Source of the DNA: Candidatus Thorarchaeota archaeon
GTDB taxonomy: Archaea; Asgardarchaeota; Thorarchaeia; Thorarchaeales; Thorarchaeaceae
Assembly (NCBI GenBank): GCA_019057475.1
Contig: DXJO01000010.1
Span: 224,001-288,000, forward strand
DNA length: 64,000 nucleotides
Direction of reading: 5' to 3'
Shown here: positions 1 through 64,000 of the stretch, piece after piece
How the letters are laid out: each line of letters starts with the position of its first letter
Position numbering within the stretch: position 1 is the stretch's first letter
The notes under the pieces: model-generated
Databases searched by the model: none
What the model saw: the letters and a program-made list of their open reading frames with translations, nothing else
Told to the model about the DNA's origin: nothing
Translations under genes and position numbers: made by a program

Positions 1-1
1 G

Positions 2-880
2 CCTAATCTTGTTCAGACGTGCGAGGACACACCGGCGCTCATCCATATAGGCCCATTCGCAAACATTGCTACTGGCACGAGCTCCATAATCGCGACAGAC
101 ATCGCCCTGAGGCTGTTTGACTATGTCGTGATAGAAGCTGGGTTCGGCGCAGACCTTGGTGCTGAGAAGTTCTTCAACATCGTCACCAGAGCCGGCGAAT
201 TTGGCGTCGACGCCACAGTCCTATTAACGACCATTCGTGCACTCAAGCATCATGGAAAAGGAGACCTCGCCGCAGGATTCCCGAATCTTGAGAAACACAT
301 GGAGAACATCCAGAATTTCGGTGTGCCAGCCATCGTTGCTCTCAATCGTTTCCCAGACGATACTGACAAGGAGATTGCCCTCCTGAAGAAGATGTGCAAG
401 AAACGTGGCTGGAAGATGGAAGTTTCAGAGGTCTTTACCAAGGGCGGCGAAGGTGGAAAAGCACTAGCTTCTGCTGTCATTGAGTCAATAGGCAATGAAA
501 GAAGCGAGATCAAGTACACGTACGACCTTGACGATGATCTGAGGACTAAGATTCTGAAAGTTGCGAAACAAGTGTACGGCGCGGATGGTGTCGATTACAC
601 CACCGGAGGTCGTGGACGTCTACGTTCACTTGAGAAGCGAGGTTATGGAAATTTCCCCGTCTGCATTGCCAAGACTCAATTCAGTCTATCCCATCACAAG
701 TCATTGCGGGGTAGACCAACTGGCTTTGAGATGGAGGTAGTAGGTGCCGATGTCAGTGCTGGAGCTGGCTTTGTAATAGTCTACATGGGTGACGTGCGAC
801 TGATGCCAGGATTACCCGAGGAACCTGCAGCCATTCGAATGAATATCGACGATGATGGAGACATCTTCGGTGTTTCCTAG
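2..880 (+). CDS. fhs: formate--tetrahydrofolate ligase, C-terminal part (5' end outside window)
   Basis: Frame open from nt 2: PNLVQTCEDTPALIHIGPFANIA, EAGFGADLGAEKF, PVCIAKTQFSLS, AGAGF...MPGLP are FTHFS motifs. Confidence 0.97.
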   Translation, partial: PNLVQTCEDTPALIHIGPFANIATGTSSIIATDIALRLFDYVVIEAGFGADLGAEKFFNIVTRAGEFGVDATVLLTTIRALKHHGKGDLAAGFPNLEKHMENIQNFGVPAIVALNRFPDDTDKEIALLKKMCKKRGWKMEVSEVFTKGGEGGKALASAVIESIGNERSEIKYTYDLDDDLRTKILKVAKQVYGADGVDYTTGGRGRLRSLEKRGYGNFPVCIAKTQFSLSHHKSLRGRPTGFEMEVVGADVSAGAGFVIVYMGDVRLMPGLPEEPAAIRMNIDDDGDIFGVS

Positions 881-893
881 GCGGTGACATGTC

Positions 894-1781
894 ATGTCTT
901 CAAAGGAATTCACAAAGGACGAAGTCTTCAAGGATCATGTAATCAGTGGCAGGAAGCTCTCCAAGCACATCAGACGCGAGATCAAAGTGGAAGTAGCGCG
1001 TCTAACTGAACAGCACGGAATCTCGCCAAAGCTTGTCACAATCCTGGTGGGGGCGGATCCGGGCTCGCAGATGTATGTTCGGATGAAACTCAAAGCCTCA
1101 AACAAGGCTGGGATTCTCTCAGAGAATCATGATCTTCCTGAAAAAACGACTCAAGAGGAACTACTGGCTCTGATTCAAAAGTTGAATGCAGATCGTGAGG
1201 TTCACGGGATTCTCGTGCAGCTTCCCCTGCCAAAGCATATTGACGAGAAGGCAATCATCAGTGCCATAAACGCACGCAAGGATGTTGACGGGTTCTCCCC
1301 CGCGAGCATCTATCGGTTGTTTTATGGAGAGGAAGAGCTGAGCTCAGCCACTCCCCAAGGAATCGTGACGATGTTGGACTACCTTGGGATGGATGACCTT
1401 TCCGAAAAACACGCAGTTATCATCAATAGATCCAACATTGTTGGGAAGCCTCTCATTATGCTTCTTCTAAATCGCAATGCTACTGTGACGGTCTGCCACT
1501 CACGAACCGCAGATCTTGCTTCATTCACGCGACAGGCTGACGTGTTAGTGACTGCCATCGGTAGGCGGAAATCGGAGAAGGACCCCTTTTACATCACGTC
1601 GGACATGGTCAAAGAGGGTGCAGTAGTCATTGATGTGGCTACCCCGCATGGCGATGTCGATTTCGAGAATGTGAAGGAGAAGGCTCTCTGGGTGACGCCT
1701 GTTCCTGGCGGAGTTGGCCCAATGACAATCACAATGCTTCTGAAGAATGTAGTCGCAGCCTACACCACTCAGATTTCATAA
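894..1781 (+). CDS. folD: bifunctional methylene-THF dehydrogenase/cyclohydrolase
   Basis: YVRMK, HGILVQLPLP, KDVDGF, RSNIVGKP, TPVPGGVGPMT. Confidence 0.97.
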   Translation: MSSKEFTKDEVFKDHVISGRKLSKHIRREIKVEVARLTEQHGISPKLVTILVGADPGSQMYVRMKLKASNKAGILSENHDLPEKTTQEELLALIQKLNADREVHGILVQLPLPKHIDEKAIISAINARKDVDGFSPASIYRLFYGEEELSSATPQGIVTMLDYLGMDDLSEKHAVIINRSNIVGKPLIMLLLNRNATVTVCHSRTADLASFTRQADVLVTAIGRRKSEKDPFYITSDMVKEGAVVIDVATPHGDVDFENVKEKALWVTPVPGGVGPMTITMLLKNVVAAYTTQIS

Positions 1782-1862
1782 GCTTCTCAATCGGAGCGAA
1801 TAGAAACCACACTCCCAAACGCTTTTGTAGAAGGCCGCTCCGTGCGGGCCGCGGTGACTCAT

Positions 1863-3425
1863 ATGAAGATTGTCGAATGCGTGCCCAACTTCTCTGAAGG
1901 CAGGCGCAAAGACGTGATAGACGCCCTTGAAGGGGCAATACGAAGCGTTGAAGGCGTTAGACTTCTGGACATCGAGTTCGATCCAGATCACAATCGGTCA
2001 GTCTTCACTTTCATCGGTGAACCTCAGAAAGTCAAGGAGGCAGCCCTGAAGGCCGCTGACATTGCAGTGGAGAAGATAGACCTCACAAAGCACGATGGGG
2101 CTCATCCCAGAATGGGGGCAGTAGATGTAGTTCCATTCATTCCCCTCCACGGTACGACTATTGGAGAATGCATTGAGCTTTCCAAGCAGTTCGCTGAGGA
2201 GTACTCAAAGAAGCATAACGTACCTGTGTATCTCTATGCCAAGGCAGCAACACGACCCGAGCGTGTCGACCTGCCAAACATCCGAGAGGGCGAGTTTGAA
2301 GGCCTCCGTGAGGTCATTGGCAAAGATTCCGCGAAGGATCCAGACTACGGCCCCAACAAGATTCACAAAACCGCAGGAGCCACCGCGACAGGCGCTAGGA
2401 ACTTCCTAATCGCAATCAACTTCAACTTGAACACGACGAATGTGAAAGTCGCAAAGGCCTGTGCAAATGCAGTACGAGGCACCACAGGTGGTTTCGTAAA
2501 CGTACAAGGCATAGGACTGGATTTGCCTGACAAGGGTATGGTGCAGGTTTCATTGAATCTGACCCATCCGAAACGGACCAAGATTCACCAGGTTCTGGAA
2601 GTCGTAAGAAACGAAGCAAGGCGTTTTGGTGCTACTGTAGTTGAAACCGAAATAGTGGGCATGGTCCCGCTGTTTGCCCTGCTTGATGCGCTGAAATACT
2701 ACCTCCAGCCCGAGAAACTCGACGAATCCATGATTCTTGACCTACACTATCTTGGTGGAGCGGAGGGTCCAAAGGAGAAGACCTTCTCTGAGATGACTCT
2801 CATCGAGTTCGGAAACCAAATTAGAAGAGCACGTGCCACACCCGGAGGAGGAAGTGTTGCAGCTGCCTTGGGCTCGTATGGCTCTGCTCTGGTTTGTATG
2901 GTGACCGGTCTCTCTCTCAGTGGTCGCAGGTTTGCTGCGATTAAGGAGGAGATGCTCAAAGTCCGACATGCAGTGGAAAACGACCGTGGAGTACTCATGG
3001 GTCTTGTCGAAGAGGATTCCGTGGCATTTGATGAGGTTATGAATACCTTCAAGATGCCCGAGGATACCCCTGCAGAGAAAAAACAGAAAGCAAAAGCAGT
3101 TCAGGCAACAACCAAGGGCGCGGCTGAGGTCCCACTGCAGACAATGCGTCATTCTTTCAAGGCACTTGAGGGAGCGAAAATAGCCGCTGAGAAGGGGAAC
3201 ATCAACACAATCACTGATGCTGGCATGGCCGCACTGTCATTGCTCGCAGCCATTGAGGGTGCTGCTCTAAACGTGAAGGTCAATCTTGGCAATATCACCG
3301 ACAAGGACTTCGCGAAGAAGATGGGTGATGAAGTTGAGGACCTGTTAACGAAGGGCCGCGCACTCAAGGAAGAGATTATGGTTATTGTCGAAGATAGGAT
3401 GAAGCAGCTCGCCGAGAGTTCATGA
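1863..3425 (+). CDS. ftcD: fused glutamate formiminotransferase / formimino-THF cyclodeaminase
   Basis: MKIVECVPNFSEGR, DPDHNRSV, HPRMGAVDVVPF, then cyclodeaminase domain ATPGGGSVAA...GAALNVKVNL; start set at ATG 1863. Confidence 0.95.
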   Translation: MKIVECVPNFSEGRRKDVIDALEGAIRSVEGVRLLDIEFDPDHNRSVFTFIGEPQKVKEAALKAADIAVEKIDLTKHDGAHPRMGAVDVVPFIPLHGTTIGECIELSKQFAEEYSKKHNVPVYLYAKAATRPERVDLPNIREGEFEGLREVIGKDSAKDPDYGPNKIHKTAGATATGARNFLIAINFNLNTTNVKVAKACANAVRGTTGGFVNVQGIGLDLPDKGMVQVSLNLTHPKRTKIHQVLEVVRNEARRFGATVVETEIVGMVPLFALLDALKYYLQPEKLDESMILDLHYLGGAEGPKEKTFSEMTLIEFGNQIRRARATPGGGSVAAALGSYGSALVCMVTGLSLSGRRFAAIKEEMLKVRHAVENDRGVLMGLVEEDSVAFDEVMNTFKMPEDTPAEKKQKAKAVQATTKGAAEVPLQTMRHSFKALEGAKIAAEKGNINTITDAGMAALSLLAAIEGAALNVKVNLGNITDKDFAKKMGDEVEDLLTKGRALKEEIMVIVEDRMKQLAESS

Positions 3426-3426
3426 C

Positions 3427-4515
3427 TCACTCCCTTAGGATGGTCAGGGATGCTCCTTGGCCTATCCTTGTGAGAAAAGGTATACCCCCAGTGTTTCTAA
3501 TCGCTTCAGAAACTTTCTCTTCATTGCCCGGCGCGAACGCCAGAATCGTACCCCCGCCACCGCTGCCGTTTATCTTGCAACCCAATGCACCAGCCTTGGT
3601 AGCCGCGCGGATTATCCTTTCAATCTTGGGGGTTGATCGTTCGAAACCATCTCTCAGTAGGGTGTGGTGTTCATCCAACATTGCGCCAATGATTTCCGGG
3701 TCTGGGCGCTTGCTTTTCAGGATGTCTAGAGCTCGGCTTGTGAGGTCTCTATTACGAATGGTGGTTTCTGTGATGACCCTGCAATGCTTTGGGATTTTAT
3801 CCAGATGCTCCTGAACCTCGATGAGGGGGGTCTCTCTATGGTCGAAATTATCAATCTGTGATGCTAGGTGTTGATAGCCCTCTTCCACTGTCAGTCGTAT
3901 CTTTCTCAGGTCTCCGACTGTGTCTTGCTTTTTCTCTTGGGAGTCCCCTATGACAATGCCCTCAAGGCGCGCATCAAGCCTAGTCAGTCGGTCGTTATGT
4001 CCACAGTCAACGTGAATGATTCCTCCCATGACTGATGCGAAGTGATCCATCATGCCCCCACTCTCTCCGAACTCGGTGACCTCAGCATCAAACGCCAGTT
4101 GGACGCATTCTTCCTCCTCTAGTGTAGATTCCGCTATCTGCGCAACAGTCATTACTGATGCAACGGATAGGGCTGAGGAACTCGAGAGACCTGCGGCTAA
4201 GGGGATATCGCCACTTACTCTAAGGTCAGCACCAAGTGAAGGCCGGATATTCCTTCGCGAAAGGACATTGAACGCGCTCCGAAGGTAGTCCCGTCTATTT
4301 TGGTAAGTGATGTCAGTATCAAGCTGGAACGAGTCTGTCGTTCCCAAATCGACATAGTTCACTTTAATCGACTTGTCATCTCGTGGCGAAGAGTAAATCT
4401 CAATTGTCTTATCTATCGCCGCAGGAATCACGGGTAGGCCAAGGTAATCACTATGCTCACCGAAAAGGCAGATGCGCCCGGGTGCTAGCACACGAAATGG
4501 TCTCCTAATGGCCAT
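3427..4515 (-). CDS. galactokinase-like GHMP kinase
   Basis: APGRICLFGEHSDY, PLAAGLSSSSA, GGMMDH, KINGSGGGG. Confidence 0.88.
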   Translation of the reverse strand: MAIRRPFRVLAPGRICLFGEHSDYLGLPVIPAAIDKTIEIYSSPRDDKSIKVNYVDLGTTDSFQLDTDITYQNRRDYLRSAFNVLSRRNIRPSLGADLRVSGDIPLAAGLSSSSALSVASVMTVAQIAESTLEEEECVQLAFDAEVTEFGESGGMMDHFASVMGGIIHVDCGHNDRLTRLDARLEGIVIGDSQEKKQDTVGDLRKIRLTVEEGYQHLASQIDNFDHRETPLIEVQEHLDKIPKHCRVITETTIRNRDLTSRALDILKSKRPDPEIIGAMLDEHHTLLRDGFERSTPKIERIIRAATKAGALGCKINGSGGGGTILAFAPGNEEKVSEAIRNTGGIPFLTRIGQGASLTILRE

Positions 4516-4593
4516 CCAATCTCATCCCGCATTCATGGAGAACGACATCTCGCAGTAAGAAGGTTCCGCCTTGTTCAACGCAACAATCACCCC

Positions 4594-5571
4594 TCATTCC
4601 ATAGATTTGACCCACACATACTGTTTCTTCTCAAGGTTGAAACCAAGGCGGCGATAGATTCGGATGGCTTCTACTTGTGTCATGCCGGAGTCCGCCAAAG
4701 CCATTGGGATTCCATATGCCTTCATCCCCTTCAGCAGTCCATAAAGGAGCGCGGTGCCGATGCCTCTCCCTCGATTTTCTGGCAGCACCCCTCCGATGCC
4801 AATCCTCGGACTTCCTAGTGTAAGGTCCGCGACACCTACTACATCGCCATTGAGTTCAGCAACGAGTACATCATGGCCAAAGGTGCCGCTGATATAGTCA
4901 GTCGTCCACTTCAAAGCCGAACACTCTTCACACCACCATACATTGCGCCTGTGAATTTCTGCAATCGAGTTGATGTCATCGGGTCTTGCCTTTCTTACCC
5001 TCACATTGGAGTTGAGTTTGATGTTTGACAGTTGTTTTGTCAAGTCAAGGGTCGCGTATACTGAGCTGTTGAAAAGCGGTCGATCCTCGGAATACTCTGG
5101 GTCCATGAAGACATCTGGCTGTGAAAAGCCAAAACTCTCGAACAATTTCTTTGCAGATATATTGTCACTGTGCGAAAGCGCTGCCGCATAGAGTAATCCT
5201 TGGCGAAGGCATTCATCGAGTACCGTCTGCAGGAGTCCGGATGCGACTCCCATCCGTTGAGATGACGATGCAACGGCAATACGACTCTCACCTAGATTCC
5301 AATCAGTTGGAACGATGTATAGAGTAGGAATCTCCTTTTTCCCCTTCTCTATGTTCACTCTCGTGTGAGCATACCCCACAGACGAGCTCCCAACGTCAGC
5401 CAGCCATATATTGTCTTTTTCTGTTTCGAGCCAATCCCCTATCTCTTCCACAGTGGCGTGATGAAATTTGTAGGATTCTCCGAGTGCCCTTATGCGTTCG
5501 TTGAAGGCTTCATTATGAAGTCTGCAGACTACTTCCTCATCTCCTGACGTGAATTGCCTGATTTTCATCAA
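4594..5571 (-). CDS. tandem-domain GNAT acetyltransferase
   Basis: Two acetyl-CoA motifs (QRMGVASGLL; NRGRGIGTALL), each followed by an AxxxY/FxxxGF motif. Confidence 0.88.
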   Translation of the reverse strand: MMKIRQFTSGDEEVVCRLHNEAFNERIRALGESYKFHHATVEEIGDWLETEKDNIWLADVGSSSVGYAHTRVNIEKGKKEIPTLYIVPTDWNLGESRIAVASSSQRMGVASGLLQTVLDECLRQGLLYAAALSHSDNISAKKLFESFGFSQPDVFMDPEYSEDRPLFNSSVYATLDLTKQLSNIKLNSNVRVRKARPDDINSIAEIHRRNVWWCEECSALKWTTDYISGTFGHDVLVAELNGDVVGVADLTLGSPRIGIGGVLPENRGRGIGTALLYGLLKGMKAYGIPMALADSGMTQVEAIRIYRRLGFNLEKKQYVWVKSME

Positions 5572-5653
5572 GATGGAATTACAGTACCGCCTTATTTTGG
5601 TCTCCTTGGTTCGGAAAATTCCTGAATAGCATCTAAACTACGTGCGGAATTCT

Positions 5654-6748
5654 TCACTTCGGTCCCAGCGCCATCCTAATGGCTGTGTTGAAGTCTTCAG
5701 GAGTTATGAGTGGGGACTCGATCTTGAGGTCCTTGTAGGCTTTTTCGATTCTTGGAAGGATTTCTTCCTCGGTTGTCTTCACCCCAATAAGAGCCTTCTC
5801 GAGTCCAGAGATCGCGTCGCTTGGCAACATGAAGAAGTCGCCACTGATGACAATCTCATGGATTCGATCTTCAACTTCCTCCACAGTGATCCTGATGAGA
5901 CCTCCTTCTGCCTTGTAGCTAGCAGTTCCAATCTGTGTGGTGGCCGAGATTCGCACTGTTCTGGCATCGAGTCTGCCACGTCGTCTCCAGTGCAACCATT
6001 CGTCAGAGAGGTACCTACCCCTCATCCGAGCCATGCGACTCTTCTCCCAATCTGATAGATGTCCCAGCTTGAGCTCTATGTCAAGGGTTTCCTCGTACAG
6101 TCGCACAAGGTCCTTTTTGACTTCGTCGCGGTCTGGAATTCCCCCTGTTTCGAGCAGGATTGTGCTCATCCTCTCTCTCAAGCTCTTTGCAATCTTGTCC
6201 CTGAATTTTTCGTCTGGCACTCTCAGCACCTTCACCATCATATCGAAGTTGAAGTCGAAGATTAGATTTCCAGTCAGGATTCTTGCGTCACCGACATCAC
6301 CCGCTCCGTTTCCAGAAACCTTCTTGCCTCCAGCTTGAATGTCGTTGACAGGTTTAAATTCAGCATCGATTCCAAGATTCCTATAGGCTTGGACCGGCGC
6401 CTGCAGGAATTTCCGGTAGTATGCGTCTATGCCCTTGGGTGTTGTTGGACTGTCGATTCTACCTATGAGTTGATAGAACATCTGACCATCGTCAAGGTAG
6501 ACCCCGCCTCCCCCAATCACTCTTCGAGTAACAAAGATATCATTCTTCCGACAGAACTCGAGGTCAATGTCTTTGTCAATCTCTTGGAAGTAACCCAAGC
6601 TAACGAGTGGTTTTGCCGGCCAACAGATAACGAGAGTATTCTCAGATTCGCCCTCAGTTATTCCTTGGGCAATCATGTCGTAAATTGTCTGCGTTTCCAG
6701 CGGGTCAATGGGCCCGAGGTCCAACAGTCGCCAAGTTTCGAGTGTCAT
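5654..6748 (-). CDS. lipoate--protein ligase (catalytic plus C-terminal accessory domain)
   Basis: WRLLDLG, RRVIGGGGVYLD, PVNDIQAGGKKVSGNG, C-terminal KAEGGLIR...ISGDFF; start probably ATG 6748. Confidence 0.92.
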   Translation of the reverse strand: MTLETWRLLDLGPIDPLETQTIYDMIAQGITEGESENTLVICWPAKPLVSLGYFQEIDKDIDLEFCRKNDIFVTRRVIGGGGVYLDDGQMFYQLIGRIDSPTTPKGIDAYYRKFLQAPVQAYRNLGIDAEFKPVNDIQAGGKKVSGNGAGDVGDARILTGNLIFDFNFDMMVKVLRVPDEKFRDKIAKSLRERMSTILLETGGIPDRDEVKKDLVRLYEETLDIELKLGHLSDWEKSRMARMRGRYLSDEWLHWRRRGRLDARTVRISATTQIGTASYKAEGGLIRITVEEVEDRIHEIVISGDFFMLPSDAISGLEKALIGVKTTEEEILPRIEKAYKDLKIESPLITPEDFNTAIRMALGPK

Positions 6749-6890
6749 CGTGATTACTGGTGGAAATCCGCAGAACATAAAATCCTATTTATTCAACCGT
6801 GGCTGCGAATTGAAGAATTGGGCATCAAGCTTCTGTCCCTTTCACTGCCAACAGTTGGACTAACTCTTGATATTTAAATTAACTAGAATT

Positions 6891-8246
6891 CTAAGCTGCA
6901 TATTTCATTCCTTTTATCTTGAAGTATGGAATCAATGCACTATTATCCTGATCTCGAATGGCTTTGCGTTCTTTACTCAAGGCTACAATGTTCTTCAATC
7001 CCTCAAAGAGGTTTCCAGTGATGGATATCTCTTTGAGAGTGCAGACAATCTCACCATTCTTAATCAGCTGACCCCCCTTCACGGGTCCAGTAAAAATGCC
7101 TGAAACAGGATCGGGAAATGCGCTGACACGTGGAATAAGAAGCCCATGATCAACATCAGAGATGATATCATCTAACGACCGCTCTCCAGGTGCAATGTCG
7201 ATATTGGTTGTTGAGATTGTAGGTGATTTTCTAAAATCGCCACTGGCATGTCCAGTTGATGAGAGGCCTTCCCTATTTGCGGCAAATGTATCATAGAGAA
7301 TACCCTTGAAAACACCCTTCTCAATTATGGGATGTCTTTGATGAGGGACACCCTCACGGTCAAAAGAACTACTTCCTGTCAACCCTTCAAGGGTACCATC
7401 ATCCACGATTGTCAAATTAGGTACAGCAATTTCCTCTCCAAGTCTATCAGCTAGATAGCTTGACCCTGATTGAATCTGAGTAGCACTTGCTGCCGTTAAA
7501 ACGATGCTAAGTAACTCAGCCATTGCATCAGGGGTTATTATCGCAGGCCCTTCGAAGCTTTCTGTTTTCTCAGCACCAAGATTTCTAAGAACCTTCTCTG
7601 CATACTTTTTAGCGGTGCCATCGATGTCTACATCTTTGATCCTCACAACTGAATCATACTCGTAATCAAATGAGCCAATGTCATCACCGTCAATTGCCAT
7701 ACCAAAAATGAACCAGTACAAACTAGAGCGTAGATCAAATGATTCGATGCCAGTAGAGGAAACAATTGCAGTTTCCCGTGTACTGACTTCAAAGGATCCC
7801 GCGTCAATAGAGATTCTTTCATCAAATGCTTTAGATGAATCGAGCAAATTCTGACTGTAACCCAATACATCATCCATTGTGAGCTTTTCAATTGCTGAAT
7901 CGTATAACCCAGCTACTTTCGAAACACTCTGGGGATCGGGGAGGGTGTAGTAATCCAAAGAGGGCGTTGTCTTTGCAATGGACACAGCTACTTCGATACC
8001 TTTCTGTATTCGCTCAGCATCAAGGGAATTAACACCTGCGAATCCAAGCGCTTTCTTAATCAGAACACGAATTCCTACACCTTCAAGAATTGATCCAGTA
8101 GCAGACTTGAGAGTGTTGGCCTCAAAATTGACTGACTTGTTACGTATTCTTTGTCCGAACAGCTCAACCTCATCAGCTCCAAGTTTTAATGCCTTCTCTA
8201 CGAATGGCTCAAGCGATTTCAGTACCTCATTCGCCATTTCATGCAC
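6891..8246 (-). CDS. pmbA: TldE/PmbA family protein
   Basis: GVGIRVL, SFDREGVP, STGHA; lacks HExxH; overlaps tldD. Confidence 0.9.
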   Translation of the reverse strand: MHEMANEVLKSLEPFVEKALKLGADEVELFGQRIRNKSVNFEANTLKSATGSILEGVGIRVLIKKALGFAGVNSLDAERIQKGIEVAVSIAKTTPSLDYYTLPDPQSVSKVAGLYDSAIEKLTMDDVLGYSQNLLDSSKAFDERISIDAGSFEVSTRETAIVSSTGIESFDLRSSLYWFIFGMAIDGDDIGSFDYEYDSVVRIKDVDIDGTAKKYAEKVLRNLGAEKTESFEGPAIITPDAMAELLSIVLTAASATQIQSGSSYLADRLGEEIAVPNLTIVDDGTLEGLTGSSSFDREGVPHQRHPIIEKGVFKGILYDTFAANREGLSSTGHASGDFRKSPTISTTNIDIAPGERSLDDIISDVDHGLLIPRVSAFPDPVSGIFTGPVKGGQLIKNGEIVCTLKEISITGNLFEGLKNIVALSKERKAIRDQDNSALIPYFKIKGMKYAA

Positions 8247-9627
8247 CTCCTACATCACCTGAAACCAATGCTATAGCACGTGTGGTTCCACCACCACCAT
8301 CAACCTTAGCAAGTTGACCCTTGCCACAATGTCCGGCACCCATATCTAATCGCCATTCTTTGCTGATTGCATCTACAGACCTGAGAACATCAAAGGCATT
8401 TCCTGTGAGTGAGAGACTTCGAACAGGTTGTCCAATCTCACCATTCACAATTTCAAGTGCCTCGGTCATTTCAAACATAAACTCTGCACTACTATCAGCT
8501 TGACCTCCACCAGCTCGTCTGCACAAGTAACCAAACTTGATCCCTTCAAGTAATTCCTCTTCTGAGAAATCTCCAGGCTCTAGGTATGTGTTTCTCATCC
8601 GAATAAGTGGTTCAACATCATACTCAAAGGCACGCTCATTACCAGTGGGGGCGACACCAAAATGATGGGCTGAATGCCTACTATGGAGATAGGACTTTAA
8701 AACCCCCTTCTCGATAATCACTGTCTTTTCTGCTTTCACACCAGCATCATCTACAGCTAGCCAACCTGCTGCATAATCCTGTTCACCTGAGTCAACCATA
8801 GTAACCTGTTCATTTGCGACGTGCGTTCCAATCTTTCCTTTGGCAGCACTTCCTGACATAACAAAGTCGCTCTCTACAGTATGACCAATTGCCTCATGGC
8901 AGATGATTCCAACTACTTCGGGCTCCATCACAACGGTGTGTTTTCCACCCTTTGGAAATGGTGCATCTAGTAGCTTTACAGCATAGTCCGCAACAAATTC
9001 AGCCATTTCTAAGGGATTCTTCTGTTCAAAGATCTCCCATCCACCAGTTATCCCATAGGTCGACCAGCTTGGTACAATCTTGCCTGCTTCCGCAGCAACA
9101 GCACGGAGGATTATACTTGGTCTGCTATCGAACAATTCTACGCTAGTACCATCTGAGTTCATTATGATGCGATGGTTTCTTGGTTCGCGCACCCAAGAGT
9201 CAGACCCACTTATTTTGTCATCATAATTGGTGATAATCGAGTCAAGCTCTTTTACCAGACCAACTATCTCTTCCATATCATGATTTTCAAAGGGATCTTT
9301 TCCAACCGACTTGAATGTCCCTTTGACTGGCTTTATCGGGGCAATCTCGATTTTATTTTTCATACTCCTTGCTAGATTTCTTGCAGCAGTGACCGCGTTT
9401 TCTAGGGTTTCATCCACAGCAGTCCTATCTAGTTTGCTTGTACTAGCATAGCCCCATGCACCATCTGCAAGAACACGAATTCCAATCCCTGCAAAATCAT
9501 CGACAACAGCCATTTCTAGCTGACCCTTTTTCATACGAACTTGAGTATACAGCCTCTGATGGTAACGTGCTTCTACATGAACACCTTCTGGACCATTGTC
9601 AATAGCTCTTTGTACTAAATCCTTCAA
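8239..9627 (-). CDS. tldD: TldD metalloprotease
   Basis: HEAIGH zinc motif, PTGNERA, RMRNTY, GHCGKGQ; TTG start after GGAGG. Confidence 0.95.
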   Translation of the reverse strand: MKDLVQRAIDNGPEGVHVEARYHQRLYTQVRMKKGQLEMAVVDDFAGIGIRVLADGAWGYASTSKLDRTAVDETLENAVTAARNLARSMKNKIEIAPIKPVKGTFKSVGKDPFENHDMEEIVGLVKELDSIITNYDDKISGSDSWVREPRNHRIIMNSDGTSVELFDSRPSIILRAVAAEAGKIVPSWSTYGITGGWEIFEQKNPLEMAEFVADYAVKLLDAPFPKGGKHTVVMEPEVVGIICHEAIGHTVESDFVMSGSAAKGKIGTHVANEQVTMVDSGEQDYAAGWLAVDDAGVKAEKTVIIEKGVLKSYLHSRHSAHHFGVAPTGNERAFEYDVEPLIRMRNTYLEPGDFSEEELLEGIKFGYLCRRAGGGQADSSAEFMFEMTEALEIVNGEIGQPVRSLSLTGNAFDVLRSVDAISKEWRLDMGAGHCGKGQLAKVDGGGGTTRAIALVSGDVGGA

Positions 9628-9866
9628 AATTATCTTCCTCCGGCAGAAAAATCGATCCGTGCCTGAAAATTGTGACTGCTACTTAAAAGTAAATCCAAAA
9701 GTATCGTGGCCTCTTGGATTGCATGAGCATAGAGTAATTCTCCTTGGTATTGAACTATCTCCGCAACTCTCTGACCACGTTGGAGTTCTCCTTGGAAAAC
9801 ATCAATACTGTGGTCAACCACGCCTAGATACTAAGGCATAAATCGTCAGTATCGACGAAAGAGAGC

Positions 9867-10640
9867 TTGATTTCAATGATTGAGGCTATGGAGCTTACAA
9901 AGGTCTTCAACGAATTCATTGCCGTGAGGAATCTGTCCTTTCAGGTCAATCCTGGAGAGATCTACGGTCTTCTTGGGCCCAACGGATCTGGGAAGACTAC
10001 GACCATGCGAATGCTCCTTGGACTTTTGCAACCCACTGCTGGCAGTGCTAGAATATCCGGCCATGACATTCGAGAGGAGATAGTCGCTGCGAAGCGCGTG
10101 ATGGGTTATGTCCCCGAGGAGCCAGTACTTCCTGAACGGCTAACTGGTTGGGAGTACATCCACTACATCAGCGATATCTGGCGAGTGCCGAGAAGTCCAG
10201 AACGTGAGGATGACATTCAGGAGCTTATGAATCTTCTCGACATCAGTGATGCCAGCGATGATCTCATAGAAACCTACTCGAAGGGAATGTCACGTAAGAT
10301 TAGTCTGGTAGCAGCACTGATACACAAACCGACAGTGCTCATCCTTGATGAGCTGCAAGCGGGAATAGATCCTCGTGGAGCTGCCACAATGAAGGAGATT
10401 CTGAATGGCTTGCGAGAGCGGGGCGCGACAATCCTGATGTCAACCCATATCCTTGAGATTGCAGAGCGGATGTGCGACCGAATAGGAATCATCGACGAGG
10501 GGGAACTGATTGCAGAGGGGACCATGGAGGAGCTTAGGACGAAAGCCAAAGGTCAGAGTTCCTTGGAAGAGATATTTCTCTCTCTAACAGGAGGTCCCGA
10601 TATGCAGCTAATCGCACAGTACCTGGGTGAATCGGCTTGA
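9867..10640 (+). CDS. ABC exporter ATP-binding subunit
   Basis: GPNGSGKTT, YSKGM, LILDE, STH. Confidence 0.95.
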   Translation: MISMIEAMELTKVFNEFIAVRNLSFQVNPGEIYGLLGPNGSGKTTTMRMLLGLLQPTAGSARISGHDIREEIVAAKRVMGYVPEEPVLPERLTGWEYIHYISDIWRVPRSPEREDDIQELMNLLDISDASDDLIETYSKGMSRKISLVAALIHKPTVLILDELQAGIDPRGAATMKEILNGLRERGATILMSTHILEIAERMCDRIGIIDEGELIAEGTMEELRTKAKGQSSLEEIFLSLTGGPDMQLIAQYLGESA

Positions 10641-12355
10641 GTCCATCAGACTTGCTTCTCCTTCTACGCGAGGACCTCACTCGGTCCTTCAGGCTAAGGA
10701 ATGCAAAGGGCAAGAGAACTGAGAAAAGGGGGCTTCTCAAACGGGTCTCCAATTTTGCGATACCCGTTATCGTTAGCGGGGCACTCCTGTGGGGGGTACT
10801 CGCAATTGCGCCGATGTTCTGGGATTTGATTGAGTCCTATATCTCGGAGAATCTCGGAATGGGGGCTGCCATATTCAATGCAGTCTTGCTCATCTCATTT
10901 ATTGGCTCAATAATGATTTCTGCTACAACTGTGGGAAACAGTTCCAAGATGGAATACCTCCTTATAACCCCCATTAAGATGCGGACGATATTCCTGGAGA
11001 AGACGATTATCATCATCTTCTACAACTCACTCATCTGGATGATGATTGGTGTTCCGTTATTCCTTGGGCTGAGCATAGTGTCACCCTTTGCATTTGCGCT
11101 TCTCTCGGTGCCAGCATTCATCGTAACGCTCTTGATTCTAATCACGATTGGCGTATCTGCTGGGGGGTTAGTTGGACTAGGGGTTGCCCGGGCAGTGGCT
11201 GGAAGACGCGCACTCAAGCAGATTGGCACTGCGATCATGAGTGCGGTGGCAATAATAGGGACAACATTGTGGTACGTCAGTTTCTACACAAACAGCTGGA
11301 ATGATGGGCCCAACCCTTTTGATGCGTTGTTTGATCTTGCAGATTCACTGGGCTTCACATCAATCTTAACGCCTGGCTATACCGTTAGTTCTGTTTCATT
11401 AGGTCTGCTGATTGGTGCTCCATGGAGATGGCAGGATCTTCTCTCAGTCAGCTTGTTCCTTGTATTGGGCGTAGGTATGGTGCTCCTCAACTCTTACGTG
11501 AGCGAAATGGCTCATTACAGTGGTTGGTTGGCGAGTGACGCTACAAGAACATCAAAGGAAGCGATACGCAAGGAACATGGAACTTGGAATCCTCGATCCT
11601 TCCCAGGTCTGAAGCTTAGCAACATAGTGACTGCATCAATGTGGTTCACCATCACCTCGGTGCGTAGAGATGCACGAGTGATTACCAACTACCTACTGGG
11701 ACCTATTCGCTTTGCGATCTGGCTGATTCTCCCGGGTCTTGCTTTCGGAGCGGAGCTCGGCGGTATCACCTCCTACTTCATCTTGGCAGCCCTGATACCT
11801 TTCGCAACCTCATACGGGCTTTACTTCGCAGGCTACGAGCTTGTCTATGAAGGCAAAAACATAATGAACCTGCAGCTCGCAGCGACCAATCTGGAGGAGT
11901 ATGTGCGGGGGAAAGTGTACAGTGCTGTGCCATTCGCAATCATAGCAAGCATCATTGTTTCACTAATTGTCCTCTTCATATCGCCACTGATGTGGGTATA
12001 CCTTCCAGCTGTACTCGTTGCTTGCGCCTTCCTGTGCATGGCCTCAGGCGGCATTGCTGCCAATGAAGCTGCAAAAGGCGGCGACTTCAAAGCGGACCGC
12101 AGCATTACTCGTCAAAGAGGAGCTTCCGTCCGAACTCCTTTGCGTGGATGGTCTTCCATTAGAGCATCACTAGTACCCTACGCAATTGGTTATGCCGGTG
12201 TATTCGGGATGATCCTTGCTGGCGTTTTCTTTGGGGTTCTGTACACTTACGCCATTCTCCCCGTGTTTGTCCTCTTCTGCTGGCGATTAACAACGCATTA
12301 CACTCGTAAAGCAGGCCTAAAGCTGGCTCAGATTGACGCCACTAAGTATCTCTAG
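10637..12355 (+). CDS. ABC exporter permease (multi-TM)
   Basis: About 12-14 hydrophobic segments; 4-nt overlap with the ATPase gene. Confidence 0.85.
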   Translation: MSPSDLLLLLREDLTRSFRLRNAKGKRTEKRGLLKRVSNFAIPVIVSGALLWGVLAIAPMFWDLIESYISENLGMGAAIFNAVLLISFIGSIMISATTVGNSSKMEYLLITPIKMRTIFLEKTIIIIFYNSLIWMMIGVPLFLGLSIVSPFAFALLSVPAFIVTLLILITIGVSAGGLVGLGVARAVAGRRALKQIGTAIMSAVAIIGTTLWYVSFYTNSWNDGPNPFDALFDLADSLGFTSILTPGYTVSSVSLGLLIGAPWRWQDLLSVSLFLVLGVGMVLLNSYVSEMAHYSGWLASDATRTSKEAIRKEHGTWNPRSFPGLKLSNIVTASMWFTITSVRRDARVITNYLLGPIRFAIWLILPGLAFGAELGGITSYFILAALIPFATSYGLYFAGYELVYEGKNIMNLQLAATNLEEYVRGKVYSAVPFAIIASIIVSLIVLFISPLMWVYLPAVLVACAFLCMASGGIAANEAAKGGDFKADRSITRQRGASVRTPLRGWSSIRASLVPYAIGYAGVFGMILAGVFFGVLYTYAILPVFVLFCWRLTTHYTRKAGLKLAQIDATKYL

Positions 12356-12374
12356 ATCAGGCGGGCTGGCCTTT

Positions 12375-13106
12375 CTATAGTTCCAACGTTTTAATTATCT
12401 TAGCTGGTGGAACTGTGATGTCTGTGTCGAAGTGGAGTCCAATCATTGGGTTTACCATTTCAACTAGAGTAAGGTCATCGTAACCTCCCTTGAACAACTC
12501 AACCTCAACGTCACCTGAACGGCCGTTCTTCACATCGTAAACGACATGTGCAGCTGTTAGGGCAGCGAAATCAAATCCGTCTGCATCCGCTGATGGGATT
12601 AGCTTGAGGTTGATGTTTGGACCGCTATCAATCCAATCTCCCTCATCGTCGAATGTGCAGGTGGCCCTCATGAGGACCTCTCCTCCACGCTCAGTGGTGG
12701 CAACCAAGGTATCATCCTTCCACTTCATGGATATCTTGGCATACTTGCGGGGGTATCCCCACACCTCTCTGCCTACGGCAATGGCAACATCAGTATTAGC
12801 AAAGGCATTGGAAAAGTAGAGTCCGACATCTTCCTCTCCCGTGTCGGGGTTCTCATAGATGCACTGGATGAGCAGAGCCGATTCCATGAAGGGACCCGTT
12901 TCCTTGCAGGGTTGATACGCGTGAAGCATTGCAGTGAGTCCCATATCTGTCGGTCGCAGAGGTTCGGGAAGCAGTTTCTGCAATGATTCCTCAGTTGCAT
13001 TGAACAGTGCCAGGAACAGTTTTGCATCAATATAATGCAGCGGGGGTTTCGGATAGAATGGACTCGTAAAGGGTGTGCTGAATTCGTCTCCCATTGAATA
13101 CACCAA
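12375..13106 (-). CDS. acetoacetate decarboxylase family protein
   Basis: LLPEPLRP, GREVWGYPRK (Schiff-base Lys motif), INLKLIPS. Confidence 0.88.
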   Translation of the reverse strand: MVYSMGDEFSTPFTSPFYPKPPLHYIDAKLFLALFNATEESLQKLLPEPLRPTDMGLTAMLHAYQPCKETGPFMESALLIQCIYENPDTGEEDVGLYFSNAFANTDVAIAVGREVWGYPRKYAKISMKWKDDTLVATTERGGEVLMRATCTFDDEGDWIDSGPNINLKLIPSADADGFDFAALTAAHVVYDVKNGRSGDVEVELFKGGYDDLTLVEMVNPMIGLHFDTDITVPPAKIIKTLEL

Positions 13107-13175
13107 TCACTCATGATGAAGGGCAGGTATTGAATCTACCGAGATGAGTCGTAGGATAGGTTGACCTAACACGAG

Positions 13176-14051
13176 TCAAAGATTCAGTTTCTTGAATATG
13201 AATGGCCAGATGAATGTCCCAAACAGGAGCACGAATCCATACCTCACGGTTCTAAGCCAGATGTCTTCAGATGGCAGAAATGATCTGAGACCGAGCATAG
13301 CGCCAAGCATAAGGACCAGACCAACGATAACTCTCACAACTAGTCGCCATTTCTGTCCGTCATGCGGCTCGACGCTGAAATCAACGAACTTCTTCTCAAG
13401 CAGAATGCCCAAAGTCAGACCCATTGTGAGCCCACCGGTCAATCCGAAGTTATCATCGGGCGGCTGAGGGAGGAGGTATGCGCAGATAACCAATCCCACA
13501 AACCCAACTAGGAACAGTACGATGTAAGGCGCCTCTTCTCTGTATTTCGATAGGAACTGCTCTACAGACGGCCATGCGTAGATATACGCGAGCAAGATGA
13601 CAATGCCCACTCCCCATCCAAGGATAATGTCCTCCAAGTAGTGAACACCTAGATAGACTCTCGAAACACCAATCAGAATTGAAAGAAGCGCAGCCGCCAG
13701 CATCAGCCACCACCTTCTAGCCTTGGCTGCAATCCCTCCATAGAACGCCGTTGAGTTCTGGGCATGTCCGCTTGGTGTGCTGTAGTTAGGTGCATCGACT
13801 TCAGGCAACCTGTAGCTCAGAGGCGGCCTTGGATTGGCAATTGCTACCTTAAGCCAGTAGTTGGTCAGAACGCTTGCCACGAGCAAAAACCCAACTTGCA
13901 TTGATTCCTTCTTCTTGTATGCCCAGTACCCTGTAAAAATGAGAACCACAAAGGCTGTTTCAGCACCAATGTCGGTGATTATCCTGAAGAACGATTCTGC
14001 CCAGGGCAGGGCGTCGCGAAGCACGTTAGTTATCTCTGGGTCAAAGAACAT
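13176..14051 (-). CDS. PAP2 family membrane phosphatase
   Basis: KxxxxxxRP, PSGH, SRVYLGVHY motifs. Confidence 0.93.
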   Translation of the reverse strand: MFFDPEITNVLRDALPWAESFFRIITDIGAETAFVVLIFTGYWAYKKKESMQVGFLLVASVLTNYWLKVAIANPRPPLSYRLPEVDAPNYSTPSGHAQNSTAFYGGIAAKARRWWLMLAAALLSILIGVSRVYLGVHYLEDIILGWGVGIVILLAYIYAWPSVEQFLSKYREEAPYIVLFLVGFVGLVICAYLLPQPPDDNFGLTGGLTMGLTLGILLEKKFVDFSVEPHDGQKWRLVVRVIVGLVLMLGAMLGLRSFLPSEDIWLRTVRYGFVLLFGTFIWPFIFKKLNL

Positions 14052-14124
14052 CCACAGACATCTCCTCTGATACGAAACCGTTGAAATTGCACTAGGTTTC
14101 CGTGTGTGAAAAACCTGCTTATTC

Positions 14125-15945
14125 TTAGGATAAGCCGCTCAATCCAAGAGCCGCAATCTTGCTCTTACTTGGCTTTCCGGTCTTCCGGCTCCATTTCCTA
14201 TACTTGTACCATGTATCAAGCTGGGCCTCAACATCAGGGACATGCCTTTCTGTCGGGCCATCAAGTGGCTTTAGCAGCAATTCGGGCAGCCCCTCGTTCC
14301 TAGAGTCATAGCCAAGCTTTAGGTTCATCAGCCGCTGTAGAGTGAATATTCTCTCTCCTGCCTTGACAAGCTCTTCCAAGGTGAAGTCCCATCCAGTCAC
14401 CAGCCTCATCATCTCTGCGAGCTCGTCTGCCTTGATTGGGTAAAAGTGGCAAGTTAAGGCAGAGTTCGTGACGCATCTGAAGTCCTGAACCTTTGCGGCC
14501 AAGACAGCTTCGTTATCAAACCTATCCACACTCTCGACGCCGAGTCCTTCGTCGGTCACACCCATCTGGTAGTTGTACATGTCACAGCTCATGTGGCATG
14601 CTCCTCTAGGTGACGTGGCATAAGCTATAGCCATGCCTGAGAACCCGCGGGGATCATGCATCGGAGTTTCAAGCCCGTTCACCTGTACTGCAAGTTCTCC
14701 TACGCCGAATTTCTCTGCGAATGCAAGACTCCCTTCAGCCATCAAGTCTCCAATCCCCTCCCGGTGCGCAATCTTCTCAATGAGCTTGACGGCTGAGTCA
14801 ACTTCTCCCCATTTTGGGTTGATTTCATCCAGGTCCTTTTTGGTTATCTTCCCTTCCGAAATCAAATAGTACGCCAGTGCGATTGTGTTCCCGCCAGATA
14901 TCGTGTCGATTCCAAAGAGGTCAAGTTGCTTGTTCGCAAATGACAGTGCTTCGGCATCATTGTTCAGAATCAAAGTGCCCATTGTCCCGGTGACTTCCAG
15001 TTCAGGCCCTGCAAATCGACCAGTGGCATACTTACCCTTGTCTATCTGTATCACTCGACCACAACCGATTGGACACCTGAAGCAGGCGGTCTTCCCAACG
15101 AGGATCGTTTCCTTGACTGTGGTGCCGCTTAAGTTGTACGAGTCAAAGTCTGAAACTCCATAGTAACCCGCAGGCAGTGATCCGTACATCATGCTGGCCA
15201 TGTCGACATAGCCTGCTGTTCCTAGTTCTGAGTACATCCTGAATGTGGCATCGTCTGTCTTGTCCGCAGTGAGTTCAGCAGATCTCTTCCTGATTTTCTC
15301 AGGCTCAGCCACTGGGACTTTCCTGTCCGAACCATGAACGACAAGTGCCTTCAGGTTCTTCGAGCCCATCACCGCTCCCATACCTGTACGGCCAGCTGCA
15401 CGGAAATGATCAATCAAGATGGACGCATACTTGACCAAGTTCTCTCCAGCTAATCCAATCCGAGCGACACCTGCCTTCTTGAGGCCGGGCTCTTTCTTGA
15501 GTATCTCCCACGTCTGCTCTGTGTCCTTGCCCCAGAGCTGTGATGCATCTCGGATCTCTACCTTGGCGTCCTTGACCAGTAGATAGACTGGCTTCTCGGC
15601 TTTCCCCACGAACATTATTCCATCGTAGCCCGCGAACTTGATGTCTGCACCTAGGTGTCCTCCGAAGGTGCTGTATCCCCACCGCCCTGTCTGAGGGGAC
15701 TTTGCACACACGGTGGCTTTGCTTCCTGTAGGAACCGTTGTGCCACAGAATGGGCCAGTCAGGAACAGCAGTGGGTTTTCAGGTCCCAAGGGATCTGTAC
15801 TTGCATCTATCAAGTCAAAGAGTAATCTGCAACCTAATCCCATGCCGCCTATGTATTCTCGTGCCATCTCCAAGTCTAGCTTCAACTCTGAAGTTGCACC
15901 TGTACTTAGATCTACTTTGAGGATTTTCCCTCGGTACCCGAACAT
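14125..15945 (-). CDS. aor: aldehyde:ferredoxin oxidoreductase (W/Mo-pterin)
   Basis: MFGYRGKILKVDLS, KSPQTG, GRTGMGAVMGSKNLKA, CFRCPIGC, DTISGG, HDPR; start ATG 15945. Confidence 0.95.
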   Translation of the reverse strand: MFGYRGKILKVDLSTGATSELKLDLEMAREYIGGMGLGCRLLFDLIDASTDPLGPENPLLFLTGPFCGTTVPTGSKATVCAKSPQTGRWGYSTFGGHLGADIKFAGYDGIMFVGKAEKPVYLLVKDAKVEIRDASQLWGKDTEQTWEILKKEPGLKKAGVARIGLAGENLVKYASILIDHFRAAGRTGMGAVMGSKNLKALVVHGSDRKVPVAEPEKIRKRSAELTADKTDDATFRMYSELGTAGYVDMASMMYGSLPAGYYGVSDFDSYNLSGTTVKETILVGKTACFRCPIGCGRVIQIDKGKYATGRFAGPELEVTGTMGTLILNNDAEALSFANKQLDLFGIDTISGGNTIALAYYLISEGKITKKDLDEINPKWGEVDSAVKLIEKIAHREGIGDLMAEGSLAFAEKFGVGELAVQVNGLETPMHDPRGFSGMAIAYATSPRGACHMSCDMYNYQMGVTDEGLGVESVDRFDNEAVLAAKVQDFRCVTNSALTCHFYPIKADELAEMMRLVTGWDFTLEELVKAGERIFTLQRLMNLKLGYDSRNEGLPELLLKPLDGPTERHVPDVEAQLDTWYKYRKWSRKTGKPSKSKIAALGLSGLS

Positions 15946-15956
15946 TATTCCCTCTC

Positions 15957-17141
15957 CTAGAAGTCGATAGGCTTGCCTGTCCACATGTAGTTGTAGATCT
16001 TTTCAATCGTGTCGCTACCCACGTCGCGGGGGTTCATGGTTATGCTGGAGTCCATCATCGTGAACTTGACTAGTTTCTCCATTCCATCCTTTAGCTGCTT
16101 CTTCTTGATACCGGCCTTCTTGAAGCTCTGAGGAGCTCCAATCTCAGCCATCAAATCCCGTATCTTCTGTGCAAAAGCTATTGAAGCCTTCACATGATTC
16201 TTAATTCTGATGCCAACAAGCGCCGCCAATTCGAAGTAATACATCGCTGCTTCAGGACTGGCAGTGCAATTGTATTCGATCGTGTACGGCAAAGCCATGC
16301 CTACAGCCATTCCGTGTTGCATCCGATGAACAGAGCCCATGCAGTGCCCAAGAGAGTGGGCGAGTGCGACCTGAGAGTTGCTGAATGCCATACCCCCTAG
16401 ATTGGCTGCAATGAGCATCTTCTCTCGAGCTTCCAAGTCTTCAAGGTTTCCGACAGACTTCGGCAGCCATTCAAAGACCAACTTGACTGCCTTCATGCTG
16501 CAGGCATCTGAGAAGTCGTTCTTCCAGAATGACACATACGCCTCAACCGCATGGGTTAGCGCGTCCATTCCTGTGTATGCTGTCAGTGCTTTTGGGAGTC
16601 CTTTGACAAACTCAGGCTCTAAGATAGCAATATCGGGCACCAGTTCTCTGTTGTTAGTTGCGAACTTCCGACCAGTTTCGTCCTCTCTGATGACAACCGC
16701 TCCCGTTGCGTCTGAGCCTGTACCCGCAGTGGTTGGGATGCAAATCAGTCTGGCCTTGTTCCGAAGCCCGATTGGCTGGAGTGGTGTAACTGCTTCCAAC
16801 TCTGTTTCAGGTTGCTCGTAGAGGATCCATGCCGCTTTGGCAGTGTCCATAACACTTCCTCCGCCAATTGCAATAATCCAATCTGGCCCGAACTCGCACA
16901 TGGCCGATGCTGCCGCCTTAGCCACTGAAACTCTCGGGTCTGGTTCTGCACCATCCCAGATTGCCGATTCCCAACGCTTGGTCGCGAGGATTTTGCAGAT
17001 TCTCTCAGGATACCCCAGTTTATTCACAACTGGGTCTGTGATAATCAATGCCTTTTGACCTTCAAGCAGGTCGAGCTCATTTACTGCTTCTTCACCAAAG
17101 ATAACCTTGGGGGTACTGAACCACCAGACCAATGAATACAT
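15957..17141 (-). CDS. iron-containing alcohol dehydrogenase
   Basis: GGGSVMDTAK, PTTAGTGS, DALTHAVEAY, HSLGH, HG. Confidence 0.95.
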   Translation of the reverse strand: MYSLVWWFSTPKVIFGEEAVNELDLLEGQKALIITDPVVNKLGYPERICKILATKRWESAIWDGAEPDPRVSVAKAAASAMCEFGPDWIIAIGGGSVMDTAKAAWILYEQPETELEAVTPLQPIGLRNKARLICIPTTAGTGSDATGAVVIREDETGRKFATNNRELVPDIAILEPEFVKGLPKALTAYTGMDALTHAVEAYVSFWKNDFSDACSMKAVKLVFEWLPKSVGNLEDLEAREKMLIAANLGGMAFSNSQVALAHSLGHCMGSVHRMQHGMAVGMALPYTIEYNCTASPEAAMYYFELAALVGIRIKNHVKASIAFAQKIRDLMAEIGAPQSFKKAGIKKKQLKDGMEKLVKFTMMDSSITMNPRDVGSDTIEKIYNYMWTGKPIDF

Positions 17142-17225
17142 CTCCTATATCTTATGCAGCCTAACAGACTGCATTGCGACGTCTACGTGTGAGGTGTCGC
17201 TGAACTCCCCTTTAAGGCCGTCGAA

Positions 17226-18323
17226 TCACTTTCCTAACACTTTGCCGGGAACAGTTTCAAGCAACATCTTTGCTTCAGTCATAATGTCGTTGATGAGGTC
17301 TGCTGTTGTTGGCAGGTCGTGTATCCGCCCCACGACCTCGCCGCCAAACATCAATGCGGTGTCCTCTTTGCCATCCATTAGGTCAGTGAATCCCGAGCGC
17401 TCAAGATCGAGAATCGCTTCATTGGATTCCACAGGCTCTCCCAGATAGAACCGAGGCACATCCTCCAGAGTACGCTCTACGATCTCTTCCGCTCTTTTGT
17501 TCCTGATGAACCGCATTGGGCCAAACAGCCCACGCCCTGCAAGTGTCTGTCGCTCCTCTTTATTCACAACTGCTTGTTTCCACATAGGTTCAAAGTCACT
17601 CTCCTGAGTCGCTATGAACCGGGTTCCCATCTGAATGCCCGCTGCACCCATCATCAATGCCGCAGCTAATGACCGACCGTCGCAGAACCCTCCCGCTCCG
17701 ACGACTGGAGTTTTGACTGCCTTTGCGACAGCAGGAACAAGCACCATGGAGTGCACAGGATCCCACGATATGTGTGCACCTCCCTCGTGTCCCGATGCGA
17801 TGATGACATCCACTCCAGCCTTCTCTGCCTTCTTGGCATGATATACTGAAGGCACAACATGGAACCACAACAACCCATGCTTCTTGATTTCCGTCCATGG
17901 AGTTGGATTTCCCGCTGATGTGACAATCACTCGAAGCCGGCGTTCAATGTCAGAATCTGACTGTATAGACTCTACTGTCTGTCGTACAAACATTTCTGAA
18001 GCAAGAAGAAACTCCGCAGCGATAGGTACATTTACTCCGAAGACACCACCTGAGCTTTTTGTTCCGTTTGCGACCGCCTTTATCGACTTCTCGAGAATCA
18101 CCATCGGAGGGTCTGAATCTGAACCAAAGAGTCGCTTGGCGTCAATGGGCGCCGCTTCTGGGAGAAGGGTTGCAGCCATCCCGATGCTGCTAATCATTCC
18201 GAGAGCGCCAGCATTCGCGACAGCAATTGCCAAGCTCTCTGTCTTGTAAGGCCCCATTCCACCTTGAAGTATCGGATACTTAATGCCAAGGATGTCACAG
18301 AGCTCAGTGTTTACGCGGGACAT
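17226..18323 (-). CDS. nitronate monooxygenase / FabK-like enoyl reductase (FMN)
   Basis: YPILQGGMG, GHEGGAH, GAGGFCDG, GIQMGTRF; start probably ATG 18323. Confidence 0.9.
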   Translation of the reverse strand: MSRVNTELCDILGIKYPILQGGMGPYKTESLAIAVANAGALGMISSIGMAATLLPEAAPIDAKRLFGSDSDPPMVILEKSIKAVANGTKSSGGVFGVNVPIAAEFLLASEMFVRQTVESIQSDSDIERRLRVIVTSAGNPTPWTEIKKHGLLWFHVVPSVYHAKKAEKAGVDVIIASGHEGGAHISWDPVHSMVLVPAVAKAVKTPVVGAGGFCDGRSLAAALMMGAAGIQMGTRFIATQESDFEPMWKQAVVNKEERQTLAGRGLFGPMRFIRNKRAEEIVERTLEDVPRFYLGEPVESNEAILDLERSGFTDLMDGKEDTALMFGGEVVGRIHDLPTTADLINDIMTEAKMLLETVPGKVLGK

Positions 18324-18463
18324 GTTTCCAAAGGATAGCAGGCCTAAATTTAAGCATGTCATTCGGCATGGTGCCTTCGTCACAGCCATGCAAGACTACC
18401 GATCTTACCGTCACGAACCAATCTCATGTTCATAGTACGAGGAGTTCATTTTTCTACCGAGCA

Positions 18464-21400
18464 CTAGAGCTCTTCATCCACTGGTGGCAGAAGGGCTTCG
18501 AGTGCAGACTTGGAGAGTTTCCCGAGTTCTTCCACTCCAACCGCTTCCTTGATTTCTGGAGGTAGGAGATTGATTAGGTCCCTCTTCGTTAACCGCTTCT
18601 TGAGCCTAGTTTTCGACTCTTCAGTTTCGGGTTCGACGTCGGGCTCTGACTCGAGAATCGCTTCTTCCACTGGTTCGATTTTAAGCGTATCAAGGCTCAC
18701 CTCATCAATCACCGGCACAATCTCAGCGCCTTCGTCAGCAATCTTGGAGAGCGATTTCTCCCTGGTATGCCTACCACGCATGATTGTCGATACTCTTGAA
18801 ACCCCCTTCGCCATCCTTGAAGATACGAAGGGAACGATTACTAGGAACACCACAGGCATTAGCACGATGACACCCAGAGAGTAGCTTCTCAGGAAGTCCA
18901 TGGTGAGTACCGTAGTTCCAGTGAGAACTACAAGGAACATGAAGAACTTCATACGTATAGATGAACTCATCTTCTCCACAAGGTCAACGCACTCTTGTTC
19001 CACAACAACTGGTGGTGTCCCCAATACAGCCATCTCTTGGATTCGCATGAGTCCCTTGCCAATCTCCCTGTAGAGGTTCAATACGACTACAACTATTGAC
19101 GAGATATATGCGGCGAATATTGTGAGCATTATGGTAGGAATGGCAACTTCGCCAAAGTGAAAGACATTCTGCAGCACGTAGAATTCCAGCCACTCGATGT
19201 GCTTACCCCACTCGAATATCTGTACGATTACAATGGGAACGAATATCAGATGCCAGAGTCCAAGAATCATCCGTTTCTTGCCAATTTTCTGTGTGCTTCG
19301 GATTGTTGAGCTTGCGTCTCTGTATAGCCAGATGCCGTACAATATGAGTGAAATACCAAGAAGCAAGATGCTTTCTGCCACTGCAAGGCCATAATCCCCG
19401 GCTCCTGCAGATAAGTAGGAATGAAGAACTGTCAATCCGGCCATGCCCACGACACCAAGATAGAGGTAGTCCAATTTTCGGATTCCCTGTATCAGTATCT
19501 CCTGGGTTCCTCTAGTGATCGACAATCCGGATGAGATTCTGAAGTAGACAAGCATTCCAAGGAAGCTGACTAGGAACGAGATTGCAGCAAGGTAGCCAAA
19601 TGATTCGGCATCTAGTGATAACTGTGGAACTGCCACAACTATATTGACCGCTGCCTCGTCTTGGTTGGCGATGCATGTTGCTCCGTGAGCTTCAACTACA
19701 ATGTCCTCCACACCAAAGCCCTGGTCTGCCACTAAGAAATTCACGGAGTACTTTCCGCTATTGGGTATTTCCACAGCATCCTTTGTTTGATTCTGGAATG
19801 TGATGGTAATGGCAAGATTCAACATTAGGTTCCCGTATTTGTCTGTGGCTTCAACTGTGATGTTGAGTTGCTCTCCTTGTTGAGGCTCTTGGGGCCAAAA
19901 TTCTATGCGGAAATTCAACTCGGCCAGGATCTTCACTGTTCCTCTAACTGTCGTATCCTGTGCGAAGTACGTATGACTCACCATCAGAGTCCAATTGTAT
20001 GTTCTTGCGGCCCAGCCTGCAGTTGGTACATTGTATGAATAGGTTCCGTTATGTAGGTCGTTCAGCATGAATAATGATTCATGAATGAGAACTGACACAG
20101 AACTATCATTCATGGCATTGCCAAGCATGTCCTTTAGTTCTACAACAAAGAGTACAGAATCATTTCCCTGTACGTGCAACTGACCTTCCGTTGGTGACAT
20201 CATTGTAATCATAACGTCACTCTTCACTGGAATCACAGTAGTCAGGGTTTTTTGGGCTATGTGTGGCCCTGAAACGGTTACATTGAGAGTATACGAATCC
20301 GGTGGCAACAGCGGAAGGAATGTCCAAGTCTGGTTGTAGAAGGTGGAGCTGCCCGATGTGTTATATTGGTTCCCAAAGCTGATGACATAGTCAAAGTCAT
20401 TCACTGGGTTGCCGTACTGGTCGGTGACAATGATCTCAAATGTCACATTCTGGTTGTTCAGAACCGTTGAGGGCTTAGTAGTCACTGCAATATATGCATT
20501 CCCTGTTATCGAGAAGCTTACAGCTAGCTGCTGGGTGTTCATGAAGCTCTGAGAAACAGTGATCTGTGCGAGATACTCTCCTGGCGGAAAGCTAATAGTG
20601 GCAACTGTGACCGTATAGATGCCTGGTGATGCTTCGACAAGCGCAATAGTGCTACCATATAGAACCAAATCGACATCAGCTTCTGTGATGTTGCTGAAGA
20701 TTTCATCCTGCACATGAACAACGAATTGGATTGGGTTTCCCTGCGCAAAGGACGCCTCGTCCGTTGGCGCAAGTATACGGGCTGATACAACTCCTTGGAC
20801 ATCGATACTGAAGTCGAATGTTGAGAATTGTAGATGTGTTCCGTTCAAGGTCATACCCAACCAGTACGCTCCAGGTGTGAAGCTCGGGTCTACCGTCCAA
20901 GAGAGTCTGTAGGAATTGGATGTCCCCGATTTATTGTAGACTCCGGCGAAATCAAGAGTGTAGTTGAAGTTTGATATTGGGTTTCCGTAGCGGTCAGTGA
21001 TGGTAAAGTTGAAGGTGACATTCAGCTTGTTCTGGACTGGGAATGGTATTGATGTCAATGCGACATCCGCCTCTCCAACTACGGCCAAGCCATGTGCAGT
21101 CTGCCCCTCGTGCAGGTAGGTATGTCCTGCAGTAACTAGAACTGTGTGTTCTCCTAGAGCATAGCCCACGGTGTCAAAGGTCACCGAATAGGTTCCGTCG
21201 CCATTGTCTTGGAAGGCAAGACTGCTAGGACTGATTGCTATCACCGTAGCACCTATCACAGGACTGCCTATCCAGTCACTCAGACTGACGGTGAGTACCG
21301 TAGAATCCGTCTGATTGACGACCCACCCTAGCGACGAGTCAATTGTCATATATGCATCTGAGTACACATAGACATCATAGATGTCAGACCTTGCATTCCC

Positions 21401-24400
21401 AAAGGTGGCGTTCACGTAGATGGTGAAGCTGTTGACCCCGTGAGAAAAGTTGGCCAAAGCAGTGACTCTGAACTCTCCAGCTGAAATCTGAACAGCAGGA
21501 TATATGACTCCGCTGACCTCAGCAGTTATGTTCAGTCCTTCTGGGACAGTGCTGTAGATGTCATAGACGAATACAGATATGTTGAAGTTAGATCCCGCTT
21601 CAGCGGTGCCAATGACGCTCACAGATGGATACAGGTCACCAATAACACCAAGATAGAACTGGTCAAATCTGCTGTTCTGCACGTACGTATGCGACACGAG
21701 AATCTCACACGAGTAGTTGCCTACTGGTAGGGACGCACTCTCATTGAGTAGATACCGTCCGGGTTCTATCTCCGAGAGAGTGAACTCCGTTGTGCCAAAG
21801 TCTAGAGCAACCGTTGCATTCGTGATATCATTGCCGAAGGGGTCTGTGATGTTCAACCAGATGGTGAAATACTCATCCTGGTTCACGAGTTCAGGTACGC
21901 TTCCCGAGATAGTTAAATCGTCTGCGAGAACTGAAACCGAAGCCGTATCAGATGCCGCTGCTGTCGCAAATGGGTGGTCCGCGGATGCTAGCACCGGGTG
22001 ACTTCCTGGAGCCAACGTAATGCTTTGTACCAATCTGTAGTAGGACTCACCCAAGTACTCTGTCGTGTAGTTTGTGCTGTCAAGTGCTATTGTGACATTG
22101 GCGTCCGTGACTTTTCCTCCAATACTGTCTGTTACGGTGACATTCACCTGGAGGTCTTCTCCCTGGGCAACCTGTGGCTGGACAAACAGGGTGACTGTAA
22201 GAGGCGACTCAACCCTCAGTGCGTTTGTGTGCGTTTCTGTGCAGGAGTCATAGTGCTGATGATTGACCGAGTGTGTTAGATTGACGAGCCCAATAGGCCA
22301 GTTCGGGACAATCGTTGTAGTGTAACGTTCCATCATGTCATCATATACTAGCCCCATCGTCTGCTCAGCCGTCCCAGCCCCAAACTCATATTCGACCACC
22401 AAAGATACTGAGGCGTCATAAACTGGCTCATCATACACATTCCAGACGGTCGTATTAGCCCACAGACTACTCCCCTGGATTGTAATGCTGGATTCTAGGG
22501 CAAAGGTAGCATTTAGTACGTAAAGCAGGTTGATGTTGCGAATTGTTGCCTGTGAATAGCGGGCTCGTAGGATCGGGAACGCCGCGATCTCCTCACCTGC
22601 TCCGATGTCAGTACTAGTAACACCAACCATGTTGAAGGTCATTCCAACGACTGCCCGGTAATCTACTTCTCCCTCGAAGCTGACGGCAGTCAACCTGTCA
22701 TCTGAGGTGGCGATAACAAACTCGTCCGCACCGTCGCCGTCATAGTCTAGTACAACCGTGCTCAGAGGTATTGCGTCACTGATGTAGGTACTCCACTGCT
22801 CCGGCTCTGGTTGCGCAAGGTCATGAAGTGATAGGTTCCCGTTTTCCTTGAATATGAAGATCTCCTGAACGCCGTCGTCGTCAAGGTCGTGTGGCACCAA
22901 CATTCTGATGTGATTATTTGAGGTTTCATAGACTGGTGCATCCCCGACCTGTACGGTCTGGTCATCGACAAAGCAGAGGTAGTTTGTAGGAGTGTCACCG
23001 GACCATGCTGTATAGAGGACTAGAAACTGCTCACTTAAGTGACTGGAATTCAGATATGGAAATATATCCATGGGCCAATCATCCACAGTACCCCCAGGTG
23101 ACACGAAGTCCAGTGTTTTGAGCAGTGTCGAATTGTACGCCTGAATGATATCAACCATCTTGTTCTCCCTCAATATGCCTAGCTGCGGCCGCGTACCTGA
23201 TATTGTGGCATAGGCCATTCCTACCACCAGTCCATTCTCGGGAAGATCGACATCTGTCTGTGAAGAGAGGTCACTTTCTACTCTGAATATGGAGGTCTTC
23301 GTGTCGTTACCTGCCACAAAGTGGATTTCATCTAGTCCGTCCTCATCATCGTCGAAGATCTTCAGAGGGTGGTAGGTGTTTGCTGGCGGTCTCGTAAAAG
23401 TAGCATTTTTCCATGACGTGCGATTGGACCCATGAAGGATCCAGAAGCGAGTGTGTGTGTCGTTGTATCCTGCCAGAATTGGGTCCAGAACTGTGTCGCC
23501 ATCTTGCATTCCCGTGTATACCTCGAAGCTTTCCCTGTATGTCACATTGTGGATTTCGAATTCGAGTATGTTTGTACCATTGGTAGCAACGGCTCTCAGA
23601 GTTGCAGTATGCTTTAGAGTTTCCCGTGTCACAAAATAGAGAATCTCTTCAGCCATTGACGTGTTGCCCGGAGCCATGACATGTCTGTGACCTTGGTCAA
23701 CGGTTGCGTTGTAGAAGTATCCGTCACCGAAATGGTCCTCCACGGTGAGAGTTTCTGGATTCGTGAAGTTCCCATATGAGTAGACGTTGAGATATGGATC
23801 CATGACCTCGATGTAATAGTCATAGTTTCCTGCCGTAAGGTCTGTTGTGATGTACAGGTACTTATCGTTGGGAGCCTTGATCATCTCGTTCCCAACGAAT
23901 GAGGTGACAGGTCCTCCACCTGTGGGTCTAATGAACAACGTAGCATGATCTATTGGGAGATCATCTGTGGCTGTTAGTTCAACCTTGAAGTAGCTGTCAT
24001 AGATGGTGGGGTGTGATGGATACAGGGGGTCGAGTGTAACGTCAGGGGCCGTCGTGTCGCTGAGAAGTATTGAGATCTGATCGGTAAGGGCCACCATATC
24101 CTCTCTGCCATCACCGTCTATGTCGAATGTCAGCACTTGGCGGAATGGCCCGGGAACTCTGTACTCCTCATATCCGGTTTCGCCAGTGCTTCCTCTAATC
24201 AGTGTCAGCTGATCGCGAGGCCCCGAGATTGTTATATCAGAATACGTGTCTGAGTCAAGCCTTGCAGTCGCGAACCCCCTGAAGTCTAGGCTAGTTGACT
24301 CTTCCATAGACTGTCCAATCAGTGTCCCATCACTTCCATCGACCACCCACAGGAAGTACCTCATCCAAGGAACAACAACCAAATCCTCTTGAGTGTCCTC

Positions 24401-25390
24401 ATTGAAGAAGCCTGCCTTGACATAGCATGCGTCGTAGTACTCAGGGATGGGTGTGATATAGTGGAGCGTCATGTTCGCATGATATGAAGCAAGGAAGCTC
24501 TTCACGCCCATCAGACTCATGACTGTGACCGCAAAATGGTCTAGCTCGTCATCATACGCGTAACTTGCGAGGTCAACACCCTCCACATGAGCTGAAGACG
24601 AAACACCTCCCAGTCTGGTGCCATTGCCAGCTATCACCGTGACGTTGGCTATGGGTTGAGACAATATATCGAACGTGTTATAGAGTATAGCAATCTCCTG
24701 TTGGTTGCTTGCAGAGAAGTTCCCCACACAGGCCCGCTTGATACGGCCAAAGGGATTGTAGACGCCCAGTTCACTACCATCCGTGAGGTCCATGATTCGG
24801 ACTGTATGGTCGTTGTAGACTGCAACATCAGTCTGACCATCATCGCTGAAGTTTCCGATTACTATCTCAATGGGGTCGATGACATCGCAGAAATGCCCCG
24901 TGACAGTGCCAGCGTCGAAGTCCACCACTACAAGATTCAAGAGAGTGGAGTTGTGCTGCATAAACAGGAACTCGGTGTAGCCATCACCATCAAGGTCTGC
25001 CCCAGTCAGAGTATTATGAAACACATATCCGCCTGAGATTACCAACGAATCGTTGGTCAGAGTGATGGGGTCCTTGAAGCGGATAGTATCCCCATGGACG
25101 TAGGCGTATCCCGACCCTTGTGGTGTTGTACCAACAGCAATTGACTCAACTGGATATGGTAGCTTGACTTTGATTAGGTTTGATGCAGGAGTCATGTAAC
25201 CATCATTCAACATAGGTGTCGCTCTTGCTCCTTCGGATATCGGAGATGTCGCAAGGAGCGGTGCTGCCAATAACAATAGTAAAAACGCGAGGAAGCCTAG
25301 CTTAACAACTAAGACATCTTGCTTTGAGTATTGACGTGCAATCGGTCTGCGGCTGCTCGTTGAAAATGTCTGGTGCATTACTAGTACCAC
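18464..25390 (-). CDS. giant surface/membrane protein: FG-GAP/VCBS-like propellers, about 10 Ig-like repeats, C-terminal 7-TM bundle and acidic tail
   Basis: N-terminal hydrophobic signal; DxDGDGxxD/E blades; repeated TDxxGNxxxxAxV strands; many NxS/T sequons; seven hydrophobic segments near the C-terminus. Confidence 0.85.
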   Translation of the reverse strand: MVLVMHQTFSTSSRRPIARQYSKQDVLVVKLGFLAFLLLLLAAPLLATSPISEGARATPMLNDGYMTPASNLIKVKLPYPVESIAVGTTPQGSGYAYVHGDTIRFKDPITLTNDSLVISGGYVFHNTLTGADLDGDGYTEFLFMQHNSTLLNLVVVDFDAGTVTGHFCDVIDPIEIVIGNFSDDGQTDVAVYNDHTVRIMDLTDGSELGVYNPFGRIKRACVGNFSASNQQEIAILYNTFDILSQPIANVTVIAGNGTRLGGVSSSAHVEGVDLASYAYDDELDHFAVTVMSLMGVKSFLASYHANMTLHYITPIPEYYDACYVKAGFFNEDTQEDLVVVPWMRYFLWVVDGSDGTLIGQSMEESTSLDFRGFATARLDSDTYSDITISGPRDQLTLIRGSTGETGYEEYRVPGPFRQVLTFDIDGDGREDMVALTDQISILLSDTTAPDVTLDPLYPSHPTIYDSYFKVELTATDDLPIDHATLFIRPTGGGPVTSFVGNEMIKAPNDKYLYITTDLTAGNYDYYIEVMDPYLNVYSYGNFTNPETLTVEDHFGDGYFYNATVDQGHRHVMAPGNTSMAEEILYFVTRETLKHTATLRAVATNGTNILEFEIHNVTYRESFEVYTGMQDGDTVLDPILAGYNDTHTRFWILHGSNRTSWKNATFTRPPANTYHPLKIFDDDEDGLDEIHFVAGNDTKTSIFRVESDLSSQTDVDLPENGLVVGMAYATISGTRPQLGILRENKMVDIIQAYNSTLLKTLDFVSPGGTVDDWPMDIFPYLNSSHLSEQFLVLYTAWSGDTPTNYLCFVDDQTVQVGDAPVYETSNNHIRMLVPHDLDDDGVQEIFIFKENGNLSLHDLAQPEPEQWSTYISDAIPLSTVVLDYDGDGADEFVIATSDDRLTAVSFEGEVDYRAVVGMTFNMVGVTSTDIGAGEEIAAFPILRARYSQATIRNINLLYVLNATFALESSITIQGSSLWANTTVWNVYDEPVYDASVSLVVEYEFGAGTAEQTMGLVYDDMMERYTTTIVPNWPIGLVNLTHSVNHQHYDSCTETHTNALRVESPLTVTLFVQPQVAQGEDLQVNVTVTDSIGGKVTDANVTIALDSTNYTTEYLGESYYRLVQSITLAPGSHPVLASADHPFATAAASDTASVSVLADDLTISGSVPELVNQDEYFTIWLNITDPFGNDITNATVALDFGTTEFTLSEIEPGRYLLNESASLPVGNYSCEILVSHTYVQNSRFDQFYLGVIGDLYPSVSVIGTAEAGSNFNISVFVYDIYSTVPEGLNITAEVSGVIYPAVQISAGEFRVTALANFSHGVNSFTIYVNATFGNARSDIYDVYVYSDAYMTIDSSLGWVVNQTDSTVLTVSLSDWIGSPVIGATVIAISPSSLAFQDNGDGTYSVTFDTVGYALGEHTVLVTAGHTYLHEGQTAHGLAVVGEADVALTSIPFPVQNKLNVTFNFTITDRYGNPISNFNYTLDFAGVYNKSGTSNSYRLSWTVDPSFTPGAYWLGMTLNGTHLQFSTFDFSIDVQGVVSARILAPTDEASFAQGNPIQFVVHVQDEIFSNITEADVDLVLYGSTIALVEASPGIYTVTVATISFPPGEYLAQITVSQSFMNTQQLAVSFSITGNAYIAVTTKPSTVLNNQNVTFEIIVTDQYGNPVNDFDYVISFGNQYNTSGSSTFYNQTWTFLPLLPPDSYTLNVTVSGPHIAQKTLTTVIPVKSDVMITMMSPTEGQLHVQGNDSVLFVVELKDMLGNAMNDSSVSVLIHESLFMLNDLHNGTYSYNVPTAGWAARTYNWTLMVSHTYFAQDTTVRGTVKILAELNFRIEFWPQEPQQGEQLNITVEATDKYGNLMLNLAITITFQNQTKDAVEIPNSGKYSVNFLVADQGFGVEDIVVEAHGATCIANQDEAAVNIVVAVPQLSLDAESFGYLAAISFLVSFLGMLVYFRISSGLSITRGTQEILIQGIRKLDYLYLGVVGMAGLTVLHSYLSAGAGDYGLAVAESILLLGISLILYGIWLYRDASSTIRSTQKIGKKRMILGLWHLIFVPIVIVQIFEWGKHIEWLEFYVLQNVFHFGEVAIPTIMLTIFAAYISSIVVVVLNLYREIGKGLMRIQEMAVLGTPPVVVEQECVDLVEKMSSSIRMKFFMFLVVLTGTTVLTMDFLRSYSLGVIVLMPVVFLVIVPFVSSRMAKGVSRVSTIMRGRHTREKSLSKIADEGAEIVPVIDEVSLDTLKIEPVEEAILESEPDVEPETEESKTRLKKRLTKRDLINLLPPEIKEAVGVEELGKLSKSALEALLPPVDEEL

Positions 25391-25642
25391 CTGATAGCTT
25401 GGTCCGTTTAGTCAGAGCTGTTTTGAAACGCCTCCTCCCTGCAAGGGGCTGACTATGGCATCAAACAACCATACCAATACTATTCTGAGCTGTATTTAGC
25501 GTTCTTCGGATGTGTATGCAGCCTCTAGGAAGGACATACGGTTAAAGAACTGAAGCGAAATCACACTAGAACAGGCGACTGTGTTTCAGAGTCGCGAATT
25601 GGCCAGGCATATTGTCCGACATCACAACGGGACTAGTGCAAT

Positions 25643-26083
25643 TCACTCATCGAGGAACTTCGTTGGCACGCTTGCTGCGGTTGACACGAGCTCAGCAGCA
25701 GCCTTTGTGTACCGCATGATTTTGCCCATGTTGTCGCCCTTACCAAGACTGAACTTACGCGACATTAGTCCCTTTATCGGGTCTATCTCTCCAGCAAATA
25801 GCTTCTTCCAATTGGCATAAGTTCCCGAATAGGTAAACTCCGCCTTATCGTCATCCTTTGCCATTCTAGCCTCTCTGCAGTCACCATGCCAGAGGTCTAT
25901 GTAGAGTTTCATAGGCTCTTTGATAATATCCCCGTCGGCGTTGACCTGAAAAATAAAATCGCCTTCCCAGTCGCTCGCAGCGTCTTTGTACGCGGCGTTT
26001 TCATTAAGCAATTCCCAATACTTGGCCACCCACTCTTCAGAGGGGAACAGAAGCTTCTCTTTATTCATCGCAGTAATCTCCAT
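25643..26083 (-). CDS. SCP2 sterol-carrier domain protein
   Basis: FPSEEW...WEGDFIF...DLWHGDCR...GEIDPIKGLMSRKF. Confidence 0.88.
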   Translation of the reverse strand: MEITAMNKEKLLFPSEEWVAKYWELLNENAAYKDAASDWEGDFIFQVNADGDIIKEPMKLYIDLWHGDCREARMAKDDDKAEFTYSGTYANWKKLFAGEIDPIKGLMSRKFSLGKGDNMGKIMRYTKAAAELVSTAASVPTKFLDE

Positions 26084-26139
26084 TGTCTACTGTTGACTGT
26101 AATTGAGAATCGAGAGAAAAGCCTTCTGGCTCATGTGTA

Positions 26140-26559
26140 TCATTCATCAGAGAACCTTGTAGGCACTCCTGTTGACGTCGCGACAAGCTCTTGGGCGGCA
26201 CTAATGTAGCGCAACACCTTCACCATGCTTCCTTTGATCTTGAACCTGCGTGAAAGCAATCCCTTGATCGGGCCCATTTCCTGATTAAGGAGTTTCTTCC
26301 AGTTTTCGAGCGTTCCAGAGTAAACAAACTCGGCAGATTCCCCCGGTGCAGCAAGATGAACTGCTCTGCACTTACCATGCCATAAATCTACATACGCTCT
26401 AATCGGTTCTGTCACAGTCTTGCCATCTGAATCAATCTGGAAGATGAAATCGCCTTCCCAGTCTTTTGCCACCTCTTCGTACTGCTGGTTACTGTTGAGG
26501 AGTTCCATGTATCTCTTCATCCAATCCTCGGACAGGAATAGCAGCTTATTCTCGTTCAT
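26140..26559 (-). CDS. SCP2 sterol-carrier domain protein (tandem paralog)
   Basis: FLSEDW...WEGDFIF...DLWHGKCR...GPIKGLLSRRFKIKG. Confidence 0.88.
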   Translation of the reverse strand: MNENKLLFLSEDWMKRYMELLNSNQQYEEVAKDWEGDFIFQIDSDGKTVTEPIRAYVDLWHGKCRAVHLAAPGESAEFVYSGTLENWKKLLNQEMGPIKGLLSRRFKIKGSMVKVLRYISAAQELVATSTGVPTRFSDE

Positions 26560-26589
26560 GGCAATCTCACAGTAGTGTCCAAGTCAGCA

Positions 26590-27294
26590 TTAGTTTTTTG
26601 GTTTCGAGGCAGATCGCTTCTTCGGCGGGGGCACCCATAGAGGAAGATTGAGCGCATCTGCAAGCTTGGCCTGCTCCTCGTTTCGTCCAACTCCGTTCAA
26701 CCAATGCGCGTCGCTACCGAGTGTGAAGCGGCATCCCTGGTCCTTGGCGGTTTCGAAGAACTCAAGGTTGTCCGGTGGGTACCTAGAATTCAGTTCTACT
26801 GCAATATCATTCTCTGCCAATGCAGCCGCAACGATTTCGCCATCAGCCTGTCTGTATGTGGATAAATAACCATCAAAGTGGCCTAGGATATGCATCACCC
26901 CTCGTTTGGATGCCCCAATCACAGCAGACGCCCACCTAGATGAGTCACTGCCCCAGTGTACGGAACCTATGACAAGGTCAAACTGTTCATGGCCTCCCGC
27001 GACCTTAGAGAAAGTCCCGTCTGGCATGATATCTATCTCTGCACCATCGAGAACTCTAATCTTCGGGAAGTCCGCTCTAGCTGACTCGATTGCGCCTCTG
27101 CGTTCACGGATGAGTCCAATTCCTCCCTGATTGGACCCGATACTCGGCCAAAAGTGGTCACAAATCGCGATGATCTCAAGCCTCAACTGCATTGCGCGTT
27201 CAACAAGTGCTCCGATTGTTTCTGCGCCGTCTGAGAAGCGGGAGTGAATGTGCAGATCTGATTTCCGAGGATTCATTGGACTCACAGAGCCCAA
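26590..27294 (-). CDS. PHP-domain phosphoesterase
   Basis: DLHIHS, CDH, GSVH, GH, GSDAH metal ligands. Confidence 0.9.
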   Translation of the reverse strand: MGSVSPMNPRKSDLHIHSRFSDGAETIGALVERAMQLRLEIIAICDHFWPSIGSNQGGIGLIRERRGAIESARADFPKIRVLDGAEIDIMPDGTFSKVAGGHEQFDLVIGSVHWGSDSSRWASAVIGASKRGVMHILGHFDGYLSTYRQADGEIVAAALAENDIAVELNSRYPPDNLEFFETAKDQGCRFTLGSDAHWLNGVGRNEEQAKLADALNLPLWVPPPKKRSASKPKN

Positions 27295-27756
27295 CTATTT
27301 CAGGAGCTTCTTTCCGAGATTGCGCCCAAAATCCCGGGCTGTTAGCGCTTCAGCCTCATGAAGAGGCCCCTTCATTTCCATAACCTCAGCGGATAGTCCC
27401 TCTGAAACCAATGTTAAACCAGGCACCTTGTTTCTCACCACAGCTTTCATGCTCTCGATTGCCCTCCCATTATGGGCTCCCATGTATGTTTCAAAGAGGG
27501 CTCCGGTCTTTCTTTTTACGCCCGCCTTGCCAACCTTCTTTATGAACCCACGAATCCCTCGAGTTGCCCTGTTCATATGGACGGGACAGCCAAACAGAAT
27601 CACGTCGTATTTCGACACTTCAGCTGGGTCAAGGTCCTTTGGTTTGCTGAGCGTGCAACTAATCTTTCCGGCTTCCTCCATCCCAGCGGCAATTTCCTGA
27701 GCTACCTGCTCCGTATTGCCGTATTTGCTTTCGTAGATGATAATGGCTGTCTTCAA
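27295..27756 (-). CDS. flavodoxin family protein
   Basis: YESKYGNTEQVA FMN loop, ILFGCPVH; start probably TTG 27756 (track gives 27810). Confidence 0.88.
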   Translation of the reverse strand: MKTAIIIYESKYGNTEQVAQEIAAGMEEAGKISCTLSKPKDLDPAEVSKYDVILFGCPVHMNRATRGIRGFIKKVGKAGVKRKTGALFETYMGAHNGRAIESMKAVVRNKVPGLTLVSEGLSAEVMEMKGPLHEAEALTARDFGRNLGKKLLK

Positions 27757-27876
27757 AATCACACCTGCTGCATTTATGCTCTCTGCGGAATTAAACCTAC
27801 CTAAATGCACAATGCGATTTCCTTCATTCGCATGTCTTATTACAAAATGCTTGCTGCTTACTGAGGAGGAATTGGC

Positions 27877-28476
27877 ATGTCACGGCCCATTGATGCAACG
27901 ATTATCGAGGTCGAGCTACCAGACGAAGTGTGGAACAGGGACGGCCTTATCGTTGTGGAGCTCGTTACTGGCGAGCGCCTAAGAATGAAATACGGCCCTG
28001 ATGCAAAAGGAACCTTGCCCAAAATAGGACAAAAAATAACGCTAAGCTACAGGGACTTGATGGCACTCCAAAGGGCACAACCATTGCCACCTGCACCTCA
28101 TTTCGATTCCCGGCCGCAATTTCCCGCCAAGACGTGGGACAATGAGGACCCTTTCGGAAGCTTCGAATCCACCTACAACAAACCTGGGGGTGTTGTTCTG
28201 ATTGTTGTCTTCAACCTAGTAATTTCCATGTTCGGACTTCTTTTTGGATTCCTAATATTGTCTATTTCTTCTGCGGCGATCCTCTTAGGGGCCATTTTCT
28301 TAGTCATTGGTGTCTTTCTGCTGGTCGTATCATACGGCCTTTACAGGCTAGAATCGTGGGCTCGTACGGCATACATGGTTTTCAGCGTGCTCATCTGTTT
28401 CACAATCATTGGAGCTGTCATAGGTGTCCCCATCCTCATCTACCTATACAGTGATGTGAAGAACAGCTTCGATTGA
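27877..28476 (+). CDS. hypothetical membrane protein (small soluble N-domain, Pro-rich linker, 3-4 TM)
   Basis: GAGGAGG upstream of ATG; hydrophobic C-terminal half with GLYRLESWAR. Confidence 0.75.
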   Translation: MSRPIDATIIEVELPDEVWNRDGLIVVELVTGERLRMKYGPDAKGTLPKIGQKITLSYRDLMALQRAQPLPPAPHFDSRPQFPAKTWDNEDPFGSFESTYNKPGGVVLIVVFNLVISMFGLLFGFLILSISSAAILLGAIFLVIGVFLLVVSYGLYRLESWARTAYMVFSVLICFTIIGAVIGVPILIYLYSDVKNSFD

Positions 28477-28532
28477 CGCGCGTCAGAAAATGAGTTCCCT
28501 GTACGCAAGAAAGCCCCTCTTCGGCACCTGAT

Positions 28533-28645
28533 GTTTGACAAATGCGGTTCGATTGGAATTTACCGAACGTTTGGCGTTCACCAAACTATTTATAAACAAA
28601 TGCGCTTATGTTTGGTATAAGTCAAACGTTCCGATTTCACGGAAC
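28533..28645 (+). promoter_or_regulatory. promoter (TTTATAAA 28589-28596) bracketed by abutting 18-bp palindromic operator boxes
   Basis: GATTGG-N6-CCGAAC 28551, GTTTGG-N6-CCAAAC 28569, GTTTGG-N6-TCAAAC 28610, GTTCCG-N6-CGGAAC 28628; weaker half-box at 28533. Confidence 0.8.
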
Positions 28646-28665
28646 AATCACATGGTGAAACGACA

Positions 28666-29589
28666 ATGTCAAACTCAAAGACTGATTTCAACACGATAAT
28701 AGACGACATGATGACAAGCCTTAGACTTGCAGGGGACAATTTTCTCACTTTCTTCCTTGCGGGTCTTGGAATGGCCGCTTTAGCAATTCTGATGATAGTA
28801 GCAATCACGATACCACTCGGTCTCGCAGCTGCTGTTGTCTTTTCTATGGGTCCCACATTCTGGGCTGACATGGGCCCTGGCATGATGACCTTTGCAACAG
28901 CTAACCCTTACCTCGTTGTAGGTCTAGTTGCTTTGATTGCATTGCCTTTTGTGGGTGTTCTCACGACTGTTGTGGGTGCTATCTATGGCATCAGCAAGGA
29001 AGTCGTGGAAGACGGCGAGACTAAGGCTGAGAATGCTTTCTCCTGGTTCAAGCGCAGATTTCTGGCATTTGCAGGTGCAGGGATCATTCAATCCCTGATT
29101 GTAGTAGGACCTATCTTCCTCCTTAGTGCCATGATTTCTCCAACGTTAGGTGGCAGCGTCACCGGCGTTTACTCCGTTCTCCTTGGCGTGTTCGCATTTG
29201 TGTGGGTCTTCATTACTGAAGGACTCCTCTCCATGATGCTCCCTGCAGTTGTCGACGGGAAGAACCCGATTGAAGCACTCCGCGTTTCGGTTAAACTAGG
29301 CATTGATCGATTCGACAGGGTCTTTGGAATCTGGACTGCATACATCGTACTATTTGCGGCGATGGCAGCTCCAGCTTTCTTGGTCGCTTATGGAGTTGGC
29401 TTCACCCCTGGGATGCACATGGCAATTCCTATGATTGCCGTGGTAGCCGGGGGCTGGACCGCGCTAGCTGGTCTGTTACTGGTTGCAATCGTGCTTCCAA
29501 GCATGATTCTAGCCCGCGCACGCGTATATGCAATCCTGACCGGCAAGCGTCTAGCCGCGCCCAAGGCACTTGAGGTGCCAATTGTATAG
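28666..29589 (+). CDS. multi-pass membrane protein (paralog 1)
   Basis: About 6 TM; PAVVDGKNPIEALRVS...FDRVF motif shared with the next gene. Confidence 0.85.
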   Translation: MSNSKTDFNTIIDDMMTSLRLAGDNFLTFFLAGLGMAALAILMIVAITIPLGLAAAVVFSMGPTFWADMGPGMMTFATANPYLVVGLVALIALPFVGVLTTVVGAIYGISKEVVEDGETKAENAFSWFKRRFLAFAGAGIIQSLIVVGPIFLLSAMISPTLGGSVTGVYSVLLGVFAFVWVFITEGLLSMMLPAVVDGKNPIEALRVSVKLGIDRFDRVFGIWTAYIVLFAAMAAPAFLVAYGVGFTPGMHMAIPMIAVVAGGWTALAGLLLVAIVLPSMILARARVYAILTGKRLAAPKALEVPIV

Positions 29590-29669
29590 AACAATCGAGT
29601 GGACTTAAAGGGTGCCTACATTCTTGCAGTGCAGGCACTCACCACTCACCTTGTCGAGGTGTCTGAACG

Positions 29670-30602
29670 ATGATGAAGGGTTCGAGCTTTACAATCCTGA
29701 TGGACGATTTGAAGGCGAGCTTCAAGCTTGCGGTTAAGAACATCCTGTCTTTTCTTTTCGGGATGATTGGTGTGATCATTGTCACGGTTCTCTTGATAGC
29801 AGTCATGGCAATAGCAGTCGTACCGTTCGTAGTCCTCTTTCTAGGCATTGAGGGAATGACCAACGCCATTACTCAACTCGCACCGCTCATGGAAACTGAA
29901 AGCGGAGCTGCTATGGTTATTTTCGGATTTGGCATGATTGTAATCTTGCCATTCCTGATTCCGTTCTTCGTTTCCGTAGGTGCGCTCTTTGGGATGGGCA
30001 GAGAGATTGCTGAGAGTGAGGATACAAATGCTGAAGGTGTCTTCTCTTGGTACTCTCGCAAGTTCTTCTCCTTTGTTGGAGGTGGACTAATCATCTTCCT
30101 GATCTCAATGATGCCGTTAGCTCTTCTGATGCTTGCTCTAATTCCAGTGCATGGAGGATCTCCTGGCGGACCATTTGCGTGGGTTCTCCCAGTTGGGGCA
30201 TTCATCTGGTTGACTGTGAGCTTGAGCATGTTGTCAATGACGTACCCAGCCATAGTGGACGGGTATTCACCTATTGAGGCAACGAAGATATCCTTGAGGA
30301 TGGGCTGGACCTACTTTGACCGCGTTTTCTCGACGTTCCTGTCTTTCATTGTGATAATCGTTCTCCTATTCGCACCCTTCGCCATTGGGGCATTTGTGAG
30401 CCTGTCACTGGGCCCAGAATTCCTCGGGCCGCTAGCGCTGTTTGGCGGCTATGTGATGTTAGCCTTTCTCTTCTTAGCTCTGGTTGTGCTCCCTGCTTTC
30501 ATCATATCGCTCAATCGAGTATACATAATCCTAAGCGGAGAAGACATCACACCACCTCCAGAAGATGAACATCCTGATGTTAGCCTCGTGGGAGGGATAT
30601 GA
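29670..30602 (+). CDS. multi-pass membrane protein (paralog 2)
   Basis: PAIVDGYSPIEATKIS...FDRVF; colinear with the previous gene. Confidence 0.85.
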   Translation: MMKGSSFTILMDDLKASFKLAVKNILSFLFGMIGVIIVTVLLIAVMAIAVVPFVVLFLGIEGMTNAITQLAPLMETESGAAMVIFGFGMIVILPFLIPFFVSVGALFGMGREIAESEDTNAEGVFSWYSRKFFSFVGGGLIIFLISMMPLALLMLALIPVHGGSPGGPFAWVLPVGAFIWLTVSLSMLSMTYPAIVDGYSPIEATKISLRMGWTYFDRVFSTFLSFIVIIVLLFAPFAIGAFVSLSLGPEFLGPLALFGGYVMLAFLFLALVVLPAFIISLNRVYIILSGEDITPPPEDEHPDVSLVGGI

Positions 30603-30605
30603 ACG

Positions 30606-31253
30606 ATGGCAATCATAGAGAAAGACATTGAGCCCATGAAGGATTTGGAGATTATTTCTGATCCAAAGACCATCAAAATCCTCTTTGAACCAACAAGAGC
30701 TGCGATTGTCTTCAAGTACTTGGTACAGGATTCAATGACAGTGAAACAGCTTTCGGACCGGTTGAATAAGAACCCCGGAACTATCCTTCATCACATTGAG
30801 AAACTAAAGAAAGCGGGGCTCATTGTCGAGGAACGCACTGAGCAAACTAGGACTGGAATCGTTCAGCGTTACTATAGGGCAACAGCCAGAGAGTTTCGAC
30901 TCGGAATCAGTGGCATGATGGCGGCAGATGGGGGGGTCGCCAAATTCGCAAAGAATCGCCTAGAATCAATGGTCGCTAGTCTTTCGGTCTATGGCATAGA
31001 GATTTCGGAATCAGAGACCCCTGAAGCAATGGAACTGCTCAGGGCCGTCATAGAACGAGAGAACTACGTGAACTCGAACTTGTCTATCACCGACAAGAAG
31101 AGCTACAAAAAACTCTCCTCTCCGGTACGCAATGATGCGTCGCGAATAACGCGACGATTTGCACTCGAAGAGGATGAGGACTATCGGCGACTGAGAAACA
31201 AGTGGCATAGCTTTCTCCGGTTGCATCAAAAAGGTGGAACAAAGAATGAATGA
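30606..31253 (+). CDS. ArsR-like winged-helix transcription regulator
   Basis: EPTR..I...MTVKQLS...PGTILHHIEKLKKAGLI...QRYYRATA. Confidence 0.9.
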   Translation: MAIIEKDIEPMKDLEIISDPKTIKILFEPTRAAIVFKYLVQDSMTVKQLSDRLNKNPGTILHHIEKLKKAGLIVEERTEQTRTGIVQRYYRATAREFRLGISGMMAADGGVAKFAKNRLESMVASLSVYGIEISESETPEAMELLRAVIERENYVNSNLSITDKKSYKKLSSPVRNDASRITRRFALEEDEDYRRLRNKWHSFLRLHQKGGTKNE

Positions 31254-32022
31254 ACAAAATTCTGGATATCAACGGAATACGACAATGGTCGTGTGTGTAG
31301 TGCTTGTAATCGCAATTGGGGGCATACTTGTAGGTCTACTGGCCTTCTATAATCCGCTCCCCCGTGGCGGTGGATGGAACTGGAGTGATGCAACTACTGA
31401 TTTCAGCTTCGATGACACTCTCGGTTCAACAACAGGCACAGTAGAACTTGATTTGGATATTTCAGTTGGAGGCGTTAAGATAACTTTCGAGAACGACTCG
31501 AACTTGCTCTATAGGATCGACATGGAGGTGCCCAACAACACGGTTGCTGAGTATGGTGACCCCGTAGTTACTTTCAGCTCCAATACGATTACTCTAGACT
31601 ATCCTATGGCGGGAGTCAACGTGACTCTGGGCAGTGGTGTCAACTACACCCTCGATATAGACATAACGACTGGTGCCATTGACTTGGAGCTGATAGCGGG
31701 TGCTCACATTGGGGATGTTGCGCTCAACACATCGGTTGGGGCCATCTCGGTGGTCATGACGGACGATGTTGTAGTTAATGGGGATGTGGAGTTCAGCTTC
31801 CTTACCGGCGTTGGAGCCATCAATGTGGTGGCAGACTTTCCAACAGATGTAGGGGGAAGCTTCGATGCGACCGCATCCGTTGGCAGTATCGAGGTGGTTG
31901 CTCCCGGATGGACGGAATCACCGCCGAATCACTACGAAACAGATGACTACGACACTGCATCAAATACGGTCACTATCACTGCAATCACGAACACAGGTTC
32001 CATTAACGCAATCTTGACCTGA
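31246..32022 (+). CDS. membrane-anchored beta-strand-repeat protein (DUF4097/LiaF-like)
   Basis: Single N-terminal TM; repeated TGAI/VGAI/VGSI/TGSI strands; ATG at 31246 overlaps the regulator end. Confidence 0.7.
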   Translation: MNEQNSGYQRNTTMVVCVVLVIAIGGILVGLLAFYNPLPRGGGWNWSDATTDFSFDDTLGSTTGTVELDLDISVGGVKITFENDSNLLYRIDMEVPNNTVAEYGDPVVTFSSNTITLDYPMAGVNVTLGSGVNYTLDIDITTGAIDLELIAGAHIGDVALNTSVGAISVVMTDDVVVNGDVEFSFLTGVGAINVVADFPTDVGGSFDATASVGSIEVVAPGWTESPPNHYETDDYDTASNTVTITAITNTGSINAILT

Positions 32023-32038
32023 TTGCGTGCATTATTTG

Positions 32039-32070
32039 GGAGGGGTATCGCCCCTCCTTCTCTTTTTCTT
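32039..32070 (+). terminator. hairpin plus pyrimidine-tract terminator
   Basis: GGAGGGG-TATCG-CCCCTCC followed by TTCTCTTTTTCTT, just downstream of the operon end at 32022. Confidence 0.75.
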
Positions 32071-32153
32071 GCTCTCGATTCTACGCAATTCGCAAATCTT
32101 TTATCGAAACGTGCCCGTCGTCGGCCAGCTTACTTCTTAGGAGTCTGACTACA

Positions 32154-35100
32154 ATGACGAGCAAGCACACCAAAGGCAAGGTTCGCGATTTCGAGTTGAC
32201 ATTAGAGGACGCCGGCCGTCTTGTTGATTGCTTGAACTCGTTCGACGACTCAGACTCGTGGCCTGGCGGTTTCACGCACGGCAATCCGTTCACTGCAGAG
32301 CGAGTGTTGAAAGATTGGAAAAAGCAGAACAACTTGCGGGTCATAGTGGCTTACAAAGACGACATGATAGTGGGCCATTGCAACATAGTTCAGGGGGAAC
32401 TTGACCCGGAAGCTGCATACGTTGGACTCCTTGGAGCAAATCCTGCGTATCAAGGTCAGGGTTATGGCAAGGCCATGCTTATAGAGGCAGCCGAAACTGC
32501 TGCCAAAACCGGAAAGAGAAGAATAGATCTTCATACATGGGCAGGCAATCTCAAAGCCATGCCGCTTTACAAAAGAGTTGGCTATAACTGGGTGCCTGGT
32601 ACTAGAGTCTTGATGGAGTCTCATATCCCTGGCATCTTATCATGCGAAATGTTCGCGGAGTTTTTCAGCAGATACTACTGGTATGACGCCTACAAACGGG
32701 AAATACATCAAGAAGTTGACGATGTCGTGGTAGGTGTTCTTGGCGTTTTCAAGTACTCCTTCGAAGGGGAGAACGACGATTCTCTTGAGGTCACTATTGA
32801 TAGAGAGGCAAAGGGCATCTGCGGCTTCAAGCTTGCTCTTGATGGACGCGAGCTTAGGGTCGACATCCGTCCAAGATCGCACCACGGATATATCGGCATA
32901 GGTGAAACTCCGGTAGAGCTAGTGATTTCAAACAGGAGCGATGAGAATCTCCCGTATACTGTGCAAGTTGTACCCACAGAGGGGTTTTCTGTAGATATAC
33001 ATGACAAGACATCAGGCAACGTGACCGTGGGTGATGAAGCGACTCTCAAAGCAATCTATTCGATTGGTACTGAGGCAGAACCGCTCGATAGGGATACCAA
33101 CCCTGATGAGAAAGCCAAGACGCAGGCTGAGTGGATTCTCGGAATCGGCGAGAAATCTGTTCACATGTTCAATGGCTTGATTTCCAAAGAAGCAGTTACA
33201 GTCAGTTCTGGTCCATATCACCCCTCAATCTCGCCGGGTGAGAGCGCGAAATTTGTGATATCTCTTCACAACAACTCGGAACAAGCGGTAAAAGGTGTTG
33301 CAGCCTTCACTTCTCCTGACGAGCATAAGCTAAGTATGAGCGAGCACTCCTTCTCTTTGAGTCCGAATGAAACAATTGAGGTGCATCTAGAGTTCTCTAC
33401 TACATCTGAGGATGCGAATACCATTGTGCCAGTCGAGATTTCAGTTTCCGTTGAAGAAGAGGGCCACCTCGCCTTACTCGCAAAGAAACTGCTTGATATT
33501 CCAGTGATAGGTCCAGCTGGTGCTCTAGCATACCGTAGCTTGAACGAGGAACTTGTACTTGAAACTGAAATGCTCCGTGTCACAATGGCTCGCAATCCTC
33601 CGATGATGATTAAACGGATAGAAAACAAAATAACCTGCAAGTCTGAGCGGGTCTGGTGGTTCTTGCCTATGCCTGGGTATCCATTCCCAGGTGAGGGCGG
33701 GGAGTGGACCAACAAGAAGTTCGACGTTCAGGTGCGGAATCTGCAGGATAGAGCAGAGATTCAGCTTGAGGCTGATTCCATTGACCGACCCGGTCTGCGA
33801 ATGACAGTCATCTATCGTGTGTATCCGGGTAGGGAGTACTTGGAAGCTGTGGTCCGTTTCACCAATGTTGGCACGACTAGGCAGACCAATCTGGGACTCA
33901 TGCTGGGTTTGTGGATGGATTACCATGGAGCGCAGCTCTTTGTCCCTGTGAATGGTAGCATCCATAGTCTGGACTCAGTTGAATGGACCGGTGACAGACA
34001 ACTGCCCAAGTCGCCGAAGTATTACCATGAATCATGGGCTGCTAAGCAAGATTACGATGGCATTACTATTCTAGGTGCAATCTGGGATCCAGAGTTTCTT
34101 GACGAAGTAACTCCGACCAGACGCTGGTCGATGATACGCACTGAGTATCGGCTGCCAGATTTAGAGGTGGGTCAGTCCATAGAGAAGACACCCCTCAGAA
34201 TTGTCGTGAGTCAAGGTGGCTGGGAGAACGTGCGTCGACTGTGGGCACAGCTTTACGGGAAGTCCGCCGAGTTGAAAGGTCACGTCGAGCTCAGGTCTGA
34301 CCTTGAGGTAGAACTTGTTCCCGAGTCGACTAACACGCGCCAGAGGAATGGCGCTCCAATCCTAGTTGACCGGGCCAAAAAAACCAAGATGGAATTTCGC
34401 GTAAGAGTGATCCATGAGGACGCAATCAATTCCGACATAATGCTCAGAATGCCTGAAGGACTTCTGGCGAATGGCAAGAGGAATCTCGAGTTCAATGTGA
34501 AGGCGCTCTCCATTAATTCTCCATTCACAGTCCCTGTCGCAATCACGGTTGATGACGACAAGGAATGGCTCCGAAGAAACGGGGAAGTCGAACTGAAATT
34601 CCAAAGCAGGGTTGCACGGATTCCATTCACTGCTCTTGTTTATGACTCGAAAGCCCCAATCAAGCGTGACACCACCACTGAGCAAAACCTTGTGCTTCAC
34701 AGTCTCACGTTGGGAGAGTATGAAATGGCTGTTTCTCCTGACTACTGTGCGAATCTCGTCCGGTTAGGCAAGACGGGGAAACCAAGTGTTTTCTATGACA
34801 CTTTCCCCGAGGCAAAGCCGTTCATGTGGTCGGATCAGCACTACAGCGGAGTAAGCCCTATGATTGCAGGTTGGACCATCTGGGATTGGGAGTCTGCTCT
34901 ACCAAAGGAGAAATGGTTGCTCTCTGAGGTTACTCAGGGTCCCTGGATTGGGTACGAGTTGAGGACAGTTGCTAAACACGCCCCGAAGGTAAAAGGCATT
35001 GAGTTCACTGTGCGCCATATGATGCTTCCCGGAGCGCCTATTGTTCATTCTGAGATAAGCGCTACGAATAGGAGTGGTCAGTGGAGGAAGGTATGGCTTG

Positions 35101-35462
35101 GATTTAGGGGCATATCGCGTATCGGTGGCAAGACCCAGAGCAATATCCATGCGGTGACTCAGGGGGGACGGGTTTCTTATTGTCCCACTGCTGATGCGGC
35201 GCGAATAGATGCAACTCCGGAGGAAGGCTGGATTGCCTTTGAAGAACCTGAGAGCGGAGAAGTACTTGGAACGATATCGGGCGCGAAGAAAGAGCCAACC
35301 CTTAGGGGAATGAACATGGGTGAGAAAGCACAGGAAACCATGGTGCAAGGTTGGAAGAAGCTTAAAACCGGAGAGTCCGGAACGGTTTCGTGCTACTACG
35401 TCCTAGCGTCAACGGTCGAAGACGTGGTCCTGCTCAAGAATTTGCCGGCTCGAATTGAATAG
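32154..35462 (+). CDS. large GNAT-fusion protein (N-terminal acetyltransferase plus beta-rich domains)
   Basis: PAYQGQGYGKAML...GNLKAMPLYKRVGY in the first ~150 aa; the remainder is unassigned. Confidence 0.85.
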   Translation: MTSKHTKGKVRDFELTLEDAGRLVDCLNSFDDSDSWPGGFTHGNPFTAERVLKDWKKQNNLRVIVAYKDDMIVGHCNIVQGELDPEAAYVGLLGANPAYQGQGYGKAMLIEAAETAAKTGKRRIDLHTWAGNLKAMPLYKRVGYNWVPGTRVLMESHIPGILSCEMFAEFFSRYYWYDAYKREIHQEVDDVVVGVLGVFKYSFEGENDDSLEVTIDREAKGICGFKLALDGRELRVDIRPRSHHGYIGIGETPVELVISNRSDENLPYTVQVVPTEGFSVDIHDKTSGNVTVGDEATLKAIYSIGTEAEPLDRDTNPDEKAKTQAEWILGIGEKSVHMFNGLISKEAVTVSSGPYHPSISPGESAKFVISLHNNSEQAVKGVAAFTSPDEHKLSMSEHSFSLSPNETIEVHLEFSTTSEDANTIVPVEISVSVEEEGHLALLAKKLLDIPVIGPAGALAYRSLNEELVLETEMLRVTMARNPPMMIKRIENKITCKSERVWWFLPMPGYPFPGEGGEWTNKKFDVQVRNLQDRAEIQLEADSIDRPGLRMTVIYRVYPGREYLEAVVRFTNVGTTRQTNLGLMLGLWMDYHGAQLFVPVNGSIHSLDSVEWTGDRQLPKSPKYYHESWAAKQDYDGITILGAIWDPEFLDEVTPTRRWSMIRTEYRLPDLEVGQSIEKTPLRIVVSQGGWENVRRLWAQLYGKSAELKGHVELRSDLEVELVPESTNTRQRNGAPILVDRAKKTKMEFRVRVIHEDAINSDIMLRMPEGLLANGKRNLEFNVKALSINSPFTVPVAITVDDDKEWLRRNGEVELKFQSRVARIPFTALVYDSKAPIKRDTTTEQNLVLHSLTLGEYEMAVSPDYCANLVRLGKTGKPSVFYDTFPEAKPFMWSDQHYSGVSPMIAGWTIWDWESALPKEKWLLSEVTQGPWIGYELRTVAKHAPKVKGIEFTVRHMMLPGAPIVHSEISATNRSGQWRKVWLGFRGISRIGGKTQSNIHAVTQGGRVSYCPTADAARIDATPEEGWIAFEEPESGEVLGTISGAKKEPTLRGMNMGEKAQETMVQGWKKLKTGESGTVSCYYVLASTVEDVVLLKNLPARIE

Positions 35463-35472
35463 GACTTCCTTG

Positions 35473-36735
35473 CTAGATATGCAGGCGCTTTCCTCTGGCA
35501 GTGCACTCGGCCACCTTGGTGTCTTTTCCTTCCTGCCTGAAGAGTCCTGAAGCTACTTCCCAGGTTCTTCTTGCCGCGCTTATCTTGCCCATCTTCTCCA
35601 AGATGATGGCTCTATAGTACAGATGATTCCCGTCGGCCGGGTCCACTGAGAATGCAAGATCAAAGTCGTTCAGAGCCTCTTGATATCTTTCCATTGTGAA
35701 GTAGACGAGGCCTCGCTGGTGGGCGACCTCTCCATTATTGGGGTCGAGCGCCAGTGCAGTGTTGAAGAACTCCAGCGCTGTGCCCTTGTCGTTCCTTAGC
35801 AGATACACTGTGCCACACTTGACCCATGCGGATGTGTACTCGGGGTCTGCATTGATGGCCTTCTGATATGCGTCTGCGGACTCCTTGTACGACTTCAACA
35901 TCTTGTGGGCATCGCCTTTCTTTATCCAGAGACCAGGGTCATTGAACTTGATTCCAACTGCTTTGTCATAATACAGCAGGGACCTAGCGTATTCGCCTCT
36001 CGCATAGAAGACGTCACCCAGGGTTCCCAGCGCGTTCGGATTCTCCCCGTCCATCCAGAGTGCCTTGTCAAGAGCCTCTATAGCTTTGTCATATTGATTT
36101 GCTTCAAGGTAGAGGGTTGCCAACCCCATGAAGGCGGGCATGCAGCTCGGATTTGCTTTGAGGGTCTTCTTGAACCAGGTTTCTGCGCCCTGATAATTGC
36201 CAGTCTTCCTGAAGAACACCCCCTTTCCCAGCATTGCCCGGTCGAGGTTTGGCTGAATCTTCAGAGCTTTCTCAAGATTCTTCTGACACTCTTCGGTTTC
36301 ACCAAGTTCTAGATGCGCCATTGCAATGTGAACTAACGCCCTGACATTGTCTGAGTCAATGGACAGCGCGGTTTCAAGGCATGTGATTGCATCCTTAGCT
36401 TCTCCAGCCATCAAGTAGGCTAAGCCCATATGTATCCAGGACATGGTCTGATTGCTATTCAGACCTAGGGATATCTCGTAGAGCATTATTGCCCGTGGAT
36501 AACTGCTCTCTTGGAGATGAACTGTCGCTACTCTGCTCATGATACCAGGTAATTGCTCGTCGCCCTTTAGTGCGTCGAGTGCCTTCTGCAATTCTTTCTC
36601 AAGATCGCTGAGGTCCCTGCGGTCCTTTGTCTGAATGGAAACCGGTCGAATTCTCTCGGGTACAACCTCTTCGGGGGCCCCCAGTTTATCTAGCTTGGTT
36701 GCGATTCGCGCAAGAAGGTCCTCTGTTTCAACCAT
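35473..36735 (-). CDS. tetratricopeptide repeat protein
   Basis: About 10 repeats of 34 aa with W..G..Y...A...Y..AL...P pattern. Confidence 0.93.
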   Translation of the reverse strand: MVETEDLLARIATKLDKLGAPEEVVPERIRPVSIQTKDRRDLSDLEKELQKALDALKGDEQLPGIMSRVATVHLQESSYPRAIMLYEISLGLNSNQTMSWIHMGLAYLMAGEAKDAITCLETALSIDSDNVRALVHIAMAHLELGETEECQKNLEKALKIQPNLDRAMLGKGVFFRKTGNYQGAETWFKKTLKANPSCMPAFMGLATLYLEANQYDKAIEALDKALWMDGENPNALGTLGDVFYARGEYARSLLYYDKAVGIKFNDPGLWIKKGDAHKMLKSYKESADAYQKAINADPEYTSAWVKCGTVYLLRNDKGTALEFFNTALALDPNNGEVAHQRGLVYFTMERYQEALNDFDLAFSVDPADGNHLYYRAIILEKMGKISAARRTWEVASGLFRQEGKDTKVAECTARGKRLHI

Positions 36736-36872
36736 CAGATATTGTCCCCAATCCCTTTCTAGATTGCCCTTATCTTATCAATCATTGGAATTTCCCTACA
36801 GGGCGAGTATATGCATGTCTCGGATGCTGTCTCGTGCGCTTCCAACCAGCATTATTTTCCCCGTTCTTCATC

Positions 36873-37226
36873 TTAGCGATCTCTCTTTGGGATTGTATCA
36901 TGTAGCATAAGCCCGCTTCCCAAGAGAACTATGAATAGATTAACCCAGATCCAATCGGTCATGGAATTAGAGGAGGGAAGTAGAAGACTAGAGAAGAGAA
37001 GTAGGAGGACTCCCAGAAACCCCCTTTTCCCTGGTCTCGATTCGTACCCTTCAATACTAATCCAAAACGATCCTGGTACTACTGCGACAATAATAGCGAA
37101 CGTCAAGATGAAAAACGATGATTCTTTTGTTAATCCAAGAATCAAATACATGAGCATGCCTAATGCAATTAGTAGATATAATAGAAATTCTTCTCAAAAT
37201 GGAAGATATCTCTTAATTTAACTCAT
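36873..37226 (-). pseudogene. low-GC small membrane protein gene with two in-frame stops near the 5' end
   Basis: GGGGAG then ATG 37226 in frame with the 94-aa ORF: MS*IKRYLPF*EEFLLYLLIALGMLMY... Confidence 0.5.
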
Positions 37227-37264
37227 TAACAATCTCCCCGTCTTGCGCCTGAAAGATATATTGC

Positions 37265-40200
37265 CTATGCTACTATCTTCACTGGTTGCAGATTAACAAC
37301 TCGGTGTTCGCCTTCCACACTGTCGTATTCCACCATACCAACGAGCTCGCCCTCAGCGCCCGGCTGAAGCTCGAACTCAATCTCCACGACATTCATAGCG
37401 CCGGCCTCCACCGTGCCTATTGCCTCGCTTCTTATCGAGTCAGTAAGGTCCGGAACACCCAGTATCACTTGGACGTTCTGCATCGCGTTCTCCGAGCCGT
37501 TCCGTATCACCACTCCGAATACAACCTTGCCTTCACGGATCTTGTACTCTACCGCAACCTCCATGCCCGGTTCCAGACCAGGACTCGCAGGCTCTGCAGT
37601 CGTAACAAACTCCTCCACGAAGTACTCCTCGCGTACACGCTTCGTAACAATAGCTAGCCCTATCAGCAGACCCACAATCCCGGCCACAGGCACTACCCAG
37701 TGAACCGTTGGCATGAAGTCCGCTGCATCCAGAAGACCATCTCCGTCAGAGTCAGTGCTCAGAGGGTTCGAGCCGTACACGAAAATCTCGTCATAATCGC
37801 TCAGGGTGTCTCCGTCTGAATCCCATAGAGTTGGGTCTGTTAGGTAGACATTGTACTCCGCGCCATCGCTGAGGCCATCCGAATCTGTGTCGTTCGACAA
37901 GGGGTTCGTGTCGGATGTGAATATCTCAATGCTGTCACTCAAGCCATCCCCGTCCGAGTCGGCCGACGTTGGATCAGTGTGATGGGCAATAACCTCTTGA
38001 TAGTCATTGAGACCGTCAAGATCTGTGTCCGGTTTCCACGGGTCTACACCCAGGTCGACGTGCGTTATGACTTCATCGTAGTCGCTCAGACCATCCCCGT
38101 CTGAGTCAGCGTTTGTCGCATTGGTGTGGTATGTTTCAATCTCCATAAAGTCGGATAACAAATCTCCATCAGTGTCATTGCTCAAGGGGTTCGTTCTATG
38201 CTCGAAAATTTCTGGGCCATCCAAGAGGAGGTCTTCATCTGAGTCACTATTCAAGGGGTCCGTTCCAAGTGCTACCTCATAACCGTCTTCCAAATCGTCG
38301 TTATCTGAGTCTGGGTCAAGTGGCATTGTACCGTAGTCGCGCAGCTCCTCAAGGTTGCCCAGACCATCATTATCAGAGTCCCAATCATCATCAGATATCG
38401 TCGGTGAGAACGTGGTGTTCGTTGTCGGGTCTGTTCCGGTCAAGAAGACCTCTTCCCAATCCGTCAGAAGGTCGGAATCTGTGAAGTTGGAGAGCGGATC
38501 GCAGCCGTAGTCGAGTATCTCCTCCCCGTCTCCGAGACCGTCTCCGTCGGTGTCATAATCGAGGGGGTCGGTGAAGTAGTCTTCGACCTCTTCCCAGTCT
38601 GATAGGTCATCCGAATCTGTGTCTTCCTCTAGGGGATCTGTGCCATAGATGTGCATTTCATCACCATTACTGAGCCCGTCGTCATCTTCGTCGTCATTGA
38701 GGTCTGAAGTCCCGTCACCATCTGTATCCTTGATTCGCGGGTCGGTTTCTGTTAGGACGCACTCCTCCCAATTAGTGAGCAGATCTCTGTCCTCATCATC
38801 TGCCCCGTCTAGAGTGCCATCGGAATCTGTATCGTTAAGCCGCGGGTTCGTCAGCGTGAGCCGAATCTCTTGGCTGTTTGTTAGATTGTCTTCGTCCATG
38901 TCCCAGTCAGCATCCGATAGGCCGAACGGATTGCTGCTGTACAGGGTCGGGTCGGTCAGTGTCATATTGACTTCGTGATAATCGGTTAAACCATCGTTGT
39001 CCGAGTCTCTATCCCTCGGGTTGGTGAATACCAGTCTAAGTTCTTGCTGACCACTGGCATTGTAGAACTGCAGGAAGAAACCATTCACCTCTTGACCATC
39101 AAGGAGGAGATCCCCGTCGCTATCTTCCTTCAAGGGGTCTGTATTGTGGATGTCCAGTTCATCACCATCTCCGAGCCCGTCTCCATCAGAATCGTACTGG
39201 AGCGGGTCGGTTTCGAAGACCATGATCTCGTCGTAATCATTCAATCTATCCATGTCAGTGTCGGTTGAGTTCAGCAGAGTGTGGTACGTGAGAGCCTCCT
39301 CTCCATCCTCCAACCCATCGTCGTCTGTGTCTCTATCGTTGGGGTCACTGGAATAGAAGAAGAGCTCATCCCAATCCCCTAGACCATCTGCATCCGAATC
39401 CATGTTCCGTGGGTCAGTTTCACTGGTGAATATCTCGTAGAAGTCTGATAGTAGATCTCCGTCTGTGTCCAACAGGGTACAATTGGTTTGATACATGTAG
39501 ATCTCATCATGATTGTTGAGCCCATCGCCGTCCTCATCGTCAAGGTTGTCATCAATTCCGTCTCCATCCGTGTCTCTTAGGGTGGGGTCGGTGTGGCTGT
39601 TCCATATCTCGTCGTTATCTGCCAGATTGTCTCCATCTGTATCATCCAAGAGCGGAGAAGTTCCATAGATGTTCACTTCGTCGCCATCGCTCAATGAATC
39701 GAAATCTGAGTCTGGATTTTCAGGGTCAGTTCCCTCTTCCAGTTCCTCCTTATCGTTGAGTCCATCTCCGTCGACATCGGCTTCTGTGGGATCAGTCCCA
39801 TGAACCTGCCATTCATCCCAATCGCTAAGCCCGTCGCCGTCTGTGTCATTTGAGTTGGGGTTGGTCCCAAGTTCAATCTCCTGCTTGTCGTCAATCATGT
39901 CGCTATCGCTGTCTGGATTGTTGGGGTCAGTCAAGTATTCATTCACTTCATCTCCGTCCGAGTCCCAGAGCGTCGCATTGGTGAGCGAAACGTAGACCTC
40001 GTAGTAATCATCTAGGCCATCTGAGTCCGAGTCCGTTCCAGTCGGATTAGTATGGTAGATGATGTACTCCTCGTAATCACTAAGCCCATCGTTATCCGTG
40101 TCCATATCAGTCGGGCTCGAACCTGCGAAATTAACTTCTATGCCATCCCAGAGGCCATCTCCATCAGTGTCAGGGTTCGTCGCGTTTGAGCCGTAACCAT

Positions 40201-43200
40201 AGATCTCAATCCCGTTCGAGAGCCCATCACCATCTAGGTCATCGTCATAATCCGAGTGCGTCACGTTCGTGGGGTCAGTTCCCAGCAGCTCGACCTCGAC
40301 ATAATCGTCAAGCCCGTCTCCGTCTGTGTCCATTAGAGTGCAGTTCGTTCCTGCCTGAATCTCATCGAAATCATTGAGGCCGTCGCCGTCAGAATCCGCA
40401 GCCAATGGGTCTGAATTGTGAATGAGAATCTCGTCCCCGTCGCTGAGTCCATCATCATCACTATCAAAATCTCCAGGGCTTGTGTCATAGAGGTTTATCT
40501 CATCCAAGTTGGAAAGTCCATCAGAGTCACTGTCATAAACTCCATCCATTACACCATAGGTCATGTTGTTTAGTGGGTCTGTGCCAGTTATTTTCACTTC
40601 TATGTAATCCGATAGAAAATCCAAGTCTGTATCATTATTCAACGGATTCGTGAAGTAATCGTTCACTTCTTCTGCATCGAGCAGACCATCTTCATCGCTG
40701 TCTGGATTGAGTGGGTTCGTTCCAATTGCGTACTCTTCACCATCATCGAGGCCGTCTTGGTCACTGTCCGCCTCAAAAGGTGAGGTTTCATCAGGGTCAA
40801 CGATGCCGTTAGCATTGACATCCTCTCCCAGCTCGTCCAGATGTGGCTCATAGATGCCATTTCCGTTGATGTCGTTCCAGCCATCGTATAATGAATCTCC
40901 ATCGGAGTCATGGTTGGTGGCGTTAAGACCTACCTGAATCTCCAGACCATCCCGGATACGGTCACCATCAGTATCCCAATTTGTACAGTTTGTGCCATAG
41001 GTCCTCAGTTCCTCAAGGTTGGTAAGTCCGTCATTGTCAGCGTCGTCATTGCCATCTAAAATTCCATCGTCATCGGAATCATTGTCGAGCGGGTCTGTGA
41101 ACACCTCCCGGACCTCCTCAGCGTCTGTCAGTCCGTCAAGGTCAGTGTCAGCAGCGAGCGGATTGGTTCCCACATTGTACTCCTCAAGATTGGTGAGTTC
41201 GTCACCATCCGGGTCTTCCTCCCAGTCGAAGATGCCGTCATCGTTTGTATCATTATAGAGCGGGTCTGTCAGGCTCATCTTGACCTCGAACCAGTTGGGC
41301 AGCAGGTCTGAGTCGCTGTCGTACATGTCATCACGGGGCTGTGCTACGCCGTGTGTGTATGCATCAGTGGCGTTAGTCTTGGTGATGTACAACTCCACTC
41401 CATTCGATAGTTCATCGCCGTCGAAATCCTCATCGTAATCGCTTATTGTATCATCATCACTATCACCATCGTTGGGGTCAGTACCCAGAATGAGATACTC
41501 GTCCCCATCCTTGACGCCGTCCCCATCCGAATCGGGGTTTCGCGGGTCAGTCTGGGTCGTGTTTATCTCAACCCAGTTATTGAGGTCATCAAGGTCCGAG
41601 TCCTCCAAATCATCGTCGGTGCCATCCAAGTTCGTATCTGCTAGTGTTGGATCGGTTCGAGTGAGATAGATTTCCTCTCCGTTTGATAGGTTGTCGCTAT
41701 CTAAGTCCCAGTCATAATCGTTGGTTGTCCCATGCCATGTGTTAGGATTAGTCGGATCAAACCCAGAACTGAGGTACTGAACTTCATCATAATCGAGAAG
41801 TCCGTCGGCGTCAGTGTCAACAGAAGTGGCGTTCGTGCCATAGGTCAGAATCTCCACCCCATCATCAAGCCCGTCCGAGTCAGTATCAGTCAAAGTTGCA
41901 TTTGTGAAGTGTATCGTGACTTCATCGAAATCGCTGAGCCCATCTAGGTCAGTATCAACGATGTTAGGGTCAGTTCCCCAGACGTTTACCTCAACACCAT
42001 CGCTCAAGCCATCTCCATCAGTGTCAGGATTTGTGGCATTGGTATTGTAAACGTTAATCTCCTGTCCGTCGTTCAGCCCGTCTAGGTCTGTATCTGGTGC
42101 AGAAGCGTTGGTTCCGTATGTAACGTACTCTGCATAATCGTCCAAGCCGTCCGAGTCCGTATCGCTCTCGGTTGGATCGGAACCGACAATCATCACTTCC
42201 TCGTAATCTGTTAATTGATCATTGTCAGTGTCGGGGTCTGTTGGGCTTGTCTTCCAAGTCTTCACTTCCTCCCCATCGAGAAGCAAATCATCATCCGAAT
42301 CGGGGTCAAGTGGGTCTGAACCGACCTCAATCTCCTTCCAGTTGGCGAGGTCATCGGAATCCTCATCATCGTAGTAATCAGAGATTCCGTCCAAGTCAGA
42401 ATCAACGTCATTGGGGCCTGTGAGGGTTAGCCGTACCTCCTGAATATTCGTAAGGCCATCACCGTCATTGTCGTCCAGCGCATCGTTGATTCCATCCTCA
42501 TCTGTATCAACCACATTCGGGTCTGTCGCAGTGATGTTGTTCTCCTCGTAGTCATCTAAGCCGTCTAGATCCGAATCCGCCTGATTTGGATTGGTTCCAA
42601 GGTAGATCTCTTGCCAATCGGTTAGCAGGTCATCATCCGAATCGGTATCGAGCGGGTCAGTACCGTAAGTTATTACCTCAGCAAAGTCGGATAGCTTGTC
42701 CCCGTCAGAATCTGGCAAGAGCGGGTCAGTACCATACGTCAGGACCTCCTCCCCATCTAGAAGCCCTTCATCATCTGTGTCTGAGTCATTCACATCCGTC
42801 CCTATGCTGTTCTCTCGTGCATCTGCAAGGCCATCGCCATCCAAGTCGAGTCCGTAGGTCCTCACAAGCCCGCTGTTGTCGCCGATGGCGTACTCGTGCT
42901 TGCTGTTGTTATCGAGGTCTCCAAGGTCCGTAGCGCCCGAATAGCCAAAGAGAGATGTCTGCACGACCTCGTGACCAGTCGAGTTGTATAGCGCGATTCC
43001 ACCCTTGTAGCTAACAAGCGCTTGGTTATCGACCGTTCCTCCCACGTCGAGGAAGTGAACTTCAGCGACCTGTCCACCCATTGTGTAGTTCCACTGAAGT
43101 GCGCCTGAAGAGTTGTAGATGCGCAAATCATTCAGAGAGGTTCCAACCGCGAGCTCATCCTTCGCCCCTGCGACTAATGCATCCACCTCCAACGCCGTTA

Positions 43201-44041
43201 TTGCCCCGTCTACCGAGAAAGAGTATACTAACGTATCATTGCTGAAGTAAACGTACACATCACCCAGGCTGGTCCCGAAGACCACTTCACGCGCAACTGT
43301 ATCTGCGAGGTCGCCGATGCCAAGTACGCAGACTGCACTCGAGGCCAGTTTCTCGAACGCCACAGTACCGGTGCTGTTCAGGAGGGTAAATCTGCCAATC
43401 TCAGAGCCCGCAAGGACCTCATCAGCGGCGCCACCAAGGACATCGCCAGCAGCGACTGCACAAATGGGTCCGTTGCTTGTATAGTTCCAGAGCTGAATCG
43501 AGTTGGTTTCATAAGCGTACACACGATTATCGTCGCAGCCGACCACAACTTCGTCCTCACCGTCACCGTCAAGGTCGGCGGACACAATAGCTCTAACATC
43601 GTTTCCTAGGATTATGTTAGCGAGGACTGTCTGATTAGCAGCAATGACCTTGAAGCCCTCGGTTGTTCCCACGAGCAATTCCATCGTTGTGCCAGCATCA
43701 ACAGCGATGGGCGCCAGCACATGCGGGGTTATGCCTAGGTCAGCCTGCCAGAGCAATGTTCCATCATCATCAAAGAGGTACAGTGAGCCGTTTGCCGTCA
43801 GTACTGCCACTTCATCGTTGGCGTCCGCGTCAAAGTTATCGATCACAAGATCAATGACCTGTGCTCCTGTCGTATTAGTCCAGGCCTCAGCCACGTCGAA
43901 TTCTGCGATATCAGAAAGGTGCAGCGGCATCCGTCCGAGTTCAAAGGCAGCCAAATCCATCGAGGTATCCCCTGCAGTGGTCTGCATACCCACTAACGCG
44001 CACACGATTACGAATCCTAGAATCAAATGATAGGGTTTCAT
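37265..44041 (-). CDS. giant type-I membrane protein: FG-GAP/PQQ-like propeller, long TSP3-like Ca-binding repeat region, TM, cytoplasmic beta-sandwich
   Basis: Signal peptide; DLDGDGEDEVVVG-type blades; roughly 70 DxDxDGLxDxxE...GTDP repeats; TM WVVPVAGIVGLLIGLAIV; about 125-aa tail. Confidence 0.9.
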   Translation of the reverse strand: MKPYHLILGFVIVCALVGMQTTAGDTSMDLAAFELGRMPLHLSDIAEFDVAEAWTNTTGAQVIDLVIDNFDADANDEVAVLTANGSLYLFDDDGTLLWQADLGITPHVLAPIAVDAGTTMELLVGTTEGFKVIAANQTVLANIILGNDVRAIVSADLDGDGEDEVVVGCDDNRVYAYETNSIQLWNYTSNGPICAVAAGDVLGGAADEVLAGSEIGRFTLLNSTGTVAFEKLASSAVCVLGIGDLADTVAREVVFGTSLGDVYVYFSNDTLVYSFSVDGAITALEVDALVAGAKDELAVGTSLNDLRIYNSSGALQWNYTMGGQVAEVHFLDVGGTVDNQALVSYKGGIALYNSTGHEVVQTSLFGYSGATDLGDLDNNSKHEYAIGDNSGLVRTYGLDLDGDGLADARENSIGTDVNDSDTDDEGLLDGEEVLTYGTDPLLPDSDGDKLSDFAEVITYGTDPLDTDSDDDLLTDWQEIYLGTNPNQADSDLDGLDDYEENNITATDPNVVDTDEDGINDALDDNDGDGLTNIQEVRLTLTGPNDVDSDLDGISDYYDDEDSDDLANWKEIEVGSDPLDPDSDDDLLLDGEEVKTWKTSPTDPDTDNDQLTDYEEVMIVGSDPTESDTDSDGLDDYAEYVTYGTNASAPDTDLDGLNDGQEINVYNTNATNPDTDGDGLSDGVEVNVWGTDPNIVDTDLDGLSDFDEVTIHFTNATLTDTDSDGLDDGVEILTYGTNATSVDTDADGLLDYDEVQYLSSGFDPTNPNTWHGTTNDYDWDLDSDNLSNGEEIYLTRTDPTLADTNLDGTDDDLEDSDLDDLNNWVEINTTQTDPRNPDSDGDGVKDGDEYLILGTDPNDGDSDDDTISDYDEDFDGDELSNGVELYITKTNATDAYTHGVAQPRDDMYDSDSDLLPNWFEVKMSLTDPLYNDTNDDGIFDWEEDPDGDELTNLEEYNVGTNPLAADTDLDGLTDAEEVREVFTDPLDNDSDDDGILDGNDDADNDGLTNLEELRTYGTNCTNWDTDGDRIRDGLEIQVGLNATNHDSDGDSLYDGWNDINGNGIYEPHLDELGEDVNANGIVDPDETSPFEADSDQDGLDDGEEYAIGTNPLNPDSDEDGLLDAEEVNDYFTNPLNNDTDLDFLSDYIEVKITGTDPLNNMTYGVMDGVYDSDSDGLSNLDEINLYDTSPGDFDSDDDGLSDGDEILIHNSDPLAADSDGDGLNDFDEIQAGTNCTLMDTDGDGLDDYVEVELLGTDPTNVTHSDYDDDLDGDGLSNGIEIYGYGSNATNPDTDGDGLWDGIEVNFAGSSPTDMDTDNDGLSDYEEYIIYHTNPTGTDSDSDGLDDYYEVYVSLTNATLWDSDGDEVNEYLTDPNNPDSDSDMIDDKQEIELGTNPNSNDTDGDGLSDWDEWQVHGTDPTEADVDGDGLNDKEELEEGTDPENPDSDFDSLSDGDEVNIYGTSPLLDDTDGDNLADNDEIWNSHTDPTLRDTDGDGIDDNLDDEDGDGLNNHDEIYMYQTNCTLLDTDGDLLSDFYEIFTSETDPRNMDSDADGLGDWDELFFYSSDPNDRDTDDDGLEDGEEALTYHTLLNSTDTDMDRLNDYDEIMVFETDPLQYDSDGDGLGDGDELDIHNTDPLKEDSDGDLLLDGQEVNGFFLQFYNASGQQELRLVFTNPRDRDSDNDGLTDYHEVNMTLTDPTLYSSNPFGLSDADWDMDEDNLTNSQEIRLTLTNPRLNDTDSDGTLDGADDEDRDLLTNWEECVLTETDPRIKDTDGDGTSDLNDDEDDDGLSNGDEMHIYGTDPLEEDTDSDDLSDWEEVEDYFTDPLDYDTDGDGLGDGEEILDYGCDPLSNFTDSDLLTDWEEVFLTGTDPTTNTTFSPTISDDDWDSDNDGLGNLEELRDYGTMPLDPDSDNDDLEDGYEVALGTDPLNSDSDEDLLLDGPEIFEHRTNPLSNDTDGDLLSDFMEIETYHTNATNADSDGDGLSDYDEVITHVDLGVDPWKPDTDLDGLNDYQEVIAHHTDPTSADSDGDGLSDSIEIFTSDTNPLSNDTDSDGLSDGAEYNVYLTDPTLWDSDGDTLSDYDEIFVYGSNPLSTDSDGDGLLDAADFMPTVHWVVPVAGIVGLLIGLAIVTKRVREEYFVEEFVTTAEPASPGLEPGMEVAVEYKIREGKVVFGVVIRNGSENAMQNVQVILGVPDLTDSIRSEAIGTVEAGAMNVVEIEFELQPGAEGELVGMVEYDSVEGEHRVVNLQPVKIVA

Positions 44042-45030
44042 ACCTCAACTTCTCCTGTTTGGTCTTTCTGTCTGAATGGCTTCACCTGGAAGAAATCAAA
44101 GAAATCCGCCTCGACCAGACTAACCTCGTCGAAGGGTATCTTCATTTCGTTAAGTGTTTCAATGAGCGGAACAAGCTCTTGACTTGGATTATCTACGAAG
44201 AGCTTCACCGATTGCCGGCCAACTCTTGCCATGTACTTTACGCCGGGAATCTCCCTGAGAAGATCGAGCATAGCCGGCGACCTGCTGCCAAGAACGACCA
44301 GAAGACTCTCACCATGTCCTGGCAGAGTTGAGATGAGTTCATCTGGCGTTCCAAACTGACTCACGAGGCCCTCCTCAAGAAGACACACTCGTGTACAGTA
44401 GTCGACAATCTCCAGGTCGTGGCTGATAATCACCATTGTTGTACCGAGCTCATAGTTCAGTCTCTTCAGGTAGTTCATGGTTTCGTGACGCAGATGCGCA
44501 TCAAGTCCAGTAGTTGGTTCATCAAGTAAAAGCACTGGTGGGTCATGAATCATTCCTAGGCAGATGGATACTCTCTTGCGTTCACCACCCGAGAGCTTCT
44601 TCACGTGTTTTGTCATCAATTCCTCATCGAAGCCCAGGATTTCGAGAACATTCCGCGATCGTTTCTCAATCTCCTTGGGTCTAAGTCCGTAGCACCGGCC
44701 GAAGAATTGGGCATTCTGAAGAGGCGTGAAATCCCAGTATAGACTGAGATGCTCCAACTGAGGAACATAGCCCACAAGCAGGCTGATTAGCTTCCGTTTC
44801 TTCGTGACATCGTGGCCTCCCACGTATGCCTCACCACTTGTTGGTCCAATCTGTCCTGTAAGCACTCTGAGGACTGTTGTTTTTCCCGCACCAGAGGCAC
44901 CGATGATTCCCAACATCTCTTTCTTGTCTGCAAAGAATGACACTCCACTCAGAGCGTAGAACTTGCCGAAGGCGACCTTGAGGTCTATGATGTCAATTTC
45001 TCTTTCAGAATGATCGCTCAATTCACACAC
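44038..45030 (-). CDS. ABC transporter ATP-binding protein
   Basis: GASGAGKTT, LSGGE, LLLDEPT, ISH; C-terminal accessory domain. Confidence 0.95.
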   Translation of the reverse strand: MCELSDHSEREIDIIDLKVAFGKFYALSGVSFFADKKEMLGIIGASGAGKTTVLRVLTGQIGPTSGEAYVGGHDVTKKRKLISLLVGYVPQLEHLSLYWDFTPLQNAQFFGRCYGLRPKEIEKRSRNVLEILGFDEELMTKHVKKLSGGERKRVSICLGMIHDPPVLLLDEPTTGLDAHLRHETMNYLKRLNYELGTTMVIISHDLEIVDYCTRVCLLEEGLVSQFGTPDELISTLPGHGESLLVVLGSRSPAMLDLLREIPGVKYMARVGRQSVKLFVDNPSQELVPLIETLNEMKIPFDEVSLVEADFFDFFQVKPFRQKDQTGEVEV

Positions 45031-48000
45031 CTCCCACCTTGTCGCTCACGTCCCGGAACATCTTCCTCGCCCGCTCAAGATGCTCCATCAGAACTCTGAG
45101 TGCTTCCACCTTCTGGATTCGGTCCAAATCTTCTCTTCTGATAAGCTCCTCAATCTGTACGAATGCTGCAAGCATTGTATTGAGCGTGTTATCAATCTGG
45201 CTCGTGAGAACCGGGTCAACCTCGATTATCCTCATTTGCTTCTTCTTTCTGCGTCTGCTTACATATGTCTGAAGCATTACGGCACCAAAGATTCCCATTG
45301 ATGAGAGAAAGGCGATCTGCACCATGGTAAGATATTCCCAACGTTCAATCGTTGGCGTTGGTATATCGGGTTCTATGAAGTGGAAACTAACGCTAGCAAA
45401 TGTTGGGGCATAGTCCTCGTCTAAAATCATGAAGATGCCGTTGATGCGTCCTGATGACCTCCAGTAAATGGGTAGAAACTGTGATGAGTACAGGCCATTC
45501 TCGACAGAGCCCGCGATGAAGAATGCAAGGCTACCATTTGGCAGTTCGAAGACGATCACGACGAACAGGTCATCTACAGTTTCTCCGTTGTAGTCGCTCA
45601 CGTCAAGATTGAGATAGACACTTCTGCCCACAGGATACTCAGTCGTATCCTCAGCAAGGCTAGCCACGCAAGTCAGTGTATTCCTTAGGAGATACTCATT
45701 TAGATTGTCAAGCAGAATGCTATTGTTACACTTCACGAGATTCTTGTTCATGAATATCCTAGAGGATCCAAAAAGCGCTATCTCTGGACGCGAGTCATCA
45801 AGCAGTATTACTGAATTTCCTCCGATTGTGGCGCATGCTTTTGACTGGTTGTTCAGAATGAATGTGCCTTCTCCAAGCCATATCGAGTCCAGGTTCGCAC
45901 CAAGGATCGAACTTGCAATAATCTCGGTTGTGTTTTCCTCGGAATGCTTGCCTGCCATCTCATAACCATACTCTAGCAGAAGTGGATTCAGTCCCGTGAG
46001 GTTTGCACGGTCATCATAATCTCCGAAGATGATGAGATTGCCGCCGCTTGCGGTGAACTCTCTCAGCATCTCTATCTCTGTGGAGTTGAACTCTTTTGTG
46101 GGGCCGATGACGAATATGGCTGAGAATTGTACCAAGAGATCTGCGTTCAGGTCCATGCCGGGCATCTCTACCAAATCGAGTCCGACCTCCCGCATTCTCT
46201 TTTTCATCTCTGAGAGGCCTGAGAGAGTGGTCATGCGCATCTCAGCGAAAAGGTCGTCAATGGACTCCAAATCTCCAATGCCCATGTTATCTGGGGGGTC
46301 CTCTTGTAGTGTTCGAGCCTGTATATCCTCCGCAAGTGGGAAACTTGTGTTTACTCCCAGATCACCACCTAAATCCCCTCCCAAGCCGCCCATGTCTCCT
46401 CCAAAGCTCAGTCCACCTCCGTGCGACGTGTCTAGAAGCATCATGGCTCGGGGATATTCCAGGTGTGTGTCGAGGGTTATGTTGGTGGTCCATCCGTGCT
46501 CTGTTTCAATCACATAATCGCACCAATGGTACCCATCCATCGTTATTGGTGGCACAAGTGTGAACAGTGAGAAGTTGTAGTATCCCATCACATTCTCGCT
46601 TGCGGGAAGACTGGCATTGCCCCACTCGCTGGCATTCCCGTGGTTTGTCACGGTGAGACTACCTAGTCCAACAGTGGTTGAGAGAGAGATCGTGAAGAGG
46701 CCATAGTCTGCAGGGAAGACGAGATTGAATGGAGCATAGGATATGCTCTTCGGGAACACGGATGTAGATGCGATTGGCGATATCACGAACACATCACGGA
46801 TGAGGAAGTCGTTGAGGATACCCACAGACAGGGTCAATTGGGATGTTGGTTGAGCGAGGAGTGCCACTGCACTCTCGATGCCGCCTGCGACAACCCATGC
46901 CTCTGAGTTGATGCCTTCCTCCTCCGGACTCCATTCTGCGGTGACCACTCTTGCGTGGAATGGCTCGACCGCATCAAAGTTATGGAATCTAGTGAACAAA
47001 GCCCCCTCGTCCTCTTGTGCTTGACCAATGATCAGGGCTCCCACCATATCAGAAGGCTCAACCCCGATGTTCATAATGACCGCACGAGATTGGTAGTACT
47101 CTCCTACTTGGGTAATCCGGGGCATGTCCGCTTCGACAACAATCAAGTCGCCCTGGCTCACCACTTGTCCTGCGGGTGCTCTAGTCCACATTTCTTCAAT
47201 GGAAGCATCAAGCACGGTACGGTTCTCACCGAAGCCCATTGCAATTGTGACATTTACAAGCTCGTTGGGGGCTACAGCTCCAAAATGCCATTTCATGCCC
47301 AGCCCGACAGGGCCATCAAAGGTCGTGGAACCGGTCAGGTTGTCATCGGAAACGTGTGACGTAATGTCGGACGAGTTTCCGACTTCAAAAGCGTCCAGAG
47401 GTCGGCTAGAGTTAATCCCGAAGTAGAAGCCGCGATAGTCCTCTGAGATGCCGTAAGCGAATAGTTGTTGGTTTCCCAGTGCGAATTTTCCGTGGTCATC
47501 GAGATCGTCAAGGAAGATGTCCAATGAGTACGCCAAGAATAGACTAACATTAGCAAGCGGCTGATCACCTAGGTTGAGAATGAATGGAGTCACTCGGTAA
47601 GCGGTCAGCGGCAGTGGTGATGCCGTAGTCAAGTTGTAGGATTCAACAAGTAAAGTCACGTAGACCTCGTCGTCATAGGACATGATTCCAATCCATCTAT
47701 TGTATCCTTCATCTCCCTCGGCCATGGCAACTTGATGCATCTCTCTCTTGACATCGAACATCATAAGGTTCGTCGGGTCCATGTTGTTCCATCGTAGCGA
47801 AAACATGCCCATCAGCAAGTGGATGTTCATGCCCTCGGTCCCGCGTTGGTCCATTGCAACAACAGTCGTTCCATAGCTGCTCATCATGAGGCTTGTTGAT
47901 GCGTTATTTCCAGCTGAACTCAGGATGCCAAGTGCGATGAGAGGGAGGCCAGTGGTCCGTAGGTGGGGGTCGATTGGTTCTTGCCTCAAGCTGAGGTAGC

Positions 48001-49417
48001 TGAATGCAGCTTCCAGATTGAGGAGTCCTGCACCTGCGTCATTGGCTCCGAAGTTCACTGGCGTGGCCGTGTCTCTAAGTACATTGGCTAAGGCAATTGG
48101 CGTAGCCCTGTCGAACGCCTGCATTAGGATAGCAGCCGCCCCTGCAGCGATTGCAGCTGATGCTGCTGTGGAGTCTGCAATGATATAGTTGTCATCAAGG
48201 TCTTTACCCAGAGCACCTCCCATGAGACCTCCGAGCCCCCCGAGATCTCCCATATCGCCTAGGCTGAAGGATCCCAGTCCGGCCATGCCAGATAGGCCCG
48301 CTCCGTGTTTAGCTCCGATAATGTCCATCCCGGGAGCGACAATGTCCGGTTTGGTGAGCATTTCCAGTGATGGACCCCTGCCTGAAAAGGCTGGCACTTC
48401 TTGCTTCTGTAAATCAAATGCTCCAACAGTGAAAGAAGCAGCTGAGCCGCCGGGGGACATAATGGTCAGATAGTCCGGTCCGTCATCCCCGGCCGCGGCT
48501 ATAACAAACACACCCTTCTCCGCTGCGGCCTTCACAGCCATTGCGACTGCATCTCCAGGTGCGCCGAAGGTGTTGAAGGGAAGCAGTATAATGTCCGCTC
48601 CATGACTACAGGCCCACTCGATTCCTGCAACAATCCAGCTGGGGACCGCCAAGAGACCTCCGAATGTCACTTTTGCTGATAGGAGGGTGGCTCCAGGGGC
48701 AATGCCCGCGTAGAGGCCGTCCGAGCTGTTACCAGTGCCTGCGGCTATCGATGCAGCATACGTGCCATGTCCAATGATGTCAAACGGAAGCGCGTCAATT
48801 TCTGTAAATGAAGCGAAGGCAGTGACCTTCGAGTCAGTCGTCGAGCTATTGTCATCGAAATCATCAAGGTCTGGGTGCATGAAGTCAATTCCAGTGTCAA
48901 GTACGGCAATCACGATTCCTGACCCATTGTAGCCTTGTTCCCAGAGGTTTCTAGCCCCAATTGCATCAACAGGTGAAATATAATCATCAATAGCCAGATA
49001 GCTGGCAGAGGTCTGATGGTCAGGTATATCGATTGGCCTGGGTTCATTGGACCAGATATTCTTGATGAAACTGCTCCGTGCCAGTTCGATGATTGCACTT
49101 CCCACAAGCTTCACGCGGAGCATGTTCATTGCATCGAACTGTTCGACAATCTCAGCGCGTTTGTCGAGAATGGAGATGGCGCTACGTGCCTTGTACTCCG
49201 CAGCTTCATCGAATCTTACCAACAGATCAATCTGTTCGTCGGTGTCCAATCTATCCACCAGTGACTGGTCAATCTTGGTGAAGGGTGAGATTTCCTCGGT
49301 TTCAGCCAATGGAATTGACAGAGCTGCCGCGGGCGAGCTAAGCAAGATCATCAGAAGTACCATGACGGCCAAAGGCCTCACAGTATCCACGCTGCTCGTC
49401 CTCCTCAACACTACCAT
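45023..49417 (-). CDS. membrane-anchored S8 subtilase-like protein with GldG/IFT52 (GIFT)-like domain; probable pseudoprotease
   Basis: AVLDTGID, GHGT, KPDIVAPG present; GTSMA replaced by STAAS; LDTSH...GPTKEFNSTEIEMLREFTASGGNLII GIFT-like; C-terminal TM then RRRKKK. Confidence 0.85.
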   Translation of the reverse strand: MVVLRRTSSVDTVRPLAVMVLLMILLSSPAAALSIPLAETEEISPFTKIDQSLVDRLDTDEQIDLLVRFDEAAEYKARSAISILDKRAEIVEQFDAMNMLRVKLVGSAIIELARSSFIKNIWSNEPRPIDIPDHQTSASYLAIDDYISPVDAIGARNLWEQGYNGSGIVIAVLDTGIDFMHPDLDDFDDNSSTTDSKVTAFASFTEIDALPFDIIGHGTYAASIAAGTGNSSDGLYAGIAPGATLLSAKVTFGGLLAVPSWIVAGIEWACSHGADIILLPFNTFGAPGDAVAMAVKAAAEKGVFVIAAAGDDGPDYLTIMSPGGSAASFTVGAFDLQKQEVPAFSGRGPSLEMLTKPDIVAPGMDIIGAKHGAGLSGMAGLGSFSLGDMGDLGGLGGLMGGALGKDLDDNYIIADSTAASAAIAAGAAAILMQAFDRATPIALANVLRDTATPVNFGANDAGAGLLNLEAAFSYLSLRQEPIDPHLRTTGLPLIALGILSSAGNNASTSLMMSSYGTTVVAMDQRGTEGMNIHLLMGMFSLRWNNMDPTNLMMFDVKREMHQVAMAEGDEGYNRWIGIMSYDDEVYVTLLVESYNLTTASPLPLTAYRVTPFILNLGDQPLANVSLFLAYSLDIFLDDLDDHGKFALGNQQLFAYGISEDYRGFYFGINSSRPLDAFEVGNSSDITSHVSDDNLTGSTTFDGPVGLGMKWHFGAVAPNELVNVTIAMGFGENRTVLDASIEEMWTRAPAGQVVSQGDLIVVEADMPRITQVGEYYQSRAVIMNIGVEPSDMVGALIIGQAQEDEGALFTRFHNFDAVEPFHARVVTAEWSPEEEGINSEAWVVAGGIESAVALLAQPTSQLTLSVGILNDFLIRDVFVISPIASTSVFPKSISYAPFNLVFPADYGLFTISLSTTVGLGSLTVTNHGNASEWGNASLPASENVMGYYNFSLFTLVPPITMDGYHWCDYVIETEHGWTTNITLDTHLEYPRAMMLLDTSHGGGLSFGGDMGGLGGDLGGDLGVNTSFPLAEDIQARTLQEDPPDNMGIGDLESIDDLFAEMRMTTLSGLSEMKKRMREVGLDLVEMPGMDLNADLLVQFSAIFVIGPTKEFNSTEIEMLREFTASGGNLIIFGDYDDRANLTGLNPLLLEYGYEMAGKHSEENTTEIIASSILGANLDSIWLGEGTFILNNQSKACATIGGNSVILLDDSRPEIALFGSSRIFMNKNLVKCNNSILLDNLNEYLLRNTLTCVASLAEDTTEYPVGRSVYLNLDVSDYNGETVDDLFVVIVFELPNGSLAFFIAGSVENGLYSSQFLPIYWRSSGRINGIFMILDEDYAPTFASVSFHFIEPDIPTPTIERWEYLTMVQIAFLSSMGIFGAVMLQTYVSRRRKKKQMRIIEVDPVLTSQIDNTLNTMLAAFVQIEELIRREDLDRIQKVEALRVLMEHLERARKMFRDVSDKVGGV

Positions 49418-49424
49418 ATCCCCC

Positions 49425-58353: not shown

Positions 58354-59064
58354 TCAGCCCGTTATTACAGAGTCAGGATCCTTGGTCAACTTCTTGAATA
58401 GTTTCTTGCTGTAAAATGGCGCATGACGATTAAGACAGATAACAACTCCACATCTTGAACAGATGTACTTGATGACATCAGAAAATTCAGGATCCTTCCC
58501 TACCTGCTTCTGAAATTCATCCCAGGATCCTTTGAAGAAGACTGCTCTCTTGGCGGCGTTCTGAGTCAATGTCAGGTGGAGTTGCTTCAGAAAGAGCTCA
58601 GTTCCCCTTGGCCCCCTGTACATATGCTCAATGAGGTTCATTACCTTGGCTAGCTCGCAGGAAATTTCGTAGTAGCGTGGTTCCCATGGCCTCTCCAGTT
58701 TATCCTCAATAACCCCCACTTCCCACATCTCGAAGGCTTCTAGACCAGGTTTCTTATCATGCAATAACAACCTCTCTACGATCTTTCCGCCTTTCTTTTC
58801 CTCACCGTATCTTACTGTCACGCCTCGTGGGACATGTGTGGGTCTGCCGCAGAATGCATACCAGCCGCCCACTGACTCTCCCTTGATTGAATCTCTCACA
58901 GCCTTCGCTCGTTTCACATCCCGGTCAATTTCATGAGCGGGAACCCAGATTGCATGGGTTGCACATCGGGCAGTGCCACAGATTGCACACGGGTAAATCT
59001 TCCCTGGAGTCTTCGCACCGTAACGTTTACATTCTGCACATTCAGACACAATTCTCCCATCCAA
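58354..59064 (-). CDS. hypothetical Cys/His-rich (zinc-binding) protein
   Basis: CAEC, CAIC..CATH, C..H, CSRC..C..H. Confidence 0.7.
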   Translation of the reverse strand: MDGRIVSECAECKRYGAKTPGKIYPCAICGTARCATHAIWVPAHEIDRDVKRAKAVRDSIKGESVGGWYAFCGRPTHVPRGVTVRYGEEKKGGKIVERLLLHDKKPGLEAFEMWEVGVIEDKLERPWEPRYYEISCELAKVMNLIEHMYRGPRGTELFLKQLHLTLTQNAAKRAVFFKGSWDEFQKQVGKDPEFSDVIKYICSRCGVVICLNRHAPFYSKKLFKKLTKDPDSVITG

Positions 59065-59139
59065 TACATCTGTCTATGATTGCGAAACAATGACTCAGTT
59101 GCTACCGTTATGTGTTTCTGTTGACTGGAGACTCCAACC

Positions 59140-60726
59140 ATGGCGCATGAAGTTCACACCTCGGACTACCTTGTCATCGGTAGTGGCATCTCAGGCCTTC
59201 TATTCTCACTGAAAGCTGCCAAGACCGGCAAGGTCAATCTCATCACAAAGCGTGCATTAACAGATTCTGCCACGTGGAGAGCTCAAGGTGGAATTGCCGC
59301 CGTTGTGTCTCCAAAGGACTCCTTCGAGCTTCATATCGAAGATACAATCAAGGCCGGGGCAGGGTTATGTCATCGGGATATCGTAGAGAAATTCGTTCGT
59401 GATGGTCCTGCAAGAATTAAGGAACTAGCAGAATACGGAGTTGCGTTCTGCAAGAACGAAGATTCCGATGAATACGAATTGCATCTCGAAGGTGGACATA
59501 GCAAGCGGAGAGTTCTCCATGTCAAAGACCATACCGGTCAAGATATTGAGAGCGCACTAGTTGGGCACGTGAAGAAGAACTCTAACATCAAAATCTTTGA
59601 GGACCACATTGCAGTTAATCTCTACGTCAAGAGTAATCGGGTTGTAGGAGCCTATGTTCTGGATGCGAATGAGTGTGTCGTGAAGCGATTCACCGCGAAA
59701 TCTACGATTCTTGCAACAGGAGGTGCTGGGAGGGTCTTTCTCTACACGAGCAATCCTGATGTTGCTACGGGCGATGGCATAGCAATGGCGTACCGAGCTG
59801 GGGCTACCATAGCGAACCTAGAATTCTTCCAGTGGCATCCAACTATTCTTTATCACCGCAAGATCAGGTCGTTCCTAATCACTGAGGCCATGCGAGGCGA
59901 GGGAGCGTTACTGCTGGGGCCGGATGGGAAGCGATTCATGCCCGAGTACCATCCTGATGCGGAGCTCGCTCCACGAGACATTGTAGCGAGAGCGATTGAC
60001 AATGAGCTCAAACGAACAGGGGCTGATTATGTCCGGCTAGATATTTCATTCAAGGATGCTGAGTTCATCAAGGAGACGTTCCCAATCATCCACGAAACGT
60101 GCCTCCGAGCTGGTTATGACATAACCAAAGATCCCATTCCTGTGGTGCCAGCAGCTCATTACATCTGCGGAGGGATCCGTGTGGATGCCATGGGCCGGAC
60201 CGATGTTGAGGGTCTCTTTGCCATTGGAGAAACAGCTGCGACTGGTTTTCACGGTGCAAACAGAATCGCGTCCAACTCACTGCTTGAAGGTGCCGTGCTG
60301 GCGCACAATGCGGCGGAAGCGGCACAGGAAATAGTACGAAGTACAAAGAGCATTCAACAGATACCAGTATGGGATCCGGGGTACGCTACTGACCCGGACG
60401 AACTGGTTGTTGTCGCTACCCTATGGGACGAGATACGCCGCTTGATGACCAACTATGTCGGGATAGTGCGCTCAAGCAAGCGACTTCATCGTGCGAGAAA
60501 TAGGCTTGAGTTCCTGATTAAGGAAATTAATGAAGCATACTGGGATTTCATCATCACCCCTGATCTTATTGAGCTGCGAAACATTGCACAAGTCGCTGAG
60601 CTGATTGTGAAGATGGCTCGAATGCGCAAAGAGAGTCGAGGGACCCATTACAACAAGGATACCCCGGAACAGTCCGATGAGGCTGTGGATACGATTCTCA
60701 GGAAGGGCTATTCCCCCATCAGCTGA
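59140..60726 (+). CDS. nadB: L-aspartate oxidase
   Basis: GSGISG, AQGGIA, EGGHSKRRVLH, QWHPT, LITEAMRGEG, ELAPRD, PAAHY, HGANRIASNSLLEG. Confidence 0.96.
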   Translation: MAHEVHTSDYLVIGSGISGLLFSLKAAKTGKVNLITKRALTDSATWRAQGGIAAVVSPKDSFELHIEDTIKAGAGLCHRDIVEKFVRDGPARIKELAEYGVAFCKNEDSDEYELHLEGGHSKRRVLHVKDHTGQDIESALVGHVKKNSNIKIFEDHIAVNLYVKSNRVVGAYVLDANECVVKRFTAKSTILATGGAGRVFLYTSNPDVATGDGIAMAYRAGATIANLEFFQWHPTILYHRKIRSFLITEAMRGEGALLLGPDGKRFMPEYHPDAELAPRDIVARAIDNELKRTGADYVRLDISFKDAEFIKETFPIIHETCLRAGYDITKDPIPVVPAAHYICGGIRVDAMGRTDVEGLFAIGETAATGFHGANRIASNSLLEGAVLAHNAAEAAQEIVRSTKSIQQIPVWDPGYATDPDELVVVATLWDEIRRLMTNYVGIVRSSKRLHRARNRLEFLIKEINEAYWDFIITPDLIELRNIAQVAELIVKMARMRKESRGTHYNKDTPEQSDEAVDTILRKGYSPIS

Positions 60727-60746
60727 TCCTAGCTCACTCTGGAGGC

Positions 60747-61415
60747 GTGAACTTGAAGACATTCATAACTCTTGATAACGTGAAACGTAGAGAGTTACCA
60801 GAGAGCCTCCAATCCGACGATAACCGATACCCCGAGTCATTGGTCGAGCACTTCCTTGCACTGTACACAAAACCTGGTGACATTATCCTAGACATGTTCG
60901 TAGGATTCGGAACAACGCTGTTCGTCGCAGAGGAGATGGGGCGCATACCTTACGGTATCGAGTACGATGAGGAGCGATACAAGTATGTGCGCTCACACCT
61001 TGTGAACAAAAAGAACCTAAAACATGGGGATTCTCGAAAGCTCAGCACCTTCAATCTCCCTGAGATCGATTTTTCCATGACATCGCCTCCCTATATGATG
61101 AAAGAGCACGCAGAGAACCCATTGACGGCCTATACGCAACCGGGGACCTATCATCGGTATCTTGACGAACTGCAAGCGGTCTTCACCCAGCTGAAGCCAA
61201 TGCTCAAACGGGATGCGTACGTGATTGTGGAGGTTTCCAACCTTAGAGGAAACGGGGTTACCACGCTCGCTTGGGATGTGGGACGAGCATTGTCGCGAGT
61301 CCTGCGGTTCGAAGGCGAGGTCGTGATTGGCTGGACGGGCGAGGATGAGGGAGAAGGGACTTACGGACACGGATATGACCATAGCTACTGCCTTGTCTTC
61401 ACTAACAATGAATGA
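60747..61415 (+). CDS. small SAM-dependent amino-methyltransferase (N4-C/N6-A family)
   Basis: LDMFVGFGTT motif I and TSPPY catalytic motif. Confidence 0.8.
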   Translation: MNLKTFITLDNVKRRELPESLQSDDNRYPESLVEHFLALYTKPGDIILDMFVGFGTTLFVAEEMGRIPYGIEYDEERYKYVRSHLVNKKNLKHGDSRKLSTFNLPEIDFSMTSPPYMMKEHAENPLTAYTQPGTYHRYLDELQAVFTQLKPMLKRDAYVIVEVSNLRGNGVTTLAWDVGRALSRVLRFEGEVVIGWTGEDEGEGTYGHGYDHSYCLVFTNNE

Positions 61416-61453
61416 CGGAAATCCGGGATAACTCGGACCTATACTTAGCATGC

Positions 61454-61951
61454 CTAACGTCGGCGCCGTCGGTAACCGCTATTGTAACTTCTGTAGCCGC
61501 TGCGGCTATTGTATCCTCCGTAACCACCACGTCTGGAGTCACGGTAGCCGTAGTTTGCATCGCGACGACGCCTGTGCGTTTCAAATTCCTCGACAGACAT
61601 GTCGATTTCCTCGTTGACTTTCTCAACCTCGGTTTTGGCCTCACTAATCTCTCCGTAGCGACCAATCTTCAAACGGAGATTGGACCGAAACAATCCGGTG
61701 TGACCGTTCTTAAGTATGTAACTTTCGCCTACTTTCACTTCTTCGATACTATCGTCCCAAAGCGGGACCGTGACTATGGCCGAGCTATCGCCTACAATGG
61801 CATCCTGTACCTTGTGCGTTTCGTTGTCACGTCTAGAGGAAACCTCTCGTACTTCTCCTTTCCCGATCACCTTGAAGGTAACCGTAACGTTCTTCATTTT
61901 CGGTCGTAATTCCAAAATATTCGTTTCTATTGGTTCTAAACCAGAATTCAT
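61454..61951 (-). CDS. ssb: single OB-fold ssDNA-binding protein (crenarchaeal SSB type) with R/G/Y-rich tail
   Basis: LRPKMKNVTVTFKV...IVGDSSA..LWD...LKIGRYG; tail RRGGYGGYNSRSGYRSY; start probably ATG 61951. Confidence 0.88.
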   Translation of the reverse strand: MNSGLEPIETNILELRPKMKNVTVTFKVIGKGEVREVSSRRDNETHKVQDAIVGDSSAIVTVPLWDDSIEEVKVGESYILKNGHTGLFRSNLRLKIGRYGEISEAKTEVEKVNEEIDMSVEEFETHRRRRDANYGYRDSRRGGYGGYNSRSGYRSYNSGYRRRRR

Positions 61952-62297
61952 ACTATCACTTTTCTCTAAATTAGCAGACTTTCGTAAATGACGCATGCTT
62001 CCAAAAGCATCGATTGTTCTCGAAATCTCCGTCTGCTATATGCACACATCATACATTGCTTTTGCAGGATTAATACGAAGACGGTGCATATAAATCATCG
62101 GCGCCAATAGCCCAAAGAAAGGTCGGTTGAATGCACATTTTTTCTAGCGACTAGGATACATCAACCAGTTCAAAGACTAGTTGGTAGGAATAATCAGGAG
62201 TTCTTGATCAAGATTCCCGCGAGTTATCATGAAATCACCAAGAACGGAGCTAATCATCGATTGTTCACGAGCATTTTCTCCGGGCCGGATTGACTTA

Positions 62298-62308
62298 CTA
62301 TTTATATG
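62298..62308 (+). promoter_or_regulatory. candidate TATA box upstream of tfb
   Basis: CTATTTATATG in the AT-rich divergent ssb/tfb intergenic region. Confidence 0.4.
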
Positions 62309-62378
62309 TCCACACCCCTATGTATAATTGGTAATGATACAATAATGACCCCTCTCGGAGTGTGTTAGCATTTGCTCG

Positions 62379-63377
62379 TTGTCGATAGCCTGCTTACATT
62401 CGGGTTCCGAGAGAAGGAGAAACGGGAAGTATTCCATGGTACAGCAAGTTGGACATCCGATTAAACAAATGAAGAACGAACGGGTTTGCACCGCCTGTGG
62501 TTGTAGGAACTTTTGCAGAGATCCGATACGTGGCGAGAGCATATGCACTTCTTGTGGTTCTGTTGTTACGGGGCACGAGTTGAACACTGGTCCTGAGTGG
62601 AGAGCATTCACGACCGAGGAGCGGAATGCAAGGTCCAGAACAGGCACACCGCCTATGCTCACAATAGCTGATAAGGGCCTTGCCACAACCATCGGACGTA
62701 GCTACGGAGATGCCGTTAGATATTGCACCAAGGGGCACGGGCGGGCAGCAATCTACAGGATGCGCAAATGGCAAATCCGAAGCTGGACGAACGGCTTGAA
62801 TCTGAGAAACCTGAACGCGGCTTTCATGGAGCTGAATAGGCTCTCGTCTCAGCTTGGTGTCCCATCTAGGATCAAGGAAACAGCAGCATTCATTTACAGG
62901 AGAGCATTAACCAAACGCATCGTTAGAGGTCGAACCATCGATGGCATGGTCGCTGCTTCAATCTATCTCTCTTGTCGTATTCATGAATCTCCAAGGCAGC
63001 TAGACGAAATCGCAGCCCAAGCGAAAGTTGAGAGAAAGAATCTTGGCCGATGTGTGAGACTCATCCTTCGGGGCGCTGACATTCGTACACCTCTACCCTC
63101 AGCAAGGAACTTTGTATCCAGAATCTCTTCAGACTTAAGCCTTGAGGGCAGAACTGTTCAAAAGGCCTTATCCATTATCGCTGGGGCCAAGAAGAAAGGA
63201 ATCACTGTCGGCAAACACCCTAGTGGGATTGCAGGTGCATCAATCTACATTGCAGGAATCGTTGAAGATGATAGACGGACTCAAAGGGAGATAGCTAATG
63301 CATCGAGAGTGACTGAGGTCACTATTCGGAATCGATACAAGGATATGGTCCGGGAACTGGGAATCATATTAGAATGA
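62379..63377 (+). CDS. tfb: transcription initiation factor IIB
   Basis: Zn ribbon CTAC..CTSC, GPEWRAF, two cyclin repeats, TQREIA..VTEVTIRNRYK; true start probably ATG 62436 or 62469. Confidence 0.95.
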   Translation: MSIACLHSGSERRRNGKYSMVQQVGHPIKQMKNERVCTACGCRNFCRDPIRGESICTSCGSVVTGHELNTGPEWRAFTTEERNARSRTGTPPMLTIADKGLATTIGRSYGDAVRYCTKGHGRAAIYRMRKWQIRSWTNGLNLRNLNAAFMELNRLSSQLGVPSRIKETAAFIYRRALTKRIVRGRTIDGMVAASIYLSCRIHESPRQLDEIAAQAKVERKNLGRCVRLILRGADIRTPLPSARNFVSRISSDLSLEGRTVQKALSIIAGAKKKGITVGKHPSGIAGASIYIAGIVEDDRRTQREIANASRVTEVTIRNRYKDMVRELGIILE

Positions 63378-63594
63378 CAGCAAGACTAATGCAGAATGAT
63401 GAGCACGCAACAGTAGACTATCCGTATGACATATATTGAGCATCCACCCTCCAATCGATTCGTCAGCTCCCACTTTCACTCTCTTGGCTTCCTTAGGAAT
63501 GGTAGTTTCGACGAACTGGCGCATGCCCGCATCTTATCGAGCATTCTTCCAACATCTTCCACTCTTCCTGATTCTCGGATGCCAGCTACTCCAG

Positions 63595-63999
63595 TCAATC
63601 CTTGACTCCCCTCATAACATTGGGAGCCAACCCTATTCCCAGCCTTTCAAGTCTCGTTTTCTCATTGATGGGGTCGTTTGTGTCGTGGTCTATAGCAAGA
63701 CACGCGCCACGGATCATGCAAGTCCTTAGCTCTCCTCTAGCAATTGGGTTGTTTTTGAGGTGGGGGGCATCCAAGACTCCAGCCCTGACAGCTCGAACGT
63801 ATGTACTTGGATCTGTCAGAGGGTCTTGGGAGCCCTCGTCACCCAAGGCAGTGATTGCACGAACAAGAAGCCGGGCCTCTCGAACCAGCTCCTCCTGTCT
63901 GTTTCTCACATCTCTGTCTTGGAGAGGATCAGGAGTACCCAACAAGCAGTTGTGTATTACCCGATTCGCAATCTTGCAGCTCTCGATTACATCTTCTGC
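63595..63999 (-). CDS. C-terminal part of an uncharacterised cobalamin-dependent (B12-binding family) protein
   Basis: Frame open to window end: AEDVIESCKIA...DPLTDP...GVLDAPHLKNNPIARG...GAC, recalled from this family. Confidence 0.6.
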   Translation of the reverse strand, partial: AEDVIESCKIANRVIHNCLLGTPDPLQDRDVRNRQEELVREARLLVRAITALGDEGSQDPLTDPSTYVRAVRAGVLDAPHLKNNPIARGELRTCMIRGACLAIDHDTNDPINEKTRLERLGIGLAPNVMRGVKD

Positions 64000-64000
64000 T

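What the first reader, a model, noticed from the sequence alone, without database searches (positions are those of the whole stretch)
18464..25390. 2308-aa receptor-like protein: two propellers, ~10 Ig repeats, 7 TM and cytosolic tail
Seen: signal; two clusters of FG-GAP/VCBS-like blades separated by an Ig/FN-like module; ~10 repeats of the TDxxGNxxxxAxV type; seven hydrophobic segments (~18820-19600); an acidic tail ending in a short helical module (LTKRDLINLL...LSKSALEALL). N-out plus 7 TM puts the tail inside. Inference: the layout is analogous to adhesion GPCRs or integrin-like sensors. No GAIN/GPS motif was seen, so homology is not claimed.
Basis: partly seen in the sequence, partly recalled or inferred. 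Interest (0 to 1): 0.8.

Follow-up and report, generated by a model that had tools for sequence, protein, structure and literature searches.

The report
Asgard giant adhesin, orphan seven-helix base
A 2,304-residue sugar-coated surface protein of a Thorarchaeota (Asgard) archaeon sits in the membrane on a strongly conserved seven-helix module of no known family. Its inner tail ends in a small module shared with other giant surface proteins and a cytoplasmic HEAT-repeat protein, so it is laid out like an adhesion receptor, but signalling is not shown.

Summary
The ORF at 18464-25390 (-) is real; the likely start is the ATG at 25378, giving 2,304 aa. It encodes:
- a signal peptide;
- two roughly 8-bladed FG-GAP-like propellers separated by a beta-sandwich;
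- 9 clear and 1 divergent Ig-like repeats;
- seven TM helices (18815-19600), N-out/C-in by the positive-inside rule;
- an acidic disordered linker;
- a 37-aa helical tail module.

The seven-helix module has no Pfam, PDB-sequence or ESM Atlas match and no convincing fold match; it is not GPCR-like or PAQR-like. It is the most conserved part of the protein: 72-81% identity among orthologs, against 42-56% for the head. Conservation is concentrated on the cytoplasmic face. The family was found only in Asgard archaea (91 of 400 genomes), mainly Thorarchaeaceae.

The tail module was gained once, in one clade. It recurs on unrelated giant single-pass surface proteins, and in 2-3 copies in a conserved cytosolic HEAT-repeat protein. 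It was found only in Thorarchaeaceae.

Best reading: an adhesion-receptor-like surface protein that couples to cytoplasmic partners. This function is inferred, not shown.

This scan had already found orthologs of the family on other genomes, with the same verdict.

The parts
18464..25390 (-). Whole ORF (2,308 codons from GTG; likely true start is the ATG at 25378, giving 2,304 aa; stop at 18464-18466)
   Evidence: P0002 is 2,304 aa at 100% identity
25247..25378 (-). N-terminal basic stretch plus hydrophobic segment (residues 5-48): Sec-type signal peptide or signal anchor
   Evidence: Kyte-Doolittle peak 2.53 at residues 26-44; the same pattern occurs in homologs
24065..25177 (-). Beta-propeller 1 (residues 72-442), FG-GAP/VCBS-like, with DxDxDG-type loops; about 8 blades
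23741..23995 (-). Ig/FN-like beta-sandwich between the propellers (residues 466-550), preceded by a disordered link (446-462)
   Evidence: AF2 secondary structure and pLDDT
22541..23677 (-). Beta-propeller 2 (residues 572-950), FG-GAP-like
   Evidence: AF2; Pfam FG-GAP_3 at residues 835-892, 26.9 bits, equal to the cut-off; multi-propeller Foldseek matches
19637..22498 (-). Stalk of about ten ~95-aa Ig-like repeats (residues 965-1918): nine clear copies and one divergent first copy
   Evidence: Iterated HMM on the protein itself; sub-threshold Big_1, Invasin_D3, Big_7, Filamin and Wzt_C hits
18815..19600 (-). Orphan seven-helix membrane module (residues 1931-2192), N-out/C-in; the most conserved part of the protein
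   Evidence: no family or fold match
18953..19072 (-). Conserved 40-aa cytoplasmic TM5-TM6 loop (residues 2107-2146), modelled as a helical hairpin with an invariant Thr-Pro at its tip
   Evidence: Helices 187-223 and 228-264 of the model; invariant columns T226, P227, E234, R247 and K249 in the fragment numbering of alignment A4
18593..18814 (-). Basic juxtamembrane helix followed by an acidic, disordered linker (residues 2193-2266)
   Evidence: pLDDT below 50 at model residues 321-365; only 30-43% identity among orthologs
18482..18592 (-). Tail module (residues 2267-2303), consensus LTKKELIExLPxEIKExxxEEELRKLSKKELEALL; shared with other giant surface proteins and a HEAT-repeat protein
   Evidence: pLDDT ~93; alignment A3; distribution and independent HMM test

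Best explanation
This is a lineage-specific giant cell-surface protein of a Thorarchaeota archaeon, built like an adhesion receptor.

Shown:
- A glycosylated head of two FG-GAP-like propellers sits on a stalk of about ten Ig-like domains. The stalk would be roughly 35-40 nm long if extended; that length is inferred from typical Ig-domain dimensions.
- The stalk is rooted in a seven-helix membrane module of no known family.
- This module is under stronger constraint than the ectodomain. Its most invariant residues lie on the cytoplasmic face: the YRD at the end of TM3, an Arg before TM4, the YRE after TM5, the TM5-TM6 hairpin, and the IRxK before TM6.
- A disordered acidic linker then presents a 37-aa helical module at the C-terminus. 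The same module caps the cytoplasmic tails of unrelated single-pass giant surface proteins. It also occurs 2-3 times in a conserved soluble HEAT-repeat protein.

Inferred:
- The head binds a ligand on partner cells or polymers.
- The seven-helix module and the tail module link that binding to cytoplasmic partners, by docking, clustering or localisation, and possibly through the HEAT-repeat protein.
- No signalling enzyme or G protein is implied.
For: - Architecture and topology.
- Constraint: the 7TM is 72-81% identical among orthologs, against 42-56% for the propellers and about 42% for the stalk. In distant paralogs the figures are 47-59% against 25-39%.
- Cytoplasmic-face invariants.
- Family range: 92 large homologs labelled Thor, Sif, Odin, Loki or Hel. 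There are 105 cluster representatives among 1.84 billion proteins; the full-size hits carry the module at the C-terminus.
- Genome distribution: 91 of 400 Asgard genomes and 59 of 85 Thorarchaeaceae. A motif scan of 185,579 species genomes gave hits only in records labelled Thor-, Promethe-, Njord- or Hermodarchaeota, or simply (uncultured) archaeon.
- Tail module on other proteins: it sits on single-pass giant ORFs of 2,000-4,000 aa.
- Independent test: an HMM built only from giant-protein tails hits all 10 HEAT-protein orthologs (E 8e-8 to 3e-17) and nothing else among 176 ORFs.
- Tail module range: 78 of 85 Thorarchaeaceae genomes and 0 of 314 other Asgard genomes. Database hits are all Thorarchaeota or unnamed.
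- Single origin: the tail-bearing 7TM proteins form one clade (SH-aLRT 100).
- Background: cultured Asgard cells lack an ordered S-layer and display complex surface proteins (PMC9834061).
Against: - No ligand, partner or output is shown.
- There is no conserved gene neighbour across 14 loci, and the neighbours in the window are metabolic genes.
- Most paralogous subfamilies end a few to a few dozen residues after TM7 without the tail module. The docking module is therefore an add-on, not the core mechanism.
- High conservation of a polytopic domain can also come from packing or oligomerisation constraints.
- The AF2 model of the 7TM rests on 27 sequences (pTM 0.61).
- That the tail module binds the HEAT protein, or anything else, is untested.
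Confidence: 0.55

Rival explanations
1. It is a passive structural adhesin or envelope protein. The seven helices are only a strong, perhaps oligomerising, anchor that keeps a long glycosylated fibre in an S-layer-less membrane. Nothing is transmitted inward.
For: The ectodomain has a typical fibrillar-adhesin build, with a head and an Ig stalk. No output domain or operon partner was found. Many paralogs have almost no cytoplasmic tail. Asgard cells lack an ordered S-layer (PMC9834061).
Against: The 7TM is the best conserved region, and the invariants are polar or charged residues on the cytoplasmic face and in a 40-aa inner loop rather than lipid-facing positions. Other giant proteins of the same genomes manage with a single TM.
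Confidence: 0.25
2. The membrane module is a channel or transporter gated by the ectodomain. It would be a tethered mechanosensor in the manner of polycystin-1-type proteins, or it would move a small solute or lipid.
Confidence: 0.1
3. The module is a very remote homolog of a known 7TM receptor class (GPCR, PAQR/HlyIII or 7TMR-DISM) that has diverged beyond sequence detection.
For: It has the same N-out/C-in seven-helix topology as GPCRs, a charged YRD motif at the inner end of TM3 and a long TM5-TM6 inner loop. Three of 27 members give sub-threshold HlyIII hits, the best at E 4.6e-4. A 2026 preprint reports other Asgard clusters annotated as GPCRs (10.64898/2026.10.28.762692).
Against: Foldseek finds no hit with E below 0.1. 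GPCR rows in VIA-align have rmsd 14-16 A. Profile comparison with a true HlyIII protein gives probability 0.13%. From general knowledge, PAQRs have the opposite topology. No Pfam 7tm or 7TMR-DISM hit appears at E up to 10.
Confidence: 0.04

Closest known systems
Adhesion GPCRs (class B2: latrophilins, CELSR, ADGRV1)
   Same: Both have a very large modular adhesive ectodomain joined directly to a seven-helix N-out/C-in membrane domain with a cytoplasmic tail. Both have their longest inner loop between TM5 and TM6.
   Different: There is no GAIN/GPS domain, no 7tm_2 signature and no fold match. No G protein link is known. The organism is an archaeon. The resemblance is one of layout only; the properties of aGPCRs are cited from general knowledge and PMC9539791.
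Integrin alpha subunits and bacterial FG-GAP/VCBS propeller adhesins (e.g. Vibrio cholerae Bap1)
   Different: This protein has two propellers, probably 8-bladed, ten stalk domains, seven TM helices instead of one, and no GFFKR-type tail. The Pfam FG-GAP scores are at or below the cut-off.
Fibrillar adhesins of bacteria (adhesive head plus tandem stalk domains; PMC8286594)
   Same: Both have a head-plus-repeated-Ig-stalk design. The number of stalk repeats varies between homologs, which range from 1,840 to 2,990 aa.
   Different: Bacterial ones are anchored by sortase motifs, outer-membrane barrels or a single TM. None is known to me with a conserved polytopic base.
Polycystin-1 (PKD1)
   Same: Both have a long array of Ig-like repeats followed by a polytopic membrane domain and a helical cytoplasmic tail element.
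   Different: There is no REJ, GAIN or PLAT domain, no 11-TM or TRP-like channel part, and no sequence or fold relation. This comparison is from general knowledge and was not tested beyond Pfam.
7TMR-DISM bacterial receptors
   Same: Both are prokaryotic proteins with an extracellular sensor domain ahead of seven TM helices.
   Different: There is no Pfam match to their 7TM or DISMED domains. They carry kinase or cyclase outputs, which are absent here.

Membership tests
Adhesion GPCR (class B2) | GAIN domain with GPS autoproteolysis motif just before TM1 | tested here: not met
   There is no GPS or GAIN Pfam hit at E up to 1 on the whole protein. The segment before TM1 is the last Ig-like repeat plus a conserved P-Q-[LI]-S motif.
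Adhesion GPCR (class B2) | Secretin-like 7tm_2 sequence signature | tested here: not met
   There is no 7tm family hit at E up to 10 for the query or any of 27 family members.
GPCR fold in general | Seven-helix bundle superposable on solved GPCRs | tested here: inconclusive
GPCR-like topology | N-terminus outside, seven spans, C-terminus inside | tested here: met
   Seven family-averaged hydropathy peaks, a positive-inside bias and ectodomain-only sequons; seven long helices in the model.
Integrin alpha | Seven-bladed FG-GAP propeller | tested here: inconclusive
Integrin alpha | Single-pass TM with short GFFKR-type tail | tested here: not met
   There are seven TM helices and a 116-aa tail.
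PAQR / HlyIII | Pfam PF03006 match above cut-off and a profile-level relation | tested here: not met
   The best member scores below the 26.2-bit cut-off (one checked member: 19.3 bits; best E among the three hits 4.6e-4). hhalign of A1 against a true HlyIII protein gives probability 0.13%. The family model finds no such gene in 24 Thorarchaeaceae genomes at E up to 1e-5.
7TMR-DISM | Pfam 7TMR-DISM 7TM and DISMED domains | tested here: not met
   These domains are absent from the hmmscan output at E up to 10.
SAP / HeH / Rho_N helix-extension-helix modules (for the tail module) | Match to PF02037, PF12949 or PF07498 | tested here: not met
   None of the three models hits any of the three tail-module sites of this genome, even at E up to 10. 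Pfam scan of the tail gives only Nexin_C at E 0.15. No structural comparison of the isolated module could be run.
Fibrillar adhesin (architectural class) | Adhesive head plus tandem stalk domains, with variable repeat number among homologs | tested here: met

The most novel reading that the evidence does not exclude
Thorarchaeaceae evolved their own outside-in adhesion system. It would consist of an orphan seven-helix transducer under giant glycosylated adhesins, plus a family-specific 37-aa cytoplasmic docking module. That module would wire several unrelated giant surface proteins to a soluble multi-module HEAT-repeat adaptor, encoded in a conserved stomatin (SPFH)/NfeD/CPBP-protease/vWA locus. 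It would be a receptor-to-cytoplasm link in the prokaryotes closest to eukaryotes, invented independently of GPCRs and integrins.
Probability: 0.2. Interest if true: 0.85.

Novelty: new variant of a known kind. Interest (0 to 1): 0.6.

Why it matters
[quoted passage not shown] They depend on partner organisms and have no regular S-layer, only poorly understood 'complex surface proteins' (PMC9834061). This family gives a concrete, widespread candidate for such a surface structure.

It also provides two uncharacterised modules that can be tested directly. One is a seven-helix membrane domain with a conserved inner face. The other is a tail module shared by several giant surface proteins and a cytosolic HEAT protein.

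If these modules couple surface binding to the cytoplasm, they would show how cell-cell contact is sensed or organised in this lineage. They would also be an independent invention of the adhesion-receptor layout. If they do not, the protein is still a new way of anchoring a fibrillar adhesin.

Tried and rejected
- PAQR/HlyIII. Sub-threshold hits in 3 of 27 members were rejected by hhalign and, from general knowledge, by the opposite topology.
- Pfam, NCBIfam, PDB-sequence and ESM Atlas searches of the 7TM found nothing.
- PDB sequence search of the stalk found nothing.
- SAP, HeH and Rho_N models for the tail module gave no hit. A PDB profile search gave only chance matches of 'KLSKKELE' type at E 0.05 or worse.
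- Conserved operon partner. None was found across 14 loci, and the window neighbours are metabolic genes.
- Stand-alone small forms of the TM module. Short hits exist.
It was repeated with the closer alignment A4.
- The careful maximum-likelihood search did not finish, so the quick tree was used.
Full report
**1. The gene**

The minus-strand ORF at 18464-25390 is open for 2,308 codons from a GTG. The identical database protein P0002 has 2,304 residues, so translation probably starts at the ATG of codon 5 (25378).

A 250-bp gap separates the gene from the upstream SCP2 gene, and 74 bp separate it from the downstream nitronate-monooxygenase gene. The neighbours are metabolic: NMO, Fe-ADH, AFOR and PAP2 on one side; two SCP2 genes, a PHP gene and a flavodoxin gene on the other.

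The genome is a 96%-complete Thorarchaeota MAG, and the gene is single-copy there. The closest named relative, at 89% identity, is a 'Candidatus Thorarchaeota archaeon' contig.

**2. Ectodomain**

After a basic and hydrophobic N-terminus (residues 26-44), AlphaFold2 on a 21-sequence alignment (pLDDT 82, pTM 0.73) gives four elements:
- an all-beta domain at protein residues 72-442;
- a disordered link;
- a beta-sandwich at 466-550;
- a second all-beta domain at 572-950.

Pfam support for FG-GAP is marginal: FG-GAP_3 scores 26.9 bits, equal to the cut-off. The DxDxDG-type loops are visible in the sequence.

An HMM seeded on six repeats finds nine ~95-aa Ig-like repeats between 1059 and 1918, and a weak tenth at 972-1054.

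All 50 N-x-S/T sequons lie in the ectodomain, against 18 +/- 3.7 in shuffles.

The N-terminal 916 residues are colinear in all 20 homologs examined, including 1,840-aa and 2,990-aa forms. Length differences therefore lie in the stalk.

**3. The seven-helix module**

Hydropathy of the protein and of 25 aligned family members gives seven peaks. K+R content alternates strongly: 4.8, 3.6, 7.4 and 5.3 in the inner loops, against 1.3, 0.2, 0.8 and 0.6 in the outer ones. This means N-out and C-in.

AlphaFold2 on 27 sequences (pLDDT 75.7, pTM 0.61, with the TM3-TM6 core at 85-95) gives seven long helices. It also gives a short helix plus beta-hairpin in the outer TM4-TM5 loop, and a cytoplasmic helical hairpin formed by extensions of TM5 and TM6.

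The conserved motifs are LYGIWLYRD at the inner end of TM3, GLWHLxxVP in TM4, IEWF in the outer loop, YRE after TM5, a G-T-P turn and a Glu in the inner loop, SSIRxKFFMFLVVL in TM6 and PxxFLVVxP in TM7. Across the whole 27-sequence alignment, the invariant or near-invariant positions are mostly on the inner face.

The module is the best conserved part of the protein. It is 72-81% identical among orthologs, against 42-56% for the propellers and about 42% for the stalk. In paralogs the figures are 47-59% against 25-39%.

**4. What the module is not**

- There is no Pfam, NCBIfam, PDB-sequence or ESM Atlas match.
- Foldseek finds nothing below E 0.1.
- A sub-threshold HlyIII/PAQR signal in 3 of 27 members was tested by profile comparison with a genuine Asgard HlyIII protein. 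It failed, with probability 0.13%.

**5. Distribution**

The C-terminal 409 aa finds 92 large proteins (1,287-2,964 aa), labelled Thor-, Sif-, Odin-, Loki- or Helarchaeota. In an exhaustive phmmer search of 1.84 billion representatives it finds 105 clusters; in the full-size hits the module lies at the C-terminus, and shorter hits may be fragments.

In 400 Asgard genomes, 91 have a match, including 59 of 85 Thorarchaeaceae. Some genomes have up to four matches.

A scan of 185,579 species genomes with the two strongest motifs returned 68 loci. All named records were labelled Thor-, Promethe-, Njord- or Hermodarchaeota; the rest were labelled only as (uncultured) archaeon.

Distant members, labelled Loki or Hel, carry BNR-type propellers and double zinc-ribbon tails.

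No neighbour gene is conserved across 14 loci.

**6. The tail**

After TM7 come a basic helix, a disordered acidic linker and a 37-aa module (residues 2267-2303) modelled as four short helices at pLDDT ~93. Its consensus is LTKKELIExLPxEIKExxxEEELRKLSKKELEALL.

The module alone matches the C-termini of other giant ORFs of 2,000-4,000 aa. These have one TM helix followed by an acidic linker. One of them is a 3,643-aa ORF elsewhere on the same contig of this genome.

The module also matches a ~390-460-aa soluble HEAT-repeat protein that carries 2-3 copies. An HMM built only from giant-protein tails hits all ten HEAT orthologs tested (E 8e-8 to 3e-17) and no other of 176 ORFs. This link is therefore not circular.

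The module is present in 78 of 85 Thorarchaeaceae genomes and in 0 of 314 genomes of other Asgard families at E up to 1e-6. One caveat applies: the profile was built from this family.

Within the 7TM family, the module occurs only in one clade (25 rows, SH-aLRT 100). The two clade members without it are cut by contig ends. This suggests a single gain.

SAP, HeH and Rho_N models do not recognise the module.

**7. Reading**

The architecture, topology, constraint pattern, taxonomic range and tail-module network are shown. The rest is inferred:
- that the head binds partner cells or polymers;
- that the seven-helix module is more than an anchor;
- that the tail module docks to cytoplasmic partners such as the HEAT protein.

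I put 0.55 on an adhesion-receptor-like coupler, 0.25 on a passive anchor, 0.1 on a channel or transporter base, and 0.04 on remote homology to a known 7TM class.

**8. Novelty and prior work**

Four full-text searches found no description of this family. A 2026 preprint reports other Asgard clusters annotated as GPCRs, but nothing of this size or build.

This scan had already met orthologs on other genomes and reached the same 'orphan seven-helix base' verdict.

- the region-by-region conservation;
- the eight-blade assignment;
- the single-gain tree for the tail;
- the restriction of the tail module to Thorarchaeaceae;
- the HEAT-repeat protein with tandem modules in a conserved SPFH/NfeD/CPBP/vWA locus.

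Noticed in passing
L171 (G000:C56:43000-53000), outside the window: A locus is conserved in 8-10 of 10 Thorarchaeaceae genomes. It holds SPFH/Band7, NfeD, an Rce1-like CPBP protease, the HEAT-repeat protein with 2-3 tail modules, a vWA protein and an amidohydrolase. The synteny may be simple inheritance.
   Followed up: partly
L053 (G000:C42:431577-434741), same contig, outside the window: A 3,643-aa ORF with one TM helix, an acidic linker and the same C-terminal tail module. It is a second giant surface protein of this genome that uses the module.
   Followed up: partly
L055:360-1799 and L057:1-1401: The cytoplasmic tails of ~2,300-2,400-aa single-pass giant proteins in other Thorarchaeaceae genera carry a helix-hairpin-helix-like GIG motif between the TM and the tail module. 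One database fragment is annotated as an HhH domain protein (P0190, PF14520).
   Followed up: no
L056:182-541: A 3,848-aa ORF (G352:C158) ends in two tandem copies of the tail module.
   Followed up: no
P0142, P0144, P0093, P0139: Distant members of the TM-module family, labelled Loki or Hel and about 1,100-1,600 aa long, combine BNR/sialidase-type propellers with a double zinc-ribbon cytoplasmic tail in place of the Thorarchaeaceae module.
   Followed up: partly
G333:C21, G368:C99, G394:C88, G336:C9, G007:C15: Several homologs have a single in-frame stop (TAG, TGA or TAA) inside the match. These could be pseudogenes, assembly errors or recoding; this was not examined.
   Followed up: no
window 25643-26559 (-): Two tandem SCP2 sterol-carrier-like genes lie immediately upstream of the giant gene.
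   Followed up: no
window 19616-19660 (-), residues ~1911-1925: A conserved juxtamembrane motif, P-Q-[LI]-S-[LM], lies 8-10 residues before TM1. The Pro is nearly invariant across the family. Its function is unknown.
   Followed up: no
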